DNA of 64,000 nt from Candidatus Latescibacterota bacterium (GCA_965206595.1 OZ242214.1:6304001-6368000), one strand, 5' to 3'. Shown: positions 1-64,000, numbered from the stretch's first letter. Notes: generated from the letters alone by a model not told the origin. A program made the numbers and translations.

Positions 1-551
1 TTCATCTCCTGCGCTACCACGGGGTCCTGGCGCCCCGGGCCCGGGCCCGCGAGCGCATCGTGGCGGCCAAGCCGGGTGCCGAGCCGGCGGCGGCGGACGG
101 CTTGGCGAGCGCTGCGTCCTGCGGCCATCGGCTGCGCTGGGCGACCCTGCTGGCGCGGGTGTTTTCCTCCGACCTCAGCCAATGCGCGGCCTGTGGCGGG
201 CGCCTGCGGATCGTCGCCGCCCTGACCGATCCGGCCTCGATCCGGACCTATCTGGAGGGGGTAGGGCGGCCGGGGATGCCCCCGCCGAGAGCCCCGCCTC
301 AGCCGCTGCTCGAGTTCGCCGCCTGACCTCCTCCCGCGATCCGCTCCCGGCACCGGGCCTGCGGAGGGGTGTGCCCTCAACGGTCCTCAGGCCCCGGATT
401 GATCCGGATACGGGCCGACAGGCAACTAAACTGTACTGCGAGCTCGGTCGAAGGACGGGCAAACGATCCTCCGGGAGCTGTCGGACCCTGGCGGTGCGCT
501 GTCCGCCTTGACCGAGAGTCCAAAAAAGGTGCCTCATTTTACCTATACTTC
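1..551 (+). mobile_element. IS91/ISCR-family element, 3' part ending in an oriIS-like end
   Basis: Transposase C-terminus followed by ~225 bp ending ...aaaaaaggtgcctcattttacctatacttc. The CCTATAC end is typical of ISCR oriIS. A near-identical copy at 8474-8988 stops at the same base. Confidence 0.75.
3..326 (+). CDS. IS91/ISCR-family (Y2) transposase, C-terminal part (runs off window start)
   Basis: HLLRYHGVLAP...WATLLARVF..D...CAACGGRLRIVAALTDP, the typical IS91-family C-terminus with a CxxC knuckle. Confidence 0.8.
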   Translation, partial: HLLRYHGVLAPRARARERIVAAKPGAEPAAADGLASAASCGHRLRWATLLARVFSSDLSQCAACGGRLRIVAALTDPASIRTYLEGVGRPGMPPPRAPPQPLLEFAA

Positions 552-686
552 CCCGCCATGGTCTAGGGCATCTAGTGCGGCATTGATGTTTTTGCGAACC
601 GGCAAAGGGCGGACGACCCCCTGGGGCGTCAGTTCGACGCAGATGTTTGGGTTTCATCAAGGCCGCGGGCATTGGGCGCCAAGAGC

Positions 687-2321
687 TCACAGTTTGCTCG
701 AGGGCCATGCAAAAGGGCACCGGCCGTCGTGCCCGTACGTGAAGAGCGCTGTCCGCCTCGGTGACTCAGCCTCCCAGCGGTACGCCCCGTGACAGACCGT
801 CCCTCCCAAAAAGAAGAGAACAGATCCGCGACGCATTGGAATGTGGCGGATCGGCGCGCGCTCGTTGCAGACCCGCACCGAATGCGGTAAGGGGTAGTGC
901 GATTTGTGACTGCCCGGCACTACGACAAATCCGCCATCGTCGGGCCCGACGTCGGTGAGCTGCCAGGCGACGTTGATGCCCGACCTCGTGTGCACGCGCC
1001 CGTTTACCATCTCGTAGTGCTTGCCGATGCAGGTCGGGTTGGCGTTCCCCGAGTGCAGCATCTGCCCGCTCGAGCCTTTGACGTGGCACAGGGCCGTGTT
1101 CTGAGTTGCCCTGTACCCTGGTCCAATCATCCAGTTCAGGCGCTGGATGACGGCCGGATGCGCCAGCATTTTGAGGAAAGGCGCATTGTGCGGCGCCGGT
1201 AACTGAAACAAGTCCTTCAGGTCCGGCCGGCCCGTGCCCGAGATCGTCGGCGCCCCAGGGATGTCGGCAAGCGTCACGTCCCCGTCAAGCTTGTCGCCTG
1301 CGCCCCGGTACACCAGACGGTCGAGGTTGGCGTCGATGCCCGCCACGGCCGCATCGACCCAATCATCGTCCATGACGCCCTCGACCAACAGGAAGCCCTG
1401 GGTGTCAAACGCCCAGCGCTCGGCATGATCATCTCGGCGTTCGAACTCGAGGGCAGAGGAGGCCCTCTGCGCCGCGTCGGCATCGGCGGCGGAGGTAAGC
1501 CAGGTGGCAGTGCCGTCCGACAGGAGCAGGCGACGCGAGTCGCCGCCCGCCAGCACGGTTTGCTCGGCCTCGCCCAGCCCTTCCGCCCATGCGGGCAGGG
1601 GCTGCTTGTCCCGCTCGTCAGGTGGCCCCTGTGACCGAGCCGTACGCGAGATGAAATTTGCCACGAGTAGCTCGCCCTCATCACCCTGCGGGCAAATCCC
1701 GTGCAGCGTGCTGGCGGCGCACAGCAGCACGTCGCCTGCCGCCAGCGCCGGGCGCTCGGCGAAGCGGCTGGAGGATGAAAGCGGTGGGGCAGGCAGCCCG
1801 CTCTTGTGCGAGGAGGGCACGACCACCAGCGGGCACTTGCCTTCTGCGGAGTTCGTGAGGGCGATGGCCACCACCAGCCCCTGACACTGTCGGATGCGGA
1901 CCTCTTCCCAAGTGCCGCCGGCTCGCGTGAGCGGAGTTCCGTCGGCGTTGCGGCCATTCCACCCCGCCAGGTTGATGTACGCCCGGTCCAGCGTGTGCAC
2001 CCCGCCTTCCAGTGGCAGCGAGGCTTCGTCGTACCCTCCTGCGGCGGCGGCAGGGACGTGCCTCGCAGGGCCGTCCTGGCGAAAGCCATCGCCGCACAGC
2101 TCGCGCACGTAGCGTCCGACGGCGCCGTCCTCGCTGCAGAGATCATCCAGCCCATCGCCGCTGTCGCGGCACGCGGACAGTTCGGCCTGGCTGAGGAGTT
2201 GCGGCAACACGACGAACCCGAGCGCGTCGAAGGTGAAGTTCTGCTCTATGGTAAGGATCGATGGCTCGTGTACGTGCGTCGCCTCGTTCCAGTGGTTCAC
2301 GGTGTAGGTGTCGATGTCCAT
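687..2321 (-). CDS. Tandem-domain phytanoyl-CoA dioxygenase (PhyH) family Fe(II)/2OG oxygenase
   Basis: Two repeats of FD..GF+++, VVPxSHKS and distal H motifs (TLHG, VCHG). Start taken at MDIDTY (2321). Confidence 0.8.
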   Translation of the reverse strand: MDIDTYTVNHWNEATHVHEPSILTIEQNFTFDALGFVVLPQLLSQAELSACRDSGDGLDDLCSEDGAVGRYVRELCGDGFRQDGPARHVPAAAAGGYDEASLPLEGGVHTLDRAYINLAGWNGRNADGTPLTRAGGTWEEVRIRQCQGLVVAIALTNSAEGKCPLVVVPSSHKSGLPAPPLSSSSRFAERPALAAGDVLLCAASTLHGICPQGDEGELLVANFISRTARSQGPPDERDKQPLPAWAEGLGEAEQTVLAGGDSRRLLLSDGTATWLTSAADADAAQRASSALEFERRDDHAERWAFDTQGFLLVEGVMDDDWVDAAVAGIDANLDRLVYRGAGDKLDGDVTLADIPGAPTISGTGRPDLKDLFQLPAPHNAPFLKMLAHPAVIQRLNWMIGPGYRATQNTALCHVKGSSGQMLHSGNANPTCIGKHYEMVNGRVHTRSGINVAWQLTDVGPDDGGFVVVPGSHKSHYPLPHSVRVCNERAPIRHIPMRRGSVLFFLGGTVCHGAYRWEAESPRRTALFTYGHDGRCPFAWPSSKL

Positions 2322-2428
2322 AGTTAGACCTCGATGGATTCTGGAGGGTGGACGGTGTTTTCTGGCATCTCTCCGTCCCACTCAACCCATTCAACATCCA
2401 CGCTATGCTACCTACCGAGAACACCGCT

Positions 2429-3410
2429 ATGGCGGCAAACTAAACAAAGTTCGCGTATCTTACAACTACGGCTCCTATTGGGCAAACTTCAGGAGAAAAA
2501 TTGAAAGCCCAGACAAATCAGCTATTCGAGAATATGGGGGATGGCACCTTTGCCGAAGGGTCCCTGACCTCGAGTTCCTAGCTGTCTACCACCGGTTTGG
2601 TCTAGAACTCAAGAAGGACCGGCGGGAACGGCATCGGATGTCGATCGAACTGCCACTCATTCCCGATCGAGTCGCAGCACTCGCAGGCGACCTCGGGTTT
2701 ACTGAAGCAATCGTCGGCCAGCACTACGAGCCCTTCCGTGGAGAGGAGATCTCTGCCGTTCGGAGCGGACGGTGGCTTCTTGGTTGGATTCGCATTGGTG
2801 ACTACAAGGTGCACCAGACAGAGGTTTACGTTCAAGACAAGCAGGCGCTACTGGCGGATGCCCCAAGCAACCGCCAGTTCGAGATCGTCCAGAATGGAGA
2901 CAGGCGTGTTGTGTCAGGACACAACTGGCATCGAGCCGTGTCTGCTCTAGATGCCCGATTTCTGTTCAACATCGCTGATCCAAAGCCAACGGATGTCATC
3001 TTGGATCCATTTGCCGGATTTGGCGGGCTTGCCCTTGAAGGGAGACGTCGTGAACTCACAGTCTTCGTGTCCGACATCGATGATAGCCTGTCTCCAAGCC
3101 TCTCAGCGAACTTTCGGAACTTGTACGTAGTTGCCGATGCCAGACATCTGCCCATACGAACCGACCACTTCGATCTGATCATCACAGAACCGCCCTTCCG
3201 GAGTTCCTGCCGTCAGGCCGTCATGGACTCGTTGCCTGAGCTGTACGCGCCATGAAGCACACGGGACGACTGATCCTACTAATTGCCATGGACATGTGCG
3301 ATAGGATTCATGGGCAGTTCGAGCAGATGGGAGCGAAAGTCGATGTCATCGGTGTCATTCCCCGCGGAGCTCGACGGAAGTGTCCAGTATTGAGGATAAC
3401 TCTCGGCTGA
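2429..3410 (+). pseudogene. SAM-dependent amino-methyltransferase (TRM11/RsmD-like), two apparent 1-nt frameshifts
   Basis: ILDPFAGFGG (motif I) and ITEPPF (motif IV-like). Adding one A near 2438 links ATG 2429, and adding one C near 3247 extends the frame through MKHTGRLILLI to TGA 3410. Confidence 0.6.
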
Positions 3411-3474
3411 ATGAGTGGGATTGCACAGTCGAGAGTATGTCTCTAATTGGTGCCAAGATTGGAACTGACACATC

Positions 3475-3864
3475 ATGGAACAGACCAGAATCGGCCTGAT
3501 CGGAGTGGGACGTTTCTGTCCGAAATATCACATTCCGAATCTCATCCCGCGGAGGGACGTGGAGATCACAGCAGTCTGTGACATCTCGCAGGCTCGTCTG
3601 GACAACCTGCCGGAGAGTCTGTGCGCAAGCCAGACCAGTCGGGATTACCGCGCCCTGCTTGACCCCGATCTCGTGGACGGTGTCGTCGTCAGCACCCCAA
3701 CTTCGTCGATGTGATCCAGGGAAAGAAGGTCATCGAGAGCGCACCCCGTGTGGACCCCACACAGCCGCGACGGACTACAGGCTCTAAGAGTGGTCGAGGC
3801 GATTCACGAGGCAGGAAGGACCGGCAGGTCGGTTGCCGTACCTCTGTCGGAGAGCTCGAAATGA
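3475..3864 (+). pseudogene. Gfo/Idh/MocA oxidoreductase remnant with a large internal deletion
   Basis: N-terminal RIGLIGVG...VDGVVVSTP, followed almost at once in another frame by the C-terminal DGLQALRVVEAIHEAGRTG. Confidence 0.7.
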
Positions 3865-4021
3865 ATAAAACAGCCCAAAGATCGCGTTAAGGTGAGGGTG
3901 CTACGTAATGGGAGGGAATCTTCACACTCCTGTGCGCTGACCGACCCAGTCATAGAGCAAGTCCCCGGAATACAACGGACGCGAGCACGGGTGGTCCGCC
4001 CATTGCAGTTGGACCGGCACC

Positions 4022-4860
4022 ATGCCGGTCACACCTGTCCGCCCACCCGAGTACCGCCGCCGCGAACCGGAAAAAGAGCCCCTCTACCGGATCCTCGCCG
4101 GGCATCTGGAAGCCTTTCTCCAGCACACCCGAACGTCCGAGCACCAACTGCCGCTCCACGTCGAGAAGGAGATGCGCGCCTACCTCGAATGCGGCATTCT
4201 GGCCTACGGGTTCGTGCGCGCCCGGTGTGCGGACTGCGGGAAGAGCCGGGCCGTTGCCTTTTCCTGCAAGAAGCGGGGGTTCTGCCCCTCGTGCTGCGGC
4301 CGGCGCATGGCCGATACGGCGGCGCGCCTGGTCGACGACGTGCTGCCCCGGGTGCCGGTGCGCCAGTGGGTGCTCAGCTTTCCGTACGAGATTCGCTACC
4401 GCCTCGCCTACGACGGCGAGTGGGTCTCGGCCGTACTGGCGGTGTTTCTGCGCGTGGTGGGCGGCTGGTATCGACGTCAGGCGCAGGCCATGGGCCATGA
4501 CCGCGCGCGGTGGGGCTCGGTGACCTTCGTCCAGCGGTTCGGTTCCTCCCTGAACCTCAATCCCCACATCCACGTGCTCATGCTCGACGGGGTCTACGTC
4601 GATGGGGAGGAGGCTCCGGTTTTCGTTCCCGCCCCGCCGTTGTCCGACCAAGCCGTGCAGCAGATTGTGGAGACGAGTGCGCGCCGCATCATCCGCTTGG
4701 GCACCAAACGCGGCCTGCTCGACGACACCGTAGCGGATGGGCTCGCCGACGAAGAGCCCGTGCTGGCGGCTCTCACCGCGGCTTCGGTGCGAGGGATCAC
4801 CGCCACCGGGGCACGCGCCGGCCAACGCCTGCGCGGCTTTTCCCTGCATGCGGCAACGCT
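4022..4860 (+). pseudogene. IS91/ISCR-family transposase, N-terminal part, truncated
   Basis: Zn-binding C..C...SCKKRGFCPSC, RQWVLSFP and the HUH motif NPHIHVL. Similarity stops after GFSLHAAT, where AT-richer sequence begins. Confidence 0.85.
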
Positions 4861-5381
4861 TTACCTTATTTACCAAGATACATACGTTCGTGTCAGATAG
4901 GGACAGGACCATTTCCCGAACCAATTGTTCGGATGCAAGGAGAGATACAAAATGAAGAAAAAAGAAGCAGAAGCCTTCCTCGAAATGCCTTATGATAAAA
5001 GGAGATTGATCGTTGTAGTTGACGACTCTGCGGAAAAGGATTGGACCGCAGTTGTTGAGGAGGTCATTGAGATGTACTGGCGCTACATGACTATCCCTGG
5101 AGCGATCCAAGCAGTGATAAAGGCAGCACGAGATCAGGAGGTTAATGTGCTCCCTGTCCCAAGAAGTGAAAGCACTGTGCTTCAATTCCCTCTAGGGCAT
5201 CCTCAAGATGGTGTGCTCTACGTTGGTCATCCTGCGATCCGCGAAATCTACTACCCGACTGCTCAGTTCCATCAACTGACGTTCGAACACAAGCTCTCTG
5301 AAGCTATTGAATTACTTATGGCCTTGGGTGCCATTGAGGTCAGTGTGGAGCATCAAGTGGGATGGGGAAGAGAGTTCTCAA

Positions 5382-7241
5382 CCTTTGTTATTCATTCAAC
5401 CCGCGCATAAGCGGACATAGGCGCTTCCGAGACCCCTTTGCTTAGCCTCAGAGGCTTGCGTCCCTTCTATAGTCGGCTTTTTGGGTAGAGCCGTCTCCTT
5501 ATCTCTACCGACCTTGTTGAAATTGTACGCGCCTTCTCGAAGACGCTTGCCTTTGCGAGCCCATCATCCCGACCGACCCGGCCTGCGCTTACGCCATCGC
5601 CGCGTCCACCGGTTTGAGCGTGGCCAGAAATCTCCACAGACGATCCCAGGCAGCCGCCGTCCCTTGGGTCAGGATGACGCCCACCCTGCGCCCATGCAAG
5701 GTGACGCGGGACGGCAGGCGCAGGTAGCGCCGTCGAAAACTGTCCAGGCTCAGGGCCGTCGTCGAGCGTCCGTATGTGCGGGGCCGCCCGCGTCGGGCCT
5801 CGGCGCGTTCGGCGGCCTGGCGGCCCAGGTGAAGCAGGTTGTAGGCCAGCAGGTTCAAGGTCAGAAGCGCCTGGTTGGCAGCGAAGGCATCCCGGGACGG
5901 GGTGCGCTGACGCGGCTCTCGACCCCGGTAGTGTTGCTTGCGACGGGTGGTAGAGGAGAGCTGAGGCTGGAGGGTGGAGCTCAACTCGCCGAGCATGCGC
6001 TCGAAAAGGCCGCGCTGACGATAAAAGGCGACCAGGTCGCGGCCGCTCATCGTCTGGGGACTCTGGTCGGTGATCAGGAAGAAGTGGCGGGCGATGGGCA
6101 GCTCTTCCGTCTCGGAAGGGACCAGGACCAACACCACCCGCCGGGGCTGCGCCCAGGACCTGGCTTGATAACGCAGCTCGCGACAGCGAAAACCCTCTTC
6201 CCGCAGCTCTTCCGGGTGCTGCGCCAGCTCCTGCTGATAGCCTTCCACCCAGGCACGAGCCAGCTCCTCCAGGCGCGCATTCTTCTTGATGCGCGCCACG
6301 TACGAGGTGTCGGCCCGCGCTTCCAGCTCACTCAGGAAAGACCCGCTCACCGAGGCCGCGTCGAAGCGCAGGATGAGGCGCCGGGCCAGATGCGACTGAA
6401 TCCAGTCCAAGCGCTTGCCGAGAGCCTCTGAGGCGCCCTCATGGGCGTGCACGTTGCCCGGCCGCAGCACGGCACCGAAGAAATCGCCCGTCTGCGCCGA
6501 GCCGAGGAGCAGGGGATGGTACCCCGAGGCGTGGAAGTAGCCGTTGTATTCGACCCCCGCCTGGTGCCCGTGCGCCGGCATCGGCAGGGCATCCATGTCG
6601 ACGGCCAACTCCTCGTATTTCATCCGTCCTTCCAGCAGCCGGCAACGAGACCGGGCGCTGCGCAGGACGGCTTCCTCCAACACCTCGCGGTTATAGGCAG
6701 TCGAGGCTTGCTCGAGCAGGCGCGACAGCGTCGGCTGACTGGCCAGTCCCTGCGGCCGGTCTTCGTCGCCGCTGCGCAACGGCGCCTGCCCTTTGCGATC
6801 GCTGACCGCCAGACGCAGGATCGGATCTTGGCGCAACGCGTCGGCGTCGGCGGCGTGGGTCCAGCCCTGTGCCAGCAGCACGATCTGTGTGCGCAGCAGC
6901 TCCGGCAGCGGGTGCGTGATCTGGTCTTGGGTACGGAGATCCTCGAAGTGGGCGTCGAGCCAATCCAGAACCCGGCTGTGTTCGAGCAGTTGACGCAACA
7001 TCAGCGCACCGGTGTCGCTGCCAAGGTGGGTGGGGCGGGCTTCGATGTGGATGGAGCGGTTGAAAGACGGCTGAATCGGCCCGGCTTGCTCGGACTCGGT
7101 GTGTGACGGTAATTCACCCATTGGGTGTCCTACTGTGTGATGGGTTCAAAGGGCGATACTGCCTTGTGTTTCCCTCTGAAATCTAAGCATGGGAGGCACC
7201 CAGTACAGCCCTCTCCACTAAAATTCCATGAATAACAAGGG
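5382..7241 (-). mobile_element. IS1380-family insertion sequence
   Basis: 14-bp terminal inverted repeats cctttgttattcat (5382) and atgaataacaaggg (7228-7241), one mismatch. Flanks ctcaa/atcaa look like a target duplication. Confidence 0.85.
5589..7121 (-). CDS. IS1380-family DDE transposase
   Basis: SDTGALML, LRQDPIL, LASQPTLSRL, VDMD, YNGYF...YHPL, LRPGN, RFDA and FYRQRG..E motifs. Confidence 0.9.
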   Translation of the reverse strand: MGELPSHTESEQAGPIQPSFNRSIHIEARPTHLGSDTGALMLRQLLEHSRVLDWLDAHFEDLRTQDQITHPLPELLRTQIVLLAQGWTHAADADALRQDPILRLAVSDRKGQAPLRSGDEDRPQGLASQPTLSRLLEQASTAYNREVLEEAVLRSARSRCRLLEGRMKYEELAVDMDALPMPAHGHQAGVEYNGYFHASGYHPLLLGSAQTGDFFGAVLRPGNVHAHEGASEALGKRLDWIQSHLARRLILRFDAASVSGSFLSELEARADTSYVARIKKNARLEELARAWVEGYQQELAQHPEELREEGFRCRELRYQARSWAQPRRVVLVLVPSETEELPIARHFFLITDQSPQTMSGRDLVAFYRQRGLFERMLGELSSTLQPQLSSTTRRKQHYRGREPRQRTPSRDAFAANQALLTLNLLAYNLLHLGRQAAERAEARRGRPRTYGRSTTALSLDSFRRRYLRLPSRVTLHGRRVGVILTQGTAAAWDRLWRFLATLKPVDAAMA

Positions 7242-7598
7242 ATCAAGTAACCTCGACGTGCCAATCGGAAAGACCGGAGAACAAGCTGGCACCACTGGGG
7301 GTGGGAATACCGAGAAACAGCGACGGTTACTCTTCCAAATTTCCCTAGAAGGAACTTCAGATCCGTCAGTCCCAAGTGGACTGGTTTGGTACCCCCACGA
7401 GCCTACATGGAAAAAAGTCGCAAAGAGTAGGATAGAATACGGCATGAAGAATTTTTCGTTTCGCTTCCAATATAAGAGCGACTTCGGCGTCAATGCGGAT
7501 CTCGGAGTTAGGGCTGGAAAGGCAGGGCTTGACCTAGGAGGGAAATTTGAAAACCATGAATCGACTATCTGGAATGTTCAGGGTTCTTTCAAGACCTC

Positions 7599-7824
7599 CT
7601 AGTGTCGCGTCCCACGGATAACTTGAAAAATTCCGGCGCTGAGGGGCCCGGCTCGCAAGGCGCCTGAGCGAGTCGTACCGGGGGTGTACGGCGAGCGGAG
7701 ACGGGATTGAGGGAAAAAATCGCACAGGATGAGGTTTCATTTATAAAACCGCTAAAACCGCGATTTTTTCCCTCGAACGGATCCGCGGCGAAAATTGCAT
7801 GGGATTCCTGGGACGCGACACTAG
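7599..7824. mobile_element. MITE (~226 bp), probably IS630-related
   Basis: Perfect 16-bp inverted ends ctagtgtcgcgtccca / tgggacgcgacactag, an internal inverted pair gagggaaaaaatcgc / gcgattttttccctc, and no credible ORF. Confidence 0.8.
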
Positions 7825-7836
7825 GGGGTTTCCAAA

Positions 7837-8434
7837 ATGGAGCGCAGAGACAACCAGGTTTACCAATCGGCACGAGGGCACTTGAAGGCAGCCGAAATAC
7901 TACGAAGCGTCAATGAAAATGATCCTTCGGTGAATGTAGTAGGCATGACGTCGTATCTCGTATCCATTGAGCAATACCTAAATCTTGTCACAAAACTCTG
8001 GGTGTTAGACGGTGTACCAAGGGACCGCGGCAAATCCCACCCGATAAGCAACAAATTCAAAAAAAGCAATGAGGAACGAAGACCTCAGACTAACCATTAA
8101 ACACGAATGGCATGCCCTTGTACGTTGTATCCAACTGCAAAATCAAGGTTGGCGTGCCTCTGATTGGTTACACGTTGAAGACACCATACAGAGACTGGGC
8201 AGCAAATACGTCAAACTTCGCAACTTTAACTTTCCCACGTGGTCGGTACGGGATCAACAGTGCCTGGCCTCGTTGGCGGTAGCGTTGGATTCGGTCGTGC
8301 GTAGTAAAGGAGGATTCTCTCCCCTTGTCCGTGATCCAGAGTCAGATATAGCCCTTTCACAAGAGGACGCCGACAGGGCCAGGAGCGAGGTTGGCTATCT
8401 GATGCGCCTTGTTAGGGGCAACACAAAGGACTAG
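7837..8434 (+). pseudogene. Possible HEPN-like protein split by an A7 tract (ORFs 7837-8100 and 8069-8434)
   Basis: Removing one A from 8059-8065 fuses both ORFs (KFKKAMRNEDLR). The helical pattern HLKAAEIL...SIEQYL...KSH.I resembles HEPN proteins. Confidence 0.45.
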
Positions 8435-8473
8435 CCGTCCAGAAGTGTTTCCCCGATACGCTGGTCTGCAGTA

Positions 8474-8988
8474 CGCTACCACGGGGTCCTGGCGCCCCGG
8501 GCCCGGGCCCGCGAGCGCATCGTGGCGGCCAAGCCGGTTGCCGAGTCGGCGGCGGCGGACGGCGATGCGAGCTGCGGTGGGCGACCCTGCTGGCGCGGGT
8601 GTTTCCTCCGACCTCAGCGCATGCGCGGCCTGTGGCGGGCGCCTGAGAATCATCGCCGCCCGGACCGATCCGGCTTCGATCCGGACCTGTCTGGAGGGGG
8701 TAGGGCTGCCGGTGATGCCCCCGCCGAGGGGCCCCCTGAGCCGCTGTTCGAGTTCGCCGCCTGACCTGCCTTCTCGACCCGTCGCCGTCGCCGGGTACGG
8801 CTGGGTGTGCCCTCAACGGTCCCTCAGGCCCCGGATTGATGCGGATACGGGCCGACAGGCAACCAAACTGTACTGCGAGCTCGGTCGAAGGACTGGCAAC
8901 GATCCTCAGGGGAGTTGCCAGACCCTGGCGGTACGCTCAGCCCCTTGACCGAGAGTCCAAAAAAGGTGCCTCATTTTACCTATACTTC
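8474..8988 (+). mobile_element. Second, degenerate IS91/ISCR 3' end with oriIS-like terminus
   Basis: Direct repeat of 12-551 with small indels, and an identical terminal ttgaccgagagtccaaaaaaggtgcctcattttacctatacttc. Confidence 0.85.
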
Positions 8989-9651
8989 GATCCCGAACTC
9001 AAGGCCGGAGACCTGCTGCTCGTAAACGAGCATACCTGGCACAAAGCGCCGAGCGGCACTTCCTCGGAAGATCGGTGCGGAATCTTCAACAAGTATTGTG
9101 CAGTCGACGCGCCTCCAGCTGCTGGCTACTATCCGTATAGCCCGGCAGCCCTCGACGCCCTGAGTGATGCCGGCAAGCGTCTCATCCCCGTCTGTTTTGA
9201 CAAACCGATCACGACGACGCGCCTTCTAATAGAGCATCCATCCGGTCAGGAATCGAGATACCTGATGCTGCATGACGACGAGCACGACCGCTGGGAACTT
9301 CCGGGGGGAGAAGGCTGGGAAGAGGAAGGGGTTGGCTGGGATATCGGCGCGCGGATCGGCTCTCTGCAGGAACTCACAAAGACACAGCTCGGACTGGACA
9401 TCCCGTGGATGTCCTACATCGAGGATGTTGAAACGAAAGACGGTGTCTGCCGACTGTACGGCTACTCCGATGAAACATTGCCTCCTGACCAACTGGCCCG
9501 CGATCGGCATGAGTGGTTCACGAAAGACCAGCTACGGCGACTCCTCGGTGAGAGCGACTGGATCTGTCGCGCCGTCCAGACCTGGAAACGCCGGGATATC
9601 ATTCGAGGCAAAGGCAAGGCGGTCCGCCAGAGCGAACGGCAGTTCGAGTGA
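8989..9651 (+). pseudogene. 5'-truncated gene: PhyH-like C-terminus joined to a NUDIX-like domain
   Basis: ELKAGDLLLVNEHTWH (PhyH distal His strand), then WELPGG. It begins exactly at the oriIS end and has no start codon of its own. Confidence 0.55.
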
Positions 9652-10253
9652 CGCACACTGGCTTACCGACCGGCCACAGGATTCACATAGTTGGGAATAG
9701 CTGCGCTGGAAAAAGCACCTTGGGAGCGCAGCTGTCGGCCGCCCTCGGCGTCCCCTTGGTGGAGTTGGACGCGCTCAATTGGCAACCTGGCTGGGTCGCT
9801 CTGAGCGACACAAACCCCGAGGAACTCGAACGGAGAATAGGCGAAGCAACCCGTGGTGATGGATGGGTTGTGGCCGGCTCCTACATGCAATTTTCACAAC
9901 GCATTTTCTGGCCACGCCTGGAGACGATCGTCTGGCTGGATTTGCCCATGGTTCCACTCATCTGGCGAATGCTGATTCGATCGTGGCGTCGCTGGCGGTC
10001 GCAGGAGCCGCTTTGGGGGACAAACTACGAGCGTTTCTGGCCCCAGCTCATGGTCTGGCGCAAGGAGGATTCGCTGCTATGGTGGATTGTCACGCAGCAC
10101 CGGCGCAAGCGTCGCAGTATGCTGGCATATACTACTGAATCGTCTTGGAACCACATACGATTTGTGCGTCTTAGATCTTCTGCTGAGGTCGGGGCGTTTT
10201 CACAGGCTGTGGCACTCAGGACTGACAGCCTGACAGGCCTCAACGAGCTTTGA
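9648..10253 (+). CDS. Adenylate-kinase-like P-loop protein (FlaR/topology modulation family)
   Basis: IHIVGNSCAGKST, ELDALNWQPGW and IVWLDLP motifs. Confidence 0.8.
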   Translation: MTHTGLPTGHRIHIVGNSCAGKSTLGAQLSAALGVPLVELDALNWQPGWVALSDTNPEELERRIGEATRGDGWVVAGSYMQFSQRIFWPRLETIVWLDLPMVPLIWRMLIRSWRRWRSQEPLWGTNYERFWPQLMVWRKEDSLLWWIVTQHRRKRRSMLAYTTESSWNHIRFVRLRSSAEVGAFSQAVALRTDSLTGLNEL

Positions 10254-10270
10254 TCACATGAAGGAGTGAA

Positions 10271-11260
10271 GTGGAATACCGGAGGCTGGGCAATTTGGGT
10301 ATCGAAGTCTCGGTGATGGGTCTGGGTTGCTGGCCCTTCGCGGGCGGCTCGATCTGGGGCGATCAGGACGACGATCAATCGATTGCGACGGTGCGCGCCG
10401 CACTGGACGCGGGCATCAACCTCTTCGACACGGCAGAGGCATACGAGAAAGGTGAGTCCGAGCGTGTTCTCGCACGTGGTCTTGAAGGGAGGCGCCAGCA
10501 GGCGGTGATCGCAACCAAGGTAGCTCCGAACCACCTGACTGCGGAAGGGATCGCGTCCGCCTGCGAGGAGAGCCTCAAAAATCTGAATACGGACTACATC
10601 GACCTGTACCAGATCCACTGGCCAAATCACGACATCCCGATCGACACGTCCTGGCGCGCGCTCGAGGATCTGGTGAGGGAGGGCAAGGTGCGCGCGCTCG
10701 GTGTCGCGAACTTCGCCGTCGGCGACCTGTCCGATCTGATCGAGGTTGGCCGGCCGGAGACGAACCAGCTGCCCTTCAGCCTTCTGTGGCGGGCAATCGA
10801 GTTTGAAATCCTGCCGCTCTGCCGCGAGAGCGCGATCGGGTTGATATGCTACAGTCCGCTGGCGCAGGGGCTGCTGACGGGAAGGTATGCGACGGCTGAC
10901 GAGGTTCCGGAGGGGCTGGCCCGGACGCGATGGTATGCGAGCTCCCGCGCGCAGGCCGGACACGGCGAGCCGGGATGCGAGGCAGCTGTTTTCAGCGCCA
11001 TCTCCGGCATTCGCGAGTTGAGCCGCCAGGTTGGCGCCCCGATGGCGAGCGTGGCACTCGCCTGGGTGAGACAGCAGAGGGGAGTGACATCCTTCCTGGT
11101 CGGCGCCCGGGATGCGGACGAACTGGAGACCAACCTGCCGACGCTTTCGTTGGAGCTCGACGCAGCTACGATGGCCGAGTTAGAACGCCTGACACAACCT
11201 GTCAAAGACGCCATCGGCCGGAACCCTGACATGTGGATGTCCGACTCCCGGATGCGATGA
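10271..11260 (+). CDS. Aldo/keto reductase
   Basis: MGLGCW, FDTAEAY, IATK, DYIDLYQIHWP and YSPLAQGLLTG motifs, with RBS aaggag. Confidence 0.92.
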   Translation: MEYRRLGNLGIEVSVMGLGCWPFAGGSIWGDQDDDQSIATVRAALDAGINLFDTAEAYEKGESERVLARGLEGRRQQAVIATKVAPNHLTAEGIASACEESLKNLNTDYIDLYQIHWPNHDIPIDTSWRALEDLVREGKVRALGVANFAVGDLSDLIEVGRPETNQLPFSLLWRAIEFEILPLCRESAIGLICYSPLAQGLLTGRYATADEVPEGLARTRWYASSRAQAGHGEPGCEAAVFSAISGIRELSRQVGAPMASVALAWVRQQRGVTSFLVGARDADELETNLPTLSLELDAATMAELERLTQPVKDAIGRNPDMWMSDSRMR

Positions 11261-11315
11261 GCCGGGCTGCGCCAGCGCCTCGGGGCTCGTTCGACCAAAG
11301 AGGAGGTAGGCGAAC

Positions 11316-11514
11316 ATGATCAAACAAACTCACACCGTCGTCGACATCGCCATCGTCTGCAGCGACTTCGACAAATCGCTGGAGTTTTATCGCGATCATG
11401 TTCCGCCGCTGCGTGTTTCGCGGCGGCGCAGACACCATGGCCGCGATCGGTGCAATCGATATCGCGCTATGGGACATCAAGGGCAAGGTAGCCGAGCTAC
11501 CCGTCCATTCGCTG
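11316..11514 (+). pseudogene. Chimeric remnant: VOC/glyoxalase N-terminus joined to a mandelate racemase-family fragment
   Basis: [18 protein letters not shown], then in another frame [25 protein letters not shown], cut by the IS630. Confidence 0.6.
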
Positions 11515-12686
11515 CTAGTGTCCTGTCGTGTAATTAACTGTACAAACAATTGAAGGTGCCGTAGGTTTCTCTTATCCCCTTTCTGAAAGGAGAGACCTAT
11601 GGTGACGGGGCGTCCATTACCGCCGTTAGAGCTGAGTCCGTCGGACCGGGAACGATTGGAATCGATGGCCAAATCCCGGAGCCTTTCCCACGGGTTGGTG
11701 CGGCGAGCCGAGATTAGTCTGCTGGGCGCAGAAGGCGGGCCCAATGAAGCCGTCGCCGCCGCCGTGGGTGTGACGCGTGCTACGGTCGGCAAGTGGCGCC
11801 GGCGCTTTCTCGAAAACGGGCTCCAGGGCTTGCATGATGAGCTGCGCTCAGGGGCGCCACGATCGAGTACGGATGAACAGGTAGCCGAGGTGGTATACAA
11901 GACCCTGAAGACCAAGCCCAAAGACGAAACACAGTGGTCGGTGCGCTCCATGGGCGAAGAAACCGGCTTGACCAAGGACGCGGTTCATCGCATTTGGCGC
12001 ACGTATGGTTTGCAGCCCCATCGACACAAGCACTTCAAGCTTTCCACCGATCCTTTCTTTGTCGACAAAGTACGGGATATCGTCGGCTTGTACCTGAATC
12101 CACCCGAGCACGCCCTGGTGCTGTGCGTCGACGAGAAGAGCCGGATCCAGGCGTTGGAACGAAGTCAGCCCATGCTGCCCCTGGGACTGGGATACGTGGA
12201 AGGGATTACGCACGATTACAAGCGCCATGGCACCACCACCCTGTTTGCCGCCTTGGACGTAGCCACCGGGGAAGTGATGACCCAGTGCAAGCCCCGTCAT
12301 CGTCACCAGGAGTTCCTTCAGTTCCTGCGCCACATCGAGGCCCACGTCCCCGCTGACCTCGATATTCATCTCGTCGTCGACAACTACGCCACGCATAAGC
12401 ATGCCAAGGTCAAGCGATGGTTGGCACGGCGTCCCCGATTTCACGTTCACTACACCCCCACCTATGCTTCGTGGCTCAATCAGGTGGAGATCTGGTTCAA
12501 TATCCTTACCCGCCAGGCGGTTCGGCGGGACTCGTTCCGCAAGGTGTCGGAGCTCATCGAGCGCATCGAACGCTACACGGCAAATGGAACGCCAACGCAC
12601 ACCCTTTCGTGTGGACGGCTACGGCCGATTCCATCCTCGCGAAAATCAAGAGACTTTGCGAACGAATCTCTGCGACACAACACTAG
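11515..12686 (+). mobile_element. IS630-family insertion sequence
   Basis: Ends ctagtgtcctgtcg / cgacacaacactag are imperfect inverted repeats with cTAg at both flanks. Confidence 0.9.
11599..12686 (+). CDS. IS630 transposase with a 1-nt frameshift near the C-terminus
   Basis: HTH region, [36 protein letters not shown] and SWLNQVE motifs. The expected end [15 protein letters not shown]...TQH* is in another frame after ~12583. Confidence 0.85.
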
Positions 12687-13397
12687 GGAATGACTAATTA
12701 TGTCAACTCTGTTTTGTATGCAGCGGTCTTTTGCGTTTTCAAGGTCAACCAAATTCCCCACTTTAAAGAGGTAGAGCTCGGCTCCTTGTGCCATGTCGTG
12801 GATGATCTCGGAACATGCCGTGCCATGAAAAGAATCTCCGGCGTACATTCCTTCATCCGTATAGTCGAGATACAACCAACTCGCCGGCATTTCTCCAGGC
12901 ATTTCGTCAGCCCCTCTGAATCCCACATCGACAATGGCCACCTTGACCCCTTGGCCTCTTACACCCGCGAAGTAATTATCATACGCATTGATGAGCCACC
13001 CGCCTTCACTCCAAATCTCCTGCTGCGCGTGCGGCCGAATCGGCTTGCGGACAAAGCTGACCCCCGGTATCTCCGAAATTGCCAGCAGCGACGATGCCGG
13101 GACGGAAACCCGCATCAGGCTCTTTGACCGGGCAAGCATATTTACCCCGAGGCCTGCGTAGGAGGAGGTGTCGATGGAGGCCGAGCCCATTTCGGGATAG
13201 GGGACCAAGGTGACGACGACCGTATCCTCCGTGGCCGAATCAGTTGCCTTTGCCGCGGCCTGTTCCGTTGCGGCCAGATTCCACAACGAGCTCTGAATTT
13301 TCGCGGGTCCCTCTGGCCGTGGGGGAGTGAAATCCAGGGACTGGGCACATAGCAGCGGCACATATCCAGTCCCTACCACAAAGAACACTTGAATCAT
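12687..13397 (-). pseudogene. S8 (subtilisin-like) peptidase, truncated by IS630
   Basis: VKVAIVDVGF (catalytic Asp) and HGTAC (His). The frame runs into the IS end after VDIISHS and the Ser motif is missing. Start is approximate. Confidence 0.75.
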
Positions 13398-13579
13398 CCA
13401 GGGCGGGCAGGACCGGATTGACAAGTTGAGATTTCGGAATTTGTGCACGAAACATCCTTTTGTTGGAGTTTCCACCACAGTCGCTAACATACCATGCTCG
13501 CACCTGAACTTCGAGCACCGACCATGAAACCGGAAACAGGCGCGAAAATGGTCCACCACCTTCCCGGAGCAAGAACACC

Positions 13580-14575
13580 GTGAGATTCGGAATCATCGGC
13601 TGCGGCTCCATAGCCGAGCACTCGTTCGGGCCGAGTCTGCTGGCGTCGCAACGGAACGAGTTGGCCGCCGTCTGCCGGCGCGACCTGTCGGCAGCCCGGG
13701 CCTTCGCCGCCCGCTTCGGCAGCCCGCGCGCCTACGCTTCGGCCGCCGAGCTGGTGCGCGACGAACGGGTGCAGGCCGTCATCGTCTCGACCCCGACCGA
13801 TACCCATCGCGACTACACCTGCCTCGCCGCGGAGTACGGAAAGCACGTGCTCTGCGAGAAGCCGATGGCGAGGGACGCCGCCGAGTGCCGGGAGATGATG
13901 GCCGCCTGCCGGGACAACGGCGTCACCCTGGCGGTCGCCTACCGCCGGCGCACCTGCCCGCAGGTGGTCGCCGCCAAGCGTCTGATCGCCGCGGGGCGCA
14001 TCGGCCGGGTGGTTTTCGCCCGCACCCATTACAGCGGCCGCTGGGACCCGCAACCGGGGGACTGGCGGATCGAGCCGGGCATCGGCGGCGCCATGATGGA
14101 GATGGCCTCCCACCGCATCGAGGTGCTGCTGAACTTCGGCGGCCGGCCGCGGTCGGTGAGCGCCGCGGTCGGCACGGTCGACCACGACTGGCCGGTCGAC
14201 GACACCGACGCCCTGATCGTGCGCTTCGAGGACGGCGGGATCGGCATGCACTCGACGATCCTGACCTCGCCGCCGCGCCACGACTTCGCCCAGATCGACG
14301 GGGACCGCGGCAGGATCCTGATCGACCCGCTGGAGCTCAATGCCGATCACCTGCTCCTGGAGCTGCCGGAGGGGACCGAGCGGATCGCCGTGGAGCCCCT
14401 GCAGGAGAAGCTGTTCGACCTGCCGATGGTCGAGGATTTCGCCGCGGCCGCGGAGTCGGGTGAGAAACCGGTCTGCGACGCCGAGAGCGGCTACTGGGTG
14501 CAGGCGGTCGCCGACGCCGCCCGCGCCGCTTCGGCCTCCGGCACCGAGGTCGCGGTCGAACCCCCGGGCCTCTGA
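13580..14575 (+). CDS. Gfo/Idh/MocA family oxidoreductase
   Basis: RFGIIGCGSIA, GKHVLCEKPMA and GGAMMEMASH motifs. Confidence 0.92.
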   Translation: MRFGIIGCGSIAEHSFGPSLLASQRNELAAVCRRDLSAARAFAARFGSPRAYASAAELVRDERVQAVIVSTPTDTHRDYTCLAAEYGKHVLCEKPMARDAAECREMMAACRDNGVTLAVAYRRRTCPQVVAAKRLIAAGRIGRVVFARTHYSGRWDPQPGDWRIEPGIGGAMMEMASHRIEVLLNFGGRPRSVSAAVGTVDHDWPVDDTDALIVRFEDGGIGMHSTILTSPPRHDFAQIDGDRGRILIDPLELNADHLLLELPEGTERIAVEPLQEKLFDLPMVEDFAAAAESGEKPVCDAESGYWVQAVADAARAASASGTEVAVEPPGL

Positions 14576-14577
14576 GG

Positions 14578-15777
14578 GTGGCGGGAAGCGACGCCGCGCA
14601 AGCGCCCGCGGCCGGCAGCGCCCCGTTCGACCGCAGGTCGGTGGTCCTGGTGGCCGCCGCGACCTTCGCCTTCTGGCTGTCGCTGTACATCTACGTTCCG
14701 GTGTTCCCCCTGCACGCCGAGGAGCTCGGGGCCAGCCTGTCGATGGTCGGCCTCGTGGTCTCCTCCTACGCCATCGCCCAGCTGCTTCTGCGCATCCCGA
14801 TCGGGGTGGCCGCCGATATCCTGGGGCGCCGCAAGCCGTTCGCCGCCGCGGCCCTGGCCTGCGCCACCGCCGGGGCCATCGGGTTGGCCCTTGCCCCCGG
14901 TCCGTGGTCCCTGTTCGCCGCCCGCACCCTGGTCGGGGTCGGGGGCGCCGGCTGGGTGGCGGTCAGCGTGCTGTTCTCCTCGTACTACGCCGCCGACCGC
15001 AGCGGCCACGCCATGGCCCGGGTGATGACGATCAACTCGGTCGGGCTGCTGGCGGCGACCTTCAGCGGGGGACTGATCTCCGAGTATTTCGGCGCCGACG
15101 CGGCCTTCTACACCGCCGCGGCCTGCGGCGCCTGCGGCACCGTGCTGATGTTGATGGCGCGCGAACCCCGGCAGATCCGCTCCGGCTCCTACTCGGCCGC
15201 GACCTTCCGGCGCGTGGCGCGCATCCCCCTGCTGCTGCTCGCCGGCGCCATCGGCATTCTCGCGCAGTTCGTTACCTTTGCGGGGAGCTTCGGGTTCGTG
15301 CCCCTGTACGCGGAGCGCATCGGCGCCAGCGACGCCGAGGTGGGGTACGTCACCACGGCCATGCTGATCGGCCAGCTCTTCGGCACCATGGCGACGACGC
15401 GGATCGCCCGCTGCTGCGGAATTCGCGCGGCCCTGTTTCTCGCCTCCGGGCTCGTCGGCGCCAGCCTGGTTGTCGTTCCCGCCATCGCCTCGGTGTGGCT
15501 GCTGATGGCCCTGCAGGGGATGGGAGGGATGGCGCGCGGAATCGTCAACACCCTGCTGATCTCCCTCAGCCTGCGGGCGGTCGCCCCCGAGGATCGCGCC
15601 ACCGGAATGGGGATCTACCAGGCAATCTACGCCGCCGGCATGCTGGCGGGCCCGGTGGCCTCGGGGTACCTGGCGCAGGCGTCGTCGCTGGCCGCGGTCT
15701 TCTACCTGCTCACCGCGGTTTCGCTCGCCGCAGGTCTTCTCGGGCTGTTGCCGGCGATCCCGCGGCGCCCCGGGTGA
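14578..15777 (+). CDS. MFS transporter
   Basis: About 12 hydrophobic segments and motif A GVAADILGRRK. Confidence 0.9.
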   Translation: MAGSDAAQAPAAGSAPFDRRSVVLVAAATFAFWLSLYIYVPVFPLHAEELGASLSMVGLVVSSYAIAQLLLRIPIGVAADILGRRKPFAAAALACATAGAIGLALAPGPWSLFAARTLVGVGGAGWVAVSVLFSSYYAADRSGHAMARVMTINSVGLLAATFSGGLISEYFGADAAFYTAAACGACGTVLMLMAREPRQIRSGSYSAATFRRVARIPLLLLAGAIGILAQFVTFAGSFGFVPLYAERIGASDAEVGYVTTAMLIGQLFGTMATTRIARCCGIRAALFLASGLVGASLVVVPAIASVWLLMALQGMGGMARGIVNTLLISLSLRAVAPEDRATGMGIYQAIYAAGMLAGPVASGYLAQASSLAAVFYLLTAVSLAAGLLGLLPAIPRRPG

Positions 15778-15891
15778 GGGGCCTGCGGCCAGACCGGAAA
15801 AACCCCGGATCCGCCGGAATCCGACAGCCGCACCATCCGCGAGCCGCAGGGCGCGGGGCCTGCCCATTCAAAACCAACCACGGACTGGCAG

Positions 15892-17493
15892 ATGAACGAA
15901 ATGACCCTCGACGAGCTGACCTTCGACAACCGCTTCACCCGCGAGCTGCCGGGGGATCCGGAGCCGGCGAACCACCGCCGCCAGGTGACGGGGGCCTGCT
16001 ACTCCCGGGTGCTGCCGGTGCAGGTGCGCGCACCGCGGCTGGTCGCGCACTCGCGCGAGATGGCGGCCGAGCTCGGCCTGTCCGACCGCTTCGTCGCTTC
16101 GCAGGAGTTCGCCCGGATCTTTTGCGGCAACGCCGTCGCCGAGGGCATGGACCCTTTCGCGATGTGCTACGGCGGCCACCAGTTCGGCACCTGGGCCGGC
16201 CAGCTCGGGGACGGGCGCGCCATCAACCTCGGGGAGGTGGTCGTCGAGGGGGACCGGCGCTGGGTCCTGCAGTTGAAAGGGGCCGGGCCGACCCCGTACT
16301 CGCGCAGCGCCGACGGCCTCGCGGTGATGCGCTCGTCGGTCCGGGAGTTCCTCTGCAGCGAGGCGATGTTCCACCTCGGGGTGCCGACGACGCGGGCCCT
16401 GAGCCTAGTGGCGACCGGGGAGGAGGTGGTGCGCGACATGTTCTACGACGGCCACCCGGAGAACGAGCCGGGCGCGGTCGTCTGCCGCGTCTCCCCCTCG
16501 TTCACGCGCTTCGGCAACTTCGAGATCTTCGCCGCCCGCGGCGAGACCGCGGTGCTGAAGCAGCTCGCCGACTACACGGTGCGCACCGACTTCCCCCACC
16601 TCGGGGCCCCATCGCCGGAGGTTTACCTGCGGATGTTCGAGGAGGTCTGCCGCACCACCGCGGAGATGATCGCCCACTGGATGCGGGTCGGGTTCGTCCA
16701 CGGCGTCATGAACACCGACAACATGTCCATCCTCGGCCTCACCATCGACTACGGCCCGTACGGGTGGCTCGAGGGGTACGACTCCGGCTGGACCCCGAAC
16801 ACCACCGACGCCGGCGGCCGGCGCTACCGGTTCGGCGGCCAGCCGCAGATCGCCTGGTGGAACCTCGGGCAGTTGGGGCGCGCCCTGGTCCCCCTGCTCG
16901 AAGAGGTGGAGCCGCTGCAGGAGCTGCTCGACGCCTACCCGCAGGTGTACGAGGGGAAATACCGGAAGATGATGGCCGCCAAGCTGGGGCTGAGCGCCTT
17001 CGATGCCGATACCGACCCCGCCCTGATCGAGGAGTTGGAGGCGGTGCTGCAACTGGTCGAGACCGACATGACCCTGTTCTACCGCGGCCTCGCCGACCTC
17101 GACGCCTCCCCGGAGCAGGCAACCGACGACGAGCTGATCGCTTTTGTCTCCGAAGCCTGTTACGAGCGGGAAAAGCTGTGCGGCGACCCGCTCCATCGCA
17201 CCGCGGAGTGGCTGCGCAACTATCTGCGCCGCTGCGCCCGCGATTGCATCCCAGCCGCCGAGAGGCGCCGGCGCATGAACGCCGTCAATCCCAGGTACGT
17301 CCTGCGCAACTACCTGGCTCAGCTCGCCATCGACGAAGCCGAGGCCGGGGAGTTCGCCAAGGTCGCAGAGCTTCTGGAGGTGATGCGGCGGCCGTACGAG
17401 GAGCAGCCGGAAAGAGAGGCGGAGTACGCGCAGAAACGGCCGGAGTGGGCGCGGCACCGGGCGGGCTGCTCGATGCTCTCCTGCAGCTCCTGA
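15892..17493 (+). CDS. selO: Protein adenylyltransferase SelO/YdiU
   Basis: YGGHQFG.WAGQLGDGRA, QLKGAGPTPYSR, GFVHGVMNTDNMSI, IDYGPYG and the C-terminal CSMLSCSS. Confidence 0.95.
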   Translation: MNEMTLDELTFDNRFTRELPGDPEPANHRRQVTGACYSRVLPVQVRAPRLVAHSREMAAELGLSDRFVASQEFARIFCGNAVAEGMDPFAMCYGGHQFGTWAGQLGDGRAINLGEVVVEGDRRWVLQLKGAGPTPYSRSADGLAVMRSSVREFLCSEAMFHLGVPTTRALSLVATGEEVVRDMFYDGHPENEPGAVVCRVSPSFTRFGNFEIFAARGETAVLKQLADYTVRTDFPHLGAPSPEVYLRMFEEVCRTTAEMIAHWMRVGFVHGVMNTDNMSILGLTIDYGPYGWLEGYDSGWTPNTTDAGGRRYRFGGQPQIAWWNLGQLGRALVPLLEEVEPLQELLDAYPQVYEGKYRKMMAAKLGLSAFDADTDPALIEELEAVLQLVETDMTLFYRGLADLDASPEQATDDELIAFVSEACYEREKLCGDPLHRTAEWLRNYLRRCARDCIPAAERRRRMNAVNPRYVLRNYLAQLAIDEAEAGEFAKVAELLEVMRRPYEEQPEREAEYAQKRPEWARHRAGCSMLSCSS

Positions 17494-17722
17494 GCGGCGC
17501 CGGAATCCGCACGGGTGGAAACACCAGGACCAGGATTCAAGCTGCTCGCGAGACCGCTGACGATGAGACCACGCTGCCCGGCAACCTGCCTGCCACGAAC
17601 CCTCCTCCGGGCCGCCTGGTACCCTGCGCGCGCAAACAAGCGTACGATCGAGGGCGGCCGAATTCACGCGAAATTGCGCGCATAAGCACTGGACCCGGAA
17701 AGGAACCGCAGCCCGCGGACTG

Positions 17723-19051
17723 ATGTCGCAGCAGACGACCGGAACCCTGGAAGAGCAGCGTGCGGCGCGGGAGGCTGGCGAGCGCGGACAGCGGCGCTTG
17801 CTGCAGTACCTGGCCACCGGGTCGACGGTCGGCGCCTTCATGATGCAGAGCGGGCCGCTGTTTCTGCTCGCGCTGGGAGCCGGCCCTTTCCTGATCGGGC
17901 TGCTGGCGACGGCGACCAGCATCGGCAACACCTCCCGCTTGGTGGGGGTGAAGCTGATGCCGCGGTTTGGCAAGGCGCGCCTGATGGGAACCGCCCGTCT
18001 CGCCAGCGGTTTCTTCCTGCTGCTGCTGGTGCCGCTGGCGCTCTACGCCGGCCCCGGAATCGCCTGGGCCGCCCTCGTGCTGCTGGTCCTGCGGCAGTCG
18101 ATGGTGCAGGTCGGCGGCAGCGCCTGGTGGCCCCTCGTCCAGGACAACACCCCGAAGTCGGGACTGGCCTCCTTCATCACCCGCATGCGCGCGACCCAGC
18201 GGCTCTGCACTCTCGGCGTGCCCCTGCTCGCCGGCTGGTACCTCGGCACGCAGCCGGACGCCAGCCGTTTCGCCCTGCCCTTCGCGCTCGCCCTGATTCT
18301 GGTGGTTGCCAGCAGCCGGGCCGTGATGCGGGCCCCGGAGAAGCCCCTGCCGCGCCCGCGGGAAGCGCTCTGGAAGCGGATCGCCGAGGTCCTGCGGGAG
18401 CCGGCAATCCGCCGCTACTGCGGCTGTTTCGGCATCACCTGTTTCGTCGAGACCGCGACCTTGCCGTTCTGGGTGGTGGCGCTGACCGAACGCGGCCTGC
18501 CGGTCAACTACTACGTCTGGATGCTCTCGCTGATGGGTGCCGGCGAGCTGCTGACGCTCTACCTGTGGGGGCGGCTGGTCGAGAGGCACGGCAGCCGGCC
18601 GGCGTTGACCGCGTCGCTGCTGCTGATGGCGGCCCTCGGGGGGGCCTGGCTGATACTGCCCTCCCGGACGGGGCCGCTGGCCGCGTGGGCCGCGGTCTAT
18701 TTCCTGGTCTGGGGGATGCTGCACGCCGGCTACACCTTCGGCCAGACGCGGGCGATGATGGATGCGGTGCCGCAGGGGAACCAGGGGGAGGGGTTCGCCG
18801 TGCCCAACTTCGTTCTCGCCTGGGCCTCCGGGCTCGGCGGCTTCGCCGGGGGGCTGCTGTTCGCCCAGCTGTCGACGCTGGAGATCGAATCGAGTACCGT
18901 CGCAGCAACGCACTGGTACCTGGCCGGGACGCAGCTGCTGTTCGTCGCCGGCTGGGTGGCGAGCAGGAAGCTCGTGGGCCGCGATCTGCAGACTCCGATG
19001 AAGGAGCTTATGCAGCGGGCCGTGCGGCGGCGGCGAAGAATCAGGCAGTGA
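17723..19051 (+). CDS. MFS-type transporter
   Basis: Multiple TM helices and a WGRLVERHGSRP motif-A-like loop. Confidence 0.8.
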   Translation: MSQQTTGTLEEQRAAREAGERGQRRLLQYLATGSTVGAFMMQSGPLFLLALGAGPFLIGLLATATSIGNTSRLVGVKLMPRFGKARLMGTARLASGFFLLLLVPLALYAGPGIAWAALVLLVLRQSMVQVGGSAWWPLVQDNTPKSGLASFITRMRATQRLCTLGVPLLAGWYLGTQPDASRFALPFALALILVVASSRAVMRAPEKPLPRPREALWKRIAEVLREPAIRRYCGCFGITCFVETATLPFWVVALTERGLPVNYYVWMLSLMGAGELLTLYLWGRLVERHGSRPALTASLLLMAALGGAWLILPSRTGPLAAWAAVYFLVWGMLHAGYTFGQTRAMMDAVPQGNQGEGFAVPNFVLAWASGLGGFAGGLLFAQLSTLEIESSTVAATHWYLAGTQLLFVAGWVASRKLVGRDLQTPMKELMQRAVRRRRRIRQ

Positions 19052-19077
19052 CCGGACCATCGCAAAGGAGGATGCAG

Positions 19078-20061
19078 ATGCACGTCGGGACGCAGCAATT
19101 CAACACCTCGGACGAAGACCTCGAGTACCTGGCGCGCCACGGGGTATTCAACAAGAACGAGAACTTCATCACCTTCCACCGGGAATACGGCTGGGACGTC
19201 GCCGAGCTGAAGCAGAAGAAGGAGAAGTGCGCCCGCTTCGGCATCGACATGGAGATGGTGGCGATCCCGATCGCCCAGCTCAACGCCTCCGGTGGCGAGG
19301 TCCCCAACTACATGCTCGGCAACCGCGAGGAAGGGGACCGGGAGATCGAGCTGGTCTGCAACATGCTCCGCCAGGCCGCCGAGGCCGGCATCCCCGCGGT
19401 CAAGTACTACCTGTGCGCCATGGAGAACCAGCGCACCGAGAGCACCCCTCCCGGCCGCGGCAACTCCGTGTACAGCACCTGGGATCTCGAGCAGGCGCAG
19501 GACCGCGGGCCGCGCTTCGACAACCCGGTCACTGCGGAGATGAACTGGGAGCGGATCACATATTTCTTGGAGCGCGTGGTCCCGGTGGCCGAGGAGTGCC
19601 GGGTGCGCATGGCCTGCCACCCGTGCGATCCCTGGCTGCCTCCCGGGTACCGGGGCGTCGACCGGGTCCTGGGCGGGCCCGAGGGGTTCAAGCGCTTCAT
19701 CGAGATCGTCCCGAGCGACTACTGCGGGGTCAACCTCTGCCTCGGCTGCATGGCCGAGGCCTCGACCGATCCCTGCAACGAAGTGCCCGAGATCATCCGC
19801 TTCTTCGGCAGCCGCGGAAAGATCTTCCTCTGCCACTTCCGCAACATCGTCGGCGGCCGCAACAAGTTCCAGGAAGTCTGGCCCGACGAGGGGGTGATGA
19901 ACATGCACCGCAACATGCAGGCGCTGAAGGAGGTGGGGTACCGGCACATGTGCGTGCCCGACCACGCCCCGGGCCACAAGGAGCCCGGTGCAGGGCGCCA
20001 GGCGTTCGCCTACGAGTTCGGCTACATCAAAGCGATGATACAGGCGGTGATGGACGAGTAG
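19078..20061 (+). CDS. Mannonate dehydratase (UxuA) family protein
   Basis: YFLERVVPVAEE..VRMACHPCDP, HFRNI, EG.MNM and PDHAP motifs. RBS aaggagg at ~19065. Confidence 0.85.
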   Translation: MHVGTQQFNTSDEDLEYLARHGVFNKNENFITFHREYGWDVAELKQKKEKCARFGIDMEMVAIPIAQLNASGGEVPNYMLGNREEGDREIELVCNMLRQAAEAGIPAVKYYLCAMENQRTESTPPGRGNSVYSTWDLEQAQDRGPRFDNPVTAEMNWERITYFLERVVPVAEECRVRMACHPCDPWLPPGYRGVDRVLGGPEGFKRFIEIVPSDYCGVNLCLGCMAEASTDPCNEVPEIIRFFGSRGKIFLCHFRNIVGGRNKFQEVWPDEGVMNMHRNMQALKEVGYRHMCVPDHAPGHKEPGAGRQAFAYEFGYIKAMIQAVMDE

Positions 20062-20141
20062 GAGGCACTGCGGAGCTGCAGGCGAGGGCGGGCAACGAAC
20101 AGCGGCTCAGGGACCTTGGTTCCTTCGTGCGAGTGAAAACC

Positions 20142-20411
20142 GGGACTCACCAAGGCTCCGTCGACGAGGGCAACCATACCAACTGTCTCGACGAGTTTGT
20201 GTTCCGCTTCAATCGCCGCCGCTCGCAGCCGGGTCATGGGGTATATCGCGCGCTCGAGCTGGCTGTCGCCCACGGACCGGTGCTCTATCAGGACCTCGTC
20301 GCTAACCGGCGCCCCCGCAAAGTACCACCCGTGCCATCGACCCAACGTGGACGCCCGGCGGCAAGCCGACCGTGGCGGGCCATCAAGAGCGGGTCGAGTT
20401 GAATGGATACC
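20142..20411 (+). mobile_element. IS1595-family transposase C-terminal remnant
   Basis: GTHQGSV...LDEFVFRFNRR motif, followed by a terminal-like ...gaatggatacc. Confidence 0.65.
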
Positions 20412-20813
20412 TCAAGCAGCCTTATACGGCCTCTCCAATGGACGCCCTTGGAGCCCCAAGCACTTAAAAAACTTTCTCGAAATTCCTGTGTGCCCCGAGC
20501 AGGTGTGCAAGCCGAGATGTCGCTGGCAGTGTCAGCCCTCGCGGTCGTATTCTGTTCGCCCGGCGTCCCCGCCTGTGTGGTACACGTACACGCCTAAAAA
20601 AACCGACCAGTAACGGACATTTCCTGTCCGCTTGGAACGTAACTTATGACCGCCGTAAGGCAGATCAGCCAGGGACAGTTCGCCTTCCTGATCTTCGGAC
20701 GGCTGCCGGATCACCTTCGTATCCGACCGTGACGGACATGAGGAGGTGTATGTGAATGGAATAAACCTGCGCTCTCCGACAGCTAGTCCCTCTTTACAGG
20801 AGAAAACGCAGAA

Positions 20814-41872: not shown

Positions 41873-42121
41873 CGGTATCCGCGGCGGCGGCCCCGGCCTA
41901 CGGTGCATTGGCGCGTATGCAAGCGAACAAACGAGGGCGCCGAAGCGCCCGGTTCGGAAAGCACCCGAGCGAGTAGTACGAGGTAGTGAGTGCGGCAAGC
42001 AAAGGCAATGTAGCGAGCGGGTCGGCAGCGGGGGACGGATTCACGCGGAATTGCGCGCGCAGGCACCGGACCGTGCATGGCTCTGTGCGGTAGGAATCGC
42101 ACCTGGCCGCGGTTTTCCCCT

Positions 42122-43585
42122 TCAGAAGTTGGAGAAAGGGTAGATCTTCCGCCCCAGCCGCTGAAACTCCACCACGTCGGCGGAGTGCACCGAGGGCTCG
42201 TCCACGACCTGGATGCTGCCGGCGAAAGGCTCGAACCCGGCGCGGAAGTGGGCGGACGACTTGATGCCGAGGTAGCGCATCTCGCGGGGGTCGAGGGCCA
42301 GCGACTCGCACAGGGCGGTGTCGAACGGCTGCTCGCGCTCGCTGACGAGGATGACGTGCACCCCGTCCTGGACGATGTGCGCGCACCGCCCCATGAAACC
42401 GTCGAGTCCGGCGTTGCGGGGCCCGCGGTAGGTGAAGTGCCCGTCCGACAGGGCGACGACTTCGGCCCTCATCTCTACCGGCTCTCCCTGCAGCGGCGTC
42501 GACTTGGCCCCGACCTTCATCTCAACGGTCGCCCCGACACCGGCCTCGTGGCATATCGCCGCGGCCTCGGGATCGACCATGTAGAGCACGCAGGCGTCGC
42601 GCAGGCCGGCCTCGAGGAAGGTGCGCAGTTGCCCGGTGCTGTCGCCGGGAGAGCCGCCTCCGGTGTTGTCGTTGCGGTCGGCGAAGATCGCCGGGTAGCG
42701 CCCGATCCTGTCGGCCTCGACCATGGCTTTGGAAGTGGACTGCGACGACCCCGGCCACTGGGCGCGCCGTTCCCAGATCCAGGCCCCCAGCTCGTCGGCC
42801 AGCTCCTGGGCGCGGCCGCGGTCGCCGTCGGTGGCCAGGTAGACGGAAGCCCCCATGTCGGGGTGGTCTGCCAGGGGGTAGCAGGTGGCGATCGAGCAGC
42901 AGAGCACCTCGGGCAGGGCCTCGATGCGCTCGAGCTCGGCGATGGCGGCATTCATCGGCGGGTGCGCGGTCACCTGGTTCAGCCCCCAGCAGAGCGGCAG
43001 CTGGTGCAGGGCGAGAGCCGGTTTCAGGCCCTCGCTCAGCATGCGGTGGAGGATGCCGGCGCACTGGCGGGCGCGCTCGTCCTGGTCGATCTCGGGATAG
43101 GTGCGGTGGCCGAGCAGCACGTCGATGGTCTCCACCATGCGCGGCGACACGTTCGAGTGGATGTCGAGCTGGGCGATGACGGGAACCGACGGGCCGACGA
43201 GGTCGCGCACCGCGGCGAAGATGTGACCCTCGCCGTCGTCGATCCCCTCGGCGACCATCGACCCGTGCACGTCGAGGAGCACACCGTCGACGGGGCCGAT
43301 CTCCCGCATGGAGGAGAGCATGTCGTCGAGGATCTCGTCGAAGATCGCCCGCGGCGTCGGGCCGCTCGGGTGGGCGTTGGCGAAGATCGTCGGCACCAGC
43401 TCGAAGCCGTGCTCCTCGGCGCCGGCGAGAAAGCCCCCGACCGCGGAGTTGGTGCCGCGGAACTTGGCGAAGACCTCCTGGCCGCGCAGGTACCCGAAGC
43501 GCTCGTTGCGGTAGCTGTCCCAGTTGGTCTCCACGGTCGTGAAGGTGCTGGTTTCGTGGCCGATGGTTCCCGTCGCGACTTTCAT
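42122..43585 (-). CDS. M81 (MlrC-like) metallopeptidase
   Basis: HETSTF, LDVHGSM, DGEG, LDIHSN, RTYPEID, DNTGGG..GD and KSSAHFRA motifs. Confidence 0.9.
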   Translation of the reverse strand: MKVATGTIGHETSTFTTVETNWDSYRNERFGYLRGQEVFAKFRGTNSAVGGFLAGAEEHGFELVPTIFANAHPSGPTPRAIFDEILDDMLSSMREIGPVDGVLLDVHGSMVAEGIDDGEGHIFAAVRDLVGPSVPVIAQLDIHSNVSPRMVETIDVLLGHRTYPEIDQDERARQCAGILHRMLSEGLKPALALHQLPLCWGLNQVTAHPPMNAAIAELERIEALPEVLCCSIATCYPLADHPDMGASVYLATDGDRGRAQELADELGAWIWERRAQWPGSSQSTSKAMVEADRIGRYPAIFADRNDNTGGGSPGDSTGQLRTFLEAGLRDACVLYMVDPEAAAICHEAGVGATVEMKVGAKSTPLQGEPVEMRAEVVALSDGHFTYRGPRNAGLDGFMGRCAHIVQDGVHVILVSEREQPFDTALCESLALDPREMRYLGIKSSAHFRAGFEPFAGSIQVVDEPSVHSADVVEFQRLGRKIYPFSNF

Positions 43586-43705
43586 GCGTCCCTCTTTCCG
43601 GATGGGCGGTGCCTGCCTTCTCTTGCGATCACCCGCGGCCATGAACTTGATTCAGCGCGCGGCACGACACCAGAGCAGCGCCACTTCCGAGAGAAAGGTT
43701 TTCCC

Positions 43706-44470
43706 ATGAGAAAGAGCAAGGTGCTGGCCCGCATCCGCGCCGGAGAGACGGTGCGCATCTGCGGCCTCGGCAGCTTCATTCCATCCTACGTCCGCCACGC
43801 CGCCCACTTCGGGTTCGACTGCATCTGGTTCGATCTCGAGCACCGGGCCATGGAACAAAGGGAGGTGCAGGGGATGTTGGGGTTCTTCCACCTCTTCGAC
43901 ATCGACTGCATGCTGCGCTCGCCGACCCTGGAGCGGGTGCGCCTCTACCGCTATCTCGAAGACGGCGCCACCGGCCTGATGTTCCCCCACGTCACCACCG
44001 AGGAGGACGCGCGCTGGATCGTCGAGGCGACCCGGTTCCCGCCGCTGGGGAACCGCGGCTTCGACGGGGCCGGCCTCGACAGCGACTACGCCCTGCAGGG
44101 TGGAGCCGACTACCCGCGGCAGGCGAACGAGGAGACCTTCATCGTCGTCCAGATCGAGTCGCCGCAGGCGGTCGCCAATGTCGATGCCATCGCCGCGGTC
44201 GAAGGGGTGGACGGCCTGTTCGTAGGCCCGGGCGACCTGTCCCTGAGACTGCAGCACGACGGCTCGATGACCCTGGAGGAGGCCGAGGACCGCGTCGCCG
44301 AGGCTGCCGCGAAACACGGCAAGGTCTGGGGACGTCCGGCGCTAAACCGGGAAATGATCGGGAGCCTTCACGAGCGCGGGGCCCGCCTGATCGCCCACGG
44401 CGGCGAGTTCCCCGCCATCCTCGAGAAGCTCGAGCAGACCCGGAAGTGGTTCGACGAGGTCCTGAAGTGA
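43706..44470 (+). CDS. HpcH/HpaI aldolase family protein
   Basis: GFDCIWFDLEH, FPPLGNRG, VQIES and DGLFVGPGDLS motifs. Confidence 0.9.
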   Translation: MRKSKVLARIRAGETVRICGLGSFIPSYVRHAAHFGFDCIWFDLEHRAMEQREVQGMLGFFHLFDIDCMLRSPTLERVRLYRYLEDGATGLMFPHVTTEEDARWIVEATRFPPLGNRGFDGAGLDSDYALQGGADYPRQANEETFIVVQIESPQAVANVDAIAAVEGVDGLFVGPGDLSLRLQHDGSMTLEEAEDRVAEAAAKHGKVWGRPALNREMIGSLHERGARLIAHGGEFPAILEKLEQTRKWFDEVLK

Positions 44471-46530
44471 GCCTCCGACGCAGCCTGCTGCTCAACGGCG
44501 AGTGGGAGTTCGCCGAAGGGGGGGACGGCGCCGCCCCCGAGGGGGGCTGGCGGCGGGTGCGGGTGCCGCACCGTTCGCGCGAGTTCGAGGAGGATCCCCC
44601 CGTCTCGGGGTGGTACCGGACCTCGCTCGCGGCCCCGGAGGGCTGGGAGACCGGCGACGGCCGGCGCCTCTTGCTCGATCTCGACCGGGTGCGCCACTAC
44701 GGCCGCGCCTGCCTCGACGGCGAAACCGTCGGGGAGCACCACCACCTGCGCCTGCCGTGGCTCATCGACCTGACGGACCGCGCCGCTCCCGGCACGGAGC
44801 ACGAGCTGGTCCTGTTCACGCACGCCTGCCGCGGCCGCTATGCCCATCCCGATGCCGAGGAGCTCAGCGAGGCCGCGGAGATGGCCCTCGACACCCGCTT
44901 CTGGCGCACCAGCGCCGCCACCGTCGGCATCGAGGGGGACGTCTGGCTGCGCTGCCGGCCGCTCGTCCACTTGGCGGATCCGTACGCGACCACTTCCGTT
45001 CGCGGGAAGACCCTGTCGGCCGAGGTGACGGTCCGCAACGACGGCCCCGAGCGCTTCAGCGGCCTGGTCACCTGGGAGGTGGCGCGCGCCGGCGAGACGG
45101 TGCTGCCGCTGCCGCCGCGGGAAGTCGAGGTAGGGCCCGGCGAAACCGCAACGGTCGCCTGCGCCGAAGAGTGGACGGATGCCGTGCCCTGGGGGCGGCC
45201 GCCGTACGGGGAGCCGGTGCTCTACTTCCTGCGCATCGACCTTTCCTCGGACGAGGGGCAGGTCGACGGCGACATCGCCCGCTTCGGCTTTCGCGAGATC
45301 CGCGCCGACGGGGAGCGGCTGCTGCTCAACGGCGAGCAGTTGATGCCGTGGGGGGACCACACCGTCCCCTACGTGTACGAGCGCCAGTGGCTGACGCGGA
45401 AGTTCAGCGACCTCGCCGCGGCCAACGTCAGCATCGTCGAGCACCACCGCTACGACCCGCCGTCGGTCTTCTACGACGTCGCCGACGAGTCGGGGACCTT
45501 CGTCGTCGGCGCCAACTTCTGCGTCGGCACCGGCCAGGTCTTCCCGGAGGATCTCGAAGAATCGGAAGCGAGCCTGGTGATGGAGAACCACCTCGTCGTC
45601 GCCGACGCCTGGATCCGCCGGACGCGCAACCATCCCTCGATCCTGTTCTGGGACGTCACCGACGCCCGCGACCCCGCCTTCTGCGTGCCCCTGCTGCGCA
45701 AGGTGAAGGAGCTCGACCGGACCCGCGTCGCCGAGGTCACCTTCGACCCCGGGGTCGCCGACTCCGAGCTCGTCGAGCTGATCGACTGCTACCGCCTGTT
45801 CAGCGGCCTGGAGCAGATCGAGGCAGCCGTCGAGGCGGTGCGCAACGACCCGGCGCTGCCGCGCAAGCCGGTACGGGTCGGGGAGGCCGGCATCTTCGAG
45901 TCCGGCCGCTGGGACCTGGATGGAGAACCCCCGCTGATGGAGGGGTGGTGGGACTTCCTGCTGAGCATGCCCGGGCGCAACATCCACGGCCTGCAGACCT
46001 TCTTCCTCGCCGACATGGATTACCGCGGGTTCACCGGCGACGTCCCCGGGAGCCTGGCGGCCCCGGTGGAGCCGCAGGTCAGCTGGCCCTCCCAGTCCGG
46101 CGCCGACGCCCGCATCGACCCGTTCGGCGAGGGCACGCAGGCCGCCTGGGGCAAGGCCGCTCTCTACCTCAACTGGTGCGACCCTGCCCAGCCGCTCGTC
46201 GTCGAGACCGCGACCCGCCAATGGTCGCGCGACCTCTACCGCCGGCTCGCCGGCCGGGACGTCGGGCCGCTCAATTCCCGTCGTCCGCCCGAAGTGATCG
46301 TCGAGACCGCCCGGCCGCGAGCCCCGGTGTTCGTCGAGCCGCTCGCCGGTCAGGCGGTGGCCCCGTTCGGGGTGCGCGCCGACGGCGACGGCAGGAGCTG
46401 GTTCGTGCTTCCCGAACCGGGGCCGTACCGGTTCACCTGCGGACCCGCGGCAGTCGAGGTGGCGGCGCGGGATCAGCCGGTCGACGCCCCGCCGGGGTAC
46501 GGCCACGTCCAGTGGGTCTCGATGGACTGA
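44467..46530 (+). CDS. Glycoside hydrolase family 2-like protein
   Basis: LNGEWEF, GWYR, GI.GDVWL, FGFREI...LLLNG and RNHPSILFW motifs. The GTG start overlaps the aldolase stop. Confidence 0.75.
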   Translation: MSLRRSLLLNGEWEFAEGGDGAAPEGGWRRVRVPHRSREFEEDPPVSGWYRTSLAAPEGWETGDGRRLLLDLDRVRHYGRACLDGETVGEHHHLRLPWLIDLTDRAAPGTEHELVLFTHACRGRYAHPDAEELSEAAEMALDTRFWRTSAATVGIEGDVWLRCRPLVHLADPYATTSVRGKTLSAEVTVRNDGPERFSGLVTWEVARAGETVLPLPPREVEVGPGETATVACAEEWTDAVPWGRPPYGEPVLYFLRIDLSSDEGQVDGDIARFGFREIRADGERLLLNGEQLMPWGDHTVPYVYERQWLTRKFSDLAAANVSIVEHHRYDPPSVFYDVADESGTFVVGANFCVGTGQVFPEDLEESEASLVMENHLVVADAWIRRTRNHPSILFWDVTDARDPAFCVPLLRKVKELDRTRVAEVTFDPGVADSELVELIDCYRLFSGLEQIEAAVEAVRNDPALPRKPVRVGEAGIFESGRWDLDGEPPLMEGWWDFLLSMPGRNIHGLQTFFLADMDYRGFTGDVPGSLAAPVEPQVSWPSQSGADARIDPFGEGTQAAWGKAALYLNWCDPAQPLVVETATRQWSRDLYRRLAGRDVGPLNSRRPPEVIVETARPRAPVFVEPLAGQAVAPFGVRADGDGRSWFVLPEPGPYRFTCGPAAVEVAARDQPVDAPPGYGHVQWVSMD

Positions 46531-46609
46531 ACTCCGAGCATCGCCCCGGCCCGCAGACCCGAGCCTCAGCTTCCCATCCCGACTCTGCGCCCTGCCTGTG
46601 TCGTCCGCC

Positions 46610-46701
46610 ATTCGACAATTCGACGCTGTCCAAACCGGCAATTGGACGCTACATTAACCGGCAATTGGACGCTGAAATAACCGACAAATGGACGCAGATC
46701 G
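46610..46701 (+). repeat. Four tandem 23-bp iteron/operator-like repeats overlapping the downstream start codon
   Basis: attcgacaattcgacgctgtcca / aaccggcaattggacgctacatt / aaccggcaattggacgctgaaat / aaccgacaaatggacgcagatcg. Confidence 0.8.
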
Positions 46702-47935
46702 ATCTCTGTTTCACCGCTCGCTGGCCCCCGTCCTCGGGGAGGCCCTGGCCGACACGCCGGTGGTCTGTCTCCTCGGGCCTCGGCAAAGCGGAAAAACCAC
46801 GCTCGTGCAGCAACTTGCTTCCGAGCGTGCGTTCGTCAGCCTGGACGAGCACAACTACTACCAGAACGCCGGTGCCGACCCGGACGGTTTCGTCGCCAGC
46901 CTGCCGGAAGAGGTGACCCTGGACGAGGTCCAACGGGTACCGGCACTGCTCACCGCCATCAAACGGGCAGTGGATCAGGACCGGCGTCCAGGCCGTTTTC
47001 TGCTGACCGGTTCGGCCAACCTTATGCTGGTGCCGACCGTTACCGAATCCCTTGCGGGACGAATGGAAATGGCGCAGTTGCACCCATTGACCGAATCGGA
47101 GAAGGAGCGCCTGCCCGGGCGTTTCCTCGGCGACCTGCTGAACGGGGCGCTCGAACCGGGAATCCGGCCCGGGGCGGAACCTTCCGGGCCATCGTTGCCG
47201 GAGCGACTGGTTGCCGGCGGCTATCCGGAGCCGCTGACCCGCGCACCCGGCCGCGCCCGGCAATGGCACCGGCAGTACCTGCGCAGCATCATCGAGCGGG
47301 ACGTGCAGGAAGTGGCGCGGGTGAGAGATGCCCGCGAGCTTGCCCGCCTGCTGGAGCTGTTGGCCCTGCGCAGCGCCGAACTGCTCAACACACTCAACCT
47401 GGCCAGCATCCTCGGACTGCACCGGGAAACGGTGGATCACTACATCGCCGTGCTCGAGCGGCTCTTCCTGGTGCGGCGACTGCCCGCGTGGAACCGCAAC
47501 CCGGCCAAACGGCTCGTCAAGGCGCCGAAGGTCCATCTGCTCGACAGCGGGCTGGCGGCGACCCTCGCCGGCCTGAGCGGGGTCGACTGGCTCCGCCGCC
47601 GGGACCGCATGGGACATCTGCTGGAGTCCTTCGTTGTGCAGCAGCTCATCGCCCAGGCAACCTGGACGGAACCGGACCTGCGGTTCTGGCATTATCGGGA
47701 CAAGGACGGCGTGGAGGTCGACGTGGTCCTTACGCGAGGCAGCAGGACCTGGGGTGTCGAGGTCAAGGCCGGCCGCACGCTCGGCCCCGAAGACGGGCAG
47801 GGCCTCATGCGGCTGGCTTCCCGCTGCGGGGAGGATTTCGAGTCGGGGGTGCTGCTCTACGCCGGCCGCGACCGGCTGCGGTTGGCCGGCGGGCGCCTGC
47901 TCGCCGTGCCGCTGAGCGAGTTGTGGGAGCGGTAG
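46688..47935 (+). CDS. AAA_14 ATPase with DUF4143 (HTH plus PD-(D/E)xK-like C-terminus)
   Basis: GPRQSGKTT, LDEVQR, FLLTGSA, GGYPE, K.PKVHLLDSGL and EVDVV...GVEVKAG motifs. Confidence 0.9.
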   Translation: MDADRSLFHRSLAPVLGEALADTPVVCLLGPRQSGKTTLVQQLASERAFVSLDEHNYYQNAGADPDGFVASLPEEVTLDEVQRVPALLTAIKRAVDQDRRPGRFLLTGSANLMLVPTVTESLAGRMEMAQLHPLTESEKERLPGRFLGDLLNGALEPGIRPGAEPSGPSLPERLVAGGYPEPLTRAPGRARQWHRQYLRSIIERDVQEVARVRDARELARLLELLALRSAELLNTLNLASILGLHRETVDHYIAVLERLFLVRRLPAWNRNPAKRLVKAPKVHLLDSGLAATLAGLSGVDWLRRRDRMGHLLESFVVQQLIAQATWTEPDLRFWHYRDKDGVEVDVVLTRGSRTWGVEVKAGRTLGPEDGQGLMRLASRCGEDFESGVLLYAGRDRLRLAGGRLLAVPLSELWER

Positions 47936-48230
47936 GTATGGACCCCTCCTGCATCCATCCGGAGGCAACCGGCAAATCGAGCCGGAATGCCTCCATTATG
48001 GATATTTGACGTACTGCCCACGCCCACCCTGATGCCATATTCTGGCAGAAGGAGAACAACCCCTAATGGATATGGATATTGACGTACTGGCCCACAGTAG
48101 CGCGGATTCGGCGCCTTCTCATCCCGGTTGCCTGCCCGATCCGGAAGGCGGCCAAGCGGCAGGGGCAATTGGCGGCTCCCCCTGCCGCAAACGACTTCAT
48201 CCACCGGCAGCCTGAGCGGAGCAAATACCA

Positions 48231-49097
48231 ATGAACGATGATGGACCGACCCCCCTGCGCCTGCTGACGATCACGGCGCACCCGCACGACGTGACCTACA
48301 CCCTGGGAACATCCGCCCACCACGTCGAGCGCGGGGACAGCGTCACCGTCGTTTCGCTGAGCGACGGGGTCACCACCCACGACGAGGAGCTCGAAGACGA
48401 GATGCGCAAGCCCGCGGAGGAACGCCGCGCCGAGATCCTCGAGCGCCCGCGCGGCGAGCAGGCGGAGCGCAAACAGGAAGAGCTGCAGCGGGTCTGCGCC
48501 CTGTTCGGGATCGAGGACGCCCGCGTCCTGCCGTTCGCCGATCACCCCCTCGATTCGTCGCCGCAGCTGATCGAGGCCCTGACCGACATCTTCTACGAGG
48601 TCCGCCCCCAGATCGTCATAACCCACGCCCCCTACAACTACCCCCACAGGAACATGTTCAGCCTGTGGGACGGCGATCACCCGCTGGCGGGCAAGCTCGT
48701 CCAGCAGGCGATGCAGCGCGTCGCCCAGCCGGACAGGCGCCGGGAGCGCTCGCTGCACCAGGTTGCCCAGGTCTACTACATCGGGGTGGAGTTCGGCTGG
48801 ACGGACATCGACCTGTTCGTCGACATCTCCGACCAGGTGGCGCGGCGGATCGAGGCCGAGGCGCTGTACGAGACCCAGGGCCACACCGCCGGGTTTTCAC
48901 GCAAGCGGATCGAGTCGTTCGCCGGATACCACGGCTGGTTCGGGCGCACGGGGTACGCCGAGCCGTTCATCAGGCAGAGCGGGCAGACCAGCGACTGCCT
49001 CACCGTCACCGCCAACGATCTCAGGCGGGCGCAGATGACCGGCAGGGAGAATCTCGATCAGATGGGGCAGTTCGCCAGCGCCGATTCGCAGGAATAG
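48231..49097 (+). CDS. PIG-L/LmbE family deacetylase-like protein
   Basis: ITAHPHD, RPQIVITH, DH and VDISD motifs. Confidence 0.82.
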   Translation: MNDDGPTPLRLLTITAHPHDVTYTLGTSAHHVERGDSVTVVSLSDGVTTHDEELEDEMRKPAEERRAEILERPRGEQAERKQEELQRVCALFGIEDARVLPFADHPLDSSPQLIEALTDIFYEVRPQIVITHAPYNYPHRNMFSLWDGDHPLAGKLVQQAMQRVAQPDRRRERSLHQVAQVYYIGVEFGWTDIDLFVDISDQVARRIEAEALYETQGHTAGFSRKRIESFAGYHGWFGRTGYAEPFIRQSGQTSDCLTVTANDLRRAQMTGRENLDQMGQFASADSQE

Positions 49098-49286
49098 TCC
49101 TGATTCTGGGTCGGTGGCAACACCAGAGGCATTTTTCAGATGCTGGACTTGTGGGCGTTCATACGGTGCACGGGGGCGCTGCGGCCGTTCTTCTCTGCGG
49201 GGGGACAGCTCCTTGACGGAGAATCCCCAAAAGGACCTTAGTTTATCTGATTCCTTGTCATTTGAAGATGTTGTGGGGATGATATC

Positions 49287-50555
49287 ATGATCCGACGCAT
49301 TCAGGCACTCAATTTCCGGTGTTTACGGTACGTCGATGTCGAGCTTGGCCGCTTCCACATCCTGGTGGGCCCCAACGCTAGCGGCAAGAGCACCCTGTTT
49401 GATGTTATCGCTTTTCTCGGCGATTTGGTATCGAATGGGCTCGAAGCCGCGGTGGAAAGCCGCACAAGCAATTTCCAGGATCTGGTGTGGGGGCGGCCAA
49501 GGGACCGTCTCAGTTTCGAGCTGGCGGTAGAGTTCGACATCCCGGAGCATCTCCGTGAACAATTACCGCGGGACAGAGACTATCGGGTCTTTCGTTACGA
49601 AGTGGCAGTTCGAGAAACAGATGGCGACATCAGAATCGACTCTGAACGAGGTTTGCTCGCCCCTGCGCAAGAACGACAATCGTCGATCCAACGGGAGATG
49701 TTCCCCGATCCGATGCAGCCACCCCGGTCCATACTGGTAGGAGGCAATCGCCGTGGGCTACGGACTATATTGAGCAAGTCAAGTCAGGCGAAGGACAATT
49801 TTAACGTGGAAACGTCCTCCAAGTCCGGAAAGGGATGGGCGACAAGTATCGCCTTCGGACACCGTCGTTCGGCGCTTGGAAATCTCCCCGAGTCTCCGAC
49901 GAGTTTTCCCGTCGCGACGTATGTGAAGAAGATATTGGGGAGTTCGATAAAGTTGCTCTTTCTTGACAGTCTTCGCATGCGAGAGGCGAGTCCGCCGGCC
50001 AGGCACGAGGCTGGCATCGCACAGGACGGATCGAATCTTCCTTGGATTATCAAGAAACTCGAACGGGAGCACCCCGAATCTTACCGGGAATGGTTGTCAC
50101 ACATTCAAACGACGCTCTCGGAATTGGAATACGTCGGCGTCGTCGAGCGCGAAGACGACCGCCACGCGTACCTGAGGCTTCGCTACAAGTCGGGGGTCGA
50201 GGTTCCGTCGTGGATGGCATCCGACGGCACGCTCCGACTTCTGGCCTTGACGGTTCCTGCGTATTTACCCGGATCAGATGAGATATACATTCTAGAAGAA
50301 CCCGAGAACGGGATTCATCCACTGGCGGTCGATTGCGTCTTTCAGTCACTAAGTTCGGTCTACGAATCACAAGTTCTGCTTGCTACCCACTCACCCGTCG
50401 TGCTGAGGATGGCCGCTTTGGAAGAAGCGCTCTGCTTTGCGAAGAATTCCGCCGGCGCAACCGATGTCGTGCGGGGTGACGATCATCCACGTCTCAAGAA
50501 CTGGAGGGATTCGCCCAACATGGATGTCCTTTTCGCCTCCGGCGTGATTGGATGA
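49287..50555 (+). CDS. ABC/AAA_21-type ATPase, MADS MAD3-like
   Basis: NFRCLR, GPNASGKST, ASDGTLRLLAL, LEEPENGIHP and ATHSP motifs. The MAD3 likeness is from recall of the family. Confidence 0.82.
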   Translation: MIRRIQALNFRCLRYVDVELGRFHILVGPNASGKSTLFDVIAFLGDLVSNGLEAAVESRTSNFQDLVWGRPRDRLSFELAVEFDIPEHLREQLPRDRDYRVFRYEVAVRETDGDIRIDSERGLLAPAQERQSSIQREMFPDPMQPPRSILVGGNRRGLRTILSKSSQAKDNFNVETSSKSGKGWATSIAFGHRRSALGNLPESPTSFPVATYVKKILGSSIKLLFLDSLRMREASPPARHEAGIAQDGSNLPWIIKKLEREHPESYREWLSHIQTTLSELEYVGVVEREDDRHAYLRLRYKSGVEVPSWMASDGTLRLLALTVPAYLPGSDEIYILEEPENGIHPLAVDCVFQSLSSVYESQVLLATHSPVVLRMAALEEALCFAKNSAGATDVVRGDDHPRLKNWRDSPNMDVLFASGVIG

Positions 50556-51187
50556 TCAGCGCGGATCCCAAAGATCTCTTCGTGCTTGCGGCCGACTTGG
50601 AGTTGGCTAATGCTCTGGAGGGGTTACTGTCTCGCTCAAGGGATCTAGGTATCGAAGATATTGAATTCGACATTGAGCGCCACATAAACAGAGACAGTGG
50701 TTGCCGTAGTGAGGCGGTCGAGTATTTGAGACCATATCTTGGCAGGTATCGATATGCGTTGATAGTCTTTGATTATCATGGTTGCGGAAGTTCGCTTCCG
50801 AGAGAGGGTATTCAACGAAACCTCGAAAAGCAGCTGGCACGGAACGGATGGGAGAATGGTGCGAAAGTAATTGTAATCGATCCGGAGCTCGAAGTGTGGG
50901 TCTGGAGCCATTCTCCTACAGTTTCTCGAGTGTTGGGATGGGACGATCGCTACCCTGAGTTGCGACGATGGCTGGGTGACCAGCAATTGTGGCCGCCTGG
51001 CGACTCAAAGCCGACCCATCCAAAAAAGGCAATGAGAGAAGCAATGCGGCATGGAAGAGTGCAAAGATCCGCACGCAAGTTTTCTGAACTTGCGACCGCG
51101 GTAGAACTTGACGGTTGTCGGGACCCTGCTTTCAACGAGCTGAAGACAACCCTGCGCCGATGGTTTTCGCTCGAAACTCGTAAATGA
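50552..51187 (+). CDS. MAD4/DUF4276-like (RloB/TOPRIM-like) ATPase partner protein
   Basis: ATGA overlap with the ATPase, plus DL.VLAAD, H..RDSGC, VFDYHGCG, IDPELEVWVW, PK.A and C.DPAF..L motifs. Confidence 0.7.
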   Translation: MISADPKDLFVLAADLELANALEGLLSRSRDLGIEDIEFDIERHINRDSGCRSEAVEYLRPYLGRYRYALIVFDYHGCGSSLPREGIQRNLEKQLARNGWENGAKVIVIDPELEVWVWSHSPTVSRVLGWDDRYPELRRWLGDQQLWPPGDSKPTHPKKAMREAMRHGRVQRSARKFSELATAVELDGCRDPAFNELKTTLRRWFSLETRK

Positions 51188-51336
51188 GTAGGTAGGAATG
51201 CGAGAGTTGGCGAGGTGGTTGACCGATTCTGGATGTCGCTGGCATCAGTGATCAGTGATCTGATCGTTTAACTAGCCAAGGGGGAGTCAAGGTCCCACTA
51301 CCTCGCTTCGTCCTCTATCATCAACGATGATCCCGG

Positions 51337-53223
51337 TCACTGTCCGATAACCGAAGCGCTGTCAAGGAAGTTTCTCGCAAGATTCTCTGCGTCGAAGTTC
51401 TTCAGTGGAAAAATGATCTTTTCACCGTCTTCCATCCGAAACAGGCCATAAATGTTATACCTCCAAATACAACCGATGCTTCCCCCACCGTTACCGCAAA
51501 ATTCGACAAGATAGGATTTGAGGCATTTCCCCGGCAGATTGGGGGCGAGCTCTTGACATAGATTTGTGGATACATCCGACAAGATTGTGTACTCATCGTA
51601 GGCGCCTTGGTATTCCTCAGAAACATCCCTGACAGTCAAATCCTCGATCCTTAATTGATCGGAGTCTCCGGCACAATCAATTACGTTTCCCCAGAGACTG
51701 ATTTTTTGGCCATAGAAATCAATTGGGTCAAATGGAGAAATTGGATCGCCGAAATACTTGCCCGTGTTGTGTGCGAAATCTTCGAATTCCGGAGAACCGT
51801 ATGTATCGGCTATTGAGAACCGCTTAGCAAATTCCTCGAAATTATCACTTGACAACCCTTCAACCACAAAACACTGAGGAGGTAAGAGCCTGCCGTCAAC
51901 TTCCCAACCCGCAGAGATGGGAGGGAGTTCTTCTTGCACCCAATCATTTACTGAAACAATCCTGAAAGTATCGCTGCCCTTATACCAAATCAGACCATTC
52001 GCGAGCATGAATCCGCGCAATCCGACAGGAGTACAAGGAGGCTCATCCTTTAAAACTTTAGCTCCCCAGGAATCGGGAAAAATCTCCCGAAAGTCTTTAT
52101 TCTCGGCATGTTTCCGCCTGGGTCCGTGCTCCAGTTCGCCATCCACCAAAGAGAAAAACGCAAGGAGATCCTTTTTTCGCACCGCATCTTGAATCGCCAA
52201 TCCAAATCCATATGCCTTTTCAGGATCATACCCCCAATAGTCCGCAGATTCTGCGAGGGTCATGTCAATACCTGGCAATGGACCTGTTCCGTGGTTATCT
52301 GCGCAAACGGATGATTGCCCGGGATTCGGCCGTAGATAAACATCAGGGTCTTCGACCGGGCCCATTATTTTGACGTTTACGGGCTCTTTGCCTCGATCCT
52401 TCCATGATATCCCGCGCACCTGGTGCGTGCCGAAGAGCTGTTCGAGCACCCCGTCATGGGCCTGCTTCCAGCGTTCCTTCGCCCCCGGAGGCGTCTCGTC
52501 CCACACCCGCACGTAGAAAATGCACGAGTAGGTCCGGACTTGGGATGCCTTTCCCATCTCGTACAGGGGCAGCATGACGTTGCGCATCTCTGTGTCCGTC
52601 AGCGGCGTCCCGTAGGGGATGGTGTCAAGCGCAAGGCTATCTGCTTTTTCAGCGTAAGGTGCTCCACTGTCGTCCTCGGGGCTTCCCTCGGGGATCGGAA
52701 GCCTCTGTACTTCCATGTGATCCTCGCGGATGGCGATGTCAAACAGATAGTATGGCTTTTCCCGCCAGGTGGCCTTCGTGATCGGGTTGGTCTCTTCGAT
52801 CCGTTGGTACCAGCACGGAGGTGTGATTCCCTTGCCGAAGATCCGGATCTCTTTTTCGAGGGAGCCAATTTTTTCGTTCAACGTTTCGATTTTGCGCTCG
52901 GCGTCCGCAAGTGCTTTCTCGCGTTCCGTGTCCTCCAATACTCGTATTCGTTCCTGCAGTCTGGCCTTCTCTTTTTCTAAGGCTTCGACCTCCTTTTTGA
53001 GTCTTTCAATATCGCGCCCGCGTTCGTCCGAATGTTTCAACGCCACCTCGACCTCCTCGGGAGTGGCCTTCGCCATGATCTCCTTCCAGGAGTCGAATTT
53101 CTTGCCCCAGTAGCGGTTTACCCCCATGAGGGCAAGCAGCATCAGAAAGACGAGCAGGATGAATATCTCAGCGATCGTCAGCCCCAGTACCGCACCCCGC
53201 CTGTATCCCTCCTCCGTTTCCAT
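51337..53223 (-). CDS. MotB/ZorB-like single-pass membrane protein with coiled coil and large Cys-containing extracytoplasmic region
   Basis: N-terminal GLTIAEIFILLVFLMLLALM, a heptad stretch and a PPCW...C.FYVRVWD domain. No OmpA motif was seen. Confidence 0.65.
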   Translation of the reverse strand: METEEGYRRGAVLGLTIAEIFILLVFLMLLALMGVNRYWGKKFDSWKEIMAKATPEEVEVALKHSDERGRDIERLKKEVEALEKEKARLQERIRVLEDTEREKALADAERKIETLNEKIGSLEKEIRIFGKGITPPCWYQRIEETNPITKATWREKPYYLFDIAIREDHMEVQRLPIPEGSPEDDSGAPYAEKADSLALDTIPYGTPLTDTEMRNVMLPLYEMGKASQVRTYSCIFYVRVWDETPPGAKERWKQAHDGVLEQLFGTHQVRGISWKDRGKEPVNVKIMGPVEDPDVYLRPNPGQSSVCADNHGTGPLPGIDMTLAESADYWGYDPEKAYGFGLAIQDAVRKKDLLAFFSLVDGELEHGPRRKHAENKDFREIFPDSWGAKVLKDEPPCTPVGLRGFMLANGLIWYKGSDTFRIVSVNDWVQEELPPISAGWEVDGRLLPPQCFVVEGLSSDNFEEFAKRFSIADTYGSPEFEDFAHNTGKYFGDPISPFDPIDFYGQKISLWGNVIDCAGDSDQLRIEDLTVRDVSEEYQGAYDEYTILSDVSTNLCQELAPNLPGKCLKSYLVEFCGNGGGSIGCIWRYNIYGLFRMEDGEKIIFPLKNFDAENLARNFLDSASVIGQ

Positions 53224-53240
53224 GGACGTGTCCCGACTGC

Positions 53241-54842
53241 CTACCGCTGCAAGACGCGGTCGATCCAGCTTTTGGTGCTTTCGTCGCCTTTGGCCTCGTC
53301 AAAGGCGACGATGGCCTGCTTCAGCACTTCGGCGAGCCTAGTCCCTTCGTCTTGAAGCGCAGTCTGCACCCCCTTTAGTCCCTTATTGATCCGTTGAATC
53401 TCCCGTTCGGTGTCCTTCAGATTCTCTGTGTATCTGCCTGCTGTGGTCACAACTTCCGCGATTTCGGCGATGGCCTCCGTGAGTTTTGCCTGACCTTCAA
53501 ACTCCCTGCCCCCAGCTTCGGCAAGTTCCTGGAGCTTCTTGACGGTAACGTCGAGTGCCTCCTCATGTTGCTTGCCTGCGCCGGCGATTCCGGCGAGCTG
53601 ATCCGTCACCGCCTTGGCGTTGGCCTCTAAATTCGAGATCGCGTTGCTCGCGCTGGCGACATCGGCCAAGTGCTCAATCGCCATGCTGGCCTTGCGGACC
53701 CCGTCTGGCAGAATGGTGAGTTCCGTATTAGTGCGCTGCGCCTCCTGGCCAAGTTTCGCGAGTTCCTGGTTGGTCCGTTCCATTTCCTCCAGAGCCGCCC
53801 CTGCCCGACGCTGAATTTCCATCCACTCCTCCGCCTGCCGGTTGAGCATCTCGCCTATCTCGCTGGCGAACTGTTCTCGGGCGGCCTGGTTGGTCCTCTC
53901 AGTGGCGGTCGCCTCAGCCAGAGAGTTCAGGCCTTCGGTGACTGTCTTGCTGCTTTCCGCAAACGCCTCGGAACTCGCCTTGGCCTGGATGCCGATGGCC
54001 GCAAGATTTTCGGCCGTCTCTCCACTCCCCGCCCGGATGCGCTCGATGCTTTCGTCCATGTTCTTCACTTGCGCTTCGAGTCTCTCCAGCGCGCCCTGGA
54101 TTCCCGCCCCCTGTTCCTCCGTCCGCTGCCTCGCCTCCTCGGCCTTTTCGGCGACGGACTCGTAGATCGCTTTCAGGCTTTCGAGCTCCGCCTTCGCCTT
54201 CTCTTCCAGCCCGTCATGGAACGCCTGCATCATCTCCTCCATGTGGGCGTGGGTGGTCTTTGCCTGCAGGATGGTCTGGTTGGCGTGGGAATTGAACGCA
54301 TTGGTTGAGCTCTGGAGTTGCCTGCGCAGCTCATACGCATAGCGCTCCAGATCGATGGTGGCGCCTTCGATCTCTACGCCAGCGGCGCCGGAACCGCTGG
54401 CTGAATGGGGGATCCGGATGATTGTCTCCTGTCCCTCCGTCCCCTGGCGTTGCAGGGTCATGCGCATGACGATCCCTGCCATGGTTGTGAGAAGGGCGAT
54501 CCCGAAGCTGCCGATCATCTCGTCGGTGCGTTCCTCGAGCGACTGCTCACCCCCGAACAGGAGAAACAGGCTAACGAGCGCTGTGCAAAGTGAAGTGAGG
54601 GTATACAGCAACCCGAGGTAATAGACCTCGTCTCCCAGGCGCGGATGCTCGTCCTCGGCCCGGACCCGTTTTTGGTCGTGTCTGTACAGCCCCATGATGC
54701 CGATCCCGAGCGCGGAGGCAACGATCCCTCCGAGGATCGGCTGGCTTTGCGCGATCAGTTTCGCCATGAAGATCAAGACAGATCCGATCCCGAATGCCCA
54801 CTCGAAAGCATGCTCTGTTTTCAACACGCGCGCCTTCTCCAT
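53241..54842 (-). CDS. MotA/TolQ/ExbB-like (ZorA-like) membrane protein with ~400-aa helical tail
   Basis: Four hydrophobic segments including YYLGLLYTLTSL and FGIALLTTMAGI, then a long A/E/Q-rich coiled coil. The ATG overlaps the upstream TGA (TGATG). Confidence 0.72.
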   Translation of the reverse strand: MEKARVLKTEHAFEWAFGIGSVLIFMAKLIAQSQPILGGIVASALGIGIMGLYRHDQKRVRAEDEHPRLGDEVYYLGLLYTLTSLCTALVSLFLLFGGEQSLEERTDEMIGSFGIALLTTMAGIVMRMTLQRQGTEGQETIIRIPHSASGSGAAGVEIEGATIDLERYAYELRRQLQSSTNAFNSHANQTILQAKTTHAHMEEMMQAFHDGLEEKAKAELESLKAIYESVAEKAEEARQRTEEQGAGIQGALERLEAQVKNMDESIERIRAGSGETAENLAAIGIQAKASSEAFAESSKTVTEGLNSLAEATATERTNQAAREQFASEIGEMLNRQAEEWMEIQRRAGAALEEMERTNQELAKLGQEAQRTNTELTILPDGVRKASMAIEHLADVASASNAISNLEANAKAVTDQLAGIAGAGKQHEEALDVTVKKLQELAEAGGREFEGQAKLTEAIAEIAEVVTTAGRYTENLKDTEREIQRINKGLKGVQTALQDEGTRLAEVLKQAIVAFDEAKGDESTKSWIDRVLQR

Positions 54843-55549
54843 CACAGCGCCTGCTGCCATAGCACCTTTCCTCCCATCTCCTCTACCCAGTCCGTCCACC
54901 AGTAGTAGTGCTCCGACGTCTGATAACTCTCATACTTGTGCCTTTCTAGTCGAAACAAGCTCACCTCCACTCGTGAAAGATCGGTCCTGAGTTCGCGAGG
55001 AATCTCTTCCGGGTTTGGGTACGGCATGTAATGTGACAGCATCCCCGTGTTTTGCAGCAAATCCGAGATGATAATCAGGTGCGTGGGTTTCACCGCCTTT
55101 TCCGCTCGCCTGCTGCTCGCGTGGCGGGCCGAAATAACCGCAATGGTTTCCAAGATCGGGGATGACGGTTGCGCCTCGCGTTCTTCCGCGGGGAACATTG
55201 CTTCGATCACTTTGACGAACTTTTCCCAGCGCCACTCGGTGATCACTGTGCCTGTCGTCAACTCTTCAAATCGCCGCCTTTCCTCGGGATTGCCCCCAGG
55301 GTGGCAGATTTGCGCGATCGGTGTTTCGGGGGCTCCGGTGCTTTCCAGACGGTAGAGTGTCACCCGTTCCCCCTTCCTCACCGCAAGGGCGTCATGACGC
55401 CCGCTTGCCGACGGACTCGTCATCTCCCGCACAATGCGCCTGAGTTCCTCCTTGTGCTTGTCGCCCAGCGGATCCGACGTATCGAGCAGTACGACCACCT
55501 CCCGGGATCGCCTCTTCGGCTTGGTGAAAGCCCTCCCAGTCCTCGTCAT
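54842..55549 (-). CDS. vWA-like alpha/beta protein, N-terminus probably lost
   Basis: VVVLLDTSD, SPILETI and LIIISDLLQN (MIDAS-like). It overlaps the upstream ORF by ~160 nt. Confidence 0.6.
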   Translation of the reverse strand: MTRTGRAFTKPKRRSREVVVLLDTSDPLGDKHKEELRRIVREMTSPSASGRHDALAVRKGERVTLYRLESTGAPETPIAQICHPGGNPEERRRFEELTTGTVITEWRWEKFVKVIEAMFPAEEREAQPSSPILETIAVISARHASSRRAEKAVKPTHLIIISDLLQNTGMLSHYMPYPNPEEIPRELRTDLSRVEVSLFRLERHKYESYQTSEHYYWWTDWVEEMGGKVLWQQAL

Positions 55550-56876
55550 AGTCCGAGGGTGGAATCTCCTCCCACTCCGGCGCTTCCAGCATCTCCTGAT
55601 CGATAAGGAGTCTCTCGGCGAAAAACTCCGGGTTCGGTGTTGTACGGGCCATCTCGTTTGCCGAGCGATATGCCGCGATTATGAAGTCCAGGTGGTTCTG
55701 GTACTGGCGAAGCTGCATGGGGAATTGCCGTACGATCCCTCTTGCGGAGTCAGTGATCAGCCGGTGGTTCCCCTTCTTGTTTTCCACTTGCTGCCGTTGG
55801 TCCCGGATTCTTTCAGTGTACTCCTCGTAGATCCTTTTCAGATTCGCTCGCCTTTGCACGTTCTCATCCTGGTACTCCTCAAAATGCTCCGCTTCAGTCC
55901 GATGCACCTTTCCGTAACCTGGATACACGTCGTCGCGGTTCAGCCACTTGGTTGCGGCGAAGATGCAGCAGCCTGCTCCGATTAGGGCAAGCAGCCATGA
56001 GAGCATTCCTTCGAGTCCGAAAAGATTATTCGAGAACCTCTCTGGGGTGTCGTCTGCCAGCAATTCTCCCAAGGAACTTGCTCCCGACGCAGCTTTGGTC
56101 GCCACGGCGAGCATGCTGTCACGGAAATGCCCGACGAGCAGGTTCCAGAGAAACATGCCCGTTGTCCCCAGCGCCACCAGAGTCCAGCCTAGCGATTTTG
56201 GCAGTAACTCCACCGAGTTCTTCTGGCGCCATCCTTCTCCGATTAGCCCTCCCAGGATGCCCGCATTCACCACGCCGACCGCCAGCATGATGACTATTGC
56301 GCCAAGAAGGCCGTATTCGTGCACGCCGGCGAGCATCATGGCGTTTACAAGCGCTTCGATAACCACAATTCCGCCCAGCCACCAGTACCAAGTCTCCCTT
56401 TCGTTATACTCCGGCACACGTTCGAGGTTGGCCTTTGTCTTGAACGCGGCCAATGCCGCCCGTGCGTCCCGGGCTTCGCGCTGCTTTTTTACGAGAATGG
56501 ATCGATCTTTCTCGGCCTGATCGGTCAGTTCGACGATACCCTGGTTTTTCAGGCCTTCCACAGTGTGCTGAATTGGAGCCATACCTTCCCTGGTTTCCAG
56601 TTCCAGGGCGTGCTGTTGCTGCACGAGGTACCTGCTCACGGCCGCATGGCACGCTTTCCCACGCTGGTTAACCCAGGCGAGAATCTTGTTGTACATATCG
56701 TCCGGCTGGATCGCTTCCGACGGCGGAAATTCCTGTTCGCCCTTCTCGCGTCCTGCCTCCCGGATCTTGTTTTCTCTGATCCACCGCTCGCAATCGAGTT
56801 CGGCGTACTCCTGCTTCGCTCCATCCCAACCCGGTAATGTGGTCCATTCTCCAGTATTCACACTTGTAATCCTCAT
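55392..56876 (-). CDS. Multi-pass membrane protein with flanking coiled coils
   Basis: About 4 central TM helices, DDVYPGYG and YRSAN..AR..P.P.FF. The last ~35 aa look like out-of-frame read-through. Confidence 0.75.
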   Translation of the reverse strand: MRITSVNTGEWTTLPGWDGAKQEYAELDCERWIRENKIREAGREKGEQEFPPSEAIQPDDMYNKILAWVNQRGKACHAAVSRYLVQQQHALELETREGMAPIQHTVEGLKNQGIVELTDQAEKDRSILVKKQREARDARAALAAFKTKANLERVPEYNERETWYWWLGGIVVIEALVNAMMLAGVHEYGLLGAIVIMLAVGVVNAGILGGLIGEGWRQKNSVELLPKSLGWTLVALGTTGMFLWNLLVGHFRDSMLAVATKAASGASSLGELLADDTPERFSNNLFGLEGMLSWLLALIGAGCCIFAATKWLNRDDVYPGYGKVHRTEAEHFEEYQDENVQRRANLKRIYEEYTERIRDQRQQVENKKGNHRLITDSARGIVRQFPMQLRQYQNHLDFIIAAYRSANEMARTTPNPEFFAERLLIDQEMLEAPEWEEIPPSDYDEDWEGFHQAEEAIPGGGRTARYVGSAGRQAQGGTQAHCAGDDESVGKRAS

Positions 56877-57113
56877 CTTTCGGTTTAGTTGTAGGCCAAG
56901 GGTGTGTGCGAGTTCCCTCCACAACCCGGGGGCGTTTCAAGTCCTCTGTCTTCTAAATGCGCACCCTGCAGAGCCTCCAGGCTAATGGCCTCAACAGTTG
57001 CCTCGCTCGCTCAATACCGGCGCAAGAGCCTTTGTAACTTGCTTCGCGCCGTTTCGGTTTTCCCGGTGACGGCCCGCTCCACGGAACGGTACGAACCTAT
57101 CAGTCGCAGATAC

Positions 57114-58376
57114 CTACTCCGGTTCCCAGATCGGCTCGTCCCGCTCCCGGAGCTGCCTCCAGGCGCGGTCGAAGGCCTCGCTGCCGTCGTCCTCCCACTC
57201 GTCGAGGCGCACCCCCGGGGCGAAGGCCTCGTCGTCGCCGAACTTCATCAGCCCCTCGGCCTGGCGCAGGTCGCGGTAGTAATGCTTGAGGCCGCCGGGG
57301 AAGGAGACTACCGAGACCCAGCGCGGCCACTCCGGGACCGGGGTGTGGCGGTAGCGCGCCACCGCGTCCTCGTCGAGCTCGACCCCGAGACCGGGCCCCT
57401 CCGGCACCTTCATGAAGCCGCGCTGCACGGTGTGCGCCTCGGTGATCAGGTCGTCCTCGTAGGAGTGGCTGGCGGTGACGCCGGGCAGCATCGCCGTGTG
57501 CATGACGGCGCCGAGCTGGCAGGCGAAGGCCGCGGTGATGCCGGTGCCGACGTACTGCAACAGGATCGGGGTGTTGGCCGAGGCGAAGGTCCAGGAAGCG
57601 GCCATGGCGTTGCGGATGTTCTCGTGGCTGCAGAGGGCGCCGTCGAAGTCGCCGGCGCGCAGGCCGATCCAGGGCCCCGACGGCTGCCGCGAGGGCCCGT
57701 CGAGAACAGTGCCGACCCCGTGCAGGTAGAAGGGGATGCGGATCTGCCGGTGGAGCCGCCGCCAGCCTTCGATGTCGTGGGCGAAGATCGGCTCCTCCAC
57801 CCCCTTGACCACCGGGATGTTCTCCAGCTCCCGCAGGATCGGCAGGGCCTTCTCGACGTTGATCAGGGCGCCGTTGAAGTCGAACTCGACGCGGAAATCC
57901 GGGGGCGCGGCCTCCTGCATCGCCTGCGCCTGCTCGACGACGTCGTAGAAGGCGCGCGCCTTGCACTTGAGGCCCCGGTAGCCGCGCGCCGCGGCCTCCT
58001 CCACTTCGGCGGCCGAATCCTCGGGGGACATGCAGGGCATCCACCAGCCCATGGTCACCCACCGGCGCCGCTGCTGCCCGAGCAGCTTCCAGGCCGGGAT
58101 GCCGAGGTGCTTGCCCATGAGGTCGTAGCAGGCCATGTCGAGATTGAAGGGGCCGGTGCCCATCACGTGGTCGAAGGGGTCGCTGCCGAGGTAGGGGTCG
58201 AGCGCCTCCTGCGCGAACGGCGGGCCGGGGTTCTCTCCGAGGCCGGTGAGACCGGCGTCGGTGTGGAACTTGTAGACCGTCACCTCCTCCTTCATGGAGA
58301 AGTGGTGGTAGCACTTGCGGATGCGGGCCTCGTACGGCAGGCGCAGGGGGATCGCTTCGATATCGGTGATTTTCAT
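57114..58376 (-). CDS. Mandelate racemase/muconate lactonizing (enolase superfamily) enzyme
   Basis: MKITDIEAIP, TDAGLTGLGE, DMACYDLMGK, K.K, DFN, EEP and VPEGPGLGVELDE motifs. Confidence 0.88.
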   Translation of the reverse strand: MKITDIEAIPLRLPYEARIRKCYHHFSMKEEVTVYKFHTDAGLTGLGENPGPPFAQEALDPYLGSDPFDHVMGTGPFNLDMACYDLMGKHLGIPAWKLLGQQRRRWVTMGWWMPCMSPEDSAAEVEEAAARGYRGLKCKARAFYDVVEQAQAMQEAAPPDFRVEFDFNGALINVEKALPILRELENIPVVKGVEEPIFAHDIEGWRRLHRQIRIPFYLHGVGTVLDGPSRQPSGPWIGLRAGDFDGALCSHENIRNAMAASWTFASANTPILLQYVGTGITAAFACQLGAVMHTAMLPGVTASHSYEDDLITEAHTVQRGFMKVPEGPGLGVELDEDAVARYRHTPVPEWPRWVSVVSFPGGLKHYYRDLRQAEGLMKFGDDEAFAPGVRLDEWEDDGSEAFDRAWRQLRERDEPIWEPE

Positions 58377-58393
58377 CTCGATGGCTCCATGGG

Positions 58394-59191
58394 TTATTCG
58401 AAGATGGGGGTGGACGCCGGCGGTCCGAACCCCATCTCCACCAGGGGTGCGGCGAGCTTGCGCAGCCGCGGGCGGTCGCTCTCGATAAGCTCGGGTACCG
58501 GGTGCAGGGAGTAGAGCCAACTCTCGTAGTTGCTCCTGAGGTAGGCGCGCTCCTCCCCGGTCTCCGGGTTCTTCATGAAGTTGATGGCGTGCTGGCTGCG
58601 CCCGGGGGCGCCGCCGAAGGCGCCGTGCCAGGTGCTCTCCGGGAAGATGACGAGGTCGCCCGGCTCGGTTTCGGCGACGTGGCAGGGCAGGTCGGGCCCC
58701 GAGACCCCGAGCGGCTGCTTCGAAGGGTCCTCCCCCTGCTCGTTGAGGACCTGGAGATGACGCCTGTACTCCGGGTTGTTCGAGCCCGGGATCAGGCGGA
58801 CCGCGCCGGTGTCCCGGGTGGTCGGCTCGAGGTAGAATGCGATCTTGATCGAGGCCAGCGGGTCCGGCTCCGGCGTCCCGCCGTGCCACCTGGTGTCGCC
58901 GACGTGCAGGTTGCCCTCGGTTGCGTTCAAATGGAACTCCGGCCCAAGCAGGTCCTCCCCGATCCCCCAGATGCGGTCGTCCTCGATGAAGTCGCGCAGG
59001 CGGGGGCTGTACTCGAAGAAGGGGATCATCGCCTGCCGGCTCTTGCCGTTGAACGGCCGCCCTTCGCGGTTGGCCGCCAGCATGTGTTCCGACTCGCGGC
59101 GCAGCTCGTCGATCTCCCGGGTTTGGAACACCCGGCGCAGGACGAGGAAACCGAAGGTCTCGAAATACCGTTTCTGCTCTGGTGCCAGCAT
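58394..59191 (-). CDS. PhyH-family Fe(II)/2OG oxygenase
   Basis: FETFGFLVLR, IKIAFYL, LIPGS and PGDLVIF...WHG motifs. RBS aggagg. Confidence 0.85.
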   Translation of the reverse strand: MLAPEQKRYFETFGFLVLRRVFQTREIDELRRESEHMLAANREGRPFNGKSRQAMIPFFEYSPRLRDFIEDDRIWGIGEDLLGPEFHLNATEGNLHVGDTRWHGGTPEPDPLASIKIAFYLEPTTRDTGAVRLIPGSNNPEYRRHLQVLNEQGEDPSKQPLGVSGPDLPCHVAETEPGDLVIFPESTWHGAFGGAPGRSQHAINFMKNPETGEERAYLRSNYESWLYSLHPVPELIESDRPRLRKLAAPLVEMGFGPPASTPIFE

Positions 59192-59289
59192 GGTTCCTCC
59201 TTGCCAAGAGGGCGGAAATATGGTGCATATTGTGGGGAGTCCAAAAGGAGGCGCGGCTTCTGGAAAGCCGCCAATTCAGGAGGCGGATC

Positions 59290-60087
59290 ATGGACAACAG
59301 ACTCGACCTGCAGGGGCGTGTCGCCGTAATCACCGGGGCAGCGCGCGGCATCGGCAAGAAGATCGCCGAGGATTTCGTCGCCCACGGGGCCACCGTCGTC
59401 ATCGGCGACATCCTCGACGATCTCGGGGAGGAGACGGCCGCCGGGCTCGGGGAAGCGGCGTCGTACGTGCACTGCGACATCAGCCGCCTCGACGAAGTGC
59501 GGGCGTTGATCGATCACGCGGCGGCGTGGGCGGGCAGGATCGACATCCTCGTCAACAACGCCGCCTACAACCCGTCGAAGCCCGGGGAGCGCCGCACCGT
59601 TGAGGAATACGACGACGATCTCTTCGTCAGGATGATGGACGTCGACATCAACGGCACCTACTACTGCTCCAAGTACGCCGCCTTGCGGATGATCGAGCAG
59701 AAGTCAGGGTCGATCATCAACATCGCCTCGGTCGCCGGCATGGTGCCGATCCGCAACCAGATCGGCCACGTCGTCGGCAAGGCCGCGGTGATCAGCCTCG
59801 CCGAGGCCATGGCCCTCGAGCTGGGGCATCACGGCATCCGCGTCAACGCCATAGCCCCCGGATCGACGGTTACCGACGCCACCCGCAACCTCTTCTACCG
59901 CGCCGACGGCAGCTACAACGAGAAGGGCAGGCAGCTGCTTTCCTTCGTGCCGAGCGGCCGTCCCGGCCAGGTGGAGGACATCGCCAACGCGGCGCTGTTC
60001 CTCGCCTCGGACATGGCCTCCTACGTCAACGGCCACACCGTCGTCGTCGACGGCGGCTGGACATGCGGCTTCACGCGGGATTTCTGA
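59290..60087 (+). CDS. Short-chain dehydrogenase/reductase
   Basis: TGAARGIG, NNA, IRVNAIAPG and VDGG motifs. The catalytic YxxxK appears as HVVGK. Confidence 0.9.
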   Translation: MDNRLDLQGRVAVITGAARGIGKKIAEDFVAHGATVVIGDILDDLGEETAAGLGEAASYVHCDISRLDEVRALIDHAAAWAGRIDILVNNAAYNPSKPGERRTVEEYDDDLFVRMMDVDINGTYYCSKYAALRMIEQKSGSIINIASVAGMVPIRNQIGHVVGKAAVISLAEAMALELGHHGIRVNAIAPGSTVTDATRNLFYRADGSYNEKGRQLLSFVPSGRPGQVEDIANAALFLASDMASYVNGHTVVVDGGWTCGFTRDF

Positions 60088-60188
60088 GGGCGCTGGAAAC
60101 CGGCCGGGAGGCAGCTCCTCCGCCCCGGCGCCGCGCAGCATGGGGGCCGCCGAGCGGAGGCCCGGGTCCCCTGCGGTGCGTTCCCGGG

Positions 60189-61544
60189 ATGCGCCCGCTT
60201 CCCGGGTCCTTCCGGGCGCTGGCCCTCTGCCTGGCGCTGGCCGGCTGCGGCGGCGAGCCGCCCCCCTCTCCCGGGGAGGTCTCGACCTGGGAGATCATCC
60301 GCGACGACATCCTCGCGGCCAACTGCGCCGGCTGCCACGCCGCGGGCACTTCCTTCGCCCGCCAGTCCGGCCTCGTGCTGACGCAGGACGTCGCCTGGGA
60401 GCAGCTCTTCAACAGGGTCCCCAACAACGAGGCAGCCGCAGGCGACAACCTCCTGCTGGTCAGCGACCAGGGCCTCGCCGGTCTCTACCGGAGCTTTCTC
60501 TGGGAGAAGATCAACGCCCCCAACGAGGCCCACTTCTACGCCGACCACCCGTTCTACGGCGCCCTGATGCCGCCCGGCGGGAAGCCTCTGACCAACGGCG
60601 AGATCGAGTTCATCCGCCGCTGGATCGTCGCCGGGGCCCCGAGGGAGGGGGTGGTCGCCGATCCCGCCCTGCTCGAGGACGAGGAGCGCTGGGAGCCGCT
60701 GCCGTTCGCGCCGCTGCCGCCGCCGGTACAAGGCATCCAGCTCCACCTGGGGCCGTTCGACGTCCCCACGGACTACGAGCGCGAGTTCTTCTCCTACGAG
60801 CCGCTCGACAACGCCGAGGACATCTACATCAGCCGCATCGAGATCGCCGCCAGCGACGGCAGCCACCATTTCGCCCTTTACACCTTGCGGGAGAACATCC
60901 TCCCCGAGGCCTTCCCGGAGCCCTTCGTGTTTCGCGACGTCCGCGACCGCGGCGGCTACATCCCCCTGAACATGGTGACCATGCTCTACCACGTGCCGGT
61001 CGCCATCAGCCAGTGGCCCCGCGTCGATCTGCATTTCCCCCCGGGAGCGGCGCTGCGCCTGCCCGCGGGGGAGGGACTCGACCTCGACAGTCACTACACG
61101 GCAAGCAGCCTCGAGGGGGCCAAGGGGGAGATCTACATCAACCTGCACACCCTGGATCCCGCCGACGTCGAGAGGAAGGTCGGGATCTTCTCGCTCAGCA
61201 ACAGCGACATCCGGCTGCCCCCGAAGCAGGTCACGACCCTGACCGACGAACGGATCTTCGAGGAGCGCCGCCTCGTCTTCCAGATGTTCTCCCACGCCCA
61301 CGAGCACATGGTGGAGTTCCGCGCCGAGATGATCGGGGGGCGGCGCGACGGCGAGCTCGTCTACGTCTCCTACGACTGGGAGCACCCGCCGATCCTGCGG
61401 CTCGACACGCCGCTGGTGATCGAGGCGGGGCAGGGGCTGAGGCTCTCGGCGACCTACGACAACTGGACGGACCGCGAGCTGGGGTACGGCCTGCTGAGCG
61501 AAGACGAGATGATGATCTTCTACGGCTACTACCTGAAAGACTGA
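60189..61544 (+). CDS. Lipoprotein: c-type cytochrome domain fused to a copper type II (PHM/DBH-like) monooxygenase domain
   Basis: Lipobox LAGC, CAGCH...MPP...IRRWI..GA, then SHH, DSHY, SHAH and DEM motifs. Confidence 0.75.
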   Translation: MRPLPGSFRALALCLALAGCGGEPPPSPGEVSTWEIIRDDILAANCAGCHAAGTSFARQSGLVLTQDVAWEQLFNRVPNNEAAAGDNLLLVSDQGLAGLYRSFLWEKINAPNEAHFYADHPFYGALMPPGGKPLTNGEIEFIRRWIVAGAPREGVVADPALLEDEERWEPLPFAPLPPPVQGIQLHLGPFDVPTDYEREFFSYEPLDNAEDIYISRIEIAASDGSHHFALYTLRENILPEAFPEPFVFRDVRDRGGYIPLNMVTMLYHVPVAISQWPRVDLHFPPGAALRLPAGEGLDLDSHYTASSLEGAKGEIYINLHTLDPADVERKVGIFSLSNSDIRLPPKQVTTLTDERIFEERRLVFQMFSHAHEHMVEFRAEMIGGRRDGELVYVSYDWEHPPILRLDTPLVIEAGQGLRLSATYDNWTDRELGYGLLSEDEMMIFYGYYLKD

Positions 61545-61813
61545 TCCCGAGGCGTTGAGCCCCCACCTGGAGCCTTGCACCAGCAGCATGCCGTAGAGGC
61601 CGCCGCCGGCGGCGATCAGGGGACATCGCCATGCCAACGGCAAAGCCCTTGTACGTGAAAGGGGAAACCACTGCCCAGGCTCGTTTTTTGACCCTGCTTT
61701 CCGGGAGTGGCAGATTGGCCTCGAAATATTCCGAGGATCGGCAAATGGGAAAAACTGGCTTGCGTATCCGCGACCTGGCACAGCCTGTCAACGGGCGGCC
61801 ATGGTCTTTGGCG

Positions 61814-62843
61814 ATGAACCGCTCCGTCCCGGCAGCCTGCTTTTGGCTGGCGCTTGTGTGTCTTCCGGCCACCCCGGCATCGGCCGCCGCTACGGCGAGC
61901 TTCGAATCGCAGCTTCTCACTCTCGGGCACGCCCGGCTGACCGCTCCGGAAATGGGCCGGTCCGACGACTTCCTGAAGGAGCTGGGCGTCCTGACGGGCT
62001 TCGAAGTCGCGGAGGTGAGGAGCAACCTGCTGGCGCTGACCGACAGTCTCGAGGTGCGGCGCAAGGGGAAAACCGCGGACTGGGAAGCGCTGCTTGCCTT
62101 GCGGCCGGAAGGGGTGGAGAAAAGGGAGGCGGAGGATTTCCTCAAGCACCTTCTAAAGGAGTCGCGCAAGCTCGTGAAGGAGGAGGAGGAGAGCAGATCG
62201 CTGGGTGCCGCCATTAAAAAGGCGGGCCGCAGGGCGCAGCTCTCCTACGACGGGCAGGCGCTGCTGCTGGACCTCATCGGCGAACCGTCGCGCCGTTCCG
62301 CCCCGGGTCAGGCCGCCGACCGCAAGGTGGGGATTCTGGTCGACGCCAGGCCGGTTCCTCCTGCGGAAGGACAGCCCCCGCGAGGGCCGGCTGGAGGCCA
62401 TGCGGGCGCGCCTTCTCGAACCGGACAACAACTATTACATGTTCTTCGGAGTCGGCACGCCGCAGGAGGTCCTCGACAAGTCGGATGAGCTGTTCGCCGC
62501 GGTGAAGGGCGCCCTGATGGAAGCGCTTCCCAGGTCGGGGAAGGTGAAGTGGGCGGTCGCCACTGCCGGCAACCGCCTGCAGCCCGACTACCGCCTCGAG
62601 GTCCCTTACAGGTACGACCTTTCCAATCCGGAACAGACGCGGGTCCAAGAGTGGATGATCAACTTTGACATTACCGCGCTGGGGTTGATCGATGTCGAGA
62701 CCGACAGCAGGGTGTTCCACGAGGGAGGGTACGGGGTCCAGCTGCCCATCCGGCCCGGTGAGGAGGGGAATATCGAGCGGGCCGCGGCCGGCTTGGCCGA
62801 GCGCCTGGCCAAGGCCGTGGACGGCTATCTGGAAAACCGTTGA
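61814..62843 (+). pseudogene. Secreted hypothetical protein with apparent frameshift near 62345
   Basis: Signal peptide at 61814. Protein-like sequence switches frame at ILVDA|GRFLLRKDSP. Confidence 0.5.
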
Positions 62844-63153
62844 AGGCCCTCCGGCCCCATGCACGGGGGTGCGGCAGATGCGCAGGTGAGGAGCAGCAGC
62901 TCGGCAGGCGTTCCTTGTTTCGCAGGGCGGTTTTTAGGAGCCCCTTCGTTTTTCGCGCTATCTTTAGCAACAGCAAGGTGGTCGTCCCGTCCCCGGTCTG
63001 CAGGCTGTTTCCCGGTTGCCGTGCAGGGGTGACGGGATCCACGGGTCACCGTCAAGTGAACGACCGGGAACTATTCGGGGAGAAGATCGGATGAAGTCCT
63101 CGTCGAGAGCTTCGCGAACGAACCGGAGCCGGTTGCGGCTGCCAGGAACGGCC

Positions 63154-64000
63154 ATGCCCGTCGCTCTGGGGGCCCTGCTCGCCGCGGCCCTCTGCGGCGA
63201 CCTGTCGGCGCTGACCATCTACCGCTTCGGCGGCGAGGAACTGCCGGCCCCGGAGGAAGCCGGGCTCGACGGCGTCGAGTTCATCCAGCGAAGCTGGCTC
63301 GATCCGGTGGACGCCGCCGCCGGGGGCGAGGTCTTCCAGGTCGATCTCAGCGACGGCACGATCCGGGCCCAGTACTACGGCGTCGACGACAACATCGCGC
63401 TGACCGCCGCGGCCAGGGGGGAGGGGGTTCGCGAGTCGACGCGGAAGGAAGAGCAGGAAGCCGCGGTCGACGGGAACCTGGCAACGGGGTGGTACCCCGA
63501 GCAGTACCTGTGCGCCAGTTTCGATGCCCGCCAGGTCGCCAGCGGCCGCTGCACCGGCGACTACAAGGGGATCGACCGCTGGACCTTCGGGCTGGGGGGA
63601 TTCTTCTACGTCGAAAGGATCAGGATCATCTCCGGTCTCGGGGAGGAAGCGGCGATCATGACCAACTTCCGGGTCCTGGCCGCCTCGGGCCGGGTCGCCA
63701 GCTCGTCCTACGGCATCGCCTCGACGCGGCAGGTCTTCAACGAGATTGCGGAGATCCGCGGCAACCGCAGCGAGTTCCTCGACATCGAGTTTCCGCCCCA
63801 CGACCGGGTCGATTTCATCGGCATCCAGGCTGCCGAGCACAACAGGGAGTGGGCGGTCTACGAGATCGAGGTGTACGCCCGCGGCTACGTCGAGGAGTCC
63901 TCCTTCGTCTCCGAGGTGATCGAGTTCGAGCGGCCGATGGCCTGGGGCGACCTGAAGTGGTCGGGCAGCGAGGACCCCGGCGCGGAGGTGCGCATTCACA
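63154..64000 (+). CDS. Secreted protein with discoidin/F5-8-like domain, partial (runs off window end)
   Basis: Open frame absent from the ORF track: MPVALGALLAAAL...AVDGNLATGW...EIEVYARGY...WGDLKWSG. Alternative start at 63091. Confidence 0.75.
   Translation, partial: MPVALGALLAAALCGDLSALTIYRFGGEELPAPEEAGLDGVEFIQRSWLDPVDAAAGGEVFQVDLSDGTIRAQYYGVDDNIALTAAARGEGVRESTRKEEQEAAVDGNLATGWYPEQYLCASFDARQVASGRCTGDYKGIDRWTFGLGGFFYVERIRIISGLGEEAAIMTNFRVLAASGRVASSSYGIASTRQVFNEIAEIRGNRSEFLDIEFPPHDRVDFIGIQAAEHNREWAVYEIEVYARGYVEESSFVSEVIEFERPMAWGDLKWSGSEDPGAEVRIH

Follow-up and report, generated by a model that had tools for sequence, protein, structure and literature searches.

Does this locus encode an undescribed ion-motor system, and would such a system serve in immunity? 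A preliminary description, made from sequence only, proposed a Zorya-like motor of four genes (g1 to g4), distinct from known ones and probably defensive. In the window, i.e. the whole 64,000-nucleotide stretch that was analyzed, ORF calling recovered four real minus-strand ORFs at the positions described before, co-oriented and close together (Table 1). The stop codon TGA of g2 overlaps an in-frame ATG of g3 (TGATG), and 17 nt (53224-53240) lie between the g3 stop and the g4 start, as reported; alignment of homologs favors a g3 start 18 nt farther upstream, at 54860.

Table 1. Features of the four-gene locus and its neighbors, in window coordinates.
Feature	Position	Strand	Remarks
g1	55392-56876	minus	494 aa from the ATG used in the preliminary description; only residues 1-457 (55506-56876) conserved
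g2	54842-55549	minus	N-terminally truncated here; conserved part 54845-55507
g3	53241-54860	minus	539 aa; database gene call P0001
g4	51337-53223	minus	residues 1-628
g3 membrane domain	54411-54860	minus	four TM helices
g3 cytoplasmic helical tail	53241-54410	minus	~390 aa
g4 core, residues 1-290	52354-53223	minus	TM helix, coiled coil, two-Cys domain
g4 C-terminal extension, residues 291-628	51337-52353	minus	338 aa, Cys-rich, low-GC DNA
Deletion junction at g1/g2	55505-55507	none	~246 bp missing relative to relatives
MAD3	49287-50555	plus	NCBIfam NF047739, E 3.9e-142
MAD4	50552-51187	plus	NCBIfam NF047734, E 3.5e-63

The g1 and g2 genes share 158 nt, read in different frames, and the last 37 codons of g1 are an out-of-frame read-through into g2. 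Both features result from the deletion, which was seen in a DNA alignment with four related loci; the earlier layout was right about the four genes but overlooked it. Homology of g1 ends at residue 457 (tblastn). The missing segment holds the C-terminus and stop codon of g1 together with the start and the N-terminal TM anchor of g2. In contigs of runs X4 and X5, 247 letters separate 55505 from 55507 and the rest is identical; contigs of runs X1 and X10 span the junction in the deleted form. Near-identical strains thus retain the segment, and the deletion segregates among them. The window locus is a damaged copy, a deletion variant whose g2 lacks the membrane anchor, and g2 function has probably been lost in it.

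The four genes belong to a large, widespread and unnamed four-gene membrane system. A profile of the g3 membrane domain retrieved 2,226 representative proteins (50%-identity clusters, E≤1e-3). Synteny is strongly conserved: both order and strand of g1-g2-g3-g4 are kept in all 29 metagenome loci that extend far enough to either side, while the upstream genes are present in 36 of 36 and the downstream genes in 49 of 50 metagenome loci. The same order was found by tblastn in eight separate loci from genomes, with identities as low as 21-30%, and in all four plasmid records inspected. Only two relatives were retrieved from 2.9 million viral contigs, a count that is informative in neither direction.

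No curated Pfam, NCBIfam or PADLOC model names any of the four proteins, in agreement with the earlier view that the gene set is unlike catalogued systems. A family so large is easily detected through synteny, and recent large screens keep candidate lists in their supplements; the system might therefore already carry a name in newer PADLOC or DefenseFinder models, in supplementary tables or in subscription papers. We regard this as quite improbable, since PADLOC-DB 2.0.0, candidate PDC and HEC models included, gave no match, RefSeq labels the relatives' genes 'hypothetical protein' or 'OmpA family protein', and other database names for these proteins are absent or wrong. A search of the full-text literature found no description of the gene set, and one domain-centric screen mentions no SNase, OmpA, MotA or vWA.

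The g3 protein carries LGLLYTL and ALLTTMAG, in which channel threonines had been recognized; T87 (TM3) and T126 (TM4) are invariant in 135 sequences. Its TM3 (GDEVYYLGLLYTLTSL) and TM4 (FGIALLTTMAGIV) align with the signature helices of ExbB/TolQ. In hhalign, a 100-sequence g3 profile matched 29 ExbB/TolQ proteins in the expected register (P 0.0012, score 27.3), pairing YLGLLYTL with iGlLGTV and FGIALLTT with seALiTT, whereas 21 reversed or shuffled controls scored at most 13.8. The g4 protein contains GLTIAEIF in its single TM helix, as noted before, and Glu19 is invariant in 65 of 65 aligned homologs. A motif pattern caught 37 metagenome g4 sequences, each with the membrane Glu, which the other rows listed show as well. 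MotB has a membrane Asp at the position where g4 has Glu. Against the ExbD/TolR N-terminus, g4 gave P 0.001, its Glu falling one position past the ExbD Asp in a stretch aligned with low confidence. In the 15-comparison matrix only the two matched pairs, g3 with ExbB/TolQ and g4 with ExbD/TolR, reached P ~0.001, compared with 0.04-0.88 for 12 mismatched pairs. These results support the proposed pair, with g3 as a remote MotA/ExbB/TolQ/ZorA-like subunit and g4 as its MotB/ExbD-like single-pass partner.

The likeness could also arise from hydrophobic helix composition, in which case g3 and g4 would form no ion motor and the genes would encode a co-occurring membrane/coiled-coil scaffold or a stress system. 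In keeping with this, neither protein has a curated family match, and hhalign probabilities for g3 against ExbB/TolQ are only 19-25%. PF01618 is matched by six of 110 g3 family members at E≤0.01 (best 8e-4), which speaks for the stator pair, but not by the window g3 at E≤0.1; a genome-wide scan with this model at E≤10 gave eight places, g3 not one of these. Profile searches of PDB sequences returned nothing for the g3 membrane domain. An AF2 model of g3 has a pLDDT of 86-98 over residues 11-140. Foldseek returned nothing at E≤0.001 and TolQ/ExbB chains only at E 0.2-0.7. Among 48,161 representatives, ZorA (8vvi, type II ZorAB) is the top PDB chain spanning the membrane domain (Z 10.5-10.8, rmsd 2.3-2.4, 98/99 residues), a score below the tool's safe level for helical folds and not above that of designed helical bundles over the same region (Z 9.4-11.9). 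Such chance likeness is nevertheless improbable in our view, given the result of the matrix, in the expected register and on the signature helices, the invariant g3 threonines, the invariant charged residue inside the single g4 TM helix, the classic MotB-style OmpA ends within the g4 family, and the constant adjacency of g3 and g4.

The long g3 tail of the preliminary description was borne out by predicted structure. It is predicted to be helical over residues 171-538 (helices 171-246, 253-323, 336-398, 401-449 and 456-524) and varies across the family in length and repeat content, with family lengths of ~300-630 aa. Matches of g3 to ZorA, SMC and MCP models are of the tail type only.

In the g4 core, the N-terminal TM helix and coiled coil are followed by a ~130-aa domain with two Cys (C137 and C234) that are invariant in aligned homologs. 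The core has no Pfam match and the Cys domain no PDB sequence match. The window g4 does not match PF00691 (OmpA) in Pfam, as expected from the earlier reading of g4 as OmpA-less, but this trait is branch-specific: an OmpA domain is found in the homologs L076 (32.4 bits) and pRL11 (28.7 bits; cut-off 27.2), five further homologs score under that cut-off, and C-termini in other branches are OmpA-like or carry an SNase or GmrSD_C nuclease domain. The earlier reading of g4 fitted the core but missed its C-terminal extension. The g4 proteins of relatives are 260-335 aa long, so residues 291-628 are an add-on without counterpart in most homologs. The extension, encoded by DNA with a GC of 0.51, has no Pfam or PADLOC match and is a member of an unnamed family; its 53 homologs are mostly 310-370 aa and mostly stand-alone proteins, while P0348 is the same core-extension fusion as the window g4.

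Nucleases are recurrent partners of the family, which the earlier inventory, correct for the four genes, had overlooked. L117 and L102 have a g4-SNase fusion, and L017 and six database clusters a fusion of g4 with GmrSD_C. Among the 21 metagenome loci with ≥700 bp on both sides, SNase is fused or ≤1.5 kb away in eight, and all five adjacent SNase ORFs tested by Pfam were confirmed. A thermonuclease gene adjoins three of the four plasmid loci. The recurrence of exported nucleases suggests action in the periplasm.

The g1 protein has four hydrophobic helices with helical regions on either side, consistent with the ~4-TM protein described before. Within its TM helices, E174, N178 and N204 are invariant, as is a D316-x-Y-P motif (44 sequences). 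It has no family in Pfam, NCBIfam or PADLOC, and none of the nearest 30 Atlas clusters has a Pfam family. Relatives of g2 are ~270 aa long with the N-terminal TM helix present; the TM helices of nine of them contain no His, Asp or Glu. D23, D26, C82, S130-P131 and S162-D163 are invariant in 61 g2 sequences, and the motif D-x-S/T-D-P was compared with the MIDAS motif DxSxS...T...D. The earlier reading of g2 as a MIDAS-like vWA protein agrees with the name VWFA of its closest Atlas clusters (scores 0.91-0.92) and with an hhalign comparison to six VWA_2 proteins, in which two settings gave P 0.0055 and 0.07, but g2 has no Pfam match (PF00092 and PF13519 included) and no PDB sequence match, nor a family in PADLOC or NCBIfam. 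Together, these comparisons point weakly to g2 as a putative vWA-like periplasmic protein.

In the window, MAD3 and MAD4 adjoin the locus, convergent with g4; the pair is equivalent to PADLOC HEC-01 (PADLOC matches HEC-01A, mad3/mad4). ZacC and KwaB flank L081, a type I methyltransferase and PDC-S48 flank L107, and a PD-Lambda-1 gene lies next to the S. fredii copy. The check for a defense neighborhood proved positive at some loci, but at only four of the 16 inspected. Among flanking ORFs, 15 of 20 have no PADLOC match; Pfam matched seven of ten PADLOC-negative ones, mostly housekeeping or mixed, and the P. yeei copy is situated among efflux and sugar genes. Distribution is patchy: of 168 genomes in the phylum, 10 have the system, and neither of the two other genomes of the genus does. 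A defense role is plausible because defense genes flank some loci and because of this patchy distribution.

We consider it somewhat probable that the window locus is a damaged copy of an unnamed stator-type four-gene envelope module serving in defense against phage or plasmid entry. The core of the module would be a stator-type pair, comprising the g3 channel subunit with its long cytoplasmic tail and the single-pass g4, in which the membrane Glu may stand in for the usual Asp. The periplasmic end of g4 appears to be modular, either an OmpA-like peptidoglycan binder or the two-Cys domain, with a nuclease or other domain added at the tip in some members. The g2 protein is predicted to be membrane-anchored, periplasmic and vWA-like, and g1 would be a four-TM protein with polar intramembrane residues and large cytoplasmic helical parts. 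A putative pentamer-around-dimer (5:2) complex would let ions pass the Glu, and this flow would power or gate what lies in the periplasm: the vWA adhesin and the exported nuclease, whether fused or encoded next door. These may act on DNA, or on machinery, that is passing through the envelope, hence a function against phage or plasmid entry; the cytoplasmic side would be left to the g3 tail and g1. If true, the family may be a new bacterial means of stopping incoming DNA.

The periplasm is an unusual position for nuclease attack on phage DNA, and the operon has no cytoplasmic effector; both points count against a defense function. The genes could instead form a stator-driven envelope machine of housekeeping or nutritional use, a Tol/Ton-like force transducer reaching the outer layers via the anchored vWA protein, with the exported SNase degrading extracellular DNA for uptake, biofilm remodeling or transformation control. 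The extracytoplasmic nature of the SNase and OmpA-like domains and the non-defense neighbors at many loci agree with this, as does the proposal, in the available part of PMC12204202 (Mol Biol Evol 2025), that TM-anchored periplasmic vWA proteins beside tolQ-like motors are force transducers. We judge a non-immune machine unlikely, though to be taken seriously. It is at odds with the patchy distribution, even inside one genus, with the atypical GC3 of the locus, which is lower than that of the flanking genes, with the exchangeable nuclease or unnamed C-terminal modules on g4, and with the defense genes that directly flank four of 16 loci. It also sits poorly with a natural loss-of-function deletion that segregates in near-identical strains. 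Loss-of-function deletions of this kind are characteristic of accessory systems that carry a cost.

The envelope defense module that we favor can be compared with several known systems. Like g3, ZorA of Zorya has a long helical cytoplasmic tail with a single-pass B gene adjacent; the OmpA-like end of some g4 homologs weakly matches ZorB models (pRL11 g4, E 8.2e-6), and ZorA is the top structural match, with designed bundles scoring similarly. A nuclease is the likely effector in the Zorya model, as published in the available part of PMC11890865, and is proposed here as well. Against the Zorya I-III models, the check suggested in the preliminary description gave no match beyond the tail: the best ZorA match to g3 (PDLC00601, E 2.8e-6) covers residues 212-529, whereas a positive control ZorA from the same genome (G000:C1:4587387) reached 1e-36 over its residues 16-408. 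In g4, Glu replaces the Asp of ZorB. No zorC/zorD, zorE or zorF/zorG was found here, as PADLOC has no family for g1 and g2 and the neighbors are MAD3/MAD4; g1 and g2 are two extra membrane proteins. Zorya recruits its effectors in the cytoplasm, whereas here the nucleases are either fused on the periplasmic side or exported to it.

With ExbB-ExbD and TolQ-TolR, the system shares the aligned signature helices of g3 and the TM helix of g4 and, as in MotA-MotB, the A-then-B gene order; part of the g4 family also resembles MotB in having a TM helix, a linker and an OmpA-like domain. It differs from ExbB, TolQ and MotA in that g3 falls below every Pfam threshold and combines a compact four-TM domain and a short TM2-TM3 loop with its ~390-aa tail. 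The invariant Glu of g4 is opposed to Asp in ExbD (alignment), and no TonB/TolA-like partner was found, in contrast to Ton and Tol. As far as they are described in the available part of PMC12204202, the vWA force transducers form one family whose TM helix bears an SHLS/His motif, encoded with tolQ, two tolR-like genes and a TPR gene, and a second family that has an Asp-containing transpore helix and lacks tolR. As in our system, a periplasmic vWA-like protein with an inner-membrane anchor is encoded there next to a motor gene of the 5:2 type, putative in our case. Compared with that published description, the g2 TM helix has neither SHLS/His nor Asp, which also argues against the non-immune machine; the motor here includes no recognizable TolQ, and g1 and the nuclease are additional. 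SNIPE (PD-Lambda-1), a DUF4041 membrane-bound nuclease according to the available part of PMC13190303, is a neighbor of the family in S. fredii and not a member. This single protein is unrelated and lacks both a motor pair and a vWA, but provides a precedent for a membrane-located nuclease that hits phage DNA during entry.

Four co-oriented open reading frames, here called g1 to g4, fill positions 51337-56876, as the preliminary description had proposed. They encode a protein with four transmembrane (TM) helices (g1), a vWA-like protein (g2), a MotA/ExbB-like protein (g3) and a MotB/ExbD-like protein (g4). The tight spacing reported for the set is borne out by a 17-nt gap between g3 and g4 and a TGATG at the g2/g3 boundary. 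Homologues place the start of g3 18 nt upstream of the ATG in this TGATG, giving a protein of 539 aa that is identical to database protein P0001. The motifs LGLLYTL and ALLTTMAG are present in g3, and GLTIAEIF is present in g4. The GC content is 0.51–0.63 over approximately 48–57 kb and 0.66–0.71 around this stretch, and the genes at its edge and next to g4 are listed in the table. No tRNA gene, as a possible mark of an integration site, was found in window positions 40000-64000. Coiled-coil noise aside, none of the four proteins was assigned to a family by Pfam, NCBIfam or PADLOC. The names of database clusters, 'hypothetical protein' or 'methyl-accepting chemotaxis protein' only, are uninformative, and the latter label is probably a coiled-coil artefact.

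Features of the four-gene set, its neighbors in the window and one related locus
Feature	Position	Strand	Remarks
g1	55392-56876	-	ORF
g2	54842-55549	-	ORF
g3	53241-54860	-	ORF
g4	51337-53223	-	ORF
MAD3/MAD4 pair	49287-51187	+	NCBIfam E 3.9e-142 and 3.5e-63; HEC-01 in PADLOC; convergent to g4
AAA_14/DUF4143 ATPase	46688-47935	+	at the edge of the lower-GC stretch
PIG-L family deacetylase	48231-49097	+	at the edge of the lower-GC stretch
Stand-alone GmrSD_C-type nuclease ORF	L016:6084-6608	+	Pfam E 8.8e-8; in a close relative, some 1.1 kb past g4

The 158-nt overlap between g1 and g2 is a natural deletion segregating among near-identical strains, because public contigs show both the intact and the deleted form. 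In tblastn comparisons with related loci, g1 homology stops at residue 457 and g2 homology begins at residue 15, and in the window these limits lie directly side by side. Aligned with the DNA of four related loci, the window lacks approximately 220–250 bases, exactly between ...GAGGCGAT and CCCGGGAGG.... Contigs from two studies (sequencing runs X4 and X5) carry 247 letters between 55505 and 55507 and are otherwise identical to the window, and the deleted form is bridged by contigs in run X1, which may be the source sample, and in run X10 from a further study. The deletion takes out the C-terminus and stop codon of g1 together with the start codon and membrane anchor of g2. The g2 proteins of relatives are about 270 aa long and carry positive charges at the N-terminus plus a TM helix, and the window g2 is missing both. 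Programmed frameshifting at the overlap was rejected: relatives and near-identical strains have separate genes and about 246 extra bases. The deleted and intact strains provide a natural loss-of-function comparison.

The set belongs to a large, unnamed and rigidly syntenic four-gene family. All 116 close clusters of g3 are unnamed, and the g3 membrane-domain profile retrieved 2,226 representatives at E ≤ 1e-3 (1,343 at E ≤ 1e-10) from 1.84 billion proteins. The order g1-g2-g3-g4 is conserved in eight distinct genome loci with identities down to 21–30%, and g2 and g3 alone were detected in a ninth (L023). In these genome loci, the GC3 of the operon is lower than that of the flanking genes. The best 80 of at least 381 metagenome relatives were scanned with local HMMs. 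All four genes in the same order and strand were found in all 29 loci with room on both sides; all 36 loci with room upstream have g1 and g2, and 49 of 50 with room downstream have g4. No g4 was found at L071, where the g3 ORF (L071:3-536) is short and ends after the membrane domain; this locus may be another degraded copy.

Within the phylum Latescibacterota, 10 of 168 genomes match, and neither of the two other genomes of the same genus does. A single-protein scan of genome contigs returned only two loci, and only two relatives were found on viral contigs. A metagenome g1 query matched 24 plasmid records from Rhizobium, Sinorhizobium, Paracoccus, Microvirga and Tistrella, while the window g3 membrane domain gave no tblastn match to plasmids. 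Four of these 24 plasmid loci were inspected, and the RefSeq labels on their sets are three hypothetical proteins plus an 'OmpA family protein' or a fourth hypothetical protein. Sinorhizobium fredii pSfreNXT3b has another 'hypothetical protein + OmpA family protein' pair (L149:1-1232), next to an IS30 transposase and some 9 kb upstream of the four genes, and this pair may be a second, partial g3-g4 copy.

The likeness of g3 and g4 to the A and B subunits of stators is remote but specific. PF01618 was matched at E ≤ 0.01 by 6 of 110 g3-family members (best 8e-4). A g3 membrane profile was compared by hhalign with an ExbB/TolQ profile of 29 proteins from the genome of the window and related genomes. 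TM3 and TM4 of g3 align with the two signature helices of ExbB/TolQ (P 0.0012), with a score of 27.3 against ≤13.8 for one reversed and 20 column-shuffled controls. Alignment of the g4 N-terminus to nine ExbD/TolR N-termini gave P 0.001, and the g4 Glu falls one position past the ExbD Asp, in a low-confidence stretch of the alignment. In a matrix of 15 pairs, only the two matched pairs reached about 0.001, and 12 mismatched pairs gave 0.04–0.88. Invariant positions are T87 and T126 in g3 and E19 in the TM helix of g4. The MotA-like and MotB-like identities first suggested for this pair are supported as remote relationships. With all lines combined, g3 and g4 very probably form a stator pair, and they would assemble at 5:2 and couple to an ion flow.

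Structure predictions were also obtained. A first AF2 model of the g3 membrane domain alone, built with 11 sequences, was too poor for searching (pLDDT 55.7). With 110 sequences, residues 11-140 were modeled at pLDDT 86–98; the model has four TM helices and then five long ones. Foldseek found nothing in the PDB at E ≤ 0.001 with this model, with TolQ and ExbB chains recurring at E 0.2–0.7. Against PDB sequences, the full-length g3 profile returned coiled-coil noise only, and two membrane-domain profiles gave no match at E ≤ 10. A predicted complex of four g3(12-150) and two g4(1-60) chains (4:2, not 5:2) scored 0.12 against a mark of 0.32, which is no evidence either way. Beside these searches, the reading that no motor is present at all has to be weighed against the pair-specific alignments, and we consider it improbable.

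Among 48,161 representative chains compared by VIA-align, the top row over the g3 membrane domain is type II ZorAB 8vvi (Z 10.5, rmsd 2.3, 98 of 99 residues; Z 10.8 in a separate comparison). This match is consistent with a ZorA-like fold but is not decisive, because designed helical bundles score similarly. The expectation that no Zorya I-III model would match holds for the g3 membrane domain but not for the tail, which is covered by the best ZorA match. As a control, a genuine ZorA elsewhere in the same genome is recognized by PADLOC ZorA models at 1e-36; g3 is therefore not a ZorA in the catalogued sense. This genuine type I ZorA lies outside the window (locus L029, G000:C1:4587387-4587644; PDLC00605, E 1e-36) in an open frame of 617 aa, and the organism probably also has a canonical Zorya.

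The g3 tail (residues ~250-520; 53241-54100) is a long helical bundle in the monomer model, and its best natural matches are components of ClyA-family alpha-pore-forming toxins (AhlB, Z 12.4; Hbl, Smh, Mak and Nhe, Z 9.7–12.2). A ClyA-type pore-forming toxin was set aside, such Z values being common for long helical bundles. The Apolipoprotein Pfam model was matched by 31 of 110 g3-family members. Both kinds of match may reflect amphipathic helices only. In a distant subfamily, the g3 tails (L022:7954-9594 and L021:9062-10315) contain several near-identical tandem repeats of about 90 aa each, and tail length therefore seems to evolve by repeat gain and loss.

The predicted periplasmic ends of g4 are modular. 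By motif, the complete metagenome g4 ORFs comprise 18 two-Cys, 17 OmpA-like and 12 other forms, and 13 more ORFs are cut by contig ends; these classes are regex assignments checked in part with Pfam. The two-Cys-domain profile returned chance-level rows only from PDB sequences. The OmpA-like end of other branches, a layout shared with MotB, is above the Pfam cut-off in L076 and in the copy on plasmid pRL11, and below it in five more. Homologues of g4 are 260–335 aa long and end at the equivalent of residue 290, and residues 291-628 of the window g4 lie in the DNA of lowest GC and match nothing in Pfam or PADLOC. The family of this 338-aa extension comprises 53 detected proteins, unnamed, mostly stand-alone and 310–370 aa long, and the same fusion to g4 occurs in one other cluster (P0348). 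According to precomputed Pfam labels, members of the family of this extension (window 51337-52353) elsewhere have ankyrin repeats, DnaJ, an FGE-sulfatase domain or Sel1 repeats as fusion partners (P0385, P0393, P0433 and P0435). It appears to be a mobile, functionally uncharacterized domain.

For g2, described earlier as a vWA protein, the nearest Atlas clusters are named VWFA (scores 0.91–0.92). In hhalign comparisons with VWA_2 proteins, VVVLLDTSD pairs with the DxSxS strand and IIISD pairs with the TDG strand. However, P is 0.0055 or 0.07 depending on settings, Pfam gave no match, and the g2 profile gave chance-level rows only against PDB sequences; for these reasons, the vWA-like assignment is tentative. 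Invariant residues across 61 g2 sequences are D23, D26, C82, S130-P131 and S162-D163. The g1 protein has invariant polar residues inside TM1 and TM2 (E174, N178 and N204) and a D-x-Y-P-G-Y-G motif following TM4, and its helical C-terminal region is conserved; no known family was found for it in Pfam or among the nearest Atlas clusters. The C-termini of g2 and g4 are predicted to be periplasmic because g4 homologues carry OmpA and SNase domains and Cys pairs are conserved in g2 and g4; the charge bias around the g4 helix is weak.

Exported nucleases are frequent beside or fused to the four-gene set. SNase is fused to the g4 end in loci L117 and L102, and GmrSD_C is fused to g4 in L017 and six database clusters. 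Local HMMs placed SNase in fusion or within 1.5 kb in 8 of the 21 metagenome loci with at least 700 bp on both sides, and Pfam confirmed SNase in all five adjacent ORFs tested. A thermonuclease gene adjoins three of the four plasmid copies inspected. The vWA-like protein and the nuclease would act in the periplasm, possibly against incoming DNA. SNIPE, in the available part of its description, offers a precedent for a nuclease acting at the membrane (PMC13190303).

Neighboring genes were scanned for defense functions with 20 flanking ORFs from 11 loci, picked by size and proximity from 31 listed loci. Strong matches were obtained for four ORFs in two loci, namely ZacC and KwaB around L081 and a type I methyltransferase and PDC-S48 around L107; one further match was weak and 15 ORFs had none. 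Pfam matched seven of ten no-match ORFs, with mixed kinds including T9SS cargo, TPR, MscL, an NRPS-like enzyme, nitrite reductase and a caspase-like protease. The S. fredii copy adjoins PD-Lambda-1 (5.8e-170), a CHAT protein and an antitoxin. The Microvirga copy has recombinase genes on both sides, and the P. yeei copy lies amid efflux and sugar genes. Clear defense neighbors stand at 4 of 16 inspected loci, the window included. We put a defense role for the set at slightly short of an even chance. With such mixed neighborhoods, a non-immune machine resembling Tol or Ton is the main alternative to defense, although an unlikely one. No description of the set was found by full-text literature searches or by a term search inside a paper, and supplementary candidate lists may bear on its novelty; that it is already catalogued in other sources, a reading that overlaps with the others, has a slim chance.

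We tentatively propose, as a rather doubtful model, that a wall-anchored Glu-type MotAB motor deploying a vWA adhesin and a nuclease would represent a new, widespread defense principle. Fixed to the wall, a MotAB-type ion motor that has Glu where Asp is usual would use mechanical force to deploy two periplasmic parts, the vWA adhesin and a nuclease that is either tethered or exported. These would jointly seize and cut phage or plasmid DNA, or its conduit, as it crosses the periplasm, and the long g3 tail and g1 would couple the motor to the cytoplasmic side. If defensive, the set would be a powered machine that intercepts foreign DNA in the periplasm.

Ion-driven 5:2 motors power flagella, Ton, Tol, gliding and Zorya. 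If the motor reading is true, the family adds a further large 5:2 branch with thousands of clusters, spanning Latescibacterota, Alphaproteobacteria and many metagenomes, and offers a natural case for testing whether such motors can work with Glu instead of their canonical Asp. A term search of PMC12505986, which classifies MotAB relatives, found no mention of a Glu form. Zorya has three subtypes, and the model outlined in the accessible sections of PMC11890865 combines peptidoglycan binding by ZorB with nuclease recruitment. TM-anchored vWA proteins beside tolQ-like motors, as far as the accessible portion of PMC12204202 describes them, have a SHLS/His motif or an Asp transpore helix, whereas the g2 helix has neither. 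The parts list of the present set differs in its axle-helix Glu, its anchored vWA-like protein and its conserved 4-TM partner, and the periplasmic tip of its B subunit is swappable among OmpA-like, two-Cys, SNase, GmrSD_C and unknown domains.
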